Assembly (NCBI GenBank): GCA_951406725.2
Contig: OX597815.1
Coordinates: 56,420,001-56,484,000 of the forward strand
DNA from: Octopus vulgaris
Taxonomy: Eukaryota
Direction: 5' to 3'
Length of the DNA: 64,000 nucleotides
Position numbers and translations under genes: made by a program. Numbering within the stretch: the first letter of the stretch is position 1; each line of letters starts with the position of its first letter. Positions 1 to 64,000 of the stretch are shown piece after piece. Below the pieces are notes generated by a model. It was not told the DNA's origin. It did not search any database and saw only the letters and a list, made by a program, of their open reading frames with translations.

Positions 1-309
1 ACTACAGTAGCATCATCCCATATGGGTCAGCCACATTTAGGTGGTAAATATGCTTCATGATGTCATGCTGCTACTGTTTACATCTCCCTCAGAGATTTGT
101 TATTGCTATGTATACATTTATGTACATATATACACACCCTATTTCAGCAAACCAAAATATATCTCTACCTCACATTTCCTCTTTCTCGTGCACTATGCTT
201 ATCTCTCACTCCCCAATCCTGTCCTCATTCTATCATTGCTATCTTGTCCCCACCCACCAACACACTCTTCACACTCATGTGAAGTCTCTACTCTAAACTC
301 GTGCAGACC

Positions 310-314
310 TTGTA

Positions 315-381
<67 letters not shown>

Positions 382-412
382 TAGAAATGGAAACAAAATA
401 ATAAATTGAATA

Positions 413-450
<38 letters not shown>

Positions 451-452
451 TT
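310..452. repeat. (TG)n/(TA)n microsatellite cluster
   Basis: Directly visible dinucleotide runs. Confidence 0.95.
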
Positions 453-454
453 TA

Positions 455-1165
455 CATATAAAAAATACAAAATGGGATAAGAACGCAAAACATCCAGACA
501 GGTAGGTGATGATACAAAAATGGGACAACAAAACATCCAGATAGACAATACAAAGAAAACAAGGACGGGTCATTCAGAGTTTTCCTTCCTCAGTTGAGTT
601 CCAGATTATCTTTGCAATTTCAGCTAGTTATACTAGAGATTGCTCCAATCTGGCCAGCCCCAAGGAAAAACTAAGCTAAGAGCATTAGATTCCTTGGAAG
701 AAAACAGCAAACGTATAAAAAATGGAGAATGTTACACAAATACAAATAACAGGACACAACAACAGGTGTCTTTCGACTAAGGGTGAATTAAATTAAGCTG
801 GCGTGTGTGGAAGTAAAGCCTTACAGCAGGGATACAAGATTTCACAGGCACAGGGAGGAATATAGATGTTACACAGACGGCGGCTGAACCAAGAAAGAAA
901 GGTCAGGCTTGGTCGAACACTGGTCACTTGGGGAGAGAAGAGAGAGAGGTAGAGGCAGAGAGACAGAAGAAATAAGGAGGGGAGAGAAAAAATGAGACGG
1001 ACACAGTGAAGTGAAAAGAGGAGGGAAAGTGAGCATGAAGGGAAGCAAGGAAATGTGAGATAGTGGGGAGGAAAGAATGAAGAGTGGAATGAACAAAGGA
1101 AGCATGAAAGGGCTGACAGAAAGAAGGAAAGAATGTTAAACTAGCAAAGCACTCGGAGAGCACAC
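455..1165 (-). mobile_element. Non-coding Penelope-like terminal repeat, inverted copy of 2760-3445
   Basis: 455-~900 is the reverse complement of ~3050-3445 (shared ccaaggaatctaatgctcttagcttag...ggctggccagattggagcaatctc). Strong purine/pyrimidine strand skew; bounded by a microsatellite. PLE assignment is inferred. Confidence 0.6.
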
Positions 1166-1204
1166 ACCTCTGCCAAACAGCTCATTTCCACCCATATACA
1201 CGCA

Positions 1205-1760
1205 TGCTGAAAATCGCCCAATTTCCCAAACCAACGCCAGCAAAAACATAAACCTCCTTGGCGGAGGTTTAAAAAAACATAACACAGCCATATGATTTTT
1301 AGAAAAAAAACCTTTAAAAACAGGAATTATCTGAAGCAGTTATAATACATCAATAACAACAGTAAGCTAGTTTCATCATACAACTAAAAAGAAACAACAA
1401 TTATCTAAAGCTTGAGTGATACACACAATGCGAGTAAAATAGCTAATAGAGAAACGAAAAAAACTTTGGAAACAGCAGCGCCACCATAGGTTACGTTGAA
1501 ACAATGAATGTGTTTTCAAGGGAGATAATCAAAGAACGTAACATTGTAATGTAACAAATGAAAAAATCCTTCAAGAATCTATAAAAATTCCCAGATCACT
1601 ACAAAACTTTCATCATCAGTTCTTTGTGTCATTACCAACTTTTCCTGCAAGTTTCATCAAATATTGTTCCCAACTTTTTGAGTTATTTTGCACACAAACT
1701 GACAGATGGACAAACCAACACTGATGAAAACATAACCGCCTTCCTTGGCAGAGGTAATTA
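1205..1760 (+). mobile_element. Two 3' ends of Helitron/Helentron-like non-autonomous elements
   Basis: AAAACATAA-ACCTCCTTGGCGGAGGT at ~1243-1268 and AAAACATAACCGCCTTCCTTGGCAGAGGTAA at ~1727-1757, each a terminal hairpin motif. Confidence 0.45.
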
Positions 1761-1777
1761 ACAAAACCTAATCATTA

Positions 1778-1936
1778 GGCACAGGAGTGGCTGTGGTAAG
1801 TAGCTTGCTTACCAACCACATGGTTCTGAGTTCAGTCCCACTACATGGCATCTTGGGCAAGTGTCTTCTACTATAGCCTCAGGCCGACCAAAGCCTTGAG
1901 TGGATTTGGTAGATGGAAACTGGAAGAAGCTTGTCG

Positions 1937-1981
<45 letters not shown>

Positions 1982-2197
1982 ATATGTTTGTGCATCTGTG
2001 TTTGTCCCCCCAACATCTCTTGACAACCGATGCTGGTGTGTTTACGTCCCCGTAACTTAGCAGTTTGGCAAAAGATACCGATAGAATAAATACTAGACTT
2101 TCAAAGAATAAGCTCTGCGGTCGATTTGCTCAACTAAAGGCAGTGCTCCAGCATGGCCGCAGCCAAATGACTAAAACGAGTAAAAAGTAAAAGAGAG
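1778..2197 (+). mobile_element. tRNA-derived SINE (cephalopod-type)
   Basis: A-box-like TGGCTGTGGTAAG, B-box-like GAGTTCAGTCC, internal (TA)n and a GAGTAAAA-type tail. Homologous copies at 23657 and 46360. Confidence 0.85.
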
Positions 2198-2725
2198 TTA
2201 TTCCCAACATTTTTGATTATCTCCCTTATACCGAAAAAATCACTGATTACCACCCCCTGTTTGGAAATCTTTTCATCACACAATAGTGAAAAGATGACAC
2301 AATATTGGTAAAGAAATTTGAAAAAAAATATATAAAACTAGTTATTCTTCTGAAAACAATGTCACTACACACAAAATTTTACAACATTTTCCTAACATGA
2401 CGATTTTAATATATTTTATAAGCATATAATACAAGTCTTCTCTAGTTTTTCATTCTATTTTATTTTCTCATATATATATATATATATTTTGTTTTGGATT
2501 TGGTTTGCAAGATTCTTTACATAAGTTCATGTGTTGAAGCATATTCTGTTATGTCTGGGGAGAGTTATTTTCTTTTTGTGCCATATAATGTCAAGACTAT
2601 TGAAAAGATTGCAAGACATAACGAAAATGTTAGGAAAATAAAAATAAGAAATAAGTGGAAATTTTACCGGTGAGTGTGTTACATTATAAGGCACGAAAAG
2701 AAAATTACTCTCCCCAGACACAACA

Positions 2726-2757
<32 letters not shown>

Positions 2758-2759
2758 TT

Positions 2760-3445
2760 GTTCTCTTATATGTAAGTACAGATTTCACTGAACTTTGTAC
2801 AACTTCTACAACACTCTCTCTCCCCTCTCTTACATTTCTTAGCCTTTCTTAGTTTGCACTTCACTTTGTCCCTGTCTCTCCCTTTTTCTCGCTCTCTCTC
2901 TTCTCCCTCTCCTTAATTCCATTGTTCCTCTTTTTCTCTCTCTCTTCTCTCCCTCCTTAATTCGTTTGTTCCTCTTTCTCTCTCTCTTCTCTTTTCACGT
3001 GACAGCTGGCCGACTACTGGCCCGTTTTGGTTTTGGCAGTAGTTGAGCAACATCAACATTTTTCTTCTGCTGTAAGGCTTAATTCATAAAACGCCAGCTG
3101 AATTCAATTCGTCTCCAGTCGAAAGACGCCTGTTGTGATGTCCTGTTATTATTATTTTTATTGTTTTTTTCGTATTATTTTTGTATTTATATTCGTGTAA
3201 CATCGTCCGTTTTTCTGTCCTTGTTTCATATACATTCGAAGCTTTTTTCCAAGGAATCTAATGCTCTTAGCTTAGTATTTCCTTGGGGCTGGCCAGATTG
3301 GAGCAATCTCAAGATTAATCAGCCGAAATTGCAAGGATGCTCTGGTTCTTGACTGAAGATTAAAGGCTTCGAATGACCCGTCCATGTTTTTGTATCGTCT
3401 TCTGGATGTCTTGCGTTCTTGTCCCATTTTGTATTTTTATATATA
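2760..3445 (+). mobile_element. Non-coding Penelope-like terminal repeat
   Basis: Inverted homology to 455-900, CT-rich body, flanked by (TA)n on both sides. Confidence 0.6.
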
Positions 3446-3598
3446 TATATAATAATGAAATTATTGTATACAGTGCTCATGTGCACCATATATATATATA
3501 TACACCCTCCCAACACACACCTACACTCACACATATACAAACATGCATATTTGTAAATTTCAACTAAAGATATATATATATACATACATATATGTATG

Positions 3599-3638
<40 letters not shown>

Positions 3639-3639
3639 A

Positions 3640-5680
3640 ATTAACAGAATGAGATAAAAATCCAAGGCTGTGAAAGATTTCAGAACATTTATAAAGATGT
3701 CTTACAGCTGTTTCCAGGATATTTTATATATCCCTTCATCGGAGATGGTGTGAGAAAATGGTTAACCAATAGTTATTCTAGATAAGATATGAAATAGAGA
3801 GTGAAGTGGAGGAATGAAAATAGTCGTGAGATATGCAGGGATGTTGTATCTGCAGTTCCATAATTTAGGCAGAATGGTATACATATAAGATTCCTGTACC
3901 TTGTGAGTAAGTTCCAATAGTATTTAAAATTGGTCATTCCAAGCATAGAGTTTGTAAATGGTGTTATTGAATTGATGGGTTTTTTGAAGTGACTTAAAAG
4001 TTGGGAATGTGTTTGTAAGTTCAAATCAAAAACAGGAAGAGAGAAAAAAAGAAAAAAGAAAAGCGGGGAGAGAGATAATGAAGAAATGAAGAGAAGGAAA
4101 GTGTACTGGTTAGTGGTCTGTCAGGATAAACTGATAGAAGGAATGGGGAAGTGAGGGTAATAGAGAGAGAAAGATATGAGAGGGTAAAGAATACAGGCAT
4201 GTCAGGTAGAAGAAATGGGGGATGAGAGTTATAGAGAGAGAAAGATATGAGTGTAAAGAGTAAAGGAGTATTGGGTATGTAGTGATAGAGCATGAGGAGC
4301 AGTAGGGGTAGTAAAATGGTGGAATGAAGAATTTGGGAATATAGGTTAGGTTGCTTAGAGGACAGGTCAGTGCTTAGTAGTAGAAGAATATATATACGTG
4401 TGAAGATGTATATATTAAACATGTATATAGATATTTATACACATTAACACCTACACATACAACACGTACACATATATATGTATATGCATATATGCACACT
4501 CATATATACGTGTATCTGTATGTATTATTACCCCTGCAATGCAGGTATATATCTTGCATACATACACATACACACACATGTACACATATACATACAAATA
4601 CAATTAAATGATTGTGATATTCAAGTATGAAAGAGGAATTAGATAGGGATTAGGAGTAAAAATGTTGATTTATAAGGTTATTGGGATTACCTAAGGGGTA
4701 TTGTGGAAATATGGTCATTTAAGCATTTGGATTTGTGGTAGAATTTGAATGTGTGAAAAAAGCAGTGGTTGCATGTGCTTAGTGCCTCATTATGTTTATT
4801 TAGCAGTGTTGGAGAGTTGTGTTCTAATATGCATTGACCTCGGTAGGGAAACCCTGAATACAGTATGGATCATGATAAAGTATAGGGTGTATTTGTATTT
4901 TTGAGATGATGTATGTGGTTGGCGAGTGTTGTAGATTTACTATGTTTATCATATCTAAAAGAATGGAGGTGAGCGGCATATCGTTGCTTAAAACTTTTAG
5001 TTGATCCTATATATATGGCTGTAGAGTTGTGTAATAGATTAAGGACAGTGCACTTGTAAATTACATTATATCTTCTGCAATGGGTTTGTAACGGGCAGAT
5101 GGTTCCAGGACGGTAGTTACAATTAGGTGAATTTTGAGGATTGTGTTCAGGAATGGAGGAGGTAATATTGTCAGAGGAGAGCTTAGAAAAGTGGGTAGAA
5201 AAGACTAGATTATTAGTATTATTAATGTTATCATTACCATCATTGTTATTATTACTATTGTTGTTATTAATTGTACTATTTGTAAGAGTGGTAGAGATTG
5301 AGGTGGTGTTCTGGGCAGTGTCAGTAGGATGGGTTGGGTTATGGTTGTGGTCTAATGTAAGGGTATCTGTGCTGGAGCTGTGTGTGTATTGAGCATTCGT
5401 ATGACAAGAGTTGTAATTATGTGAGTTTTGATAGTAAAGAGAAAGCTTCTGTTTATTAGAGGCTGCTACAATAGATTCAAAGTTGGGTGGGGATGAATAG
5501 GATAGTTTCAGGGTGGATCTATTAAAGATAGAATGATATTTATGTTGCTGAGGGAAGTTAGAGTCTAGTATTTTAAAGAAGGATTTAGCTGAGTTCTTAA
5601 CGTTAAGTGAGAATGGGAGTGTGTACCACAGAATAGAGAGTCTGCTGCTTTTTTTAAGGTGTCTGGGAGTAGTGCTATCT
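3640..5680 (-). mobile_element. Penelope-like element, Naiad-like: thumb/linker, GIY-YIG endonuclease and 3' region (5'-truncated, decayed)
   Basis: ORF 4870-5733 gives ILWYTLPFS..HKYHSIFNRSTLKLSYS, CNYR..CPLQTHC..VIYKC, YIGSTKSFKQRYAAH. The frame continues past the stop as SIL..PY..LLNKHNEALSTCNH. Confidence 0.85.
3700..3745 (-). ncRNA. Minimal type-I hammerhead ribozyme motif of a PLE (core U4>C variant)
   Basis: Minus strand TCT-CCGATGA-AGGGATAT ataaa ATATCCT-GGAAAC-AGCT-GTA-AGA: short stem I, stem II, palindromic stem III and a GUA cleavage triplet. Confidence 0.75.
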
Positions 5681-5705
5681 ATATAATATATATACATATC
5701 TATAT

Positions 5706-6477
5706 AATAGCAGGCCCTGCATGTGAAACCCACCGCCTCAGTAACTTTCTAGATACCCTCTTAAAACCATTCCTCAAGCATGTCAAAAGCTATATAAGGG
5801 ACGACCTGGATATGCTCAATCACCTTCCTAAAACAATAAGCAAAAACACCCTACTAGTATCCTTCGATGTAGTCAACATCTATTCCAATATCCCCCACAA
5901 CCTAAGAATAGAGGCAATTTAATTCTGGCTAGAGAATTGCACCAACAAACTCCCACATCACATCAAAAAATAATTTGTGATAGAAGGGCTAAAATTCATC
6001 CTGGAAAAAAACTACTTTGTCTTCGAAGACAACTTCTACCAACAAAAATTGGGGACTGCGATGGGTACGAGAATGGCCCCCTCCTTTGCTAACCTAGTCA
6101 TGGGATATCTAGAAATTAGTCTTTATCGTAAGGTTCTAGAAAAATATGGCAGCCCATTCTTCCTCTACATAGAAAATAACTAGAAGAGATACCTGGATAA
6201 CTGTTTCATTCTTTGGCATGAAAATATATAGAAACTTAGAGAATTCCAAGCACTTATAAATGGACTTGACGTAAACATTCAATTCACGATGGAATATAGA
6301 CAGCAACAACTTCCTTTCTTCGACATCCTCATTAAGAAATCTAACAATGTAATAGAAACAGATATATATTATAAGCCTACAGACTCCAAGCAATATCTAC
6401 TGTTCAACTCATGACACCCTAGACACACCAGAATGAATATCCCCTTCAACCTAGCAAAAAGGATATGTACTATAGTT

Positions 6478-6478
<1 letters not shown>
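5706..6478 (+). pseudogene. Penelope-like reverse transcriptase fragment
   Basis: LSNFLDTLLKP, VSFDVVNIYSNIPH, QKLGTAMGTRMAPSFANLVMG, RYLDN (YxDD site), LPFLD-like and TDIYYKPT motifs, with in-frame stops. Confidence 0.9.
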
Positions 6479-6536
<58 letters not shown>

Positions 6537-6554
6537 ATATATATGTGTGTGTGC

Positions 6555-8515
6555 TTCTCGTTCGCGGGCGAGTTCTACTAATAGCTCTCGGGAGTGGCCA
6601 TGGGAATGTGAATGGGCCCCAACTATGCGAACCTGTTCGTTGGCTATGTTGAGGCCCAAATATTCTCTAGTTTCACTGGTCCCACTCCCGAACTATACGG
6701 TCGTTACATTGACGACATCATCAGTGCCACCTCACTCTCCCGTGAACATGTAGATTCCTTTCTCTCTTTCGTTCAATCCTGCCCTCCACTATCTCCAACA
6801 CCTCTGTCTCCTTCCTCGACATTTCGGTCAGCATTCTTCACTCCACTCTTACCACCTCCATTCACTACAATCACACAGACTCACACTCATACCTAAACTT
6901 CTCTTCCTCCCACCCCAAACACACCAAGCTTTCCATCCCCTATTCCCAATTCCTCTGTCTACGTAGGCTCTGTAGTGACGACCATGACTTTGAGACTCAG
7001 TCTCAACTCATGGCTCGCCACTTCATCCTACATGGATACCCCCTCACCACTATCCACACCGCCCTTGCCAGAGCACGTTCCGTAGACCGTGCATCTGCTC
7101 TCTCCCCCCGAACCCGCCCTGCAGTCTCCCGCCTCCCTTTTCCCCTCACTTACCACCCCACCACCCTACCTCTCCAACGCACCATTCTTCGAGCTTTCCG
7201 GCATCTCCAGTCCGACCCGTCCACTTCACACCTCTTCCCTAACCGACCCCTTCCCTCCTTCAAATGAGCCCATAACCTACAAGACCTTTTGGTCCACAGC
7301 TTCTTCCCTGACCCTACCTCCCAACCTGGCTCGTTCCCCTGCTCCCACCCACGTTGTCGCACTTGCCCTTACCTCTCCAACACCACCCTCCTCACTGGCA
7401 CCCATCATCAACCCTATCGCATCATTGACTCCTTCACCTGCACCTCCAGCAATACCATCTATTGCATCTCCTGCTCTCTCTCCCATTCCTTGTACATCGG
7501 ACAAACGGGACACCACTTGGCTGACCAGTTCGCGGAACACCTCCGAGACATCTGCCTTCCTAATGACACACTGGTCTCACGCCATTTCTGCTCCACCGGT
7601 CACTCCTTGCAACACCTGTCTGTGTTCGGATTGTCCTTGCACAGAGGCCATCCGGATTCCCGCTTGCACAGTGAGCAGGGATTAATCTTCTCTCTTCGCT
7701 CTTTTACGCCTTTTGGTCTCAGCTCTCCCCCCCTTTTTTTCATCTAACCTCCCCCGACTCCTACTTTGCTTCAGTCCTTCATCTTTTCACCCTTACTCTC
7801 TTTCCCCTTCTTCCCTTCTTTCCCTCTTCTTTCCTCTTCCCCTTCTCTCTTTCTCTCCCCCTCCTCCCTCTCACTCTCCCCACAACCCCCACTCTACCCC
7901 AACCCCCAGTCGAACCCACACCCCACATGGGCTTTCCCCACTCTCGCCCCCCACCTCCCCACAACTACACCATACGACATTACACATCACATCACAACAC
8001 ACCACCCACAGCACACCACCCATATACCCATCCCTACATCTTTACACCTACACATACATACACATATCATATCACAACACACCACCCATCCCCATATCTC
8101 CACACCCACACACACATACATACATACACATGTCCAGACCACCAGCTCTCTTTCACACGCACATACATACTCTCTTATACACACACGCACCTTCATGTTG
8201 GGGCGAAGTCACTTGACCCTGTTATCTCCCCTACTATCCCTCTAGCGTCTAACTTCTGATCTCTAACTTCTGCCTGAAATCAGAACGCCATGTTGGATCG
8301 TTAGCTCCTACACGCATTTTTTTCTCTCCTTGTTTCTTTTCTGTGTATCTTTCTGTCGAAGAGTGTAGGCTCGAAACGTAAAAGACTTGTTTTATTTCTA
8401 TTCCTGAGCGCCATACTAATACAATTGTTTGTTTGTACTCCACCTGCCTTCGTCTTTTGTTTATTTTCGTAAACCTGCCTTCGTCTTTTGTTTATTTTCG
8501 TAAACCTTCCCGTTA
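6555..8515 (+). mobile_element. Penelope-like element, Neptune-like: RT C-terminal half, Zn-linker, GIY-YIG and 3' repeat
   Basis: GVAMG/MGPNYANLFVG, YGRYIDDI, CSHPRCRTC, FTCTSSNTIYCISC, LYIGQTG..FAEH, with frameshifts. Terminal tandem duplication at ~8443-8507. Confidence 0.9.
8349..8384 (+). ncRNA. Degenerate minimal hammerhead motif in the PLE 3' repeat
   Basis: CTTT ctg TCGAAGA-GTGTAGGCTC-GAAAC-GTA-AAAG. The GAAAC/GUA half is intact; the CUGANGA half is altered. Confidence 0.55.
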
Positions 8516-8527
8516 TATATATATATT

Positions 8528-9480
8528 CATCATCATCATTTAACGTCCGCTTTCCATGCTAGCATGGGTTGGACGATTTGACTGAGGGCTGGCAAACCAG
8601 GTGGCTGCACCAGGCTCCAATCTTGATCTGGCAGAGTTTCTAAAGCTGGATGCCCTTCCTAACACCAACCACTCCAAGAGTGTAGTGGGTGCTTTTACGT
8701 GCCACTGGCATGGGGGACAATCAGGTGGTACTGGCAACGACCTTGCTCAAATCTTTTTACACATGTGCCAGTAAGGTGATGTTGGTAACGATTACGCTCG
8801 AATGGTGCCTTTTAAATGCCACTGGCACGGAAGCCAGTTAGCCGCTATGACAACGATCACGCTCAGATGGTGCTCTTAGCACCCTACTAGCATGGGGCAC
8901 AAATGCCAGTAAGGCGACGCTGTTAACGATCACACTCAAATGGTGCCTTTTATGTGCCACTGGCACGGAAGCCGGTTAGCCACTCTGTCAACGATCACAC
9001 TTGTATGGTACTCTTTGCACCCCACTAGCAGTCATCAAATTTCACTTTGATTTCACTTGCCTCAACAAGTCTTCGCAAGCAGAGTTTAGTGTCCAAAGAA
9101 GGAAAAGGTATGCATAAGTGGGCTGGTTATGCCCCTGGCATAGGCCACAAGGTTATGGTCTCGTTTGGCTTGCCGGGTCTTCTGAAGCACAGCGTATTTC
9201 CAAAAGTTTCGGTCACTAGTCATTTCCTTGGTGAGGCCTTAAGTTTGAAGGTCATGCTTCGCCACTTCATCACAGGTCTTCCTGGGTCTACCTCTTCCAC
9301 AGGTTCCCTCAACCACTAGGGTGTGGCACTTTTTCACACAGCTATCCTCATCCATTCTCGCCACATGTCCATACCAGCGCAGTTGTCTCTCTTGCACACC
9401 ACATCTGATGCTTCTTAGGTCCAACTTTTCTCTCAAGGTACTTACACTCTGATGGCGATGATATTGCACAACATGCCCCA
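8528..9480 (-). mobile_element. RTE-clade LINE 3' portion with (GAT)n tail and tandemly repeated 3' UTR
   Basis: LREKLDLRSIRCGVQERQLRWYGHVARM..GRGRPRKT. The tail CATCATCATTTAACGTCCGCTTTCCATGC is shared with 51020, 58210 and 58600. Confidence 0.9.
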
Positions 9481-11478
9481 TCCTTCTAGAAAGATCAGAA
9501 TTCCTTTTTAAAGAGGGATAAAAATTCAAAATCAAATCTGACTTTACTAGTGCCTTGGAAAACCTGATTTATGTTATAAGATGCTTGGGCTGCCACCAGA
9601 ATTATATAGGGTCAACAGGATTATCACTCAGATGCACTCTGCACTGACAGCAGATTGCATTCCCAGAATACAGAATGATACCCTTTAGAGGTACAACAAA
9701 GAAGACAGAAACAGGTATGCTGATGTAAAGGAGATACTAGGTTACCTAGCCAGAAGGAAAAGCAAGAGAAGGAGACAGAGAGTGATCAAGAATGAAAGCA
9801 GAAACAGGTGTGCTGCTGTAGAGAGAGAGAGAGAGGGAAGCAGCAAAAGTGCAAGAGAGAAGGTGGTGAAGTACCAAGGTATACTCACAAGTAACAAGGA
9901 TCAGAGCATAGATGGGATGGCAAAGTAAGGAAGAGAGATAAATGGCAGCAATTGTCAGGCATGTCCTCAAGGTATGAAGGTCATAATATTCATGGTGAGG
10001 TATTGTCCAGAAGGCATGAGTAGAGAGTGGGGATTGTAGTGACTGGCAATAACCTAGGTATAAAGTGGGGTGGGAGGAAAGTAGCGATACAGTAAGCAGG
10101 GTAGGGAAAAGGGGCAGGAAACAATCATAGTATATGAAGAAATGTGAGGAGGAGAAAGATGCAGTTTAGAAAAGAAGACATAGTTTGGTTTCTTAGGGTA
10201 GGGTGTGTGAAAAGTTTATTGTTGCATGTAGGTGGGACACAATGCTTCTAGCACTCCGTTTTGTTGATGTGGACAGGTTTTCTCATATCGTCAAACATAC
10301 ATATCCCCACACAGTGCTTCTAGAAGTCAATTTCGTCATGGTAGGCAAGTTTTCATAAAAGCAGAAATTAGTTTTATTGATGAAAGTTAATAGTGACTGG
10401 AAAACTGATGTATGAAATGTGGAAAATATAATCAAACTCACATGAACATTTAAAAATTTTTTTGTCTGACTAATTTATTATATCATTTGGTGACAAAACT
10501 TTCTCTATCTCTTAATCAAAAAAATGAGAGAGTAGGAAGTACTCATTAAGAGGCAATCAAGCAAGAAAGTTGTCAGAAATATTCCCATGTACAGGGGGGA
10601 AAAGCTAAAGAGATGAATGAGAATAGAGGCTAGTTCATATCCATACTGTTTATAGGTGATGGCAGGAGCACTCTCAAAAATGGTTACTTTATTAAACTAG
10701 AATGGACATAGAAAAGATTGTGCACACATAGTCATGAGGTAAGAGATTCCATAAGATGAGATTTGGAGGAGATTAGTTTAAGGTATACAGTGTGGAATTG
10801 CATGGGAAGCAGATAGCAAATGCAGGACTAAGTGATATATTCTGCAAACTTAATATGAAACCAGAAAGCCTGGTTGCAGTTGTTCAGAGAACTTGCAAGC
10901 TATGTACTATGCAAAAGTATCTCCTAGAAATTTTGTCTTATAAGAGTTTCAATAGTAAATTGACACGTCTCATTTGGTTGCAGAAAGTAGTTTCATACAA
11001 GTGTTATAAACAGTATCTTTACCTGTACAGTTACAGTGCTTCTGCATGCGAAAACTTGGGGATTGTGGGACTGCAATCTTCAGTTGTATGAAGAAAGCAT
11101 AATTTTCTTAAAACAACACCAATAATCTAGCCAAAACTTTATCAAGATTAGAGGTTAAATTTAGCATTTCTTTGAGAATTTTTTTTATTATATATAGGTA
11201 TATTGCACCATTTTTGAAATTTGCTCAATCTTGGCCAACATCATTTTCGTCATTATCCCTAGCTGCTGTACTAGCATGAGATCTTTTTAGTTATTTATAG
11301 TTGATGGATACGTCTTACAAAAATCTAAACTATCATTATTATTTAAGGGTGCTCAGTGCCATAGGTTTCACTTTAGGTGTTTGTAAGATGAATTATCTTT
11401 TCGTTATAGACTATATGATGTTTAAAATGACGTCAAACTTAGTAAATAAAACACATTAAAAAATAAAATCTTAATTAC

Positions 11479-11581
11479 CACCATCACAAAAATCTCTGGC
11501 AATATTCCTCTTGGGTCTCGAAAGACGATGTTGGTCAACCCAGCTGTAAATATCCTCCAGAACTGCATCTTCAAGTTCCAT
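11479..11581 (-). CDS. SPEF1: First coding exon of a sperm flagellar protein 1 (SPEF1/CLAMP)-like CH-domain protein; later exons lie outside the window
   Basis: Translates to MELEDAVLEDIYSWVDQHRLSRPKRNIARDFCDG+G, matching the SPEF1 N-terminal signature Y.WVD..PLSRPKRN..RDFSDG. Good Kozak context (acaATGG), AG acceptor at 11594-11593 and phase-1 donor GTAATT at 11478. Too short to appear in the ORF track. Confidence 0.88.
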
Positions 11582-11883
11582 TGTGTATGTAACTACAGCA
11601 ACAAGTCTCTATTCATACATTCATTTATGAAAATGTGCAAATGTATCGATGTATACTACTTATATAACACGTAGGTGTGTATTTACTATACAAAAGCAGA
11701 AAGGAATAATATGAAGTAAAATGTCATTAAATGTATTACTTTTATAATTATTTTAAAAGTTGGCTTTCCACTTATATCAATCACGTAGCAGTTGTAAATC
11801 ACATTAAACTTATATTAGAACCTAAATTTCCCAACGCACCGGTTGCGTTTCAAACTTGAGAACTTGACCTAGTTTCATATGCT

Positions 11884-11897
11884 GTTTCCATGGCAAT
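11884..11897. promoter_or_regulatory. RFX X-box
   Basis: GTTTCCATGGCAAT differs at one position from the typical X-box GTTTCCATGGCAAC; ~300 bp upstream of a ciliary-gene ATG. Confidence 0.65.
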
Positions 11898-11984
11898 TAC
11901 AGCGGTAAAGAGTTGTTTCCCTTATATACCGATTTTTATTCCAAATTTTGTTAAAAGCTTCAGTGTCAACTCGAAGGTACTTAC

Positions 11985-12100
11985 TGTTCTCTTAGTAGAT
12001 CGAACGACTATTGGTTAACCGCAACTTTTTCTAAATAACCATCAGTCTCCTTGGATTCTGTTTTCTCTTTATATATATTCAAACTAAATATATAGCAATG
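11985..12100 (-). other. Candidate 5' UTR exon / promoter region of SPEF1
   Basis: Consensus donor ACA|GTAAGT at 11984 would splice to the acceptor at 11593 (392-nt intron). Locally CpG-richer. The 5' limit is unknown. Confidence 0.5.
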
Positions 12101-12246
12101 TATCAACCGAAACCAAATACATTATGCTGTTTCTATTTCGGGTATTTAAATAGCAACGTACGAACAGAAACTAAGTAGAAATTTCTGTTTCTGTTTCGGT
12201 TTTAGATTTTTACTTCAGAATCGTTTTAATGTGTGATTAAAAAAAG

Positions 12247-12902
12247 AGTTAATGTTTACATCTTGACCCGGAAATGAAATTTAAAAAACATAAATAAAAT
12301 ACAGGAATGAGTATAAAGCAATACGTAGGAAACGAATCTGAAAAAAAAAAAAATACGCACAAAGCAACTGGAAAGTGCGGAGAGGACTTCGGAAAATTCA
12401 CAAGATCCGAGCTTTTCCCTCATAACTTTTAGGAAAATGGGGGGGGGTTCAATGAAATTTTATAGAAATACATTTCAAGCGGCACACATTACGATTATAA
12501 AGAAATTTGTGGGAAAAATCTTTTCAAAGGGGAGCGGGGAGAGGACTTCGGAAAATTCACAAAATGCAAGTCTTTCCCCCATAACTTTTAGGAAAACGGG
12601 GTTTTTTTCAATGAAATTTTATATAAATACCTGTGAAACGGCATACATTACAACAATAAAGTAATTTGTGGTGAAAATTTTGAGGTGGGGAGAGGACTTT
12701 CGGAAAATTCTCAAGATCCGAATTTTTCCGAAATCACATTCAACTTTCTACAGATGCCCTAGCGTAATACTACTACACTACGTAGAGTTTATTTCTATCC
12801 ACTTTCAATAATTTTTAGTGTTTTGGCTTCAATTTTGTTTCATTTTCAATTATTTTTACGCTTTTTTAACCATTCGTCGTTATTTTCATTCACTCGTTAT
12901 TA

Positions 12903-12965
<63 letters not shown>

Positions 12966-13382
12966 ATATACATATTTCATATATGTAAATATAATTATTA
13001 CATACATAATATATACATACATATATATATATACATATATATATACGCATATACACACACACATATATAGATATGAGGGGAAAAACTTGGATCTTGTGAA
13101 TTTTCCCTGCCCCCTTGGAAAAGATTTTTCCCACAAATTTCTTTATAATCGTAATGTATGCAGTTTGAATGGTATTTCTATAAAATTTCATTGAAAAAAA
13201 ACATTTTCCTAAAAGTTATGAGGGAAAAGCTCGGATCTTGTGAATTTTCTGAAGTCCTCTCCCCACCCTCCCGTTGCATTGTGCGCATTTTCTTTTTCAT
13301 ATTCGTTTCCTACACATAGTTTTACACCCATTCCAGTATTTTTGGGGGATTTTCATTTCGAGTCAAGATGTAAACATTAACC
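12247..13382. mobile_element. Foldback-type non-autonomous DNA transposon with long modular TIRs
   Basis: (A/G)GTTAATGTTTACATCTTGAC at both ends, ~300-bp inverted arms with ~150-bp subrepeats, AAAG on both flanks (possible 4-bp TSD). Confidence 0.8.
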
Positions 13383-15322
13383 AAAGTGGTTCCAAAGTTG
13401 CTCTTTCTGCCATGAAAAAGGAAGGTATTTTAATTCAAAAGTAAAATTTTCAAGTACATGTTGTGTACTTGAAAATTTTAAGTTTCAATAATTGCTACAG
13501 TAGGAAATAATGCAAAAGCAGGCATTCTTTCAGAAAATGTAGCATATGTGTCAAAACTCAAATCACCTATTTGTTTGGCAATTTCCGTAAAAATTTTTTA
13601 ATTTCTTTAATTTTCTTCCATGAGCTGGAAAAAGCCAACATGTACCTTTGACATCTGCAAGTGAGATGAAGTGTGAAACAGGCGAAACAAAGTATTTTTT
13701 TGTCTGTTATCAAGTTCAATTAAATCTGACAGAACTCAGAAAAATTTAGACAGGGTTTCGAATCTTGGCCAAAAATTCCAGGAAGCAATTCGTTACACAT
13801 ATTATGAAGGTGTATCTATGTATGTATCTGTGTTTGTATATATTTTTTGCATGTATGTGTATACCTCTATGCATTTAGGTATGTGTGTATATATAGCTGG
13901 TTTCATTCTTACCTGCTTAATCTGTGTTTATAAAATCCAAGGTTTTACATGCACTTCTATGCATTCCTAGGGGGGTGCAATGGACAGCACTATTCTATGG
14001 TGTACCCTCAGATTTAGAAAATACAGTTCACAAAATTCTTCCCACAATACGTTTCTTAAAACTTTGCTTCTTAAAGCAGAACAAAAAATAATTTTAAAAC
14101 AAACCAGATGAACCAAAGTGCCTAGTCAAAAATTCCCCAGGGAAATGATAAAAGAGAGGAAGAAGTGATGAAAGAAAAAAGCAAATACAAAAAACATCAA
14201 CAACAACACACATGTTTATTCATTCTTTCACTTTATCAATACTGCTTCTGATCCCATCTATACAAACAACTCTTCTTCAGTTAACCTAAACTCTAACTGT
14301 AAATCCTAATCTATACCATATCCCTAAAGTATAACCATAAAATCTTAAGCCATGCATCTTAAAAAGTTACATCTTTAAAAACAGAGAAGAGTTGAGGCAA
14401 AGATAGAAAGCATCTTCGTGTAATCAAGAATGTTCATAAAAGGTCAACAATGAAAAAGTCACGGCCAGTTGTGTACAAGGTGAAGTAGGATGAAGTGGAA
14501 TAAGAGGAAGGAGAATGGTCTTAAAAGAAGTAGAAATTTTGAAAAGCTATTTTTACTGGTTTGTAATCAATCATTAAAATATAAATTTTTTTGTATCATA
14601 GTTTTAAAATATAGACAGTCTGAATTTGCCATTTGTTTCTGCTTATAATTTCAAAATAATATTTGAAATCATTCAGAATCCAAATATAAAAAGTTTTTTT
14701 TTTTAAATTATGCATGCACATGGTTTATCATTGATTCTGGATCGAAGCATACCATGTAACTAGTCATAACTTCTAGTTTTTTGGTATTTTCAGAAAATAT
14801 TTGTGAATTTGTGTTCTACAAACACTAACTCTTATGATTATGCCAAAAGACTTTTACAATTAAATTATTTTCCTTCTCCCACCTAAGGTTGCTGGGATTT
14901 ATCCACATTGATTTAAAAAATGTATGTAAAAGATAATTTATCTTAATAGCATACTTTTCTGTTAGTAATTACGTTTTTTCTTATGCATACACACACACAA
15001 ACACATTCACACATAGATTCACTTGGTGCAGGGGTGGAGAGAAAAATTAAATTACAAAAAATTTATTTTTTACTTAAATACCAGCAATGGATTGCCCTTG
15101 AGATAAACAAAACCCATGTGGGACCTTTTGTCTGGTTGTCACTTTTCAATTTCTTCAATTTTTTGGCAATTGATTTCATATTTGATGTATTGGTGTAGTT
15201 TTGTATGGTAATCATTAACATCAAATTCATTTTCACCATAAATCAATAAAGAGTTAATAGCTTTTAAAGTTTGCAAGTCTTGGGTAATTTTCGCTAACCG
15301 AAAGCCAGACACACAGGTGCCT

Positions 15323-15359
15323 GTTTCCATAGTAACAAGCCAAGCTGTTACCAAGCTAC
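15323..15359. promoter_or_regulatory. Paired RFX X-boxes next to a minus-strand splice donor
   Basis: GTTTCCATAGTAAC at 15323-15336 and GTTACCAAGCTAC at 15347-15359; donor GAG|GTAAGT at 15363. Confidence 0.6.
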
Positions 15360-16000
15360 TTACCTCTCTGTTGCTGTCTTGTCAATTTTCACTTATTAAA
15401 TGCTTAAAACACAAGGTACCAGGTGGTCATTAGATGTGCTAAAAAAATAACAGCTAAATAGGCCTTAAATTACACACCACACTTTTCTGAAAAATTCCAT
15501 AAAATGAAAAAGTCATGAGGGGTTATATGTTGTGCATAAAGCAGAATTCCACCAATATTTCATTTGTGTACAGTTTCATATTAAAACATTCTACTTTTGC
15601 AATGTTGGCAACTCATTCAATTGCTCATAAACTGACAGCTTCCAAATCCTGTTTTCTGACTGGGTAAAAATAGTTAAAGTTTAAAACTAACTTTTTTTAA
15701 AAATTTTTCTGCAAAAAGTGAATTAGCCCTGGAAATTCAAATTTAAAAACTTTGATTAAACTTCAAAACTTCCACAGATCTAGTCAAACAGAAAAGATCC
15801 CCCATGTGTTATTTCTGCATCATCATTCTATAAAATGTGTTGATGGGGAGAAAAATATTGAAAAACATCAATACGTGTCAGAATGACAGAGATACAAGGA
15901 AGGTACCAAGATGGTCATGGAACATGCTAGAAACAACAGCTAAAAATCCCAAATCACACACCTTTTCATCTGAAAAGTATTTGGAAATTATAAGCAGAAA

Positions 16001-16304
16001 TATAGTATGAGGGAACTGTAATGTGAGAAACAAAATATGGTTCACCTACCACTCAATGTCAGCTGTCCAGCTGTGTTAAATCCAAGACATGCCCTACTCG
16101 TATCCCCTATCACTTGTAGCTATTACTAAAGCCCTGTCTTACCCACACAGCCACATGTGTCCATTCACCTCAACTGTGTCGAGGCCAAAAGAGGACCACA
16201 CTGGTCCTATTTCCCTCACTTCGTCACTCCCTCTTCCTCTTCTAGTGGGGCCCATCAGCTATTGACATCACTGTCCTTTCCTTCCGGTTCACCTCATCCT
16301 CACA
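16001..16304 (-). repeat. 3' LTR
   Basis: Diverged direct repeat of 22549-22852. Confidence 0.8.
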
Positions 16305-18556
16305 TACCCCACTGATCTTGAAGATCACCTCCTCACTTCACTTGATGTTGAAATCTGCCATCCACCCGGGCGGACATCTCGCTCACTGTGATCTCTACAG
16401 GGATGAAGCTCTGCTCACTTCCTCTTCTCCATCTTCATTGTCCAACGAAGCAATAATTCTGCAAACATCCAAGATGTGACATGGCATTCCATCCACAGAA
16501 ACATCATTTTTGGAATTAACAGCCATCACTGTTCCTCTAACTCAGACTTCACCTCCTACCTACATGAATGCAGGCCCTCTCACTTTCACAAGGCATTCTG
16601 ATGTTGTACTTGGGTGCCACCACTCATACCTGAATATTGGTCTGTGTGGCATGGACTCTTCAGCCTGTACTGATTAGGGTGACATATTATACCCGAATAC
16701 TGCTTCCTGTGATTAGATGCATCCTCACTCTGCCATGGCCTTCATCGTGTGATGGTGTCTTTCCACAATCCATTTCTACTTGGCCTGTATGCTACTCTGA
16801 AGAAGCTGTGCACATTCCACATCAAACCTCTCCTTCAGCATCTCCGAATGAAATGCAGTACCATTGCCTATCAGCAATTCATTCACAGGGCTCCACTCCA
16901 GGAATATCTCGTTCAGGATACATGCAACCTCATCTGCAATGCCTGTCTTCATTTCCCTTCATACAGCCATCCAACCAGGTCTGCAGTTGACCATCGAGAA
17001 ATACATCCCCTGCAGAAGTGTGTCACATCCACCTTCAGTTGTGCTCTACAGCGATGTTTCCTGGCTTGTGCACACCTGGAGCAGGGTCAATAGATTAACC
17101 CTGCTCCAGGTCAATCTATTGACCCTATCCCAGCTATCAACCACTTTTTGAAAGCTCTGCCTAGTAACATCAGAGTCAACCCTCCTGGCAAGATACAGGG
17201 TTCTACTCACACCCATGTGAGGCATGAAATGCAATCTCCTTAGATCTGGGTTACCTAGCTGATACGCTGCAGCTATCTCCCACTCCAAATCTTCTAGCAC
17301 TGCCAACCAGGTCTGCCATATTCATTTCTGAAGGCACAAAGATCACACTCAGCTTCGAACTAATTTTGACAGCTAACTCTCCCAGAACCCCTAGACAGTG
17401 CTTTACTAAGATCTCTGCAGCCCCTTTGATTCAAGCCCATCTATGCACAGTAGCCAAATCAGTTCAGATTTCGATAGAGCATGCCTCCATCTCAGGGCCA
17501 GATTCACACTTTTCAGCACTACATCTAACTCAGTCATGTTGATGTGGTTGTAATCATCTGCTTTTCTGAGCCAGACTGCATCTTTCATTTCAACACCTCT
17601 GATTTCCAGGACAACCCCTATTGCTATGCATATGGTCCTATTCTCCAATTTCTGTTACCCTCTCTAAGATCTCCTGCATCATCGCCACCATCCTCTCTCC
17701 TACTTTGTCTTCCTATCTTGCCCCATCTGCTTGTCTCTTGACATAGCTGCATGTTATTCAAAGCCATCCTGTAATTGGATAGTGACCTACTAGTCTCCCA
17801 CATCGAGAATAGTTCACGTCTGTTGATACTGGTATGCAGCTCCGGAATCTCATTCCCTCTCCAAAACACCAACACACCTCTTTTGTCTCTTTGAAGCTTC
17901 AGCTCCAATGTAGGTCCTCCAACCATTGGCTCCAGTGATTTCACAGTCAACCTGAACTTCTTCAGGTGACCTACGACCTCTACAGCAGACACTACAGTCT
18001 CATCTACTAGGATGCCATCTCTATAAGAATTGGTGGCTTTTTTTACCTTATCCACTTTTCCCAGGATATATTTGAGCACTGTCGCCATGATCTTTGGCAC
18101 AGAATTTAGCCCAAAACCCAGTCTGGTCAAACAGTATGTCTAGCCCTTGTATTGCACCAGCTGATGCTGTCAGTTTCTCACTCATCAGAGTCAACCCTCC
18201 TAGCAAGATACAGGGTTCTATCCACACCCACGTGAGGCATGAAATGCAATCTCCTTAGATCTGGGTTACCTAGCTAATACGCTGCAGCTATCTCCCACTC
18301 CAAATCTAGCACTGCCAACAAGGAGATCCTAGAGAGGATAAGAGAAGACACAATTAGAGGAAACTGGCATGTGCCCAAATTGGAGAACAGGACCATATGG
18401 TGTGATGCTAGCAGCATAGCAACAGGGGTTGTCCTGGAAATCAGATATGCCAACTTAGTTCAACAAGTGTTGCTGTCCCTGTCATCCATCTCCATTCTTG
18501 TAACGTCTCTCTGCATATGTCAATCACCTCGCCACCTGTGTGGCACAATACATGAC

Positions 18557-21246
18557 TCCAGCCAATATGACCATATTGGGTGAAAAGCAGAATATTGGTA
18601 TTTTTTTGCTGATATCAGCCTGTCATCAATACGACATCAAAACAAAGTTATTTTGCATAATTACAGTTTGCATTTCTCATTGTCTATTCCATTTACTACT
18701 ATCATGGTCCATGTAGAAAAAATTGTATTTGTAGCAGTATATTTTTTTAACAGTACTTCAACATCAGGCGAACGTTGGATTGCTGTCATACTGCAGCTGG
18801 ACAAGCAATATCCTAGTGTTCCAAGCAGGAACAGGGGAAGCAATTCAAAATGCAATCCTTTCATTTTCCACATCAAAAGCAGGGAAATTCAATATCCCTG
18901 TCAAAAGTTAGGATTAAAAAAACACGTGATTTATCTAGTATCACAAATAAGACTGAAAACACTTAGAAAATTCGGAGCGTTTATATTAATTTAGCTTTAG
19001 AATTCTTCAAGTTGTATAAAAATAGTTATTGTCTGCATCATTCGAAAGAGAAATAAATCCTGCATAAGGTGTAAAAGATGAAAATAATTTGTATGGTGTT
19101 AGTAACAAAATATTTTGTAAGAAATAGAACTTTTATCATTGGTCTTAAATTTATTTTCGTCAGTGTAGTTTGGCTTTCAGAGTGTTGTGATTAAATTGTG
19201 CTGCGGGCCTTACCAATTTCTTAATCAGGGTGCTCGCAGGTCCTTGAATTCCTTGAATACTCTTGAATTTCAAAAGTAAAATTCCAGGCCTGGAAAGCCC
19301 TTGAAAATTATCCAGACACACAGCAATCTTTGAAAACTTTGAATTTTTATTTATAAGTTTTATATTCAGTCCACTTCCTGTACCACAGAAAAAAAAAATT
19401 CTATTTAAACCAATCATCTGAATTTATATTTGCAATGTTTCTACATCAATGTTGGCTGCCTGGCATGGAAACATTGCTACACATTAGTTAACAACTTGAG
19501 GAAATAGATTGGGCAATATTTAAACAATATTATTTGAGAACCTAAGTAGTATAAATAGTTTTGTTTTATCAGAAGGATGTCCTTGGAAACCTTTGAATTT
19601 TTTTGTGGAGTGGTATTGATGGTTTTTGAATCTAATTTGAAAATACCCTTGAAAAATCTTAAAAACCCTTTAATTTTCTTTTTAAAAACCTGCAAGAACC
19701 CTGTTAATTGTTTTTGATGTTTGACAAAAAGGCTATTATTCTACTTTTTGCTCATAGTGTATTGAAAATGACTGCATTTTTTAATTTTGATTTGCAGTCA
19801 TTGAACTGAAAATGGCCCTGGGATATTAATATTCACTTTGAGTACTGTTTTAGCCAGACTGGGGGGGAAAGTGGTTGTACTAGCTTTGGAAGATTCTGAC
19901 ATAAAACAGTAGTGAACATTTATGAATATTTGTATCTGTTTTCAACTGTAGAATTAATTAAATTCATGTAATTTATGCTAGTAGATTTTTGCCTTTGTGA
20001 ATAGTACATGAATAAATGGATGTGAGTGCATTTGTTATTCTCACATTAAGAACTAACATAATCAATTAATTTCAGGGGGCTGTTTGCAAGACTATGAAAA
20101 ATGCGACAGAAGCAGAAGTTAAGCTGGTGACTTGAGAATGGCTTTGGACTGCCTGTGACAGAAATGGTGGCTGAAGGAAGAGAGAAAAAAGAACTTGGAC
20201 AAGTCTGCTCTTGAAATGAATCTGTCACAAATTGAAAATTAAGAAAACTAATTTACAGGTTACCTCAATTTTTTATGGTCATCCATTTTAGCAACACACC
20301 AGTAATAATAGGCTGAATAACGTATATACATGGTTTTGTCTTCCATTTAAATTACTCCTTCACCAGGTTAGTAAGTAATACTCTTATCTGTGGTTTCAAA
20401 TACAATTTTATTGATGATATCTCTCACATTTAATGTGTTTTTTTCTATTCTTGCACTTTTATTAACTTTTATATGTTGTGATTTACTTTTGTTGTGTTGT
20501 AAATAGCCATTTTTCAATTATAGTTTATAATATAAATGATGTTTGCAAAGAAAAATGAGTTGTTCTTTTTTAATTTTTTTCTGGCAGTTTCTACATGATT
20601 TTTCAGATATTCCCATACACATGCCATGTAAACTGATGCACAGACACTTACATCTTCAAAATAAATTTAATGCTGTTTCTATTTAACAGCGGGTGGTCCT
20701 CATTGGTTGTAAATTGAAACAATATAACATTTTTATTTTCAAGCGCTGGGTGGGTGAGGCTGGAATCAGAGCAATTCATGCCAGGGATTTGGTGTAATGC
20801 TATGGAGAACATAAAGTGTGGCCAATGTCAAACCAGTATAAATGTTTAATCATACATTAATTAGCCCATCCTTGAATGTATTTTGGAGTCAGATCAGGCA
20901 TTTGGCAAAATCAGCTCAGACTGATATTGAGACTTCTCAAGTTGAACAACTACATATCAGCCAAACCTCATTTTCATATCAGACAGATGTCACCTTGATG
21001 TGAATATGACACTGGACCAAAATCTCACATCAGTCCAACCTCAAATTCATATCAGCCTGACATCAGGGAATATGTCGGCCTGATGTTGCACCAAAATCTC
21101 ACATTGGCCCAACCTCAAATTCATATCGGCCCAATGTTGCAAAATTGAGATCGGGCTGAAATCAAACCGACACAATTTCTGAAGCAGGGCCAATATAGGT
21201 AACAACATTGGTTTGATATTGTCCCAATATGGTTTTGCTGGCTGGA
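18557..21246. mobile_element. Non-autonomous TIR DNA transposon (CMC/EnSpm-like) inserted into the LTR element's RT
   Basis: TIRs TCCAGCCAATATGACCATATTGGG and TCCAGCCAGCAAAACCATATTGGG; subterminal tandem repeats at ~20920-21180. The RT reading KMNG|HVLCHTGGEVIDICRE rejoins across it. Possible 3-bp TSD GCC/GTC. Superfamily is inferred. Confidence 0.7.
19226..19703. mobile_element. MITE with CAGGGT termini and 5-bp TSD (hAT5-like)
   Basis: CAGGGTGCTCGCAGG / CCTGCAAGAACCCTG, TTAAT on both flanks, subterminal CCTTGAA repeats. Confidence 0.75.
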
Positions 21247-22548
21247 GGCCATTCATCTTTTGAAAGTTCAGTACCAGCCTGGCCTCGCCCTTCGTTGGAA
21301 GCAGTCCACTCTTCACTTCCTCCTTTCACAAGATAAAGATACCTTCCTGATAAAGATACCTCAGCCTATTCTTCAACGTCAGGGGGCTCCCCTTTCCAGT
21401 GCCACTCTATTGTCCACTGCTGCCTGAGAATCTTATTCTCAATGGTGTAAGCAATACAATTTCCTACAGAGCAGTGTCCCCTCTCATGTGCCAGACTCAG
21501 CGCATGACACCCTTGCAACACCAAATGAAACCATGTCTCCACTGACACTGACACCTCCAAGGCAGTTGATAATGTCCATGCCCATCACCACATCAATTCC
21601 ATCTACCACATGGTCAATCATAATCTCTCACAGCTACCCTTACATCCAATTTCACTGCCATCAACTGCCTGAACACTACTCGTCATCTCCCATTTTTTTG
21701 TTACCCTTAGGGTCATGATAGACGTCATGCAGCTTGTATCCATGAGGGATCTGGACACCTTTCCTCCAATTAGGACTTCAATTATGGGCAGCAACTGCAC
21801 GAGAGCCTCTACTTGCTCCTGGGTGAAGATTAAGAGTCAGCAACTTCCCTGTAGCCTTTTCCCTGGCTGCAGTTTTGAGTGGCAGCAAACAGGTTCGGGC
21901 TTCATCTCTGCACAGTCCCTCACCATGTGTGGGCACTGGCCCATAAACAGTCACTGCTGCTCCACAGCAATTTTTCTCTCCTCATTCTTTACTGATCATC
22001 ACATAACATCGCAGGCTTCCACAGCTGCCATTGCCACTGCATTCTGCCTAATGTTTTGTGATGACACGCAGCCTTGAGCAATGAACTTACTCATCACCAT
22101 TTTCTCGCTGCCTGGCAGTAGTTGAAGTCAGGGAAGCCAGTTATGAAAGCCAATCATGCCACCTTTTCTAGTCCCTCTCAGATTAAACCAGATAGCATGG
22201 CTAGTCATTGAACCTTGACTATTCCCAGCTTGTTGAACACAGCATACAATCCTTCCATACAGGCCTTCTTTAGGTGCTGCTTGCTCTTTGCTGCATCCAG
22301 TTGGTCTCTCCCATCCATCTCGAGGTACAGCGCCAATGTATTTCCCTCCAGATACAGAGCCATGATACCTGCTGTATCATCAGTGCCTTGAAGCCTGGCC
22401 ACCTTGATCTTATGGATGCAGGTGATTACATCTCCTTCACCACAAAAAGGTTTGATGGCATCATTGCTGATCCTTATTTTTCTGCAATCTCGTGGAAGGG
22501 GACAATTACAATGGTAAAATATATGTATATATGAGAATCAAAATAGCT

Positions 22549-22852
22549 TGTAGCATGAGTGAACTGTAATGTAAGGAACAAAATATGGTTCACCAACCTC
22601 TCAGTGTCAGATGTCTAGCTGTATAAAATCCAAGATGTGCCCTACCTGTCACACCTATCGCTAGTAGCTGCTGCTAAAGCTCTGACTTACCCATGCATCC
22701 ACATGTGTCCATTCACCATGACTGCATTGAGATCAAAAGAGGATCATGCTGGTCCTGCTTCTCTCACTTTATTGCTCCCTGTTCCTCTTTCAGTGGGGCT
22801 TCTTGGTCGTTGATGTTACTGCCCTTTCCTTCCAGTTCACCTCACTCCCACA
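22549..22852 (-). repeat. 5' LTR
   Basis: Direct repeat of 16001-16304, TG...CA. Confidence 0.8.
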
Positions 22853-23656
22853 AGAAGCAAATGACAGATTCGGATTGTCTGTATTTTGAAACTATGATTT
22901 AAAAAAGAAAAATTTTTAAACTGAAATTTTATTGAGGAAAAGGGGCAAATAAATTTTTTTAAATGTTTTTGCATAATTGTATAGTGGGTTAAACATAAAT
23001 TCACAAAAATTATGATAGATTAAAAGGTGTGCTTCAATCACAACTCTGCCAATTGACTAAATTGTTGAAAAACTTTACAGTGATACATTTATTTTGAAAC
23101 TCCACTTCAGCATTATTACAAATTAGTGCTCACCCACAATATTCTGAAGCACCTCCAGGCACCAAAGTCTAGTGATGAGCCTGCTTCTGTGTTGTAATAG
23201 AGTGAAAGTAAATTTCCGAGAATTATGGGTATTTTTTCTCCTCTTTCTTGAAGGTTTCACAAAACCCTATTCAAACAAAATAAGCAATTATATGGCATCT
23301 TGAACAATCTGTTTTCTACTAGAATTTAGTTGACAACATTACAACTGCACACAGATTAAGCAGGTAAGAACAAACCCTAGATGCATACACAAAAGATATA
23401 TGTATACATACATACACACATGCGCACGCATACATGTGTATGTGGGAGGGTATACACAAGCATATGTGCACACCCAAACATGTGTTTCACAGTCTTCAAA
23501 GTAAGAAGTCTCAACATTACTGCTTACATGCTATTAGCCAAATTCAACACCAAATCACACCCTGCTACCTTAAAAATGAAAGAATAATTTACACAAAGGA
23601 TGCAATAAACTTACACTCTTGATACATTTCTTAATTTCAAATAATTATATATTTAC

Positions 23657-23812
23657 AGGCACAAGCTGGCATGAAATTTCTTCCTAACTACATAGTTCCT
23701 GGTTCAGTCCTACTGTATGACATCTTGGGAAAGTGACTTCTACTATAGCCCCAGAACAGCCAAGGCCTTAAGAGTGGATTTGGTAGATGAAAACTGAAAG
23801 AAACTCCCCATG
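23657..23812 (+). mobile_element. tRNA-derived SINE, 5' part
   Basis: Homologous to 1778-1935. Confidence 0.8.
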
Positions 23813-23822
23813 TGTGTACATA

Positions 23823-25337
23823 CGGCCTTAGCCAAAATTATGGAGCAGGTATGAAAAAAATAGTGAGTATGATTGAAACTCATTTATTTCATAATTGAAA
23901 TAATAATAATAAACATTTTTGAGTATATTCTATCAATAATTAATAGTTGATGTGTCCTCCTTTTGCTTTTATAACCCCTTTAATGTGTTATTGCAAGCTT
24001 GAAACTAAGTTAGGACAATTGGTTGGCTCAATTTTCTGCCACTCTTCATGAATTTTGGCTGTTAATTCACTTTTTGAAGAACATTTGTGCACCCTCACTC
24101 TTGTGCCCAAGTATGACCACAAATGTTCGATGGAGTTGAGGTCTGGAGATTGAGGGGGTCATTCCATCAACCTCACCCTTTTCTCCTCAAACCAACCTAT
24201 TGAGATTCTGGATATGTAGCATGGAGCATTGACTTGTTGGAAGATTACATCATCTGGTATGTTGTCATTGAGAATTTTACCTAACGTTGATAAACTTGGT
24301 CTAACATGCTGGTGTAAGTGTTGGAATTCATTCTGCCCTTACAAGTGAACAATATTCCTGGACCTGAAGATGACATGCAACCCCAAATCATTATGCTACC
24401 ACCTCCAAATTTGATTGCTAGTATAACACATCTAGGATCATAAGCTTCCCCAACTTTTTGATGAACATAAACAGCTCCAGGGGTTCCAGTGATCTGAGAA
24501 AAAATGCAAATTTTATTGATCATTTTTGGTATCCAATAAAGAATGTGTACAAGCATAATAAATTCAATTATACCTAATAAATTGGTGGAAACTAATATGG
24601 AGAACTTACCTCAAAGTTGCTTTCACCGGACCAAACAACTTTAGCCCAATCATCATCATTCCAATCTTATTGCTCTTTTGCCCAAGAAAATCGCTTCTTC
24701 TTGTTCACCTCAGACAGCCATGGTTTCTTTCTAGCCTTACATCCTTTGAGCCCAGCCTCTAATAACCTTCTTGTGCGATTTGATATCTCTTTGTTGCTTC
24801 CCAAAACTCAGCAGCTACGTCAGAAGAGGTTCTTTTCCTATTGGCCAGAAATGTCCTCTTCAGCAACTTGTCTTCCTTCAGAGTTGTACACTTTTTACAA
24901 CCTTGACCATTGTAGTTTTTGAAAGAATTGGTCACATTGAACCTTTTGATGGTTGTTTGGACACCGTTTCTGAAGCATTTAAATTTTCTTGCAATTTTGA
25001 CTTGGGATAGTCCTTGTTTGAGTCCTTTGAATTTCAGAAATCTGTTTATTCAGAGACATGTTCAACAAAGATTAACTACCAATAAGCTATTTATTGAAAA
25101 AATAGGAAAAAATGTTAGTATCACACATTGAATGGCAGAAAATTGCCCCAACCATTTATGCAAAATATGCAAAAATGCATTAAAGCGGTTATAAAAGCAA
25201 AAAGAAAACATATAAAATACTAATTATTGATGGGATATAATCAAGAATGTTTATTAGATTGTTTTCAATTATGTGAATGAGTTTCAATCATATTCTCTAT
25301 TTTTTTCATACCTGCCCCATAATTTTGGCTAAGGCTG
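23823..25337 (-). mobile_element. Tc1 (DD34E-type) transposon, full length, decayed transposase with an intron
   Basis: TIRs C(G/A)GCCTTAGCCAAAATTATGG (~170 bp), TA TSD; WSGESNFE, KFGGGSIMIWGCMS and PPQSPDLNSIEHLW motifs; GT-AG intron 24609-24494. Confidence 0.92.
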
Positions 25338-25381
25338 TATATATGTTTGCATGTACACTTGCACACATACACACACGCATG

Positions 25382-25418
<37 letters not shown>

Positions 25419-25421
25419 GCA

Positions 25422-26340
25422 CAGGGTGTCCAAGCAAAATTTGACTGTTGGCACAAAAAAGAAAACAGATAAACTATCCCATCCAAAAATAAAAGTATTT
25501 TTAAAAATCAAAAAATAATAATTAGATTATGGTTGAGAGATAACAATTTACTTGACGTAACCACCCTCAGCTTCCACCATGGCCTCAAAATAGCTACAGA
25601 AATTGGTGCATGCATTCCTCACTGTGTCCCTGAAAAGATCTTTGAACACCTCCTTGATCTTGGCCATCAGCTCAACCTTGATATTGCAAGCAGAATGGTT
25701 GGTGTCTTTCTCAACCACACCCTACTCATAGTGATCCATGAGAATGCAATTGGGGAAATTAGGTCAGAAATAGGGGCTGGTGAAGTTGTAGAAATTCTCT
25801 GCCAACCACGTCTGACTCCTTCCAGAGGTATGGCAAAGAGTCGAATCTTGCCATCACATATATGGCCTTCCATCAGCAACCCTCTCCAGCCAGGGTTTGA
25901 GCACAGTCTCCAGTAGCTTCACATAGCATTAGAATTGAGCCTAAAGCCCTATTCAAAAGGGTGGGACGTCACCCTCACTGGAGGCACACACAAAGACCAT
26001 CACAGTTTGGGGTAACTTAGTTTTCATGACACATATGACAACACATGGATTGTAGACAAGTTACCAGTTGTGCAGCTGGTCCTAGTAGAAGTTCTTTTCA
26101 TTTGGGAAGTACCAGAGCATCCTCGGCTGAACAAGATGCCTCTGCTTGTTCAGGAACTTCTTTACTTTCATCAAGCAGTTCTCCTTGGCCTTATCAGAAT
26201 TTGTCCCTTGTGACACTTTTACAAATGTAAGCAAAAGTCTTCATTCAGGGCCAGCTTCATGGTGGTGACTCCAATACTCATCTCTCTCATCAAAGCCTGG
26301 ATTCTCTTGCTCAGATCTTCCACCATGTTGTTCTGCAGTT
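25422..26340 (-). mobile_element. Tc1/mariner (maT/DD37D-like) transposase remnant
   Basis: CAGGGTGTCC end; frameshifted KPWLERVADGRPY..QDS..HTS.RSQTWLAENF and C-terminal EAMVEAEGGYVK. Confidence 0.7.
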
Positions 26341-26439
26341 GTTGGATGAATCCCAGCATGCAGACACAGTAAGAACAACCGCTGCGTCCATTGACATCAC
26401 ATGATAGTTGTAAATAACTGCCATTTCCAATATTCTACA

Positions 26440-26590
26440 AGAACATGTCTGGCCTTGGAAAAATATTACCTTACTTGGAAAGAGGTGAGGTTTGGTGACA
26501 GGAAGGACATGCAGCCATAGAAAATCTGTCTTAAATAAACTCTGTCCAACCCATGCAAGCATGGAAAGTGGATGTTAAACAATGATGATC
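26440..26590 (+). mobile_element. RTE 3' tail fragment
   Basis: CCAACCCATGCAAGCATGGAAAGTGGATGTTAAACAATGATGAT, homologous to the RTE tails elsewhere. Confidence 0.7.
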
Positions 26591-26814
26591 ATATCCTACA
26601 TCATATCCTACATGAGCTATTGTTTTATACATGGAATAAGTAATATTTTGCTTCATTGAAATATAGGTTATATATACACATGAAAGAATAAAGTAAAATA
26701 AGGTAGAAGAATACTGAAAGAAAAAGAAACATTTAGTTCATGAAGCTGCTGAGGAATATAAAAACGACTGTAAACAAATAATCATTAAGCTATTTATTTT
26801 TCTGCAAAATACTG

Positions 26815-28018
26815 TCCTCCATCCCTGTGTTTCCTCAGCCTACACCTTCCACACCCTCAGAGTTGGCACATTTAATGTGGGCACATTGAAGGGTAGGTCT
26901 GGTGAGATTACTGAGATACTTGAATGGAGGCTTGTAGATGTGTGTTGCATCCAAGAAGCAAGAAGAGGAGGTTCTACTAGGTTCCTCACAGGCAAACGGC
27001 ATAGGTATAAAATCTGGGTAGAGAATAGTGATGGGGTTGGGGGCATATGCAAACTTCTTGTTGAGAAATTGGTTGATAAGGTAAATAAGGAAGTCAGAGT
27101 GTGTTACAGGATACTTAAGCTTAGACAAGTGTTGCAATAAGGAAGAGTAATCATTATCTTGGCCTATGCCCCTCAGCCAGGACTACCTGATGAACATAAA
27201 GACTGATTTTGTGACACCCTTTTGCAGACTGCTTTGTTGATGAATGTCAGGGACCTTCTCTTTGTGGCTGGCGACTTCAGTGCGCATGTTGGACAGCATC
27301 CGGGTGGCTTCCATGGTGTGCATGGTGGCTACAGATTTGGTACTCATAATGAGGAGGGAATCAAGCTGCTGGAGTTCTATGATGCAAATGAGCTTATGAT
27401 CTGCAATACTAACTTCAAGAAACTTACCAGTCATCTGTTCACCTAGCAGTCTGGTGGGCACTACATTCTTGTCAGAAAATGGGAAAAATTGCTGCTTATA
27501 AATGCCAAAACTTTCCCAGGTGAAGAATGCATCCCCCAACTTAGGTTAATTGTTAGTGACTTCCTGATCTAAGGTGACATGGTGGTAAAACAATGTAGTC
27601 GACAGGGCCATTAGAGAAAAGAAATGAGCCTGGAAGGACAGTAAGAGTGGGGGTAGCAGGGAACTGCATCAGATAGCCAAAAGGGAAGCTAGGAGACATG
27701 TATATTTAACCAGGTGAGAAGCAGAAAAGAAGTTTCCCAATGTTCTGCAACTTGAGAACTAGATACTTGAAGTGTTTTGGATTACAAGACAGTGGGTGAG
27801 AGAAAATTGTGACATCATAGGAGAAATGTGTCCAAATGGATGATAGTTCACTTGTATTTAATGATTCTGAAAAGAAATAGGCTTAGAAATGCCTTTGTGA
27901 ATGGCTGATAAATGTAGAGAATAAATGGGGGAAAGAGAATCTGCCAAATGTTGACCCAAAGGAAGGAGCAGCTGTCTGAATTGACAGTAGCTTGGTAGAT
28001 AAACCAATTAAGGATATG
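26815..28018 (+). mobile_element. RTE LINE, APE endonuclease region
   Basis: LRVGTFNVGTLKG, VDVCCIQE, AYAPQ and VAGDFSAHVG motifs, with stops and frameshifts. Confidence 0.9.
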
Positions 28019-28530
28019 CCTGCACCAATATTTTGGAAGACATGGGACCCAATTCTCTGATTTAGGCCTATAGCACCCCAAACCATGATGTTTTGGTCAC
28101 CCCATGCCTCTCTCTCCATGACACATGTCTCCGTAGCATTCACCCCTCCTATGCCACACCCTCACTCTGTCATCCAAGGTCGAAATGCAGTACCAGCTCT
28201 TGTCAGAGAAGACTATTGACCTCCATTGTTGTTGTTGATGCCACCAATGTCATGCTGTGTAGCCCACTGTAATCATGCCTGATGGTAGTGGGCAATGAGA
28301 ACAGCCCCTTGAGCAGGATGACAGCAATGCAGGTTGTTGGTAGCCAGTTGACATCATGTGGTGTCATCGCTGATGGGTCACTGTCCAGTACCAATAGTCT
28401 TGTGAGCTGTCATGCTGGTTGGTCTGAAGTGATCATGGAGGTGTTGCAGGTATTGCCTGGACGTGTCACCCAGGCACACCCTCTGTGGGCATGGTCTGCA
28501 GTGCTGTTAATGCTGCTGTATTGCTGTTGA
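28019..28530 (-). mobile_element. Tc1-like transposase fragment
   Basis: WGDQNIMVWGAIGLN motif (GGGSVMVWG-like). Confidence 0.65.
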
Positions 28531-28534
28531 AAAT

Positions 28535-28567
28535 TGGTGACCCTGACGTGATTCGAACACGCAGCCT
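28535..28567 (-). pseudogene. 3' half of tRNA-Trp including CCA
   Basis: Minus strand AGGCTGCGTGTTCGAATCACGTCAGGGTCACCA, i.e. variable loop, T-arm and acceptor strand of eukaryotic tRNA-Trp. No 5' half seen nearby. Confidence 0.75.
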
Positions 28568-29617
28568 ATTTTCCTATTGCGGTATTAAGCTACCTTGAGC
28601 TTTCTCTTAGGTTATATTATTATAGTATATTCTCAATTTAGCTTTGTTACAGTAATGTAATGCTATTTATTGTTTTCTATTGGGAAATAGATTATTTTAT
28701 TTGGCTTTTTTGAGTAAGGGTGAATATAATGATTAAAACGTCACTTATAACTTAAGTGTTATCATTATACACAAATTCGAACTACAGTATATAACGCCAC
28801 AGAGAAATATACTTATGGAACACTACGAATATTAACGACATATATGTATAATATTTTCTTCGTGTTCATTTAACTGCTATAAGAAAATATAATTTTATGA
28901 TTACAGAAATGCATATTTATACTCAGTTGAAAAAAAGGTGAAGAGAAACATTTTCTTAATTAGTTTTATTATATAAATATAATATTTTATATTATGTACA
29001 TGTGAAAGGAAAGATAATTTTCATCGTGTAGAAGTACGACTATATATTCACTAGCTAATTCATAAATCAACGATTCAAAATAGACTTGTGATTTTCTTTG
29101 GACATGGCATGAAAATCAGCAATGTCTCAAAGGAGTGAGTGTCGTGGAGTTCAGTTACATCCAACAAACACTAAAGTTTTTCCCAAAATCCAGGGTTTTT
29201 ATAACTGCTCAACTTGACTTAAAAGAATCGAAATCCATTACAAATATTCTTTACGTAACTTTTTAGAATCTTCATGAGCAGTTATATCAACCAATGGGAA
29301 AAACGAAAATAATAATTCTTCGGCAATACGACATTACGTCATATTGCCAATTCGCGCTTTATTTCAAAAATGGCTAAAATGGCTACTTGTTACAATCAGC
29401 CTTTCACCAGAAAAATTGTTAAAATTTTGCGAAAAAAAATTTGTAATACATATTTTTTTTCAATACATTTGAATTAATAGTTATAACACATCAATATATA
29501 CAATGCATTTATAAATTACATATTAAACATATGAAATTAGCCTTTCCAATACGGCTTTGCAATTATAATGTTCATATACAGTTCATTTCATTTCACTGAA
29601 AAAAAAAAAATTCTATA

Positions 29618-30712
29618 GTAGCAATGAATTCAGAGTACAAGTAGGGGGTCCAACAAGGATCAGTACTCATAATCCTCCAGGCAATAACAGAGGAATTTAA
29701 GATGGGCTACCCCTGGGAGCTCTTCTATGCTGATGACCTAGCTCTTATAGCCAAAACACTACCAGAACTAGAGAAGAAATTTCAGGTGTGGAAGCAAGGT
29801 CTAGAATCAAAGGACCTTAGATTTAATCTAGCAAAAACCAAAGTCTTAGTAAGTAGGAAAGCAGACAAATCACAAATCCCTTCAGGTAAATTGTCCTGCT
29901 CAATCTGTGGAAAAGCCATTGGTAGAAACGCCGTAAGATGTATCTGGTGTATGGTGTAAGCTAGGGACACATAAGAGATGCAGTAATGTCAGAGGAAGGT
30001 TAACAGGGAAAATAATTTTTGTGTGTGGAAGGTGTACAGGTACAATAAATAAACTCTAAACAGAAAATAAACTCTATCAAATGTCAGTGGGGAAAGCTAG
30101 AAGTAGTTAGTAGTTTCTGTTATCTAGATGACCAGGTCAGTAGTGGAGGTGGCTGCTCTGAAAGAATAGCTGTAAGAATAAGAATAGCTGTAAGAATAAG
30201 AATAGGCTGGGCAAAGTTCAGAGAGCTCCTACCTCTGTTGGTAACAAAGGGCCATTCAGATTGAAAGACAGCTTGTATGATGCTTGTGTGTGAACAGCCA
30301 TGCTACATAGCAGTAAAACACAGGCTGTGACTGCCAAGGTCATGCATAGGCTTGAAAGAAATGAAGCTAATATGTTTTACTAAATGTGCAATGTCAGTGT
30401 GCATGTATGACAGAGTGTAAGCATATTGAGAGAAGAGTTGGGTATAAGAGGCATCAGATGCAGTGTGCAAGACACAACTGCGTAGGTATAGTCATATGAT
30501 GTAATGGACAAGGGCAGCTGTGTGAAGTGCCAATCTCAAACTGTGGAGGGAACTTGTGGAAGAGGTAGATCCAGGAAGACAGGAGACTGAAGCCTAGTGA
30601 AATTGTAGTTGTGGTTGATGCTGTTGCCATGTAACTGGCACCCGTGCCGGTAGCACGTAAAATGCACTCATTACACTCTTGGAGTGGATGACGTTAGGAA
30701 GGGCATTCAGCC
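29618..30712 (+). mobile_element. RTE LINE, RT C-terminal half and start of 3' UTR
   Basis: VGVQQGSVL, PWELFYADDLALIA, FNLAKTKVL, CSICGK and GRGRSRKT motifs. Confidence 0.9.
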
Positions 30713-30714
30713 AT

Positions 30715-31280
30715 AAATACAATGTAGATTGTCATATTTCTGAGAGGAACAGCACCTGTAATTAGCAGCTACCCAAAACATCAAGGTACTATGTGACATG
30801 ACATTGTCACAGAAACAATATACAATGTCATTTGAAAAAAAGACTGTCCTGGAATAAATTCTGAGAATCCCTTTTGTTATTGAATACATCAACACAAGGA
30901 ATACTGGTAGAACATTCCCATTAAAACATCTGTCAAGTAAACATAACAGGCTGGATATTGTTGCTTGGAATAAACTTGAAAAAGTATGTTCCATCACAGA
31001 GGTCAGTTGTCCTGCTGATGTGAATAGCTCTTTAAATATCAAAGAAAAAGAGGGTAACTATGAACAACTACTTCAAAACCTCCAGCTTCTATATCCAGAT
31101 TATAAATTTACGTTTATACTAATAATAATAAGTGCACTTGGTTTTGTGAGTAAATATCTAAGTGACAATCTGTATATACTAGAGTTTTCAGAAAAGGAAA
31201 TCAACCAACTAACTTGCACATTACAAATAGTAAGTGTAACAGTAAAATTATGCAAGACTTTTCTCAAGTTTAAAATGTGA
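30715..31280 (+). pseudogene. R4/Dong-like LINE C-terminus (restriction-like endonuclease)
   Basis: HDIV, HNRLDIVAWNK..C..EVSCP..N..EKEGNYEQL..IIISALG, the PD-(D/E)xK RLE pattern. Confidence 0.75.
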
Positions 31281-32509
31281 TGTATTTGTTAGCAACATTC
31301 CAGTGATAAAACTTTATATCTTTGTTAGATATTTCCTCTGAGAAATAATTTCAATAATTAAAAACAGAAGAGAACATGCATACAAGTATAGACAGATGCA
31401 ATACTTCGGTTAAATTCATATATATGTACCTGTGTGTACATATATACTATACATACAGACATACAGAAAGACATTCGTAATTTTGTTCAAAAGTATTTAA
31501 TGATATTATTGAGAAATATGTGTGTCTTTGTACATGCATATAGTGGGAAGTTGCAAACTGAAGTGGAAGTTTTGTGACAGACGTTTAGATTTCAAAAAAA
31601 CTATAATAATGGTTTGCAAAAAGTAATTAAAAGTAGTCATTCATAAAGTTTTCTTCATGTAACCTAATGATTATCAATGTTTAACATGTTGCTATGATGT
31701 TTCTTGGATGTTATATAATTGACTACTTGTAAAGATAGTCACAGTATTTTTAATGTTGTTCAAAGATCATTATTTTTTATGATCTTCAGTTTTTGTAAGT
31801 TATTGAATGCTTTAAAAAATATGGACTTTTCTGAGTAAAAGAAAAAGACGGTTTTCTTTGTGTATATAAACTATCGATATGATTGTCATCTACATCACGA
31901 AAACACCTCTGCAAAATTTCACTAAGAAGTATGTGTTATTGAGAAAGTTATGAGAAAACAAAGCCTGTGAGAAGTATCTGGATGTAATTATGCCATCAGT
32001 TTTGTATGTCAAGGCAAAGTTTTTCCTTATTTTTTTAATAGAAACTTTATTTCGTCTGGTATTCCAAAAGGTACAAAACAGAGCAATTCTATGAATATGA
32101 TTTCTTGAAATATGAATACAGAACTGAATCTCTGATATATAAATCAGTCATCATTTCTTCTGGTACTTTAAAAAAATGTTTTTTACTATTTTTAATTATT
32201 ACCTTTGTAAATTGTGTCCAGTACTCTTTCCTTTTGATAATACAGTACTTGTACCTGATCATAACTAGTGGGAATCATGGAAATTCTGGTGGGTGAATCT
32301 TGAAATGTGATTGACGCTTTGCTTTGTTTTCCTTTCACACATTTTTTTCTCCGATAACAAAGAATTAAATAAATTTTTCATTCTATTTTCTCATGTATCT
32401 TACTTTCAAAACAAAAAACAGCAGTGTTTATTATCTATACAAACTACTCATAGACACACTACTGTCAAGTTTTTAAAAAAAATAAAGATTAACTTATCTG
32501 TGAGGAAGG

Positions 32510-32680
32510 CTTAGTCACTTAAATCGACTCCAGTACTTGAATGATACTTTACTTTACTGACTCCAAAAGGATGAAAGGCTAAGTTGACCTCAATGAGATT
32601 TGAAATGAGAATGTAAAAGTTTGGAACAAATGTTGCAATGCCTTTTCCTAACAGCTTAATGATTCTGCTAGTACACCACT
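32510..32680 (-). mobile_element. SINE (second family)
   Basis: Reverse-complement homology to 43270-43450 (GACTTTGCCTTTCATCCTTT..AAGTACCAGTTGAG core). Confidence 0.7.
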
Positions 32681-33589
32681 CTTTAATAGGTTTATCATAA
32701 ATGCGAGAAAACAAGTTGGAATAGCTTGCCAATATCCATGGGTTAGCACCAAAAGCAGATGCTGCAACAAACACCATCAAAATATCAGTAGCAGTTCAGC
32801 ATGCCAAATTGGAAATTATATCAGATTTAGCAGTGGATCCAGGATATCAGTAGCTGGATTAACAATAGCTAAACTGTATTATAGTTTCAGCAGTTACCAC
32901 AAACCAGGCATATATCACATGAGCTAGCAGATCTCCAAGATCAGTTACATTACATTTAACAGTATTTGAAGCTGATCCTTGATACCATAGGATTGATAAT
33001 TTGTTTGGATATACACACAAAAACATTTTGCATAACTGTGTGCTTTATTATGCTGTTACACATTATTATACTATGATGTTTCACAGCCTGAAGTTATGCA
33101 CAACGGAACTTAATGATTTCTAAAATTGGGTATTGTAAAAGTTTGATTTTTTTCTCATCTGAAAATCATGAAGACAGAACTTAAGGAATGTCATTGATGT
33201 TAAGTGCTTTCATTTATGCCTGGAGTGGATCCAGGATGAGTTTTAACAGTTGTTGTTTCTATTCACTATCACTGAGCTGAAAACTCAAGTTAAAAGCTTT
33301 CATTGTATGAACTTGGTCTATCTTGAAAATATTGAAGATAAACACATCAGTTGAGTTACAACTGAATCACAAAATTTTAAGCCCATCTTAATGAATGGGC
33401 TTAAATGTGATAGTCAGAAGTCAAGAGATTTAAGTCAATATATATCATCTTTATCATCATCATCATAGTTTTAAAGTCTATGTTTCCATGCTTGCATGGA
33501 TCAGATGAAACTTCAGTAAGACAAGACAATTTTCTATTGTTGTATGTCCTTCCCGGTTCTGACTCTCACTTGTTTCCCAGTAAGATAAC

Positions 33590-34010
33590 TAAGAGCTTAG
33601 AAAATCTCCATAAAAGATAAAAGTAGTAATTATACTGAGAATTAAAGTTTGTTGCTGCTTTAACATGGCTGTTCCATACAAACTGACATTACTATAATTT
33701 TTAACCCAAGAGGAAGCTTCCTCTAGTTGTTTATTGATGCAATCTGCACCTGATATATGTTGCAAGCAAGGGAGCAAACCCCTACTATCTTCTAGCAATT
33801 TGACAGGACTAGCAGATCATCCAGTTTCGGGCTGTTTTTGCCCATCCTTAGTGCTAGAGATAGTAGTAGTTCATTCCAGATCACAGCATATAGAAAAATA
33901 AGTGACAATCAGTCACTAATCTTGCAACAGCTAGAGGAAGCTTCCTCTTGGGGTTAAAAATGGTAGTAACATTGGTTCATATGGAACAGCCATGTTGAAG
34001 TGGCAGCAAA
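33590..34010. repeat. Hammerhead-bearing dispersed repeat, with a partial inverted copy at 33930-34010
   Basis: Homologous to 35020-35215 and 41468-41708. Confidence 0.75.
33791..33858 (-). ncRNA. Type-I hammerhead ribozyme-like motif, copy 1
   Basis: TCTAGCA-CTAAGGA-T GGGC aaaaaca GCCC-GAAAC TGGA..TCCT GTC-AAAT-TGCTAGA; core G5>A. Confidence 0.6.
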
Positions 34011-34014
34011 TATT

Positions 34015-34790
34015 ATTATGAAGAGCCTTTTCAAAGAATGGTTTAAAAGCATTTTTTTTTTGGTCTTGCTATTGAAAAGTACAATGCCAGACATATTTCC
34101 AACAAAGCATTACTCCTTTTAGATAATGCACCAAAACATTTAGTGAATTGAAATGAACTTTCTGATAATGTGAGAGGAGAATATATTCCCAAGAATACAA
34201 CAGCTTTGCTCTAGTCAATGGATCAAAGTGTAATAGCAACTTCAAGACATATCTGAAAACTTCCTAACAACTTATTAAAGCAATTGACCAGGAGGATAAA
34301 TCTGCAATTAGAGACCTGGAATAAGTCCAACATAATTGACTGCGGATAACAGCCGACTGATGAGATGAATTGAAACCCTCAACTTTGAATGGCACTTAGA
34401 AAAGCATTTGGTCAGATTATATCCATGACTTTACAAGTTTTCCATGAGCAGAAAGGCTAAATCAAATTCATTAAGATATTGTGACACCTGCAAATGAAGT
34501 CACTGAGGACAAGGTGGCTGAGTTAGTAGTGACCCACAGAGAAAGTTTATCTGATCAGGAACTGATGTTATTAGAACAAGAGCAAGTTGAAATTACAGAA
34601 ATCTCCCCAACACCTCAACTTAAATTGTATAGGTTACTGCTATAGGATTTCCACTTACAAAGGAAGGTCTGCTGTCCCTTGCTGATAACAACCATAATAG
34701 TGAATGTAACATAAAAATTACAAGAGAAGTTTACAACGAGCTCAGTTCCTACACTGTGCTATACAGAAATGATACACCACAAACAACAAT
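34015..34790 (+). pseudogene. pogo/Tigger (DDE_1) transposase remnant
   Basis: FKEWF, KALLLLDNAPKH and YIPKNTTALL*SMDQSVIATF motifs. Confidence 0.8.
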
Positions 34791-35141
34791 TGTTGGTTAT
34801 GAACTCTAAGATGGAAGATAGTGTCACTCATCCTTCCAGTATTTCTCATTCTATCCATCACCATCCCTCAATATTCTCTATTATAATTCTTAATCCTTAA
34901 TGCATTTCTCTTTAAATGTTTTTATGTATACAATAGAATTTCACATTGTAAGATTTGCAGAAACACCTAGCCCCTGTAGCATGGGAAATTCCTGTATTAT
35001 AAAAGTCATTTCACTTCAGCAAGGCTGTTCCATATGGAATGATGTTACTACTCTTTATTAATCCCAGGAGAACACTTCCTCCAGCTGGTTAATGATACAA
35101 CCTGTATCCAATATATTGTGAGCAGTAGAGCAAACCCCTAC

Positions 35142-35212
35142 CATCTAGCAATTTAACAGGGCCAGTAGACCAGCCTGGTTTCAGGGTATTTGCCCTTCCT
35201 CAGTACTGGATG
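35142..35212 (-). ncRNA. Type-I hammerhead ribozyme-like motif, copy 2
   Basis: CATCCAGTA-CTGAGGA-AGGG caaata CCCT-GAAAC CAGG..CCTG TT-AAAT-TGCTAGATG; CUGANGA and GAAA intact. Confidence 0.62.
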
Positions 35213-35229
35213 CTTGTCTGCTAGAGATG

Positions 35230-38200
35230 ATTTTTTTATTATGAGAATATGTATCGAATACAGAAGGGACAGGACAATACAAACAAAAATAATGTAATAA
35301 TGAGTTCGAATGTGCCATACATTTTAAAAATTGATTATAAAATATATATATACAATATACGTTGACTTTTTTTTTTATTTCAAAGAGGGGATACACTCGG
35401 CAGCCTGAAAGGCTCAGCGGCTATCCTTTCTTTTTCTAATGCTGATTAAGTTGGGTTACTAACACCCACCTTTCTCATCACAGCTCATCGTTTCTCGAAC
35501 ACACTTCATGACAGGATTCTCCTTTCCAACCCTATCTTGCTTTTCAGATAGTATCTGAAGTAAAGTAGCAAACCAGGGCCAGAGATGAAGGATCCCATCA
35601 TGAATCCTTGCATTCACTCTTTCAACACTGCAACTGTACAGAGAAAACATGCCTCACCTTCCTTTGAGAGTCCAGTTGGCAGCACAATCTTTAACCAGGG
35701 CATCCCTAACCCAACCTTTAACAGTTCCTGGCTGCAGATGGAGCACCTCACAAGTGGCTTTCCTCCTTTCCACAATAAGAAAAGGAGGCATTCCAGCTTG
35801 TTTAGCCACGAGTCAGGTTAGGTGGTAGGTGATTACAGATGCAATAAACACCTGTACCACCTCTACCCTTCCTTTCAGGGACAGAGCCTGTCCGGACTAG
35901 GGCTTCCACCCTGTCTGCCACCTCACTTCAATTCTTCTCCATCTGGGAGACTGGTCCAAACCCAACTCCAAGCAACATAACAGGACCATCTGTCCAGTGA
36001 CCCACAACACTGGACGGTATCAACTTGCTCCTCCAGGTGCCGTGGCGCAAGCCAATGAACTTGTCCTTGTTAACTTTTGCCCCTGACCCATATCCTTTGA
36101 TAGCGTCCTCCACAGAAGGTAGCTGAGCTTCATTGGACACAATGATGGTGACGTCAACTGCATAAGCAGAGATTGACTTACCACATCTGATTTCATTGGG
36201 GATGCACCCCAAATTCTCCAACTACCACAGTTATGGCTCAAGAGCCAACACGTACAGCAGCAGAGACAGGGAACACTCTTGACGAACTGAGCATTTGATT
36301 GAAAATGGCTCTGACAGGTAGCTGTTAATCTGAATGGTAGATTTGATGCTGCTATACATTGTGGAGATCAACCTTCGGAAGTCCAGGCCCAGCTCAGCCA
36401 CTTCGAGGACTGCTGCTAAGTACTGGTTGTCTACCCTATCAGACACTTTACTTTGGTCTAAATAGACTAGTATCCCACCTTTGGCAGTTAATTTACCCAA
36501 CCAGTCTAAGGTGTAGTGTATAAGGTGAAGATTATCCTGGTTCGACCTGCCTGGAATGGTGCATGTCTGTGCCTTCCCGACAAGCTTCTCCAGAACACGT
36601 CAACCTTTTTGCTAACACCTTGGCCAAAATCTTTAACTCTACATAGAGTAGAGTTATGGGCCTGTAATTACTTAGAATGTCCTCCTTGCTTGGGTCCTTT
36701 TGGATCAGTATCACCACTCCCCGATTCACAGAGCAGGGAATCTTCCCATTCTGTTGCTAATTTGTGTAGACACTTGCCAGCAGGCCCTGAACAAGTCCGG
36801 CATGCTACAATAAAACTCATAGGGTAGCCCATCCAGCCCTGGCAACTTGTCCCTGGCGCACTCAGCCAACACCTCTTTGACCTCCACGTGTAATCGATCC
36901 TTCACATCATTCTGCCTCACGTGCCAAGAGTCGCAGCCCACCGATGAGGAAGCTCTTTAGGGACTCCCCATGCTCTAGCACGTCGCTCTGCCAAAACAAC
37001 CAGGTGAAATGCCTTTTGCATCTCATCCTGTCCATAGATCTTGTACCCCTGTTCATTAGTTTTATAGAGGCTTTTTTGCCCTTCTGACACTCCGCATGAT
37101 GGGCCCATCTGGCAATGTTAATACCGTCTCGGCCCACTGCACATAGCTTAGCTCTAACTCTGCAGCCTTTGTGTTTGGCTTTGAGGTGACAGTACAAGAC
37201 TGTTCTCACCACCAGTACTCCAGCTGCAGAGCCAGATTCCATAGCCTCATCTGAATTCTATTAGATTTAGCAATCAGATGATTGTTAAATCTAATAGACT
37301 CTAAATGAATGGCTTTCTTGAGACTGTGCCACCATCTATTATTAATGATGGTGCCACATAATGCCCTCTGTACTAAATCCTTAATCTAGGCACTGAAAAC
37401 TTCACAAGTCAAAATAGATTTGTTCATCTTCCAGTACCCGGGTCCCTGTCTATGACATTTATCTATATGTACCTCGCATGTCACAAATTTGTGATCTGTG
37501 TTAGGGACAATGCAAAATTGTGGACGACTAAAAGTATCCTTATCTCTATCTCTAACGAATATCCTATCTATGAGATCTGCGTGAGCAGTCGTTATTACTC
37601 CACGTCCACTGTGGAATGCTCGGCTCATCCAGTCTACTAGATTATAGTTTTCTAGTAAACCCTTGAGGCCAGGATTTCCCCTCCTATCAGTTGAGCCAAC
37701 ACTATCCACCCGTGCATCAAGGATAGTGTTAAAGTCTCCTAACAGAACTACCATTTTTGATGTCACTAGAAAGTGCTCTCGGTCTCGATAAAAACCAGAC
37801 TATCTACACTCCTAAGGAGCATAGACAGCTACCAACCTTCTAGGTCCATAAAGACTGTACTTACCTGTAAGTCCAAGGTCTTCCTGAGTAGGACCACTGT
37901 GCCCCCTCCTCCTCATCGGTTAGGAGAAATAAACTTCTCACAGCCATTCAGAAGAGGCAAGAATGCTTGTGGTTCACTCATCTTGGACTCAGTTACAATG
38001 GCCACATCTATACCTCATGACCTTAAGTCGTTCAGGAAACAAGCTTGTTTCCATTTCAACCCCAGGCCACACACATTTATGCACCCTAGCTTAATCAACA
38101 TGATGAATTTTATAGAAAGGAATTACTTACAATTTAAATTTGGGGAGAGGTTGCACAAATTCACCTGCCTCCCCATCCTTTTCTTTTACTGGTGAAGCCG

Positions 38201-39779
38201 CTGGGCTTTTCATTGGTGTAGCCACTAGGCTATTTGTTGGTATGGCTGCCAGGCTTACAATTAATTTTCCCTTTGCCACTTCAGTACTGACATCTCATAT
38301 ATTGTCTGGGTAACGCGCTTTCAGGTCTGTCAATAGGCTTTCATCTAATGAAATCTAATGCCTGTCGGTGTGTATTTCAATATTTTGTACACACATGCCT
38401 TATGGTGTGATCTAATTATTTTAGACATCACTTCATTTTTCTCTCTAAAGGCCACTGATTTTTCGTGTTTTGGGGGGTGGTTGATAAATGATTTTTACCA
38501 TGGGGTTGGGTTGGGGAGTTTTGTTGTGTGTGTTTGTTGCATACTTTGTTGATTTTTTTTATTGTAGGGGAGTCAGGGGCATGTGTCTTTTTTTGTTTAT
38601 GCGTGACTGTGGTAAAATCCAATTCTTCAGTTGTGTCTTTCTTCTCAGCTACTTTTCCTTCCTTCTTTGAAGCATTTCCCGGTTTGTCTGTTTTTTCTTT
38701 CATCTCCTTTGCAGCTTTTTGGGGAGGGACCTCATTAGCTTTTTTCTTTTTAGTGCACTTGGAGCAAACGTGGCTCTTTTCTCCACACTTGAAGCATTGG
38801 GGCCTACGTCCCTCCAGTTCCTCGCATTGATAGCCCCTTCCCTACAAATACTCTAGTGTTTCATTCGCAGCTAAGACTACCATTTCTAGTGTCTGGCCTT
38901 TCCAGTTTATTGCATCTTTTTTTCCATCTGTTAGATTGACACCTCCTCTTCTACGTCGTAAATCACAGCTGCTGCTACCCACATAACTTCAAGTCCTGCT
39001 GGGATTTCTTCAACCATAATTTTTACAGTTCTGCGTCTCGAGTATGTGAGTAGCAGCATTATCTCCTTGTTCTTTAGTGCCCTTGTTGACACCTCCTTGG
39101 CTACGTTAGCCATTTGTTACTGTGCTTTGACAGTCATACTTCGCGTTCCACAGCTAATGTAGCATACCCGATTCCATATTGGTGCCATGCACCATTCCAC
39201 CACTTTGTTCTTGGCTTCCATAATTCGCTTTTCCTTCAAGTTGTAGATTTTTATATACCACAGTTCTAGCATTAATTGCTTGTACCATTTCAGGAGGCAG
39301 CAACAGTTTAGTGTCGCTGCCACGTTTTTAAATCAAATTTCGGAACTTGAACAGTTGTTCCATTTTAACTTCTAACTCAGTCATGTCACCACCCACTGCA
39401 GCTGAAAAACTTTGTTTTTCCTGTGTTTCCTCATCATTACTTGTTAATCCTTTTCCCATGACAGGAAAATCCTTTCAGGATGCAATGTTGAATTCCATCA
39501 CAAAAACTTTATTTTTTTAAAAATCTTTGTCACAAATGACAAATTCAAAAAGATTAAGCCAGTAATGATTATAACAAACAGTTCAATAATAAGTTATTTA
39601 TTTTTCAAAATAATAATCCAACAGAAAATTCAACAGAATTTTCTGCCCTGTAGGGTGAAAATTACAGTTCAAATAACAACAAGTATTCAAAATACAACAC
39701 AAACGTGACATACAAAACAGACGAGAATGAACTCACATAACGTTTAGTAGCAAAATGTCACTCATGACGCAAAAAAAGA
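35230..39779 (-). mobile_element. Tx1/L1-clade LINE, near full length, decayed (ORF1 ~39460-38190, ORF2 38101-~35460)
   Basis: ORF1 zinc knuckle EGRRPQCFKCGEKSHVCSKC. ORF2 has INVCGL, LLGDFN, TDHK, GPGYWKMN, PGLDGLPYEFY, NYRPITLL, LDQSKVSDRV, VRQECSLS and SAYAVDV. Poly(A) at 35230 and 35366; 14-bp flanking duplication. Confidence 0.9.
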
Positions 39780-39793
39780 GTCTGCTAGAGATG

Positions 39794-41416
39794 TTTTCTT
39801 TATTATAGGAATAAAGCCTGAATTTAGAAAGGACACCACAGGACATGGGGTACATACAAACAATTAGTGAATGAATTATGAATTGTGAAAATAATGAGAA
39901 TGAAATGGCTTTCCTACCTACAAAGTGGGAAGTTCCATTTTACTGTTTTTACATAAATAATTATTTTTCCAGTTTGTATCATGTTTACACCAAAAATTCT
40001 ATTAACTCCTCGAACTTTATCACTGATGGTAGTTCATATCTAAATCGTAATGCTGTTATTTGTATCCTGTCTTTGAATATTTCTCTCAATCTACCTGCTC
40101 TCTCATCTTCCAGCAGCACTGCTTTCTCATTTTGTTTCCCCACCTTTTCGGCCAGCTTAATTCTTATAATGCCTTTCATCTTTGCAATTCCATGCTCTTT
40201 TTGTATGCAACCATAACTTTTTTGTATCTCCCCTTTGGTGGCTTTCTCGACTGTATTATCTCACTCTCTGCCTCTGTTGTTGGTATTTCTATCTCTACTT
40301 GTTCCTCTTTCTCACTTTCTAGTCTCTTCTTCCCTCTTTCCTTCTCCTTACTAGTTGAAGGCTCTGGTCTTTGCGTTTGATCTCCTGTTGATACCTCATT
40401 TTTTCTTTTTTCATTCTTATTTTCCTCCACCTTCCCATTCTTTTTTGGTGGAGAGTTGCTGTTTTTTCTCTTCCTTTCTACAACTGTAAACTCCTTTCCC
40501 TCCTCCGCCATTACGATCTCTTCTTCCCGACTCTCCTTCTCTGCCTCCCCCTGTTTGTGTTTCTGGGGACACTTGACTTACATGTGACCCCTTACTCCAC
40601 ATGCAAAACATATTGGAGGTCTACCTTCCACTATAATTCTCAGTCTGGTTTCGTCTGGTAAAACGAGTTCTTCAACAATCTTATGGGGGTCTGGTAAGCT
40701 GATTTGGACCATTACCTCTAGTCCATATCCCCACCAATTGACTTCCACAGTCTTTGACATTTTCAGGACTTCCGTATTGTAGAGTATGGCTACCACAAGC
40801 CATGCCTCGTCAATTTCAGGAGGCACTCTCCCTATCCTTACTCTGGCTGTATGTTTGCCACAGTAAGTAGGTAACAGTGCTCACTCCGCCGATTTCAAGG
40901 CTATGGTGGAGTATTTTTTAGCTTCATTCTCATTGACGAAGTGTACCTCCACTGTGCCGAACTTTCATCCTCTGGTATAGAACATGGTTATCTCCTTTAT
41001 CTCTTTTAAGCATTCCTCAACCACTTCTACGGTTGCTATCTCCACCTTCTTTGTTGCTATATTCAATGTTCTATATGTGATGGTTTTTCCTTTCTGCATT
41101 CTCAGTCACTTCTTTTGAGGGTGTCAGCCTTAGACATCCTCCCTCCTCTTTCAATAAGGTGTTATACTTCTTGAAGTCCCTGTCCTTGACTTCCAATTCA
41201 CATATCTGCAGTAGCTCCACTGACAGGCTTTTGCCCATCACCACAGCATAACTGCCTGTTTGTACTTATGTATCCATAACACCATTGTTCACAGCTTTAC
41301 CTATAAATTTTCACAAACACAGATAATCACAATATTCAACAATTCAGTAATTCAATGTAATAAAACAATAACTCACACACGAGTGAAATCAAGCACAATA
41401 ACACCGGTAAAGACGA
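39794..41416 (-). mobile_element. ORF1-only Tx1-related element (HAL1-like)
   Basis: EGRPPICFACGVRGHM knuckle and a K/E-rich C-terminus ending at 39985, then ~190 bp of 3' UTR and an A-rich tail. No EN or RT motifs. Confidence 0.75.
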
Positions 41417-41467
41417 GTCTGCAGTCGTTCACCCCATTGCACAATATTTAGAAAAATAAGCAACATT

Positions 41468-41708
41468 CAGTAGCTGGTTCTAAAATCTCTATAAGGGATG
41501 CAAGTAGTAACTCTACTGAAAAGTAATGTTTGTTGCCACTTCAACATGGCTGCATTGTTAACCAGCTGGAGGAGGCATTCTCCTGGGGTTAAAAAAGAGT
41601 AATAATGTCGTTCCGTGTAGAACAGCCATTGTTGAAGTGGCAACAAACATAACTTTTCAGTCGAGTTACTACTTGCATTTCTTATAGAGATTTTAGAACT
41701 AGCTGCTT
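41468..41708. repeat. Inverted pair (~85-bp arms, ~70-nt loop) of the hammerhead-associated repeat
   Basis: 41469-41552 is the near-identical reverse complement of ~41623-41708; the loop matches 33930-33985. Confidence 0.85.
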
Positions 41709-43269
41709 TGCTTGTTGAAAAGTCATTTTCTTTGTCATTGATCAACAGCCAACATACATAATGTGGGAATTTTTTATTTGATTACTGAGCCTGCTACAAA
41801 TAATAGGCCTTATTAAATTTCTTTCTTATCAAATTTTCGCAAGATTATTTTCAAAAAATGTAGTTGTGATGTAGTTTTCCAGAAATTAATAATAAAGAAG
41901 CTACAAGTATTTAAAATTATGTGATTTTAGCCAATTGGAAGGCTCCATCATGAGACAGACCAGAAATCATGATTGCTTGGCCCCATGAGAATTGCACACA
42001 TGAAACCTTTACATAATGTCTCAATAGGTAAGAAATAACAGCTAAATTTTCTTTAAACTACACCATGTCTAAAATGACAAAACTGGTGCCACAGTAGTTT
42101 TATTCTTTGCTGGAAGCAGACCTAGTTAGTGTTATGTAAATTAAAGACATCTACCTCAAAGACAACCTTCATGGATATAAACTTTAATTGGAGGAGGTGT
42201 AGGATATGCACTCCATAACCTTTTGATTTACTAAAAAAATTTTCTACGGAGTCTGACGTTTTTAACAATAGGCATGGTTATGCCAAAATATCAGAATTTC
42301 AAAATTTAAATTGCCTACAACCCCACCATTTTTTCGTTTCCCACTTTTTTTCAGAAAAATTTTTTTTGACTTGCATGTAGAAAATTACAAAAATTATTTA
42401 GCTGGAAGGTCATTTCGCTGGGCCTTTTAATACAAACCAAAAACAAGCTTCCAATTAACAGTGGTACTTTATTCTTCAGTTAAATAAAATTACACAACAG
42501 ACCAGATAAATGTGTCACAAAGAAAATGTGAACTGTAGAAAATCATTCATAGATGGCTTTTCATCTCAGTCAAACTTGGTTACACATGCTTCAACAGGTA
42601 CAAAAATAATGTGACATGGCTTCCTGAAAACAAAGTCTCCCCTCTCCATGCTCTCTCTCGCCTTATGGTGAAAATGAAAAATTTCATATTATTTATTGAC
42701 AAAATGAGGCTAACATTTTTAATTTGTTGCATCTGGTGGTTTATTTTGCAACACAATTAGATATGCATTTCATAACCCACATAAAACTAGACCAATCCAA
42801 AAGTATTTCTGTGTCACATGACTAGTCACATGACCAATCATTAGAGACTTATGCCTGGAGCCGATTTCTGAGTATTTAAGTCTAAACATGCAATTATATT
42901 TCGGAAAAAAAATTTTTTCTAAAATTTCTATTTTTTGATAAAACTACACTCCTCCCCCATCCACATACATTCATACCAATATTCTGAATGCTCTGAAACT
43001 TGTTTGCTCATTTTCACATGCTTGAGTGATTTCCAACCAGCGCATGAAAAGAGCTTGATGTGGTCTCTCCACAAGCAAGAAATTACAGCCAAATCTGAGA
43101 TGTCGAACATGCACACACCACATTTGTTTTCTTGCATTTGACAATGGAGATTACAATTTTGCCAAAGAAAAATAAACAAAAAACAGCATATCCGAATTTC
43201 AATCCCTCTTCCCCATTTTTCCAAACCTTTTTATATTTCACATTATTTCACAGCAATACAAGGAAGTCA

Positions 43270-43450
43270 TATAAGAGTGAGTAAAATGCCTAGTAGCATT
43301 CCAGCTGTCTTTACGCTTTGAGTTTAAATGCTGCTAGGGTCGACTTTGCCTTTCATCCTTTCGGAGAAGATAAAATAAGTACCAGTTGAGTGATGTGGTC
43401 AATCTAATCCCCCAAAATTGCTGGCCCTGTGTCAAAATTTGAAACCAATA
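43270..43450 (+). mobile_element. SINE (second family)
   Basis: Homologous to 32510-32680. Confidence 0.7.
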
Positions 43451-44124
43451 TGAGGAAGCCTTCCTGTTTAAAAAAAATTCAAATTCACGTTTTCTAAATC
43501 TCTGATCAGTACCCCTCCTCTTATTTCATTATTTTGCCAACATATTTTTCATGAATAAAATGAAAATTTTTTTCTGTGCACATGCCTCCAACACACTTTG
43601 TCAGGACAAAAATTCAATGATTTAATAAAAAGAGAAACCAGAATCTATTAAAACTTACTAATGCTTCTTCCAACAGCTGTGACTGGCCTGAGGGTGACTT
43701 TACTGTTATTTCTAGCATATTGAGTAACCACATTGAGCCCTGTTAAATGCCTTCTACTCAGTGCTTATAGCATGAAGGGCATCCCACATCCTTAAGTAGA
43801 TATGTGACACTTGAAAAAAAGGGTAGTTGGTCTTTCAGAATTACTAGAAATAATAGCCAAACCTTTTTTTTTTTAATTATATGTTGACAAATACAGTAAT
43901 TACAGTTTTAAAAAAATTTCCTTTTTCAAAATTGCAATTCTTAAATATACAAAAATATATTCAATCGGCTTGAAACTATTTTTAAACATGGCCTTTGTGT
44001 ATGCAGCTATTCTGAGCAGTTCAGTAAATAAATAAATTAAATTAAATTAAATATCAGAACATGAGAGACTTTACAACTCAGTGTATGTTTCTGAATTGTA
44101 GCATATAAAGTATTTACAAAGCAC

Positions 44125-44500
44125 ATTCCAGAAGGTTTGAGACTTTTTAGGAGAGACATTTATTAATTTCAAAGAAGTACAAAGCTCTAATTTTTTTCAA
44201 AGTAGGATCTTATGACTTCAAAGCACTCGTCATAGTGCTCCAGCCACTTTGTAAAAGCCCCACAGAAATCCGCTAAAGTGAAGGTGTCCAAGATCATTGT
44301 CACAGACTACTTCATCTCAATATCTTCAAAACGACTGCCTCTAAGGTGCTCCTTCAGCTTGTGGAACAACCAAAAGTTGCAGGGAACAAGGTCTGGACTG
44401 TGAAGAGAGTCAGGGACAGTTTTGATACCCATCTCTGTCAAGTAATTGGTTACCAGGGTGAGAATGTGGACTGGTGCAGGTACCACTGATCCAAGTGGAC
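44125..44500 (-). pseudogene. mariner (DD34D) transposase C-terminal remnant
   Basis: APVH..LVTNYL..HSPDLVPCNFWLFHKLKEHLRGSRFED. Confidence 0.85.
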
Positions 44501-44517
44501 GAACTCTATCTGCTGGT

Positions 44518-44993
44518 GATATGTCATAAAGGAAAATGTCTTGCCAGGCATGACAATTTTTACTAACAAATGGATCAGTTGTTGAAGTCTCCACCAACTT
44601 GGTTACATTCACAGAATAGTGATTCATGCCAAGAATTTTGTGGATCCAAGTACTGGGGTATGCACCAACCATACCAAGGCTGATTGGTTTCATATAAAAA
44701 GATACCTAAAATAAATAAGTGAATCGATAGGGAAAATGAGGCAGTCTCACATAGCAATGTACGAAGAATTTATGTGATTCAAACAGTATGTAACATGAAA
44801 TTTCTTCAATATTATATCAAATTATTTTTTCTTTCTTTTTCATTGTATCTGCATTCAATACAGATGACCATCATAGCTTCTATTTTGGACTATTCTGGAC
44901 TGAATGTTGCCAAGTTAGTGGAGATTCTGATAATTAGCCTGATAATTGGTGAAAATTGTCATACCTGGCAAGACATTTTTCTTTATGACACAT
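44518..44993. mobile_element. MITE with ~100-bp TIRs
   Basis: GATATGTCATAAAGGAAAATGTCTTGCCAGGCATGACAATTTT is mirrored at 44950-44993. Confidence 0.75.
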
Positions 44994-46359
44994 CTAGTTT
45001 TTGTACTCCTGTCAGGTCCATGGTGAATGAAACCCTTTTTTGGTGGTGTTGAAATGAACAACTCATAATTGCTGGCTCATTCTACTGACATTGCTCTTTT
45101 GTCTGAATAATAACTTTCATCAATCTTTTCTTCACAATTCAGACCAATGAGCAGAGCTTTGTCCTTCAGCATCTTGTCAATACAAACTGCTCTGCAAAAT
45201 ACATAGCACTGAATGGCAGTTTCTTTTCTACACTGGTCATAAAGGGGGCTATTGAGACAAGCGTTTTGAAACACATTGCGAAGGTTTTTGTAAACTGACT
45301 TTTCTTTTCTGTTGTGTCTATGCAGTGTGAGTATTCTTCAGTATGAAAATGTTAAAGAATGTGGAGATACTAAAAAGCAATATCAAGTGTGATGTTTGGA
45401 TCTACCAAACATTTTAAATGTACAAACATAAGTTAGATTTTCTTCATTTTTGACAGAGATTTTCAAGTTTTTTTTTCCACTATGCACTTAAAAATGGTGG
45501 GAGGGGAAACCTTTTATGAAAAAGAAATTTTTAAAATCTATGATTCCTTGCCTCCTTCTTTTCCGGAGCCTTACAATGGCTTTTTAATTTTTTTTTCCGC
45601 TATACACTAAAAAACAATAGGGGTAGCCCTTAAAAGAAATTTTAATCCATGATTTTAGAACATCACTCCCCTACCTGCTCTCACAATAGCAATCACCACT
45701 ACAATTCTTTTTCCTGCCTTTTTTCAACACAAAATGGAATGTATTTTTTTTCAAACTTTTTCCATTTGATACACAATCATATGCACAAAAAAATGGTGGA
45801 AGTCAGGTGTTTTCCACCTAAGCCCACCCGCTTTTTTTCAAAAATCTTTTTGGATTCCTATGTTTTTGATATCTCCAAAAAACAAAAAAATATTTTCAAA
45901 ATTTTAAATTCTCTACTCCCTACACCATTTTTTTTTACTTTTCACCTTTTTGAATTTTAATTTTTAATCCACACGGTAAAATACAGAGATTATTAATCTG
46001 GAAAAAATACTTTTTTTTAAATTTCAAATTTTCATACAAAACATTCTATGTCACCCCTCCATATCCCTTTCCACTTTCCAAAGGCATAAAACTACAGTTG
46101 TTTTATGTATTAGACTTGTGACAATTTAAAAGGTTTGGGCAAATTATTGTTACAAAAATAAAATCACTTTCATTTTATGACTGTCATTGGATATATGAAA
46201 GACTAGGCTAGCATGGAAAATGGACGTTATAGGATGATGATGATGATGATAATAATGTAAAGACATAAACACCTGCTAAAATCCTCAAATTTCAAGGGGT
46301 TTTATTTATTTTGTATTTCTGAAAAAAATTAATTTTAACTTTAGTGAAATCCCCAAACA

Positions 46360-46745
46360 GGCATGGGCATGGTTGTGTGGTAAGAAGTTTGCTTCCCAAT
46401 TACATGGTTCTGGGTTCAGTCCTACTGTGTAGCACCTTGGGCAAGTGTCTTCCACTACAGGCTCAAGCCAACAAAAGTCTTGTAAATAGATTTGGTAGAT
46501 GGAAACTGAAAGTATCCCATTCTATATATATGTGTGTGTGTTAAACTTTGTGTATGTGTTTGTGCCCCACCATTGCTTGACAACTGGTGTAGGTGCATTA
46601 ACTTAGCAATTCAGCAAAAGAGAATGATAGAATAAGTATCAAGCTTCAAGAAAATAAGTACTAGGGACAATTCATTCGACTAAAATTCTTCAAGGTGATG
46701 TCCCAGCATGGCTGCAGTCTAATGAGTAAAACAAGTAAAAGATAC
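46360..46745 (+). mobile_element. tRNA-derived SINE
   Basis: Full-length homolog of 1778-2197. Confidence 0.85.
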
Positions 46746-47674
46746 AAAATAAATTTTGAAGGATTTTATTTATTTATTTAATTTTATCTAAGATAAAGTT
46801 TTTAAATCTGCTCATCGCAAATTGCAAAATAAAAAAAGGTCATCATAATTTGAGTTGGAATTGAGCTATAATTTTGTTCATGCACATGGCAAATGAAGAT
46901 TTCTGATGAACTTTTTTTTTCTTTTTCTAAATCTAAACTTTCCATACCTATTTCTATTTTTATATCACATCACAAATCATTTTTGTGCTGTGCTTATATA
47001 CAAATAGCAAATAATTTACACAGAAAACTTCATTAATTATGTGTATTTATACCTGTGTGTGTGTCTGTATGCCTGCATGTGTGTGTGTTTAAGAAAAAAG
47101 AACATAATTGCCAATAAAAACATACACAGAAATTTTGTATCAAAATAACAGCGACCCTTCAGTATTGATCTCCAGAGTGTCAATATGAGGAGACAATGCC
47201 ATTCTCCCACTGTTTCGGCCTAGCCACTCAATGAGGGAAGGTTGTGTGAGTGAATGATGTCATCCTTCAATACCAAAGAACTGCCTTTTTATACATACCT
47301 TGTTTTATCGCGTAAGTTATTTCCCAGATAAGATCATCAGGTTTTGACTATTCTTCTGGCTCTAAGATCTAGTGACATTTGTTTGCTTTCTTAATTCCAA
47401 AATAAGAAAAAATTGAAGTTACTTTCAAAATTGGAGTTCAGCCATGATTTTTGAGATCTCAGTTTTGCAACAAATATTTCCTTTTGTATTTGCGTACAAA
47501 TAACAAATAATTAACAATGAAAACGTTTATTATGTGTATTTATATAAATAATGGAAAATTTTCCCAGACACAATTCTATTCATATGTTAATCCCCAAAGA
47601 ACAAACTTGTGTCTGTGCACGTTTACGTGCATGTGAATGTGTGGGCATGTGTGTTTGTATGAAAAAACATATTT

Positions 47675-49110
47675 ACTGAGGAGTTGTTGAGGCTGTACAA
47701 CACTTGTCTTTCCAATGAATGTGCACCCCAGGACTCCACCCTGTTAGTCACCATTTACAAAAAGAAGGGAGATCCAGCAGAATGTGGGAACCACCAGGGC
47801 ATTTTTCTGTTGGTCATTGCTGGCAATGTGCTAGTGAAAACCATTCTGAACTGGCTGAAAAAACATGTCAGAGCAGTTCCTATCAGGGTGTTAATGTGGC
47901 TTCAAGCCAGGGAGATCAACTATGGACATGACCTTCACACTGCAACAACTACAGGAGAAAGCAGTGGTGTTTGTGAACTTTCTCAAAGCATTTGACACAG
48001 TTGACCAAGAACCTTGTCAATATCATAAATCACTTCCAAACAGGAATGAAAAGACTAGTCTCAGTTGGAGGAGAATTTAGTGAAGCATTCGCAAGTCAAC
48101 TAATGTGTGAAACAAAGGTGTGTGCTTTCCCCTGCACTCTTGTCTCTTTACCTCACAACTAGTCTTGAAACCATGAGGGTCAATCTGCATAAGGGGGTTT
48201 TTCATCTGCACTAGAACAGATGGGAAGATCTTCAACCTGCCTGTCTTTATGCCTCCATCAAAATGTAGCAAATGTGTGTTAGGGAGGCACTCTACACAGA
48301 TGACTCAGGGCTTGTGACTAGCAGCATTAAGGACATGCAACATATTGTGGACTAGTTTTCTTGTGCAGCTGACATGTTTGGTCTTACGGTCAACACTTTG
48401 AAGACTGACTACTCTACCAGTTTCCACCAAGATGTCCTAATAGATTGGGAGTGCCTAAATCAGTGACAGTAAATAGAGAGCCTCTAAAGCACACTGAAGC
48501 CTTTACATAGTTCAGCAGAGCAATGACTTGTACTAACTCTTCTGACCTTGAAGTTAGGAAGTGAATACACTCTGCCACAAAGGCTTTTGAGTCTCTCATG
48601 AAGCATCTATGGAACTGCCATGACCACAACATGACGATAAAGGTGTACACAGTGCTCCCTTGCCTTGTCTATATCACAGAATACATGGCCATCTACTGCA
48701 GAAAACATCAAGGTCTTGATGTGAATCCATCTTTGTCATCTGCACCCCATTTTGCATATCAGATGGTGGGATTGCATTCCTGATGTAAAAGCTCTGCACT
48801 GCACTAGTGCAGTTAGTGTGGAGGCCCATCATTGCATCATCGCAGCTGCCCTGGGTAGAACATTCTTGTAGGATGGAGGGCAGCAGGCTCCCAAAGGCAG
48901 TTTTCTATGCTGAACTGCATCAGGGCAGGAGGAGCCATGGTGGCCAGAGATTGTGATACAGAAGTGTGCTGAAGAGATAAACTCTGATATTTCCACAGAC
49001 ACCTGGGAAGATGAGTCCTGTGGCATAATGAATGGCATTGATAGCTGAAGCTCATAATTCCAGCCATTGAAGAGAACAGAAAAAAATATGAAAGAGCACG
49101 TGAAAGATAT
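47675..49110 (+). mobile_element. RTE (BovB-like) LINE RT remnant
   Basis: LVTIYKKKGDPAECGNHQGIFLL, KAFDTV, VKQGVC, GKIFNL and LYTDD motifs. Confidence 0.85.
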
Positions 49111-49359
49111 CACTTCTCCATTACACCATGCAGATCAAGAGCAGGTCTTGTAGCCCACATGCGAGCCTGCCAAAGATGATTACAGAAATTGGGGTGAAAT
49201 TTCTGTAATCATCTGTGAAATTTTTAGAGGAAGGATGAAATTTCCAAGGCTTAATCCCACGGAAGCTGATTATAATTATTGGAAAACGATGAAGAACTAT
49301 CAAACAAGGTGAATAAGTACTGGAGGAACAAAAAAGTGGGGAGAAATAACACTAGAACT

Positions 49360-50586
49360 GGATTTAGTTGGTTTGGCTGCCAGCATTTCAGAAATTGAAG
49401 TTTATCGAAAATTCTAAAATTTGGCACAATAATATACTTTGGATCTTTTCGGTTTGAAAGGCAGTTTTTTCTAGTGGTGTCATATGAAATTGTCACCCAT
49501 AATTATGACCCTAGTATCGATCCATTGCATTTCAATCTGTTTTAGGGTTAGGGTTAAAGTTAGGGTTGGTTAGAGTTAGTTAGGGTTTGGGTGGGGGGAA
49601 GGGTATCTTTTTTTTCTTCAGAAATGTAAATAAACCCAATCTGTTTCTTAAACGAGGGACATATTCATATGGCACAGAATGTTTTCACCTCAATTGATGT
49701 CATTGATTGGTTGAAATTGCAGAAATTGAAGAAAAAAAACAACAAGTATCTTACAAACTATAGAATTTTCTCAATAAAGCCAAGAGAAAATGATGTTTTA
49801 TGAACACATTCTACCAGTATACGAAGTTTAAAAGTGTTTATTTACGTGGAAATTATTTTTAAAAACTGCCGGTCAAACCGAAAAGATCCTATATTTTTCC
49901 AAGCTGAATTGCTGGAGTTGTTTCACTTTTTTCAGAAAAATGTTTTTAAAAAGTTATAGAGGTTTAAAGTTTGATCATTTTCACCCAGTCAGGAAACAGA
50001 ATTTGGAAGCTGTCATTTTGTGCATGATTGCATATTTTGTCAACATCCTGAAAATAGCATGTGTAGTCAATATTTGTAAACAAAACGTTTTGTAGTTTGA
50101 AGTATTCAATATGCATTTAATGTGATAGCATGAACTTAAAAGATTTATTCAAAAAACGTTATTTAGCACACCTCAATAACAAAAAGAAGCGAGTAAGTAA
50201 GTAGTTTTAAACATTCAATATGCATTTATTGCAAATGTGATGAACACGTTACAAATTGAATATTTTAAAAAAAACAAACATTTTGTTGACCAGTTCATAA
50301 ATTCACATGTTCATTTGTCAACAGACAGGTAAAACAAGTAGTTTCAATATATTTGTCAAGACCTGCTTTCTTGCCAACAAAAGAATTCTCATGTTCCGTT
50401 TGTTAATATGGCTTATGATTGCCTAAAATTACCAAAACTTTCAAACTTTAATTGCTAATAACTCTTTATTGATTTATAGCAGAAATGATTTTCCCATCAT
50501 TCATTAGCCAATAAAAGTATATCATTATACTGAATATGAAATCAATTTGAACAGAATTGATGCTGGCAGCCAAACTGACTAGATCC
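49360..50586. mobile_element. GG-terminated MITE hosting a nested MITE
   Basis: GGATTTAGTTGGTTTGGCTGCCAGCAT and ATGCTGGCAGCCAAACTGACTAGATCC termini. Confidence 0.7.
49441..49889. mobile_element. Merlin-like MITE with internal TTAGGG-like repeats
   Basis: TIR GGATCTTTTCGGTTTGA; 8-bp TSD TATACTTT/TATATTTT. Confidence 0.8.
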
Positions 50587-51019
50587 CAAAATCTTTCTAA
50601 AACTCCCAGAATAAAAACTTACACATGTAAGAGACTTTCCCTCCACTGTTGAAAGTAAAAAAAAATAGGAAATGTTGATCAATACTTACATATAGCGTTA
50701 ATTTTAATTTTAAATGATTGAGGCCTTCATTTCCCTGCCTCTATCTCTTCACTGCTTTTCTCCATTAAGAGAGTAAGAAAAAAAAGAAAGAAAGGAAAAT
50801 CAGTTTTATATAATTCCTAAAGGTTTAAATGAACATGTACCAGCTTATTTCATGGGCCCAAGTTATGCTGTTCTGAAGAGTCCACAAGAAGGGCAAAATA
50901 GCACTATCTACAACTACTACGACACTTAGAAAGAAAAATGGGTTATATTTCATATGCTCTCTCACTTATAAGAAAATGACCTCTCATAATAACAATAATG
51001 ATAACAACAACAACAATAA

Positions 51020-51330
51020 TAATCATCATTGTTTAACGTCTGCTTTCCATGCTAGCATGGGTTGGACGATTTGACTGAGGTCTGGCGAACCAGATGGCTG
51101 CACCAGGCTCCAATCTGATCTGGCAGAGTTTCTACAGCTAGATGCCCTTCCTAACACCAACCACTCCGAGAGTGTAGTAGGTGTTTTTACGTGCCACCGG
51201 CACGAGGGCCAGTCAAGCGGTACTGGCAACGGCCAGGCTCAAATGGTGCTTTTTATGTGCCATCTGCACAGGAGCCAGTCCAGCGGCACTGGCAACGACC
51301 TCGTTTGAATGTTTTTTCACGTGCCAGTAT
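51020..51330 (-). mobile_element. RTE 3' UTR/tail fragment
   Basis: Closely similar to 8530-8770. Confidence 0.85.
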
Positions 51331-51334
51331 AGTC

Positions 51335-54300
51335 AATTCGCGATTTTCTCAAGAACAAAGACGGTAACCAATACCTCAGAGTAGAATTAGTCGCTAAAAC
51401 AAAAAGGCTGTTGAATGTTGTAAGATATGACAGGCTCAGTAGTAGAAGTGGCTGCCAATGTAAACGTTAGTCTAATAGATGCAAGATGCTGTCATTGTAA
51501 CTCACTAATATTCATAGAAGAGCGCACTAGAGGAACATTGACCTGTCCTGATTTTAGTGCTTACTGTAAATCTACTTTAATTTGTATTCCAGAAGTACCA
51601 GATTTACCTGGCGAACTGCATGAATTGTTCATACTTTGTCCATAAGAAATAAAATATTTCAAAAGAAACATTCGGAGGTTCAGCAGTGCTAGGGTCATGT
51701 GTAGCATGAATACAAACGATGTCACAATCGCTCAACTTACATAATTAATAGAGTTGTTTATAGATTTCTTTGAAGTACCAAGAAATGGACGTTGCAGCAA
51801 AAATTATCCCGTGATTTCTTTTCAAAAACATTAAGTGATAGTGACTATTATCCACTGTATTGTCAGCAAAGTTTAACTTAATGAGGTTATACCGCTACTG
51901 TGCAAGTTGGAAGCAGAAATATCGAGGTGAGCCGACATGTAGTTCCCTATAATACTTGATTACTTCAAAAATATGGAATCCATTGAATGGTGCACATCTT
52001 GTCAAATATCCATATAAATACTGTTCTACAGTTGCACTGGAAAGAGAAAAAGAACAAGTTTGTCTTGATATCGGTGATGCAAATCAGCTACATTATTTAA
52101 GTATAAAAAGTGCAGGTGTCGTGAATCATCTAAATACTTTTCGAATTCCTCATTTGGAAAAAGAAAAGAAAAACATCCATAGAATGTTTTCAGATTTGCA
52201 TGCCCAATCAAGAACAAATATCTCTTTTTATCCAAACAACACAGAAATTGCTCTTCAATAAGCTCGATCAATTAGACTCAACTTATTTTGTTAAAAACGC
52301 TGAAAATCCTGTATTACTACATCCGTGAACATAAAATGCGGCAGTAATCGAATAAGACAAGACAATAACAATCTTTTTAGAGTAGATGAAAATTGATGTC
52401 AGATAATTGAAGAAAAATCTGGTGAATCATTAGCGTCTTTCCAGGATCAATGCTGCTAAGGGATCTTTTCTAAAAGAAGGCCAGATTTTTCTAGTTAACT
52501 AAATAATTTGAAACTTCGTATACTGGTAGAATGTGTCAAAAGAAAACATTAATTTCAACTAGTTTTTTTGAGAAAAATGTATTTTATAAGTTTAAACGTA
52601 GTTTAAATCTGCGAATTTTAACCAATCGTATTGTCTGTTTTGATCTGAAATTATTAGCTGCATAGTGTTACTGTGACGTAGACAGCTATTTTGTGAAAAT
52701 TTTAAACAGCGTGGGTAAGAAGTAAGCAAACAGCTGTGGTAGATGTGGTTATCATGGCAGTGGTGGTGGTGGTGTAGTGGTGACAGTGGATGTGTATGAT
52801 GGCAGCAATTATAGTGTTGGTGTTTTTGTAGAGGTGGTGGTGGTGGTGGCGGCAGTGGATGATGATGATAGTAGTAGTGGCATTGATTAAGTTAGGATGT
52901 CTCAGTGGTGGTTGTGAAGATGATTCTGATATTGATAGTCTTTGCATTGAGGTGGTGGCAGAGTCAGAGTAAATAATAAGAGCCCAGTTAACACAAGATT
53001 CTTAAATTTCGGAGATCATAAGATAGAGAGCAAGAAGTTAAAAGTTCCAATACTGGCCCAATTCCTACACCCCAGATTCTTCAACTATTTTATAAGAAAG
53101 GGGTTAATGGCAGGATAGGGATTCAGCTTAAAAATAAATTGTATAACAAAAAATACATAAATAAATTACTGCTCCAACGATGTAATTTTAGTATGTGTGT
53201 ATGTATGTATGTATGTGTGTGTGTGTGTATGTATGGATCAAAACAGTTTGATTCAAATTCTGTGGTACTTATATATTCATACATACATATACATGTAGAT
53301 GTATATAACATATATATATATATATTGTATGTAAACATCTTTTATATATATATAATGTATGCATCTATAATACACACACGTTATAAATATATACACATAT
53401 ATGCATTAGAATATGTGTGTATAGGTGTGTATATATATATATATATGCATATGTTTGTATACATGTGTGTGTAGCTATTTAGGATCTACACAAATTTTAT
53501 ATATACTCCACGAAGTTTGAAAGTGTTTAGTTATAAAAAATTATTTTTTAAATCTGTAGGTCAAAAGGTAATGATCCGGTATTTAAAATTTTTGTTGCAT
53601 TTCTAATCTTTCTGATGTCTAAGGATGGATATTTATGCGTATGAATCTTTTTCTTTTTATTTTGTTTCAAATATAATTCTAGGGAACTGAAAAAGCTGTG
53701 TACGATGCCAAGCGAATTTAGCTGTTTACGTTTTAGCTATTTACATGTTTACGTTAAGTACGTCACAAAATAGCTGTTTACGTCACAGTAACAATATTTT
53801 GAGAGGCAGTAAATGATATGAGGTCGAAACAAAGAATACCATTGGTTAAAATTCGAATTATTAAACAACGTTAAACTTAGAAATTACAATTCCGTTTTCA
53901 TTTTGGTTTACAATTATGTTTTCTTTTGACACATTCTACCAGTATACGAAGTTTCAAATTGTTTAGTTAACTAGAAAAATCTGGCCTTCTTTTAGAAAAG
54001 ATCCCCGCTAAGTTTGCCGACGATCAGCAAATCATCAGTAGGGTCGAGGATGTATATCGAGTATTATTGCAGTCTAAGTTACAGAAAAAGCATTGCTAAA
54101 GTACCTGTCTTGTAATTGGTAATATTTATTACCACTTGAATGTTCTGTTAGAACAAACTATATTGCGGTAGATACCATGAGAGAAACTCTTATTAGCTTC
54201 TGGTGCAAAATGTACTCTTTTTTTTATATCATTAACATAGATATATATCCGCCATCTCCAGCGCCGGTCATATGATTTCGACCGGTCTTGTCAAATGATG

Positions 54301-54950
54301 GATGCTCGACCGCTAGACATAGCAGGGACTCATCTCCCCGCCAGCTAATTGCGACACCAGCACCTGTTCTGGTACTGTTTTTGTATATAAGTCGTTGAAC
54401 TGGTTAAGAGCACTCTTGATATGAGAAATAAGGGCAGCGATGATGACATGAGTTTACTGAGGTAGTTATTGAATGCCAAGAACTTTGCCTCAGCCTTCTT
54501 TCTAAAAAAGAAACACCCCACGAAAATAAAGCCCCCTCCCTCATCGATTGGAACTGCCGACATTTTTCTAGATATCAACTAGGAAATCTTTTAGGCTGAA
54601 TATCATTTATGTCAGCTTCACTAATAACTGAAAGCCTTCAGAAACTGGTTATTGCTCTATTGAAAATAGTTCTAAATTACACTGTATAATTGCAACCTCA
54701 ATTGCCAATTTTTTGCATTAAATCGTTTTACAACTTGAATGTTACCAGTAGAAAGCACAGATTTAATAGATCAAAAACCAGTGGAAAATGTTAAGCTTTC
54801 GCAAAATGCAGCCAAAATATGGTTGAGACATGAAGGCACCGAAGTATGAATATATGATTTATGCAAGTAAAATAAGTTATAAAGTATCATATTCGATCAC
54901 AGATCCCCAACATTCGAAGACATCGTCACGTGATAAGTAGAGGACGCTGA
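51335..54950 (+). pseudogene. Helitron Rep/helicase remnant, heavily deleted and interrupted by a MITE
   Basis: RCCHCNSLIFIEE..FSAYC..P..PDLPGELHELF..FKRNIRRF (N-terminal Zn region) and VVPYN..LLQKY..KYPYKY (Rep region). Only weak Pif1-like traces after 54650. Confidence 0.65.
52461..54004. mobile_element. Merlin-like MITE
   Basis: TIR GGATCTTTTCTAAAAGAAGGCCAGATTTTTCTAGTTAACTAAA; 8-bp TSD CTGCTAAG/CCGCTAAG. Confidence 0.85.
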
Positions 54951-56404
54951 ACATTTGTATGAAATCGTTTTATATTGATTTTACTAATACTCAGTTGAAA
55001 TGTCTTTTGCTGTTTGATGTTAGTGTCGTTAAAACTCATTGATGGATAGAATTACTTTGATATATTTTCATATATCGCCATACATTTTTATCTAATCATT
55101 ATCACCTCACTAAAGTTTATATCACTTCAACTACGCAATTGGAGGTAAGATATTTATTTAAAATGAGCTTCTTTACACTGTATAGTTTCATGATTTTTAG
55201 AAACAAAACTACATTTTTCAGTCAATAGTTTAATCATTAATGTGTTTAACATGTATTTGTTGTAAATTTGCGTATTGTTTTCAAAACGCGTTGATCCTCC
55301 TGTAGATAATTTGATTTCGACTAATAAATTATTTTATTTAATCATTTACTAACTAGACTGGTATTTTTAAATATCTTAATTTAAAACTTGTTCAAATAAA
55401 TTTTTTTTTTCAAAAATTACATTTCAAAATGTTCAATTGATTTGCAAATACAATATCTTAATTTGTTCAGAAAAGAAATGAGATTGTGTGACGTTCCTTC
55501 ATTTCTTAGTAGCGATCTTTTTGATATCCCGCCAATGGGTAGCTATCAAAACTCACTGTTTCAGAATGATTTAAAATAAAACATTGCTTCAAAATGTCAT
55601 GTTAATTCCTGTTCCAATCACGACATTCTTTGTTATTTTCAAGATTAGTTAAAACAATGACTATTTCAATAAAGGGATTTGATGTTAAATATTAATCACC
55701 ACTTTTTATCGACAAGAATCTTGCTTTAGATTAGCAGCTAGCTTCTGACGAGTTGAATTCTCGAGATAGTTGGTGTTCTTACTTGTAACTATAAATTTAT
55801 TAATGTTCTTCACAAAATCTTTGTTTTACCATCACATTTTAACGACAACAACATTTCAGTGATTTAAGTTTTTGCATTAAAATCTTTGATAGTACTTCAA
55901 GTTCTATTTAGAATTATTACTATAACTAAGACAACGCCGAACTATTGAAACAAAAAGGTATTTCAATAATTTTATATCAATATCATTTGTAATTGTTTGT
56001 ATTTTATTTTTTTGCGAAATTTTAATGAACAATTCAAATCAGTTGATGTGCAGATTAGCAACAAGACAAGAATCGGCATTCAAGAATCCATGGATTAGAA
56101 AATAAATTTAGTGACCTCGGGACGAGACTGTGTATTCCGCTCGGGCTAATTAAATTTCATTTCTATTAACTAAAACAATTCAAAATAGTCTTTAATTCAA
56201 TTATTACAAATAAACAAGCACTGATATTCATGATGTGCGAATCATTGAGGCAGTTAAGTTTTTTTTCAGGAAAACTTTCTTGCCTTCACAAGATGAGAAA
56301 ATTGGACAAAACAGAAAAGAAAAAGAAAAAAAAAGCCCTAAAACAATTCGGTATTATTTGATTCTTTCACCCGATTTTCACAAAGTAAAAAACTCGGATT
56401 TTTT

Positions 56405-59400
56405 TTATGTACCCTGACCTAATATGCTGCAAAATCCTTATTTGTGCTCGGAAAAAGTGGGTGGCTGGGACCCCCACTATATCCCGGAATCATTGGAATT
56501 TTTTTTTTCGTTTAATGAATTCCGGTGACATAATATGCTACAAAATCCTTTTTTGGGTCCGGAAAATGGGGTGGGGTGAGGTGGAAGCCTTGAAAATTTC
56601 ACCTCCACCCCCATCGGTCTTTCACCCGCACGATTTTCACTAAGAAAAAAAAGAAAAAAAACTCGGATTTTTTGCATGGAATCAAGTACCCTGATCTCCT
56701 AATATGCTGTAAACCCCTTATTTTTGTTAGGAAAAATAAAAAAAAGGACGGGGGGACCGAACCCCCCCCCCCCTCATATCCTGAAATCATTGGAAACTTT
56801 TTTTTTGTTGACTGAATTCCGGTGACCTAATATGCTGCAAAACCTTTTTTGGGGTCCGGAAAACAGGGTGGGATGGGGTGGAACCCTCGGAAATTTCACC
56901 CCCAACCTAATTTTCAAATGTTGGCGAAGTTTCGCATGTCGTAGCGCAGATTTCCGTCGATTTCCGTAAAAAACTTTTATTTTTTTACATAAGTAATGAG
57001 AGCGAAAGAGACTAAGAGGAAGCGATTTTATGACGAGAAGGTTTCACTTTGAAATCGGCCTGTGTGTGTTTGATGGGGTGTGGGAGACAGACAGTATGTT
57101 GTGTAAGTGAAGTGCTTCTGTTAGTGTGTGCGAAGAGACAGAGAGAGTAATGTGTGAAAGAGAGAGATAACTGATTTTTTACTCGGTGTATGTGTATATG
57201 TATGTATGCATGTATGTGTATATGTATGTATGCATGTATCTATGTATGTGTGTGTGTGTAAGTATGTGTGTATGTATGTATGTATGGCCGATTCATCGTA
57301 ATTTTTTACTCGGTGTATGTGTATATGTATGTCTGCATGTATGTGTGTGTGTGTATGTATCTATGTATGTGTATGTATGTATGTGTGTATGTATGTATGG
57401 TCGATTCAGTGTAATTTTTTACTCGGTGTATGTGTATATGTATGTCTGCATGTATGTGTGTGTGTGTATGTATCTATGTGTGTGTGTGTGTGTGTAAGTA
57501 TGTGTGTGTGTATGTATGTGTGTGTGTGTATGTATGTATGTATGTACTCGGTGTATGTGTATATGTATGTCTGTCTCTTCGCACACACTAACAGAAGCAC
57601 TTCACTTACACAACATACTGTCTGTCTCCCACACCCCATCAAACACACACAGGCCGACTTCAAAGTGAAACCTTCTCGTCGTAAAATCGCTTCCTCTTAG
57701 TCTCTTTCGCTCTCATTACTTATGTAAAAAAATAAAAGTTTTTTACGGAAATCGACGGAAATCTGTGCTACTACAACCGAAACTATGCCCAAATGTTTTT
57801 TGCTATTTCTTTCTTTACCCATAATTTTAGATAACATTTTGCAGAAATACGTTTTCGAGAGAGTGTGGATTACATTAGATTGAAAACTCAAAGAAGTTTG
57901 AAATGAATAAGTGAAAATGCAGAGGTTACAGAAGTTATTTGGTAACGAAATGTGTGGAGAGATAACAAACGATAAATTCATCCAAAAAAAAAAACACGTT
58001 AGAGTTTTTGCTTGTATGTGTGAAACGAAGTAAAAGTAACATAATATCTTTTTCCTACCTCTTAAAATCACTGGTTATAATATATATAATAATCCTGAAT
58101 AGATTTTTCCCATGGCAATTTTTGGCGCCGAAATGTGTTTCATTTTTGTGTGGGGTGGGAGAGAGAAAAAAGAGTGAGTGGGTAACAATCATAATTATAT
58201 ATATCATTATACATCATCATCGTTTAACGTCTGCTTTCCATGCTGGCATGGGTTGGACGGTTTGATTGAGGACTGGTAAGCCAGGAGGCTGCAATGAGAC
58301 TCCAGTCTGTTCTGGCAAGATTTCTACAGCTGGATGCCCTTCCTAACGCCAACCACTTCGAGAGTGTAGTGGGTGCTTTTCAAGTGTAACTGTTACAGGG
58401 GCCAGTCAGATGGCACTGACACTGATCACGCTTGAATTGTACTTATGTGGCACTGGCACCGGTATTGGCTGCACCAGTGCCATCTGACTGGTTCCTGTGC
58501 CAGTCAGTGGTTGGCGTTAGGAAGGGCATCAAGCTGTAGAAACCTTGCCAGAACAGACTGGAGTCTCAGTCAGACCGTCCAACCCATGCCAGCATGGAAA
58601 GCAGACGTTAAATGATGATGATGTATAATGATATATATAATTATGATTGTTATCCATTCAATGTTTAGGTAAACTTTGTTACCCACTCACTCACTCTTTC
58701 TTTCTCTCTCACCCCAAGCAAAAATGGACACATTTCGGTGCCAAAAATTGCCATGGGAAAATCTGTTCGAGATTATTATATATATTATATCCAGTGATTT
58801 TAAGAGGTAGGAAAAAGATATTTTGTTACTTTTACTTCGTTTCACACACATATATGCAAAAACTGTTTTTTTTTTTGTTTTAGATGAATTTATCGTTTGT
58901 TATCTCTCCACACACTTCATTACCAACTAACTTCTATAACCTCTGCATTTCACCTATTCATTTCAAATTTCTTTGAGTTTTCAATCTAATGTAATCCACA
59001 CTCTTGAAAATGTATTTCTGCAAAATGTTAACTAAAATTATGGGTAAAGAAAAAAATAGAAAAAATATTTGGAAATGAGGTTGAAATTTCTGAGGGTTCC
59101 ATCCCACCCTGTTTTCTGGACCCCAAAAAAGGTTTTGCAGCATATTAGGAGGTCAGGGTACCTGATTCCATGTAAAAAATCAGAGTTTTTTTTCTTAGTG
59201 AAAATCGTGTGGGTGAAAAGATCAGTGGGGTGGGGTGGGTGAAAATTCCGAGGCTTCCACCTCATCCACCTTGTTTTCTGGACCCAATAAAAAGGGTTTT
59301 GTAGCATATTAGGAGGTCACTGGAATTCATTCACTGAAAAGAAAAAATTTCCAACGATTCCGGGATATAGGAGGGAGGGTCTGGTACCCCACCTTTTTTT

Positions 59401-59453
59401 TCTGAACAAAAATAAGGAGTTTGCAGCGTATTAGGAGGTCAGGGTACTTGATT
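56405..59453. repeat. ~3-kb imperfect foldback (inverted repeat) structure
   Basis: 56405-56922 plus 57790-58420 mirror 58474-59453; ~290-bp subrepeats in the outer arms. Confidence 0.85.
56923..57789. mobile_element. Merlin-like MITE with ~220-bp TIRs around a (TGTA)n/(TG)n core
   Basis: GGCGAAGTTTCG.../...CGAAACTATGCC termini; perfect 8-bp TSD CAAATGTT. Confidence 0.9.
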
Positions 59454-59455
59454 TA

Positions 59456-62280
59456 CCAACAATTCATCACCCTGGTTTGAAAAGTTGGGGGTGCTGGGAA
59501 ACCTCTCTAATGGCTATTGAGGCACACTTGCAGTTTTGCCATGGGTGATGGTGGCACTAGCAGACAGTAAGCGGTGCCTTGGAAACTGGTCCGATTGGAT
59601 AAAGAGGGAATCGAAGGTGGCCTTTGTTCTTGGGAGCAGACAAACCCAATTCCCTTCAGTGTTGGAGAGCTTCATCCAACTCCTTGTTGGAACTGGTCCA
59701 TTTTGGAGAGGAGAGGATGTTGCTCACCAGGGTAGAGGAAAGGAAGTGGGAGAAAGAGGGACGAACACTTACAAAGACCAAGACTTCCAAATCACTTGAG
59801 CAATGCATTATGATCGTGGGATATTGGAGAGAGTCTGACATTGACCAAGCATTCAAGTCTCCAAAAATTAGGTTGTTGAAGCGTTGGAGGCATGATGGGA
59901 ATTGGTAAAATGAGCTGATTCTGAGCAAATATAAAGCTTAGGGATTGTGAGGTAATTCCTAAGTATGAAAAAACCTCAATGGCGTTCGATAACTTCAATA
60001 TTTTCAGCAATTGCTCAAGGGCAGCCACCTTCGACTAGAAGATGGACTCAAAGCCAAGGTCAGTGATTGAGGCTCCTAAGGAGCACCAAGCCGATAGGAG
60101 AGGGATTGCAATGGAAGGGAAGGACTCTGCAAAAAGGTCAATAGTTGATTGATGTTGAGAATCCGGGTGGTTGATGATCCAGGGTTCATATTTGGAGCTG
60201 TTTACTTGGAGACTCCGATGACCAAGCTCCCCAACCATCATGTTTGCAATGGTGAGAACCCTGTCCAGAGTTCCTCCCAAACAAGCATTGTCGAGATACC
60301 AGGTGTTGAGGTCTAGCTCAACTTCCATCTTGGTGATGTCATCAATGCCCTGTGCAAACAGTGGGCCTGAGTGGTTGCCCTGTTGGACTCCTGAAGTGGA
60401 GGTGATGATTTGGTCACCGAAAGAAAGATTTGGTCCCGAGAAGCCTCCATGCAAGGCGGTAGAGTTTGGGACCTTCTCTCTTACTGAGCTGAGGACAGCA
60501 TCACAGCTCATGGAATTGGAGGCATTCTTAAGGTCAAGTTTGAGGATGACCTTGGGTGACAAGGAGGACAAGTTGGCATAGGCTTTGCTAGTGTAGGCAG
60601 CAGCTTCACATTCCATTTTGGTACCCACTCCTAGCTGGGTGGGGGGAAATGCCTCCTCCAATAAGCTAGAGACCGATTGTAAGCGCACCTTTGCAGTGAG
60701 ATGGCATAGGGTGCAGCCGATCGCAATGGGGTGCAGGTCTCCATTCTGTTTAATGAGGCCAAATAATTTTGCTCTGAAGAATAGTGAACAGGTAAAGCGG
60801 ATGACGTTCCCTGAAGAGAACTGGTTCACAAACTGAGTCAAATTCTCTAAGAGCTCAAGTCCAACATCACCTATAAGGAGATACAAGCCTATAAGGAGAT
60901 ACCATCCTTGAGGTGATGAAGCCAAGGGCCATCAATTCCCACACCTGAACCAGCAGGGAAGGATGAAATCACCTTTCTGATGTTATCAGAGGTAAAGACC
61001 GGTCTCAAGTATTCTGGGTGATTGGGCCAGTTTAGTTGATTATCTAGGGGTACTGGTAGGTGCTTCTCTTTCAGACGTCTAAGTGACTCAGAGTTACATG
61101 GAGCGAGGTAGGATTGAGAAGAGAGGAGACACAGACCCTTTTATGTCAAATTCGCTGAATTTAGCATTGACTGCATGCTTGAGGTTTATTGATTGCCTGC
61201 CGGTAGGCACCATGCTCAATGTCAAATTGAGGTGAGAAGTAGTCGAGGTAGACTCAAATAACTGGAACTTTTGCTTGAGAGAGGATGTAAGGAAGCTCGA
61301 TTTTACATCGTGCACGTGGAGAGAGATGCAAGGGAACAGAAACATTTTCTGCCAGTTGGATGTATTGTTCGATAAACATACTTTTTTAAACAAGCTGGTG
61401 AGTGCACAAGCAAATCTATTCTGAGCTCCCTTAGGGATCCAATTAATGAGCTTCTATTTGGATAAACTCCTGAGAGCTGCAGTAGAAAGCTGGTTGTCGG
61501 AGTGTGAGGCGTTTCCACAGAGTGCATCAGAGCTGAAGTGGCACTGATTGCAGGTCCAGTATGGAAGACTTTCAGCTTGAGCCTTGGTGAGGTGGACACA
61601 ACTTCTGTTGTAATTTTGGTGGCACAGGTGATAATTATCTTTAAGTATCGGCCAGTGCAAGCTCAGAGAGCACAGTCAGATGGTGAACTACCATAGACTG
61701 ACAGTAGAAGGCTAGCAGTGGAACTCAATTGAAGGAGTTAGCAGAGGAGGCAGGATAAGCAGCATTGGTTCCAAAGGTGGGACTAGAATGGAGGTTGGGT
61801 GGTGCAGGGAAGTGTTAAAAGTTGTAGGAATAGTGAGGTTGGCAGAGTTAATTCCGTTTCCATCAGTGGGACTAGAATGAAGGTTGGGGGGGAAGGTTAA
61901 AAGTTGTTGGAGTGGTGGGGTTGGCAGGGTTAATTCTGTTCGGAACCTGTGATGGAGAGGTTATCTTCTCTTGAGCGTGCCGAAGTTGGTGGAGAACGAG
62001 AGGTCAGAGGTTGAGCTATTGTTGCATAGTCGCTCCACCAAGCTGGTCTCTTAAATGTTTGACGCATGCCTCTGCCACCAAGAATGGATATGTTAAAGTG
62101 GTGGCAACTCCACCAATCGTCAGCTGCTGGTGATTGGGAGAGAAAGAGCAACGAATATACAAGATTAGTGGGGGAAGAAAAAGAGAGAGAGAGGAAAAGA
62201 AAAGAAAAGTGGCAAAACTTTACAGAGTGCTGTCAAAAAAGTTTAAAGAGTCACGCACATACAACATCCTCTAAAATGGC
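59456..62280 (-). mobile_element. CRE-clade-like non-LTR retrotransposon, decayed and 3'-truncated
   Basis: HPIAIGCTLCHLTAK, QLGVGTKMECEAA, LKLDLKNASNS, GVQQGNHSGPLFA and WYLDN motifs; upstream C..C..CVHL..W.CNQC (PHD-like). The 5' limit is approximate. Confidence 0.8.
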
Positions 62281-62495
62281 AGAGGGAATAGAGCAAAACA
62301 AGATAAAGAAGATAAACGGTTGAATAGGTCAAGATCATAAGTGCCAAAATGCAAAAAATAAATTTAAAAATTACAAAATATTAGATGATGTAATAATATA
62401 GGGGTGGTGGGGTACAATGAGGTGTTTTTACTGCATTTTTGACTTTGAGACAAAATATATTTTTTTTATAAATGTTCAACTACCTTACAAAAACT

Positions 62496-62597
62496 GGCGA
62501 AAGTAAAGAATACACACGCCTTGTCTAGGGTTAGGTTTTAAGGTTAAGGTTTTTGTTATGCCAAAAACTGGTGGTATCTGTATTCTTTACCTCTGCC
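62496..62597. mobile_element. 102-bp GG-terminated MITE with telomere-like core
   Basis: TIRs GGCGAAAGTAAAGAATACA and GGCAGAGGTAAAGAATACA; perfect 9-bp TSD ACAAAAACT. Confidence 0.85.
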
Positions 62598-63559
62598 ACA
62601 AAAACTATATTAGCTAAGCAAATGATCTTCTCTAAGAGCATTAAAAACATAACTTGATCTGATCACTATTTCAGAAAATTATCACAGTTCTCTAATTAGA
62701 GAATACTCATCATAAAATATTCTCTATAGCCTTATCATGACCTGCTGGAATATCTCCATGATATTTGCAGTTAAAGAGAAGAAATTGTTGAAATTAGTCA
62801 TTGCTTGTTTTACCCAATTTTAGACATTTTTTTTAAAACTTGAAAATTATCAAACTAGACATTAGTGTTGGAATCCAATAGAGAAAAGAATATTGATGGT
62901 TAAAAACCAAAAATTATCCAGATATCTTATTAGCAACTTCAATTACAAGCAAGTCAAATTCGAGGAAAAATTTCTTGAAGAAACAGTACCTGTCACTTGA
63001 CTTATATTTCTGACTCTCTCAACTTCAACAGCTATGCTGATGTAATTCTTGCAATGTAATGATTTTAAACATGTAGGGAAGAAATGAAAAATTATTTATT
63101 TTACTCCGGTTACTAATTTTGTGCCCACCCTCCACTAGAATAAAAGTACTGGGTAATTAGATAACATTTAACAGAAATATATTGGCTGTGCCTTTGGTTA
63201 GCATTGGAAGTATGTTGGGGAATAATGTGTTAACATATTTAGATCCAGGGCCATTAAAAAATTTAACGGTGAAGAAATTTGAAAAATGAGCTAGTGAACT
63301 TTCAAGTTTTAAGAAAATACAGGAGATAATTCTGCATATAATTCAGCTGTATTCTAAACTTATTAGCAAAACATCGTTCTCTGTATACATGCCCAAATTT
63401 ACATATTCAACCTGAAGAGTTTGAGAACTCTATATGTTTCTCAAATGTGAAGGCATTTGCAAAATGGAAGACTTCTCTGCAAAGTAAAAGCATAGTTTTT
63501 GTTAAATTTTACATTATGCTCAGTAAAATGAAAAATAAACAAAGGAACGCGCAAACACA

Positions 63560-64000
63560 TAAAGGCAGTGTATAGCAAGGTTACTAAGGCATTTTTCTCT
63601 TTAAAGAAGTCTATAGCTTGTGATTTTCTTCAGTAGCTCCTGCAGATAGTCAGTCACTCTTGACTGTTTTCATTCAATCATTGGGTAGAACACTTCTCTG
63701 AGCTCCTTGACAGACCCTCTAATGTTGACATAAATGTTATTGAATAAATGGAAAGTTAGATGCAATGGCATTAGATCCAACTGGAAGTGACATTGCTTTT
63801 GCTGAACAAAAATTAGATAATAAATCTCCTAACCTGGATGCTATTAATACTAAGTTTCTCAAGCATGGATGTGAGAAAATGGTAGAACTTTCACATGCAT
63901 ATCCCATTGTTGGAGTGAAGAGGCGGTATTGCAAAACTAGATTGATGCTGTCATTTCCTCCTTTTCAAATCTGGTGCCAAGGACGAATGTCATAATATTA
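63560..64000 (+). pseudogene. Old RTE-like LINE fragment (pre-RT region)
   Basis: WVEHFSELLDRP..PT..KLDNKSPNLDAINTKFLKHG matches the W.EHF..LLN..KSPG.DGI..E.LK.G pattern. Confidence 0.7.

Follow-up and report, generated by a model that had tools for sequence, protein, structure and literature searches.

Target choice by site-specific LINEs is commonly attributed to the sequence specificity of their endonuclease, and under the rule of Kojima (2015) a family counts as target-specific when >20% of its flanks are of one type (PMC4494074). Several described systems are close to the one we report here. Tx1L, which inserts into the Tx1D transposon, and the crocodilian Tx1-Mar, Tx1-9_AMi and Tx1-8_Crp are like the E1 family described below in that an APE-RT LINE sits at a fixed place in a mobile repeat (PMC4494074). 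Keno, of the Tx1 clade, and Utopia are U2-specific LINEs that sometimes occur in tandem, like the U2 sisters of our elements (PMC4640811). For the L1-clade elements TRE5-A and NLTR-A of Dictyostelium and for yeast Ty3 the position is fixed relative to a promoter, as it is at the PSE-linked sites here; Pol III factors direct where TRE5-A and Ty3 insert, with the TRE5-A ORF1 protein binding TFIIIB and Ty3 inserting within 1-4 nt of the start (PMC5911963). R2 and R1 are co-transcribed with their targets (PMC4494074, PMC7265360), and our elements would rely on a host promoter and possibly on flanking target RNA. The host repeat itself resembles the non-LTR retrozymes in its type I hammerhead and in its unit of about 350-400 bp, with some tandem and inverted partial copies (PMC7229834; bioRxiv 10.64898/2026.07.22.740005). 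A snRNA-like promoter motif is shared with newt satellite 2, for which a snRNA-type promoter is cited (PMC2220036). In the literature we searched, consisting of papers open without subscription and taken without supplements or Repbase entries, LINEs with hammerhead repeats or the +1 of snRNA genes as their target were not described.

The DNA we analyzed is a window of 64 kb from Octopus vulgaris (GCA_951406725.2, OX597815.1, 56,420,001-56,484,000, forward strand), and positions are those of the window. Two elements, E1 and E2, are stacked in it at one base of a hammerhead repeat (Table 1). We consider it likely from the comparisons below that this base is the transcription start of a snRNA-type promoter, which the family seeks and likely borrows. 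The insertion of both at the same site in the same orientation was correctly called from the letters of the window; they lie in tandem on the minus strand, and their sense is that of the hammerhead. The original prediction also allowed for a third element at 35230-35364. This part is rejected, as the stretch is the 3' UTR of E1 and in E1 relatives the same sequence comes after an internal A-run. Nor do the elements end in poly(A) at the duplications, as had been read; there is instead a polyadenylation-signal-like hexamer followed by 3-8 nt that are similar between copies.

Table 1. Features of the stacked locus and of the neighboring repeat copies, in window positions
Feature	Position	Strand	Remarks
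Unoccupied host repeat copy 1	33809..33920	-	Promoter-like motif at 33915-33920, 59 nt before site at 33861
3' part of host hammerhead repeat, subfamily A (retrozyme-like)	35012..35215	-	
Type I hammerhead copy 2	35162..35209	-	6-bp stem I, intact core from 35203, 4-bp stem II, short stem III
Downstream 14-bp duplication copy	35216..35229	-	First transcribed bases of host repeat if predicted +1 is 35228
E1, decayed full-length L1/Tx1-type LINE	35230..39779	-	4550 bp, many frameshifts and stops
E1 3' UTR	35230..35448	-	Includes stretch read earlier as third element
E1 ORF2 remnants (APE endonuclease, RT, C-terminus)	35449..38113	-	50-79% identity to intact relative
E1 ORF1 remnants	38180..39440 (outer limits approximate)	-	CCHC knuckle in frame 38428-38841
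Middle 14-bp duplication copy	39780..39793	-	Between E2 3' end and E1 5' end
E2, non-autonomous, ORF1-only derivative	39794..41416	-	1623 bp, ORF1 remnants and 3' UTR, without ORF2
Upstream duplication remnant	41417..41422	-	10-nt deletion between GC dinucleotides; this copy is complete in L093 and has a single substitution in L092
5' part of host repeat and inverted partial copy	41421..41710	-	Promoter-like motif expected 59 nt before site is missing

Residues about 869-1060 are missing from the E1 ORF2, and the CCHC knuckle of the E2 ORF1 lies in frame 40578-40880. Colinear copies of E2 elsewhere are 1.4-1.7 kb long and 78-87% identical. An intact relative (L277) has a zf-CCHC domain in ORF1 and Exo_endo_phos, RVT_1 and zf-RVT in ORF2, which is the Tx1 layout but is also common to L1. 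The best named protein match is Tx1L of Xenopus (30% identity, E 1e-91), and an RT tree of 63 rows, with only two named references, has an open backbone and a long Tx1L branch.

The 14-mer GTCTGCTAGAGATG is confirmed as an exact match at both of its reported places, and there is no third match in the window at <=2 mismatches. Since 4 of 100 shuffled windows also reached two matches, the window taken alone is weak evidence. Genome-wide, however, the 14-mer has 132 matches versus 6 for the reversed control, and judged by eye the LINE end is absent at 25 of 30 sampled matches. It had been foreseen that the 14-mer could be part of the elements' own termini, or that other copies could have random flanks. 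The empty matches rule out the former; as judged by these comparisons, the 14-mer belongs to the host and was duplicated when the elements inserted, and most of its genomic matches are unoccupied sites within a type I hammerhead repeat. The hexamer noted at 41417 does recur there, as the remnant of a third duplication copy, and the full 14 nt are kept at the 5' end of an independent E2-family insertion (L022/L093). Across the family the target duplications are 14-22 bp. The flanks are not random for the E1 family either. Among the relatives of E1 (the best 30 of 40 scored hits, without E1 itself), the hammerhead repeat adjoined 19 of the 25 having a 3' end, in five subfamilies (A-E), and a further 4 of the 25 had the target motif and then other sequence. 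This is well over the 20% of same-type flanks and supports site-specific stacking of L1/Tx1-type LINEs in a hammerhead-bearing repeat. In all, <100 copies were inspected, out of 673 and 19,026 first-look candidates in two genome searches. The insertion base is fixed, with the same orientation and the same position in nine homologous repeat subfamilies. For E2 the hammerhead repeat adjoins only 3 of 22 relatives, below that 20% for this type of flank; the nearest relatives (L032/L093, L092) are at the A site and the remoter ones have other recurring flanks. Relatives in other organisms (80 metagenome loci) are 22-49% identical, and 12 that were scanned with Rfam gave 2 inside U2 and none at +1.

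A pattern like this could also arise if LINE and repeat moved as one composite or were copied together by segmental duplication, and there is some evidence of this kind, namely a duplicated pair (L062 and L063) and near-identical units in some arrays. However, target duplications flank each insertion, different LINE lineages occupy different repeat subfamilies, 5'-truncated copies also occupy the site and the majority of the repeat copies have no insertion. We regard this explanation as very improbable, and the independent flanks, as read from the sequences, largely refute it.

Both of the hammerhead-shaped motifs proposed for the window are present, though their placement relative to the insertion site needed correction. 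The 14-mer ends 6 nt, not 3 nt, before stem I of copy 2 (35209), and the host repeat appears from the sequence to resume at about 41421 rather than 41468. The core of copy 2 starts 25 nt after the predicted +1, with a predicted cut between 35168 and 35167. The 10-mer read as a stem I strand does serve as one in copy 1, but only through the loss of about 16 nt; this hammerhead (33809-33857) also has one core change, and its site-to-core distance is 10 versus 25-26 in the family. The copies match a type I hammerhead descriptor with fixed core spacing, and stem I positions form pairs, of several types, in 17-21 of the 21 copies compared, counts that lean upward given that the copies were hand-picked and the cut site was chosen for maximal pairing. 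Rfam gave no match for the window hammerheads and no hammerhead among 20 target loci. Folding gave an uninformative z of -0.58 for window copy 2 and a z of -4.18 for one empty copy. Retrozymes consist of tandem units of 150-450 bp that have no protein ORF; for the repeat here partial dimers and inverted copies of the unit are seen, but most sampled copies are monomers or partial.

Sister elements have also entered snRNA genes. Insertions at the +1 of U2, with the gene's first bases duplicated, are found in L271, L272 and L347/348, and one at the +1 of U1 in L351, where the 3' junction alone was read. ATCAGT, with one mismatch allowed, lies 57-61 nt before +1 in 48/48 U1/U2 loci without insertion, and a PSE-like matrix was built from these 48. 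Its best match falls 56-60 nt before the site at 18 of 19 hand-picked filled 5' junctions, which are not 19 independent tests as the repeat subfamilies are homologous. At empty A sites the best match lies within -66..-52 in 28 of 48, where shuffles gave 5.2 on average and 11 at most. A match at -56..-60 is present at 5/7 filled and 19/48 empty A sites; this difference falls short of showing that an intact promoter is required. A PSE-like motif is absent at L379 and at the window's own site. The spacing between motif and insertion site is that of U1/U2 +1, but at about 17 of about 41 young sites (non-random picks, our own count), which are other fixed targets, the motif is absent at the expected distance and mostly there is no TATA box either. 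A further sister group (L279, L345) lies 30 nt behind a TATA box. Most of the 13 U6 loci shown resemble retrocopies, so a U6 motif was not built.

These observations bear on the idea that the ribozyme is what the elements recognize, and they do not bear it out. In subfamily H the distance from the site to the PSE-like motif is kept and the hammerhead core is 33 nt away versus 25-26, so the site tracks the motif and the ribozyme is not what it follows. U1 and U2, which are without a ribozyme, have also been entered, and few E2 relatives adjoin the hammerhead repeat. We infer that the ribozyme is not the targeting cue.

The classical explanation for a Tx1 family would be that the endonuclease of each lineage reads DNA, with drift among similar multicopy repeats, and that the overlap with +1 reflects selection for promoter gain with no tether involved. 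This has several points in its favor. The clades are mostly faithful to one target subfamily (B, D, F, G, H, X), as would be expected with a sequence-specific endonuclease, while both A and C targets occur within one starred clade of E1 relatives. A short core is common to targets A, B, C and D, U2 begins with the same few bases as the G/I repeats, and some sisters are at targets without a PSE. Endonuclease-led choice is also the accepted rule for site-specific LINEs in the consulted text of PMC4494074 and PMC7265360. On the other hand, the U2-inserted L271 and L272 are 99.0-99.1% identical over 5.55 kb to L283, inserted in a repeat, and their duplicated bases differ largely, with only a few in common; the endonucleases of L272 and L283 differ by three residues and a one-residue gap. 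The consensus of all targets has too few bases to define a site within 2.8 Gb, and U1, U2 and the repeats, which have no sequence relationship, are all entered at the same promoter-relative base. Taken together, we see targeting by the endonuclease alone as possible but rather unlikely.

Another way to fix the site would be a target memory carried in the RNA, where the LINE RNA spans both duplications up to the hammerhead cut and the target sequence at its two ends anneals to the nicked target. The 3' junctions are very precise and lack a true poly(A) tail, in which they differ from L402 and L399, the Keno-type contigs, and across subfamilies the hammerhead is in sense, is predicted to cut 47-66 nt past the site and has a co-varying stem I. 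In three cases only (L283, L360, L365) the two duplications are unequal, the 5' one departing from the 3' one in the direction of the common donor type, and L132 and L142 have apparent relics of earlier duplications at their 5' ends; both observations fit an RNA that starts at the target +1, as in the promoter-start reading below. It is also relevant that R1Bm requires downstream target sequence for accurate reverse transcription, according to the part of PMC7265360 consulted. Nevertheless, U1, U2 and other targets have no hammerhead and their junctions are equally precise, core changes occur in many of the target hammerheads, the donor-like copy is the 5' one in all three mismatched cases, and the recent switching between U2 and repeat speaks against strict guidance. 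This makes RNA guidance improbable.

Under the promoter-start reading that we prefer, a PSE bound by SNAPc or a pre-initiation complex would bring an endonuclease of weak sequence specificity to +1. A LINE inserted there would come immediately after the host promoter, and the first bases of its RNA would be the duplicated host bases. The upstream duplication would stay at +1 and open to further insertion, giving tandem stacks as in the window, where E2, having no ORF2, would have moved in trans. Addition at the promoter side fits the age order in only 2 of 6 tandem arrays (C5 and C27 yes; C9 and the U2 array no; two ambiguous), which speaks against this order of insertion. The hammerhead would cut read-through RNA 61 nt past the duplication start and would not be required for targeting. 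In its most far-reaching form, which we put forward tentatively, the LINE lineage may dock on SNAPc-type pre-initiation complexes and integrate at the +1 of U1, U2 and retrozyme promoters, taking over the promoter and bearing at the 5' end of its RNA the site it last entered, with the host hammerhead trimming read-through RNA in retrozymes. If so, it would be a parasite of a parasite that draws both its promoter and its RNA processing from the target and can move to other targets with its endonuclease unchanged.

The lineage is young, has intact copies, enters unrelated snRNA-type genes at their first base and switches between U2 and ribozyme repeat at 99% identity, which opens promoter-complex targeting to a direct test in an animal. 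The findings also suggest a snRNA-type promoter in invertebrate retrozyme-like repeats; in the passages of the retrozyme paper on promoter terms, no snRNA-type promoter is named for invertebrate retrozymes. A promoter-positioned TPRT integrase could be of interest to those building tools for targeted insertion. If the endonuclease alone explains the targeting, the finding reduces to a new target type for Tx1-like elements.

The comparison with known systems brings out what is different here. Unlike in Tx1L and the crocodilian Tx1 elements, the target is a hammerhead repeat, the site coincides with a predicted transcription start of the kind shared with U1/U2, and one lineage uses many unlike targets. 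The distant contigs L402 and L399 have poly(A)-tailed insertions about 30 nt into U2, at what we take to be the Keno site, which Keno has in common with Utopia. In contrast to Keno, the Octopus sisters are at +1, and owing to their duplication the U2 or U1 coding sequence that follows them is complete; insertions of the internal type were confined to those distant contigs. The TRE5 elements and Ty3 use Pol III tRNA/5S promoters, with TRE5 in antisense 44-54 bp upstream, whereas here the promoters would be of the PSE/snRNA type, the insertions are in sense and the protein tether is putative. Compared with retrozymes, for which self-cleavage and circular RNA are defining, the host repeat is a candidate recognized by its sequence, and its parent Penelope-like element was not found: the repeat was rejected as the pseudo-LTR of one young Penelope-like family beside L016/L017, with 0 of 30 copies carrying it after the RT/GIY-YIG ORF. 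Finally, the R2 ribozyme is R2's own and lies at the R2 5' end, whereas the ribozyme at this locus belongs to the host and lies downstream of the LINE.

The exact 14-bp sequence that the original prediction placed beside both elements occurs at 35216 and 39780 and nowhere else in the 64-kb window, which spans G000:C2:56420001-56484000; its role as a shared target is supported. The 2.8-Gb assembly holds 132 exact matches to this 14-mer, compared with 6 for the reversed pattern. In the first 30 of the 132, judged by eye, the 14-mer is free of any LINE end in 25 cases, which rules it out as the elements' own terminus, and continues into hammerhead-shaped sequence in 26; it is thus host sequence. 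An independent insertion of the E2 family (L022/L093 with L032) is flanked by the 14-mer at either end, in one case with a single change, and the 14-mer is therefore a target-site duplication. The hexamer reported at the far end of the stack does recur at 41417, where it is the remnant of the upstream duplication copy after a loss of 10 nt.

The remnants of the first element, E1, share 50-79% identity with the intact protein used for comparison and lack residues about 869-1060, and the intact relative encodes APE, RT and zf-RVT domains along with a CCHC ORF1. The coding content of the second element, E2, together with its short colinear copies, marks it as a non-autonomous family. Xenopus Tx1L is the best named match, but the RT tree does not settle the grouping, so "Tx1-like" denotes resemblance and not tested membership. 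The possible third element is instead the 3' UTR of E1, found behind the same internal A-run in E1's relatives. The supposed poly(A) ends after each 14-mer are not true tails either, as copies of E1 and E2 stop a few bases past a polyadenylation-like hexamer.

Features in the window, with the basis on which each was described
Feature	Position	Content	Basis
E1	35230-39779	ORF1 and ORF2 remnants	compared with an intact 1148-aa ORF2
E2	39794-41416	ORF1 remnants only	colinear copies of 1.4-1.7 kb elsewhere
Fragment between hammerhead copies	34060-34800	presumably a decayed pogo/Tigger-type transposase	by eye
Frame on the minus strand	44307-44705	resembles a mariner transposase C-terminus	sequence resemblance

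The association with the hammerhead repeat, predicted for both 3' ends, held for the E1 family and largely failed for the E2 family. From the best 30 matches to E1 we set aside the window itself (1) and 4 without a 3' end, and in 19 of the 25 scored the repeat adjoins the 3' end, one of these lacking the first 19 host bases. Four more, two of which form a duplicated pair, abut the target motif with different sequence beyond it, and two lie elsewhere. Among E2 relatives that retain a 3' end, only 3 of 22 adjoin the repeat, and the rest include other recurring flanks. Two such 3' flanks were seen (L033, L034, L040, L045; and L048, L051-L056), and an Rfam search of the first group returned nothing.

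The host repeat has a unit of roughly 350-400 bp and is frequently accompanied by a partial copy in inverted orientation. As LINE flanks we saw at least nine homologous subfamilies, here labelled A-I, each with a type I hammerhead shape, and subfamily A has 1,523 first-look candidates in the genome. Rfam did not detect the hammerhead-shaped motifs. In 21 hand-picked copies, each stem I position is paired in 17-21 copies, through pairs of several types, and the core begins 25-26 nt after the insertion site in 19 of the 21, compared with 33 in subfamily H and 10 in the unoccupied copy in the window. A young Penelope-like element adjoining one repeat copy was rejected as its parent, the repeat following the ORF in 0 of 30 copies. 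The very young Penelope-like family at G000:C2:52533970-52536297 (L181:1472-3798; 150 matches listed) has an RT, a zinc-finger linker and a GIY-YIG at the C-terminus in ORFs of up to about 850 aa, a microsatellite-like 3' region and copies 95-99% identical; no hammerhead core was found in the 4 loci checked.

The insertion site shares its position with the +1 of snRNA genes. The PSE-like motif ATCAGT (at most 1 mismatch) lies 57-61 nt before +1 in 48 of 48 U1/U2 loci without insertion. With a matrix built from these loci, 18 of 19 hand-picked filled repeat junctions have their best match 56-60 nt before the site; for empty A sites the count within -66 to -52 is 28 of 48, where shuffles gave a mean of 5.2 and a maximum of 11. 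The motif is at -59 in the unoccupied window copy and absent before the window's own filled site. Intact sister LINEs occupy U2 +1 with the first gene bases duplicated (L271, L272, L347/348), and another (L351) abuts U1 position 1. L271 and L272 are 99.0-99.1% identical over 5.55 kb to L283, which lies in a hammerhead repeat, and one U2-array copy differs from L283 by 0.10% over 2 kb. Distant LINEs with poly(A) tails inside U2 on two metagenome contigs (L402:5852, L399:4758) follow a contrasting pattern; in L402 the promoter side of U2 and its 5' part are visible and some U2 bases are missing at the junction. The best U6 matches (L311-L330) are mostly retrocopy-like, and one short repeat sequence comes after many of them.

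The sequences show a fixed base, orientation, duplication, stacking and a position shared with snRNA +1. Judged from sequence, we consider it rather probable that a promoter-bound complex, helped by a weak endonuclease preference, would place the insertion, and that the inserted LINE would be transcribed from the captured host promoter; composite movement seems highly improbable. In subfamily H the motif stays at about -57 and the hammerhead is shifted to +33, so that the two candidate anchors can be told apart. A target memory carried by RNA and aided by the predicted hammerhead cut 61 nt downstream is, in our assessment, unlikely. Unequal duplications in three young insertions (L283, L360, L365), with the 5' copy closer to the common type, and apparent relics of older duplications in L132 and L142 are what would be expected of RNA starting at the donor's +1, in a small number of cases.

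Other results count against promoter placement. By our own count of about 41 young sites, non-random picks among the 150 matches listed, hammerhead repeats account for about 20 and snRNA +1 for 4, and 17 lie in other fixed targets that lack the motif, one group of these having a TATA box at -30. Many LINE clades are faithful to one target, and array polarity is as expected in only 2 of 6 arrays. Under strict spacing the motif is kept in 5 of 7 filled A sites and in 19 of 48 empty ones, a difference that is not decisive. Endonuclease sequence specificity combined with selection for promoter gain is a possible though doubtful alternative, and placement by the promoter-bound complex is still the reading we favor. 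In the repeated sequence that holds the sister LINEs L279, L345/L346 and L359, an ATG follows soon after the site; in L279 and L345 a TATA box also precedes it by 30 nt, and this target may be a multicopy Pol II promoter. At G000:C9:59.20-59.25 Mb, C5:29.18-29.21 Mb, C27:38.30-38.32 Mb and C1:77.36-77.38 Mb, between 3 and 10 near-intact LINEs of 5.3 kb are arrayed in tandem at single sites within repeats. A copy in C9 differs by only 0.05% from one in C27 with a different target, which reflects either a target switch or gene conversion.

The literature searched gave no account of LINEs inserted in hammerhead repeats or at snRNA +1. On record are Tx1 families directed at other transposons, U2, U5, 5S and microsatellites (PMC4494074, PMC4640811, PMC6719617), insertion positioned by Pol III gene promoters for Ty3, TRE5-A and NLTR-A (PMC5911963), and a newt satellite 2 with an snRNA-type promoter (cited in PMC2220036), with general background in PMC8557442 and PMC8869645. 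Active L1-Tx1 families have been counted in Octopus vulgaris, the available portion of that account mentioning neither targets nor ribozymes (PMC13282606). Non-LTR retrozymes are described as repeats of 150-450 bp, 350-390 bp in mussel (PMC7229834), and the host repeat matches them in both unit size and hammerhead shape.
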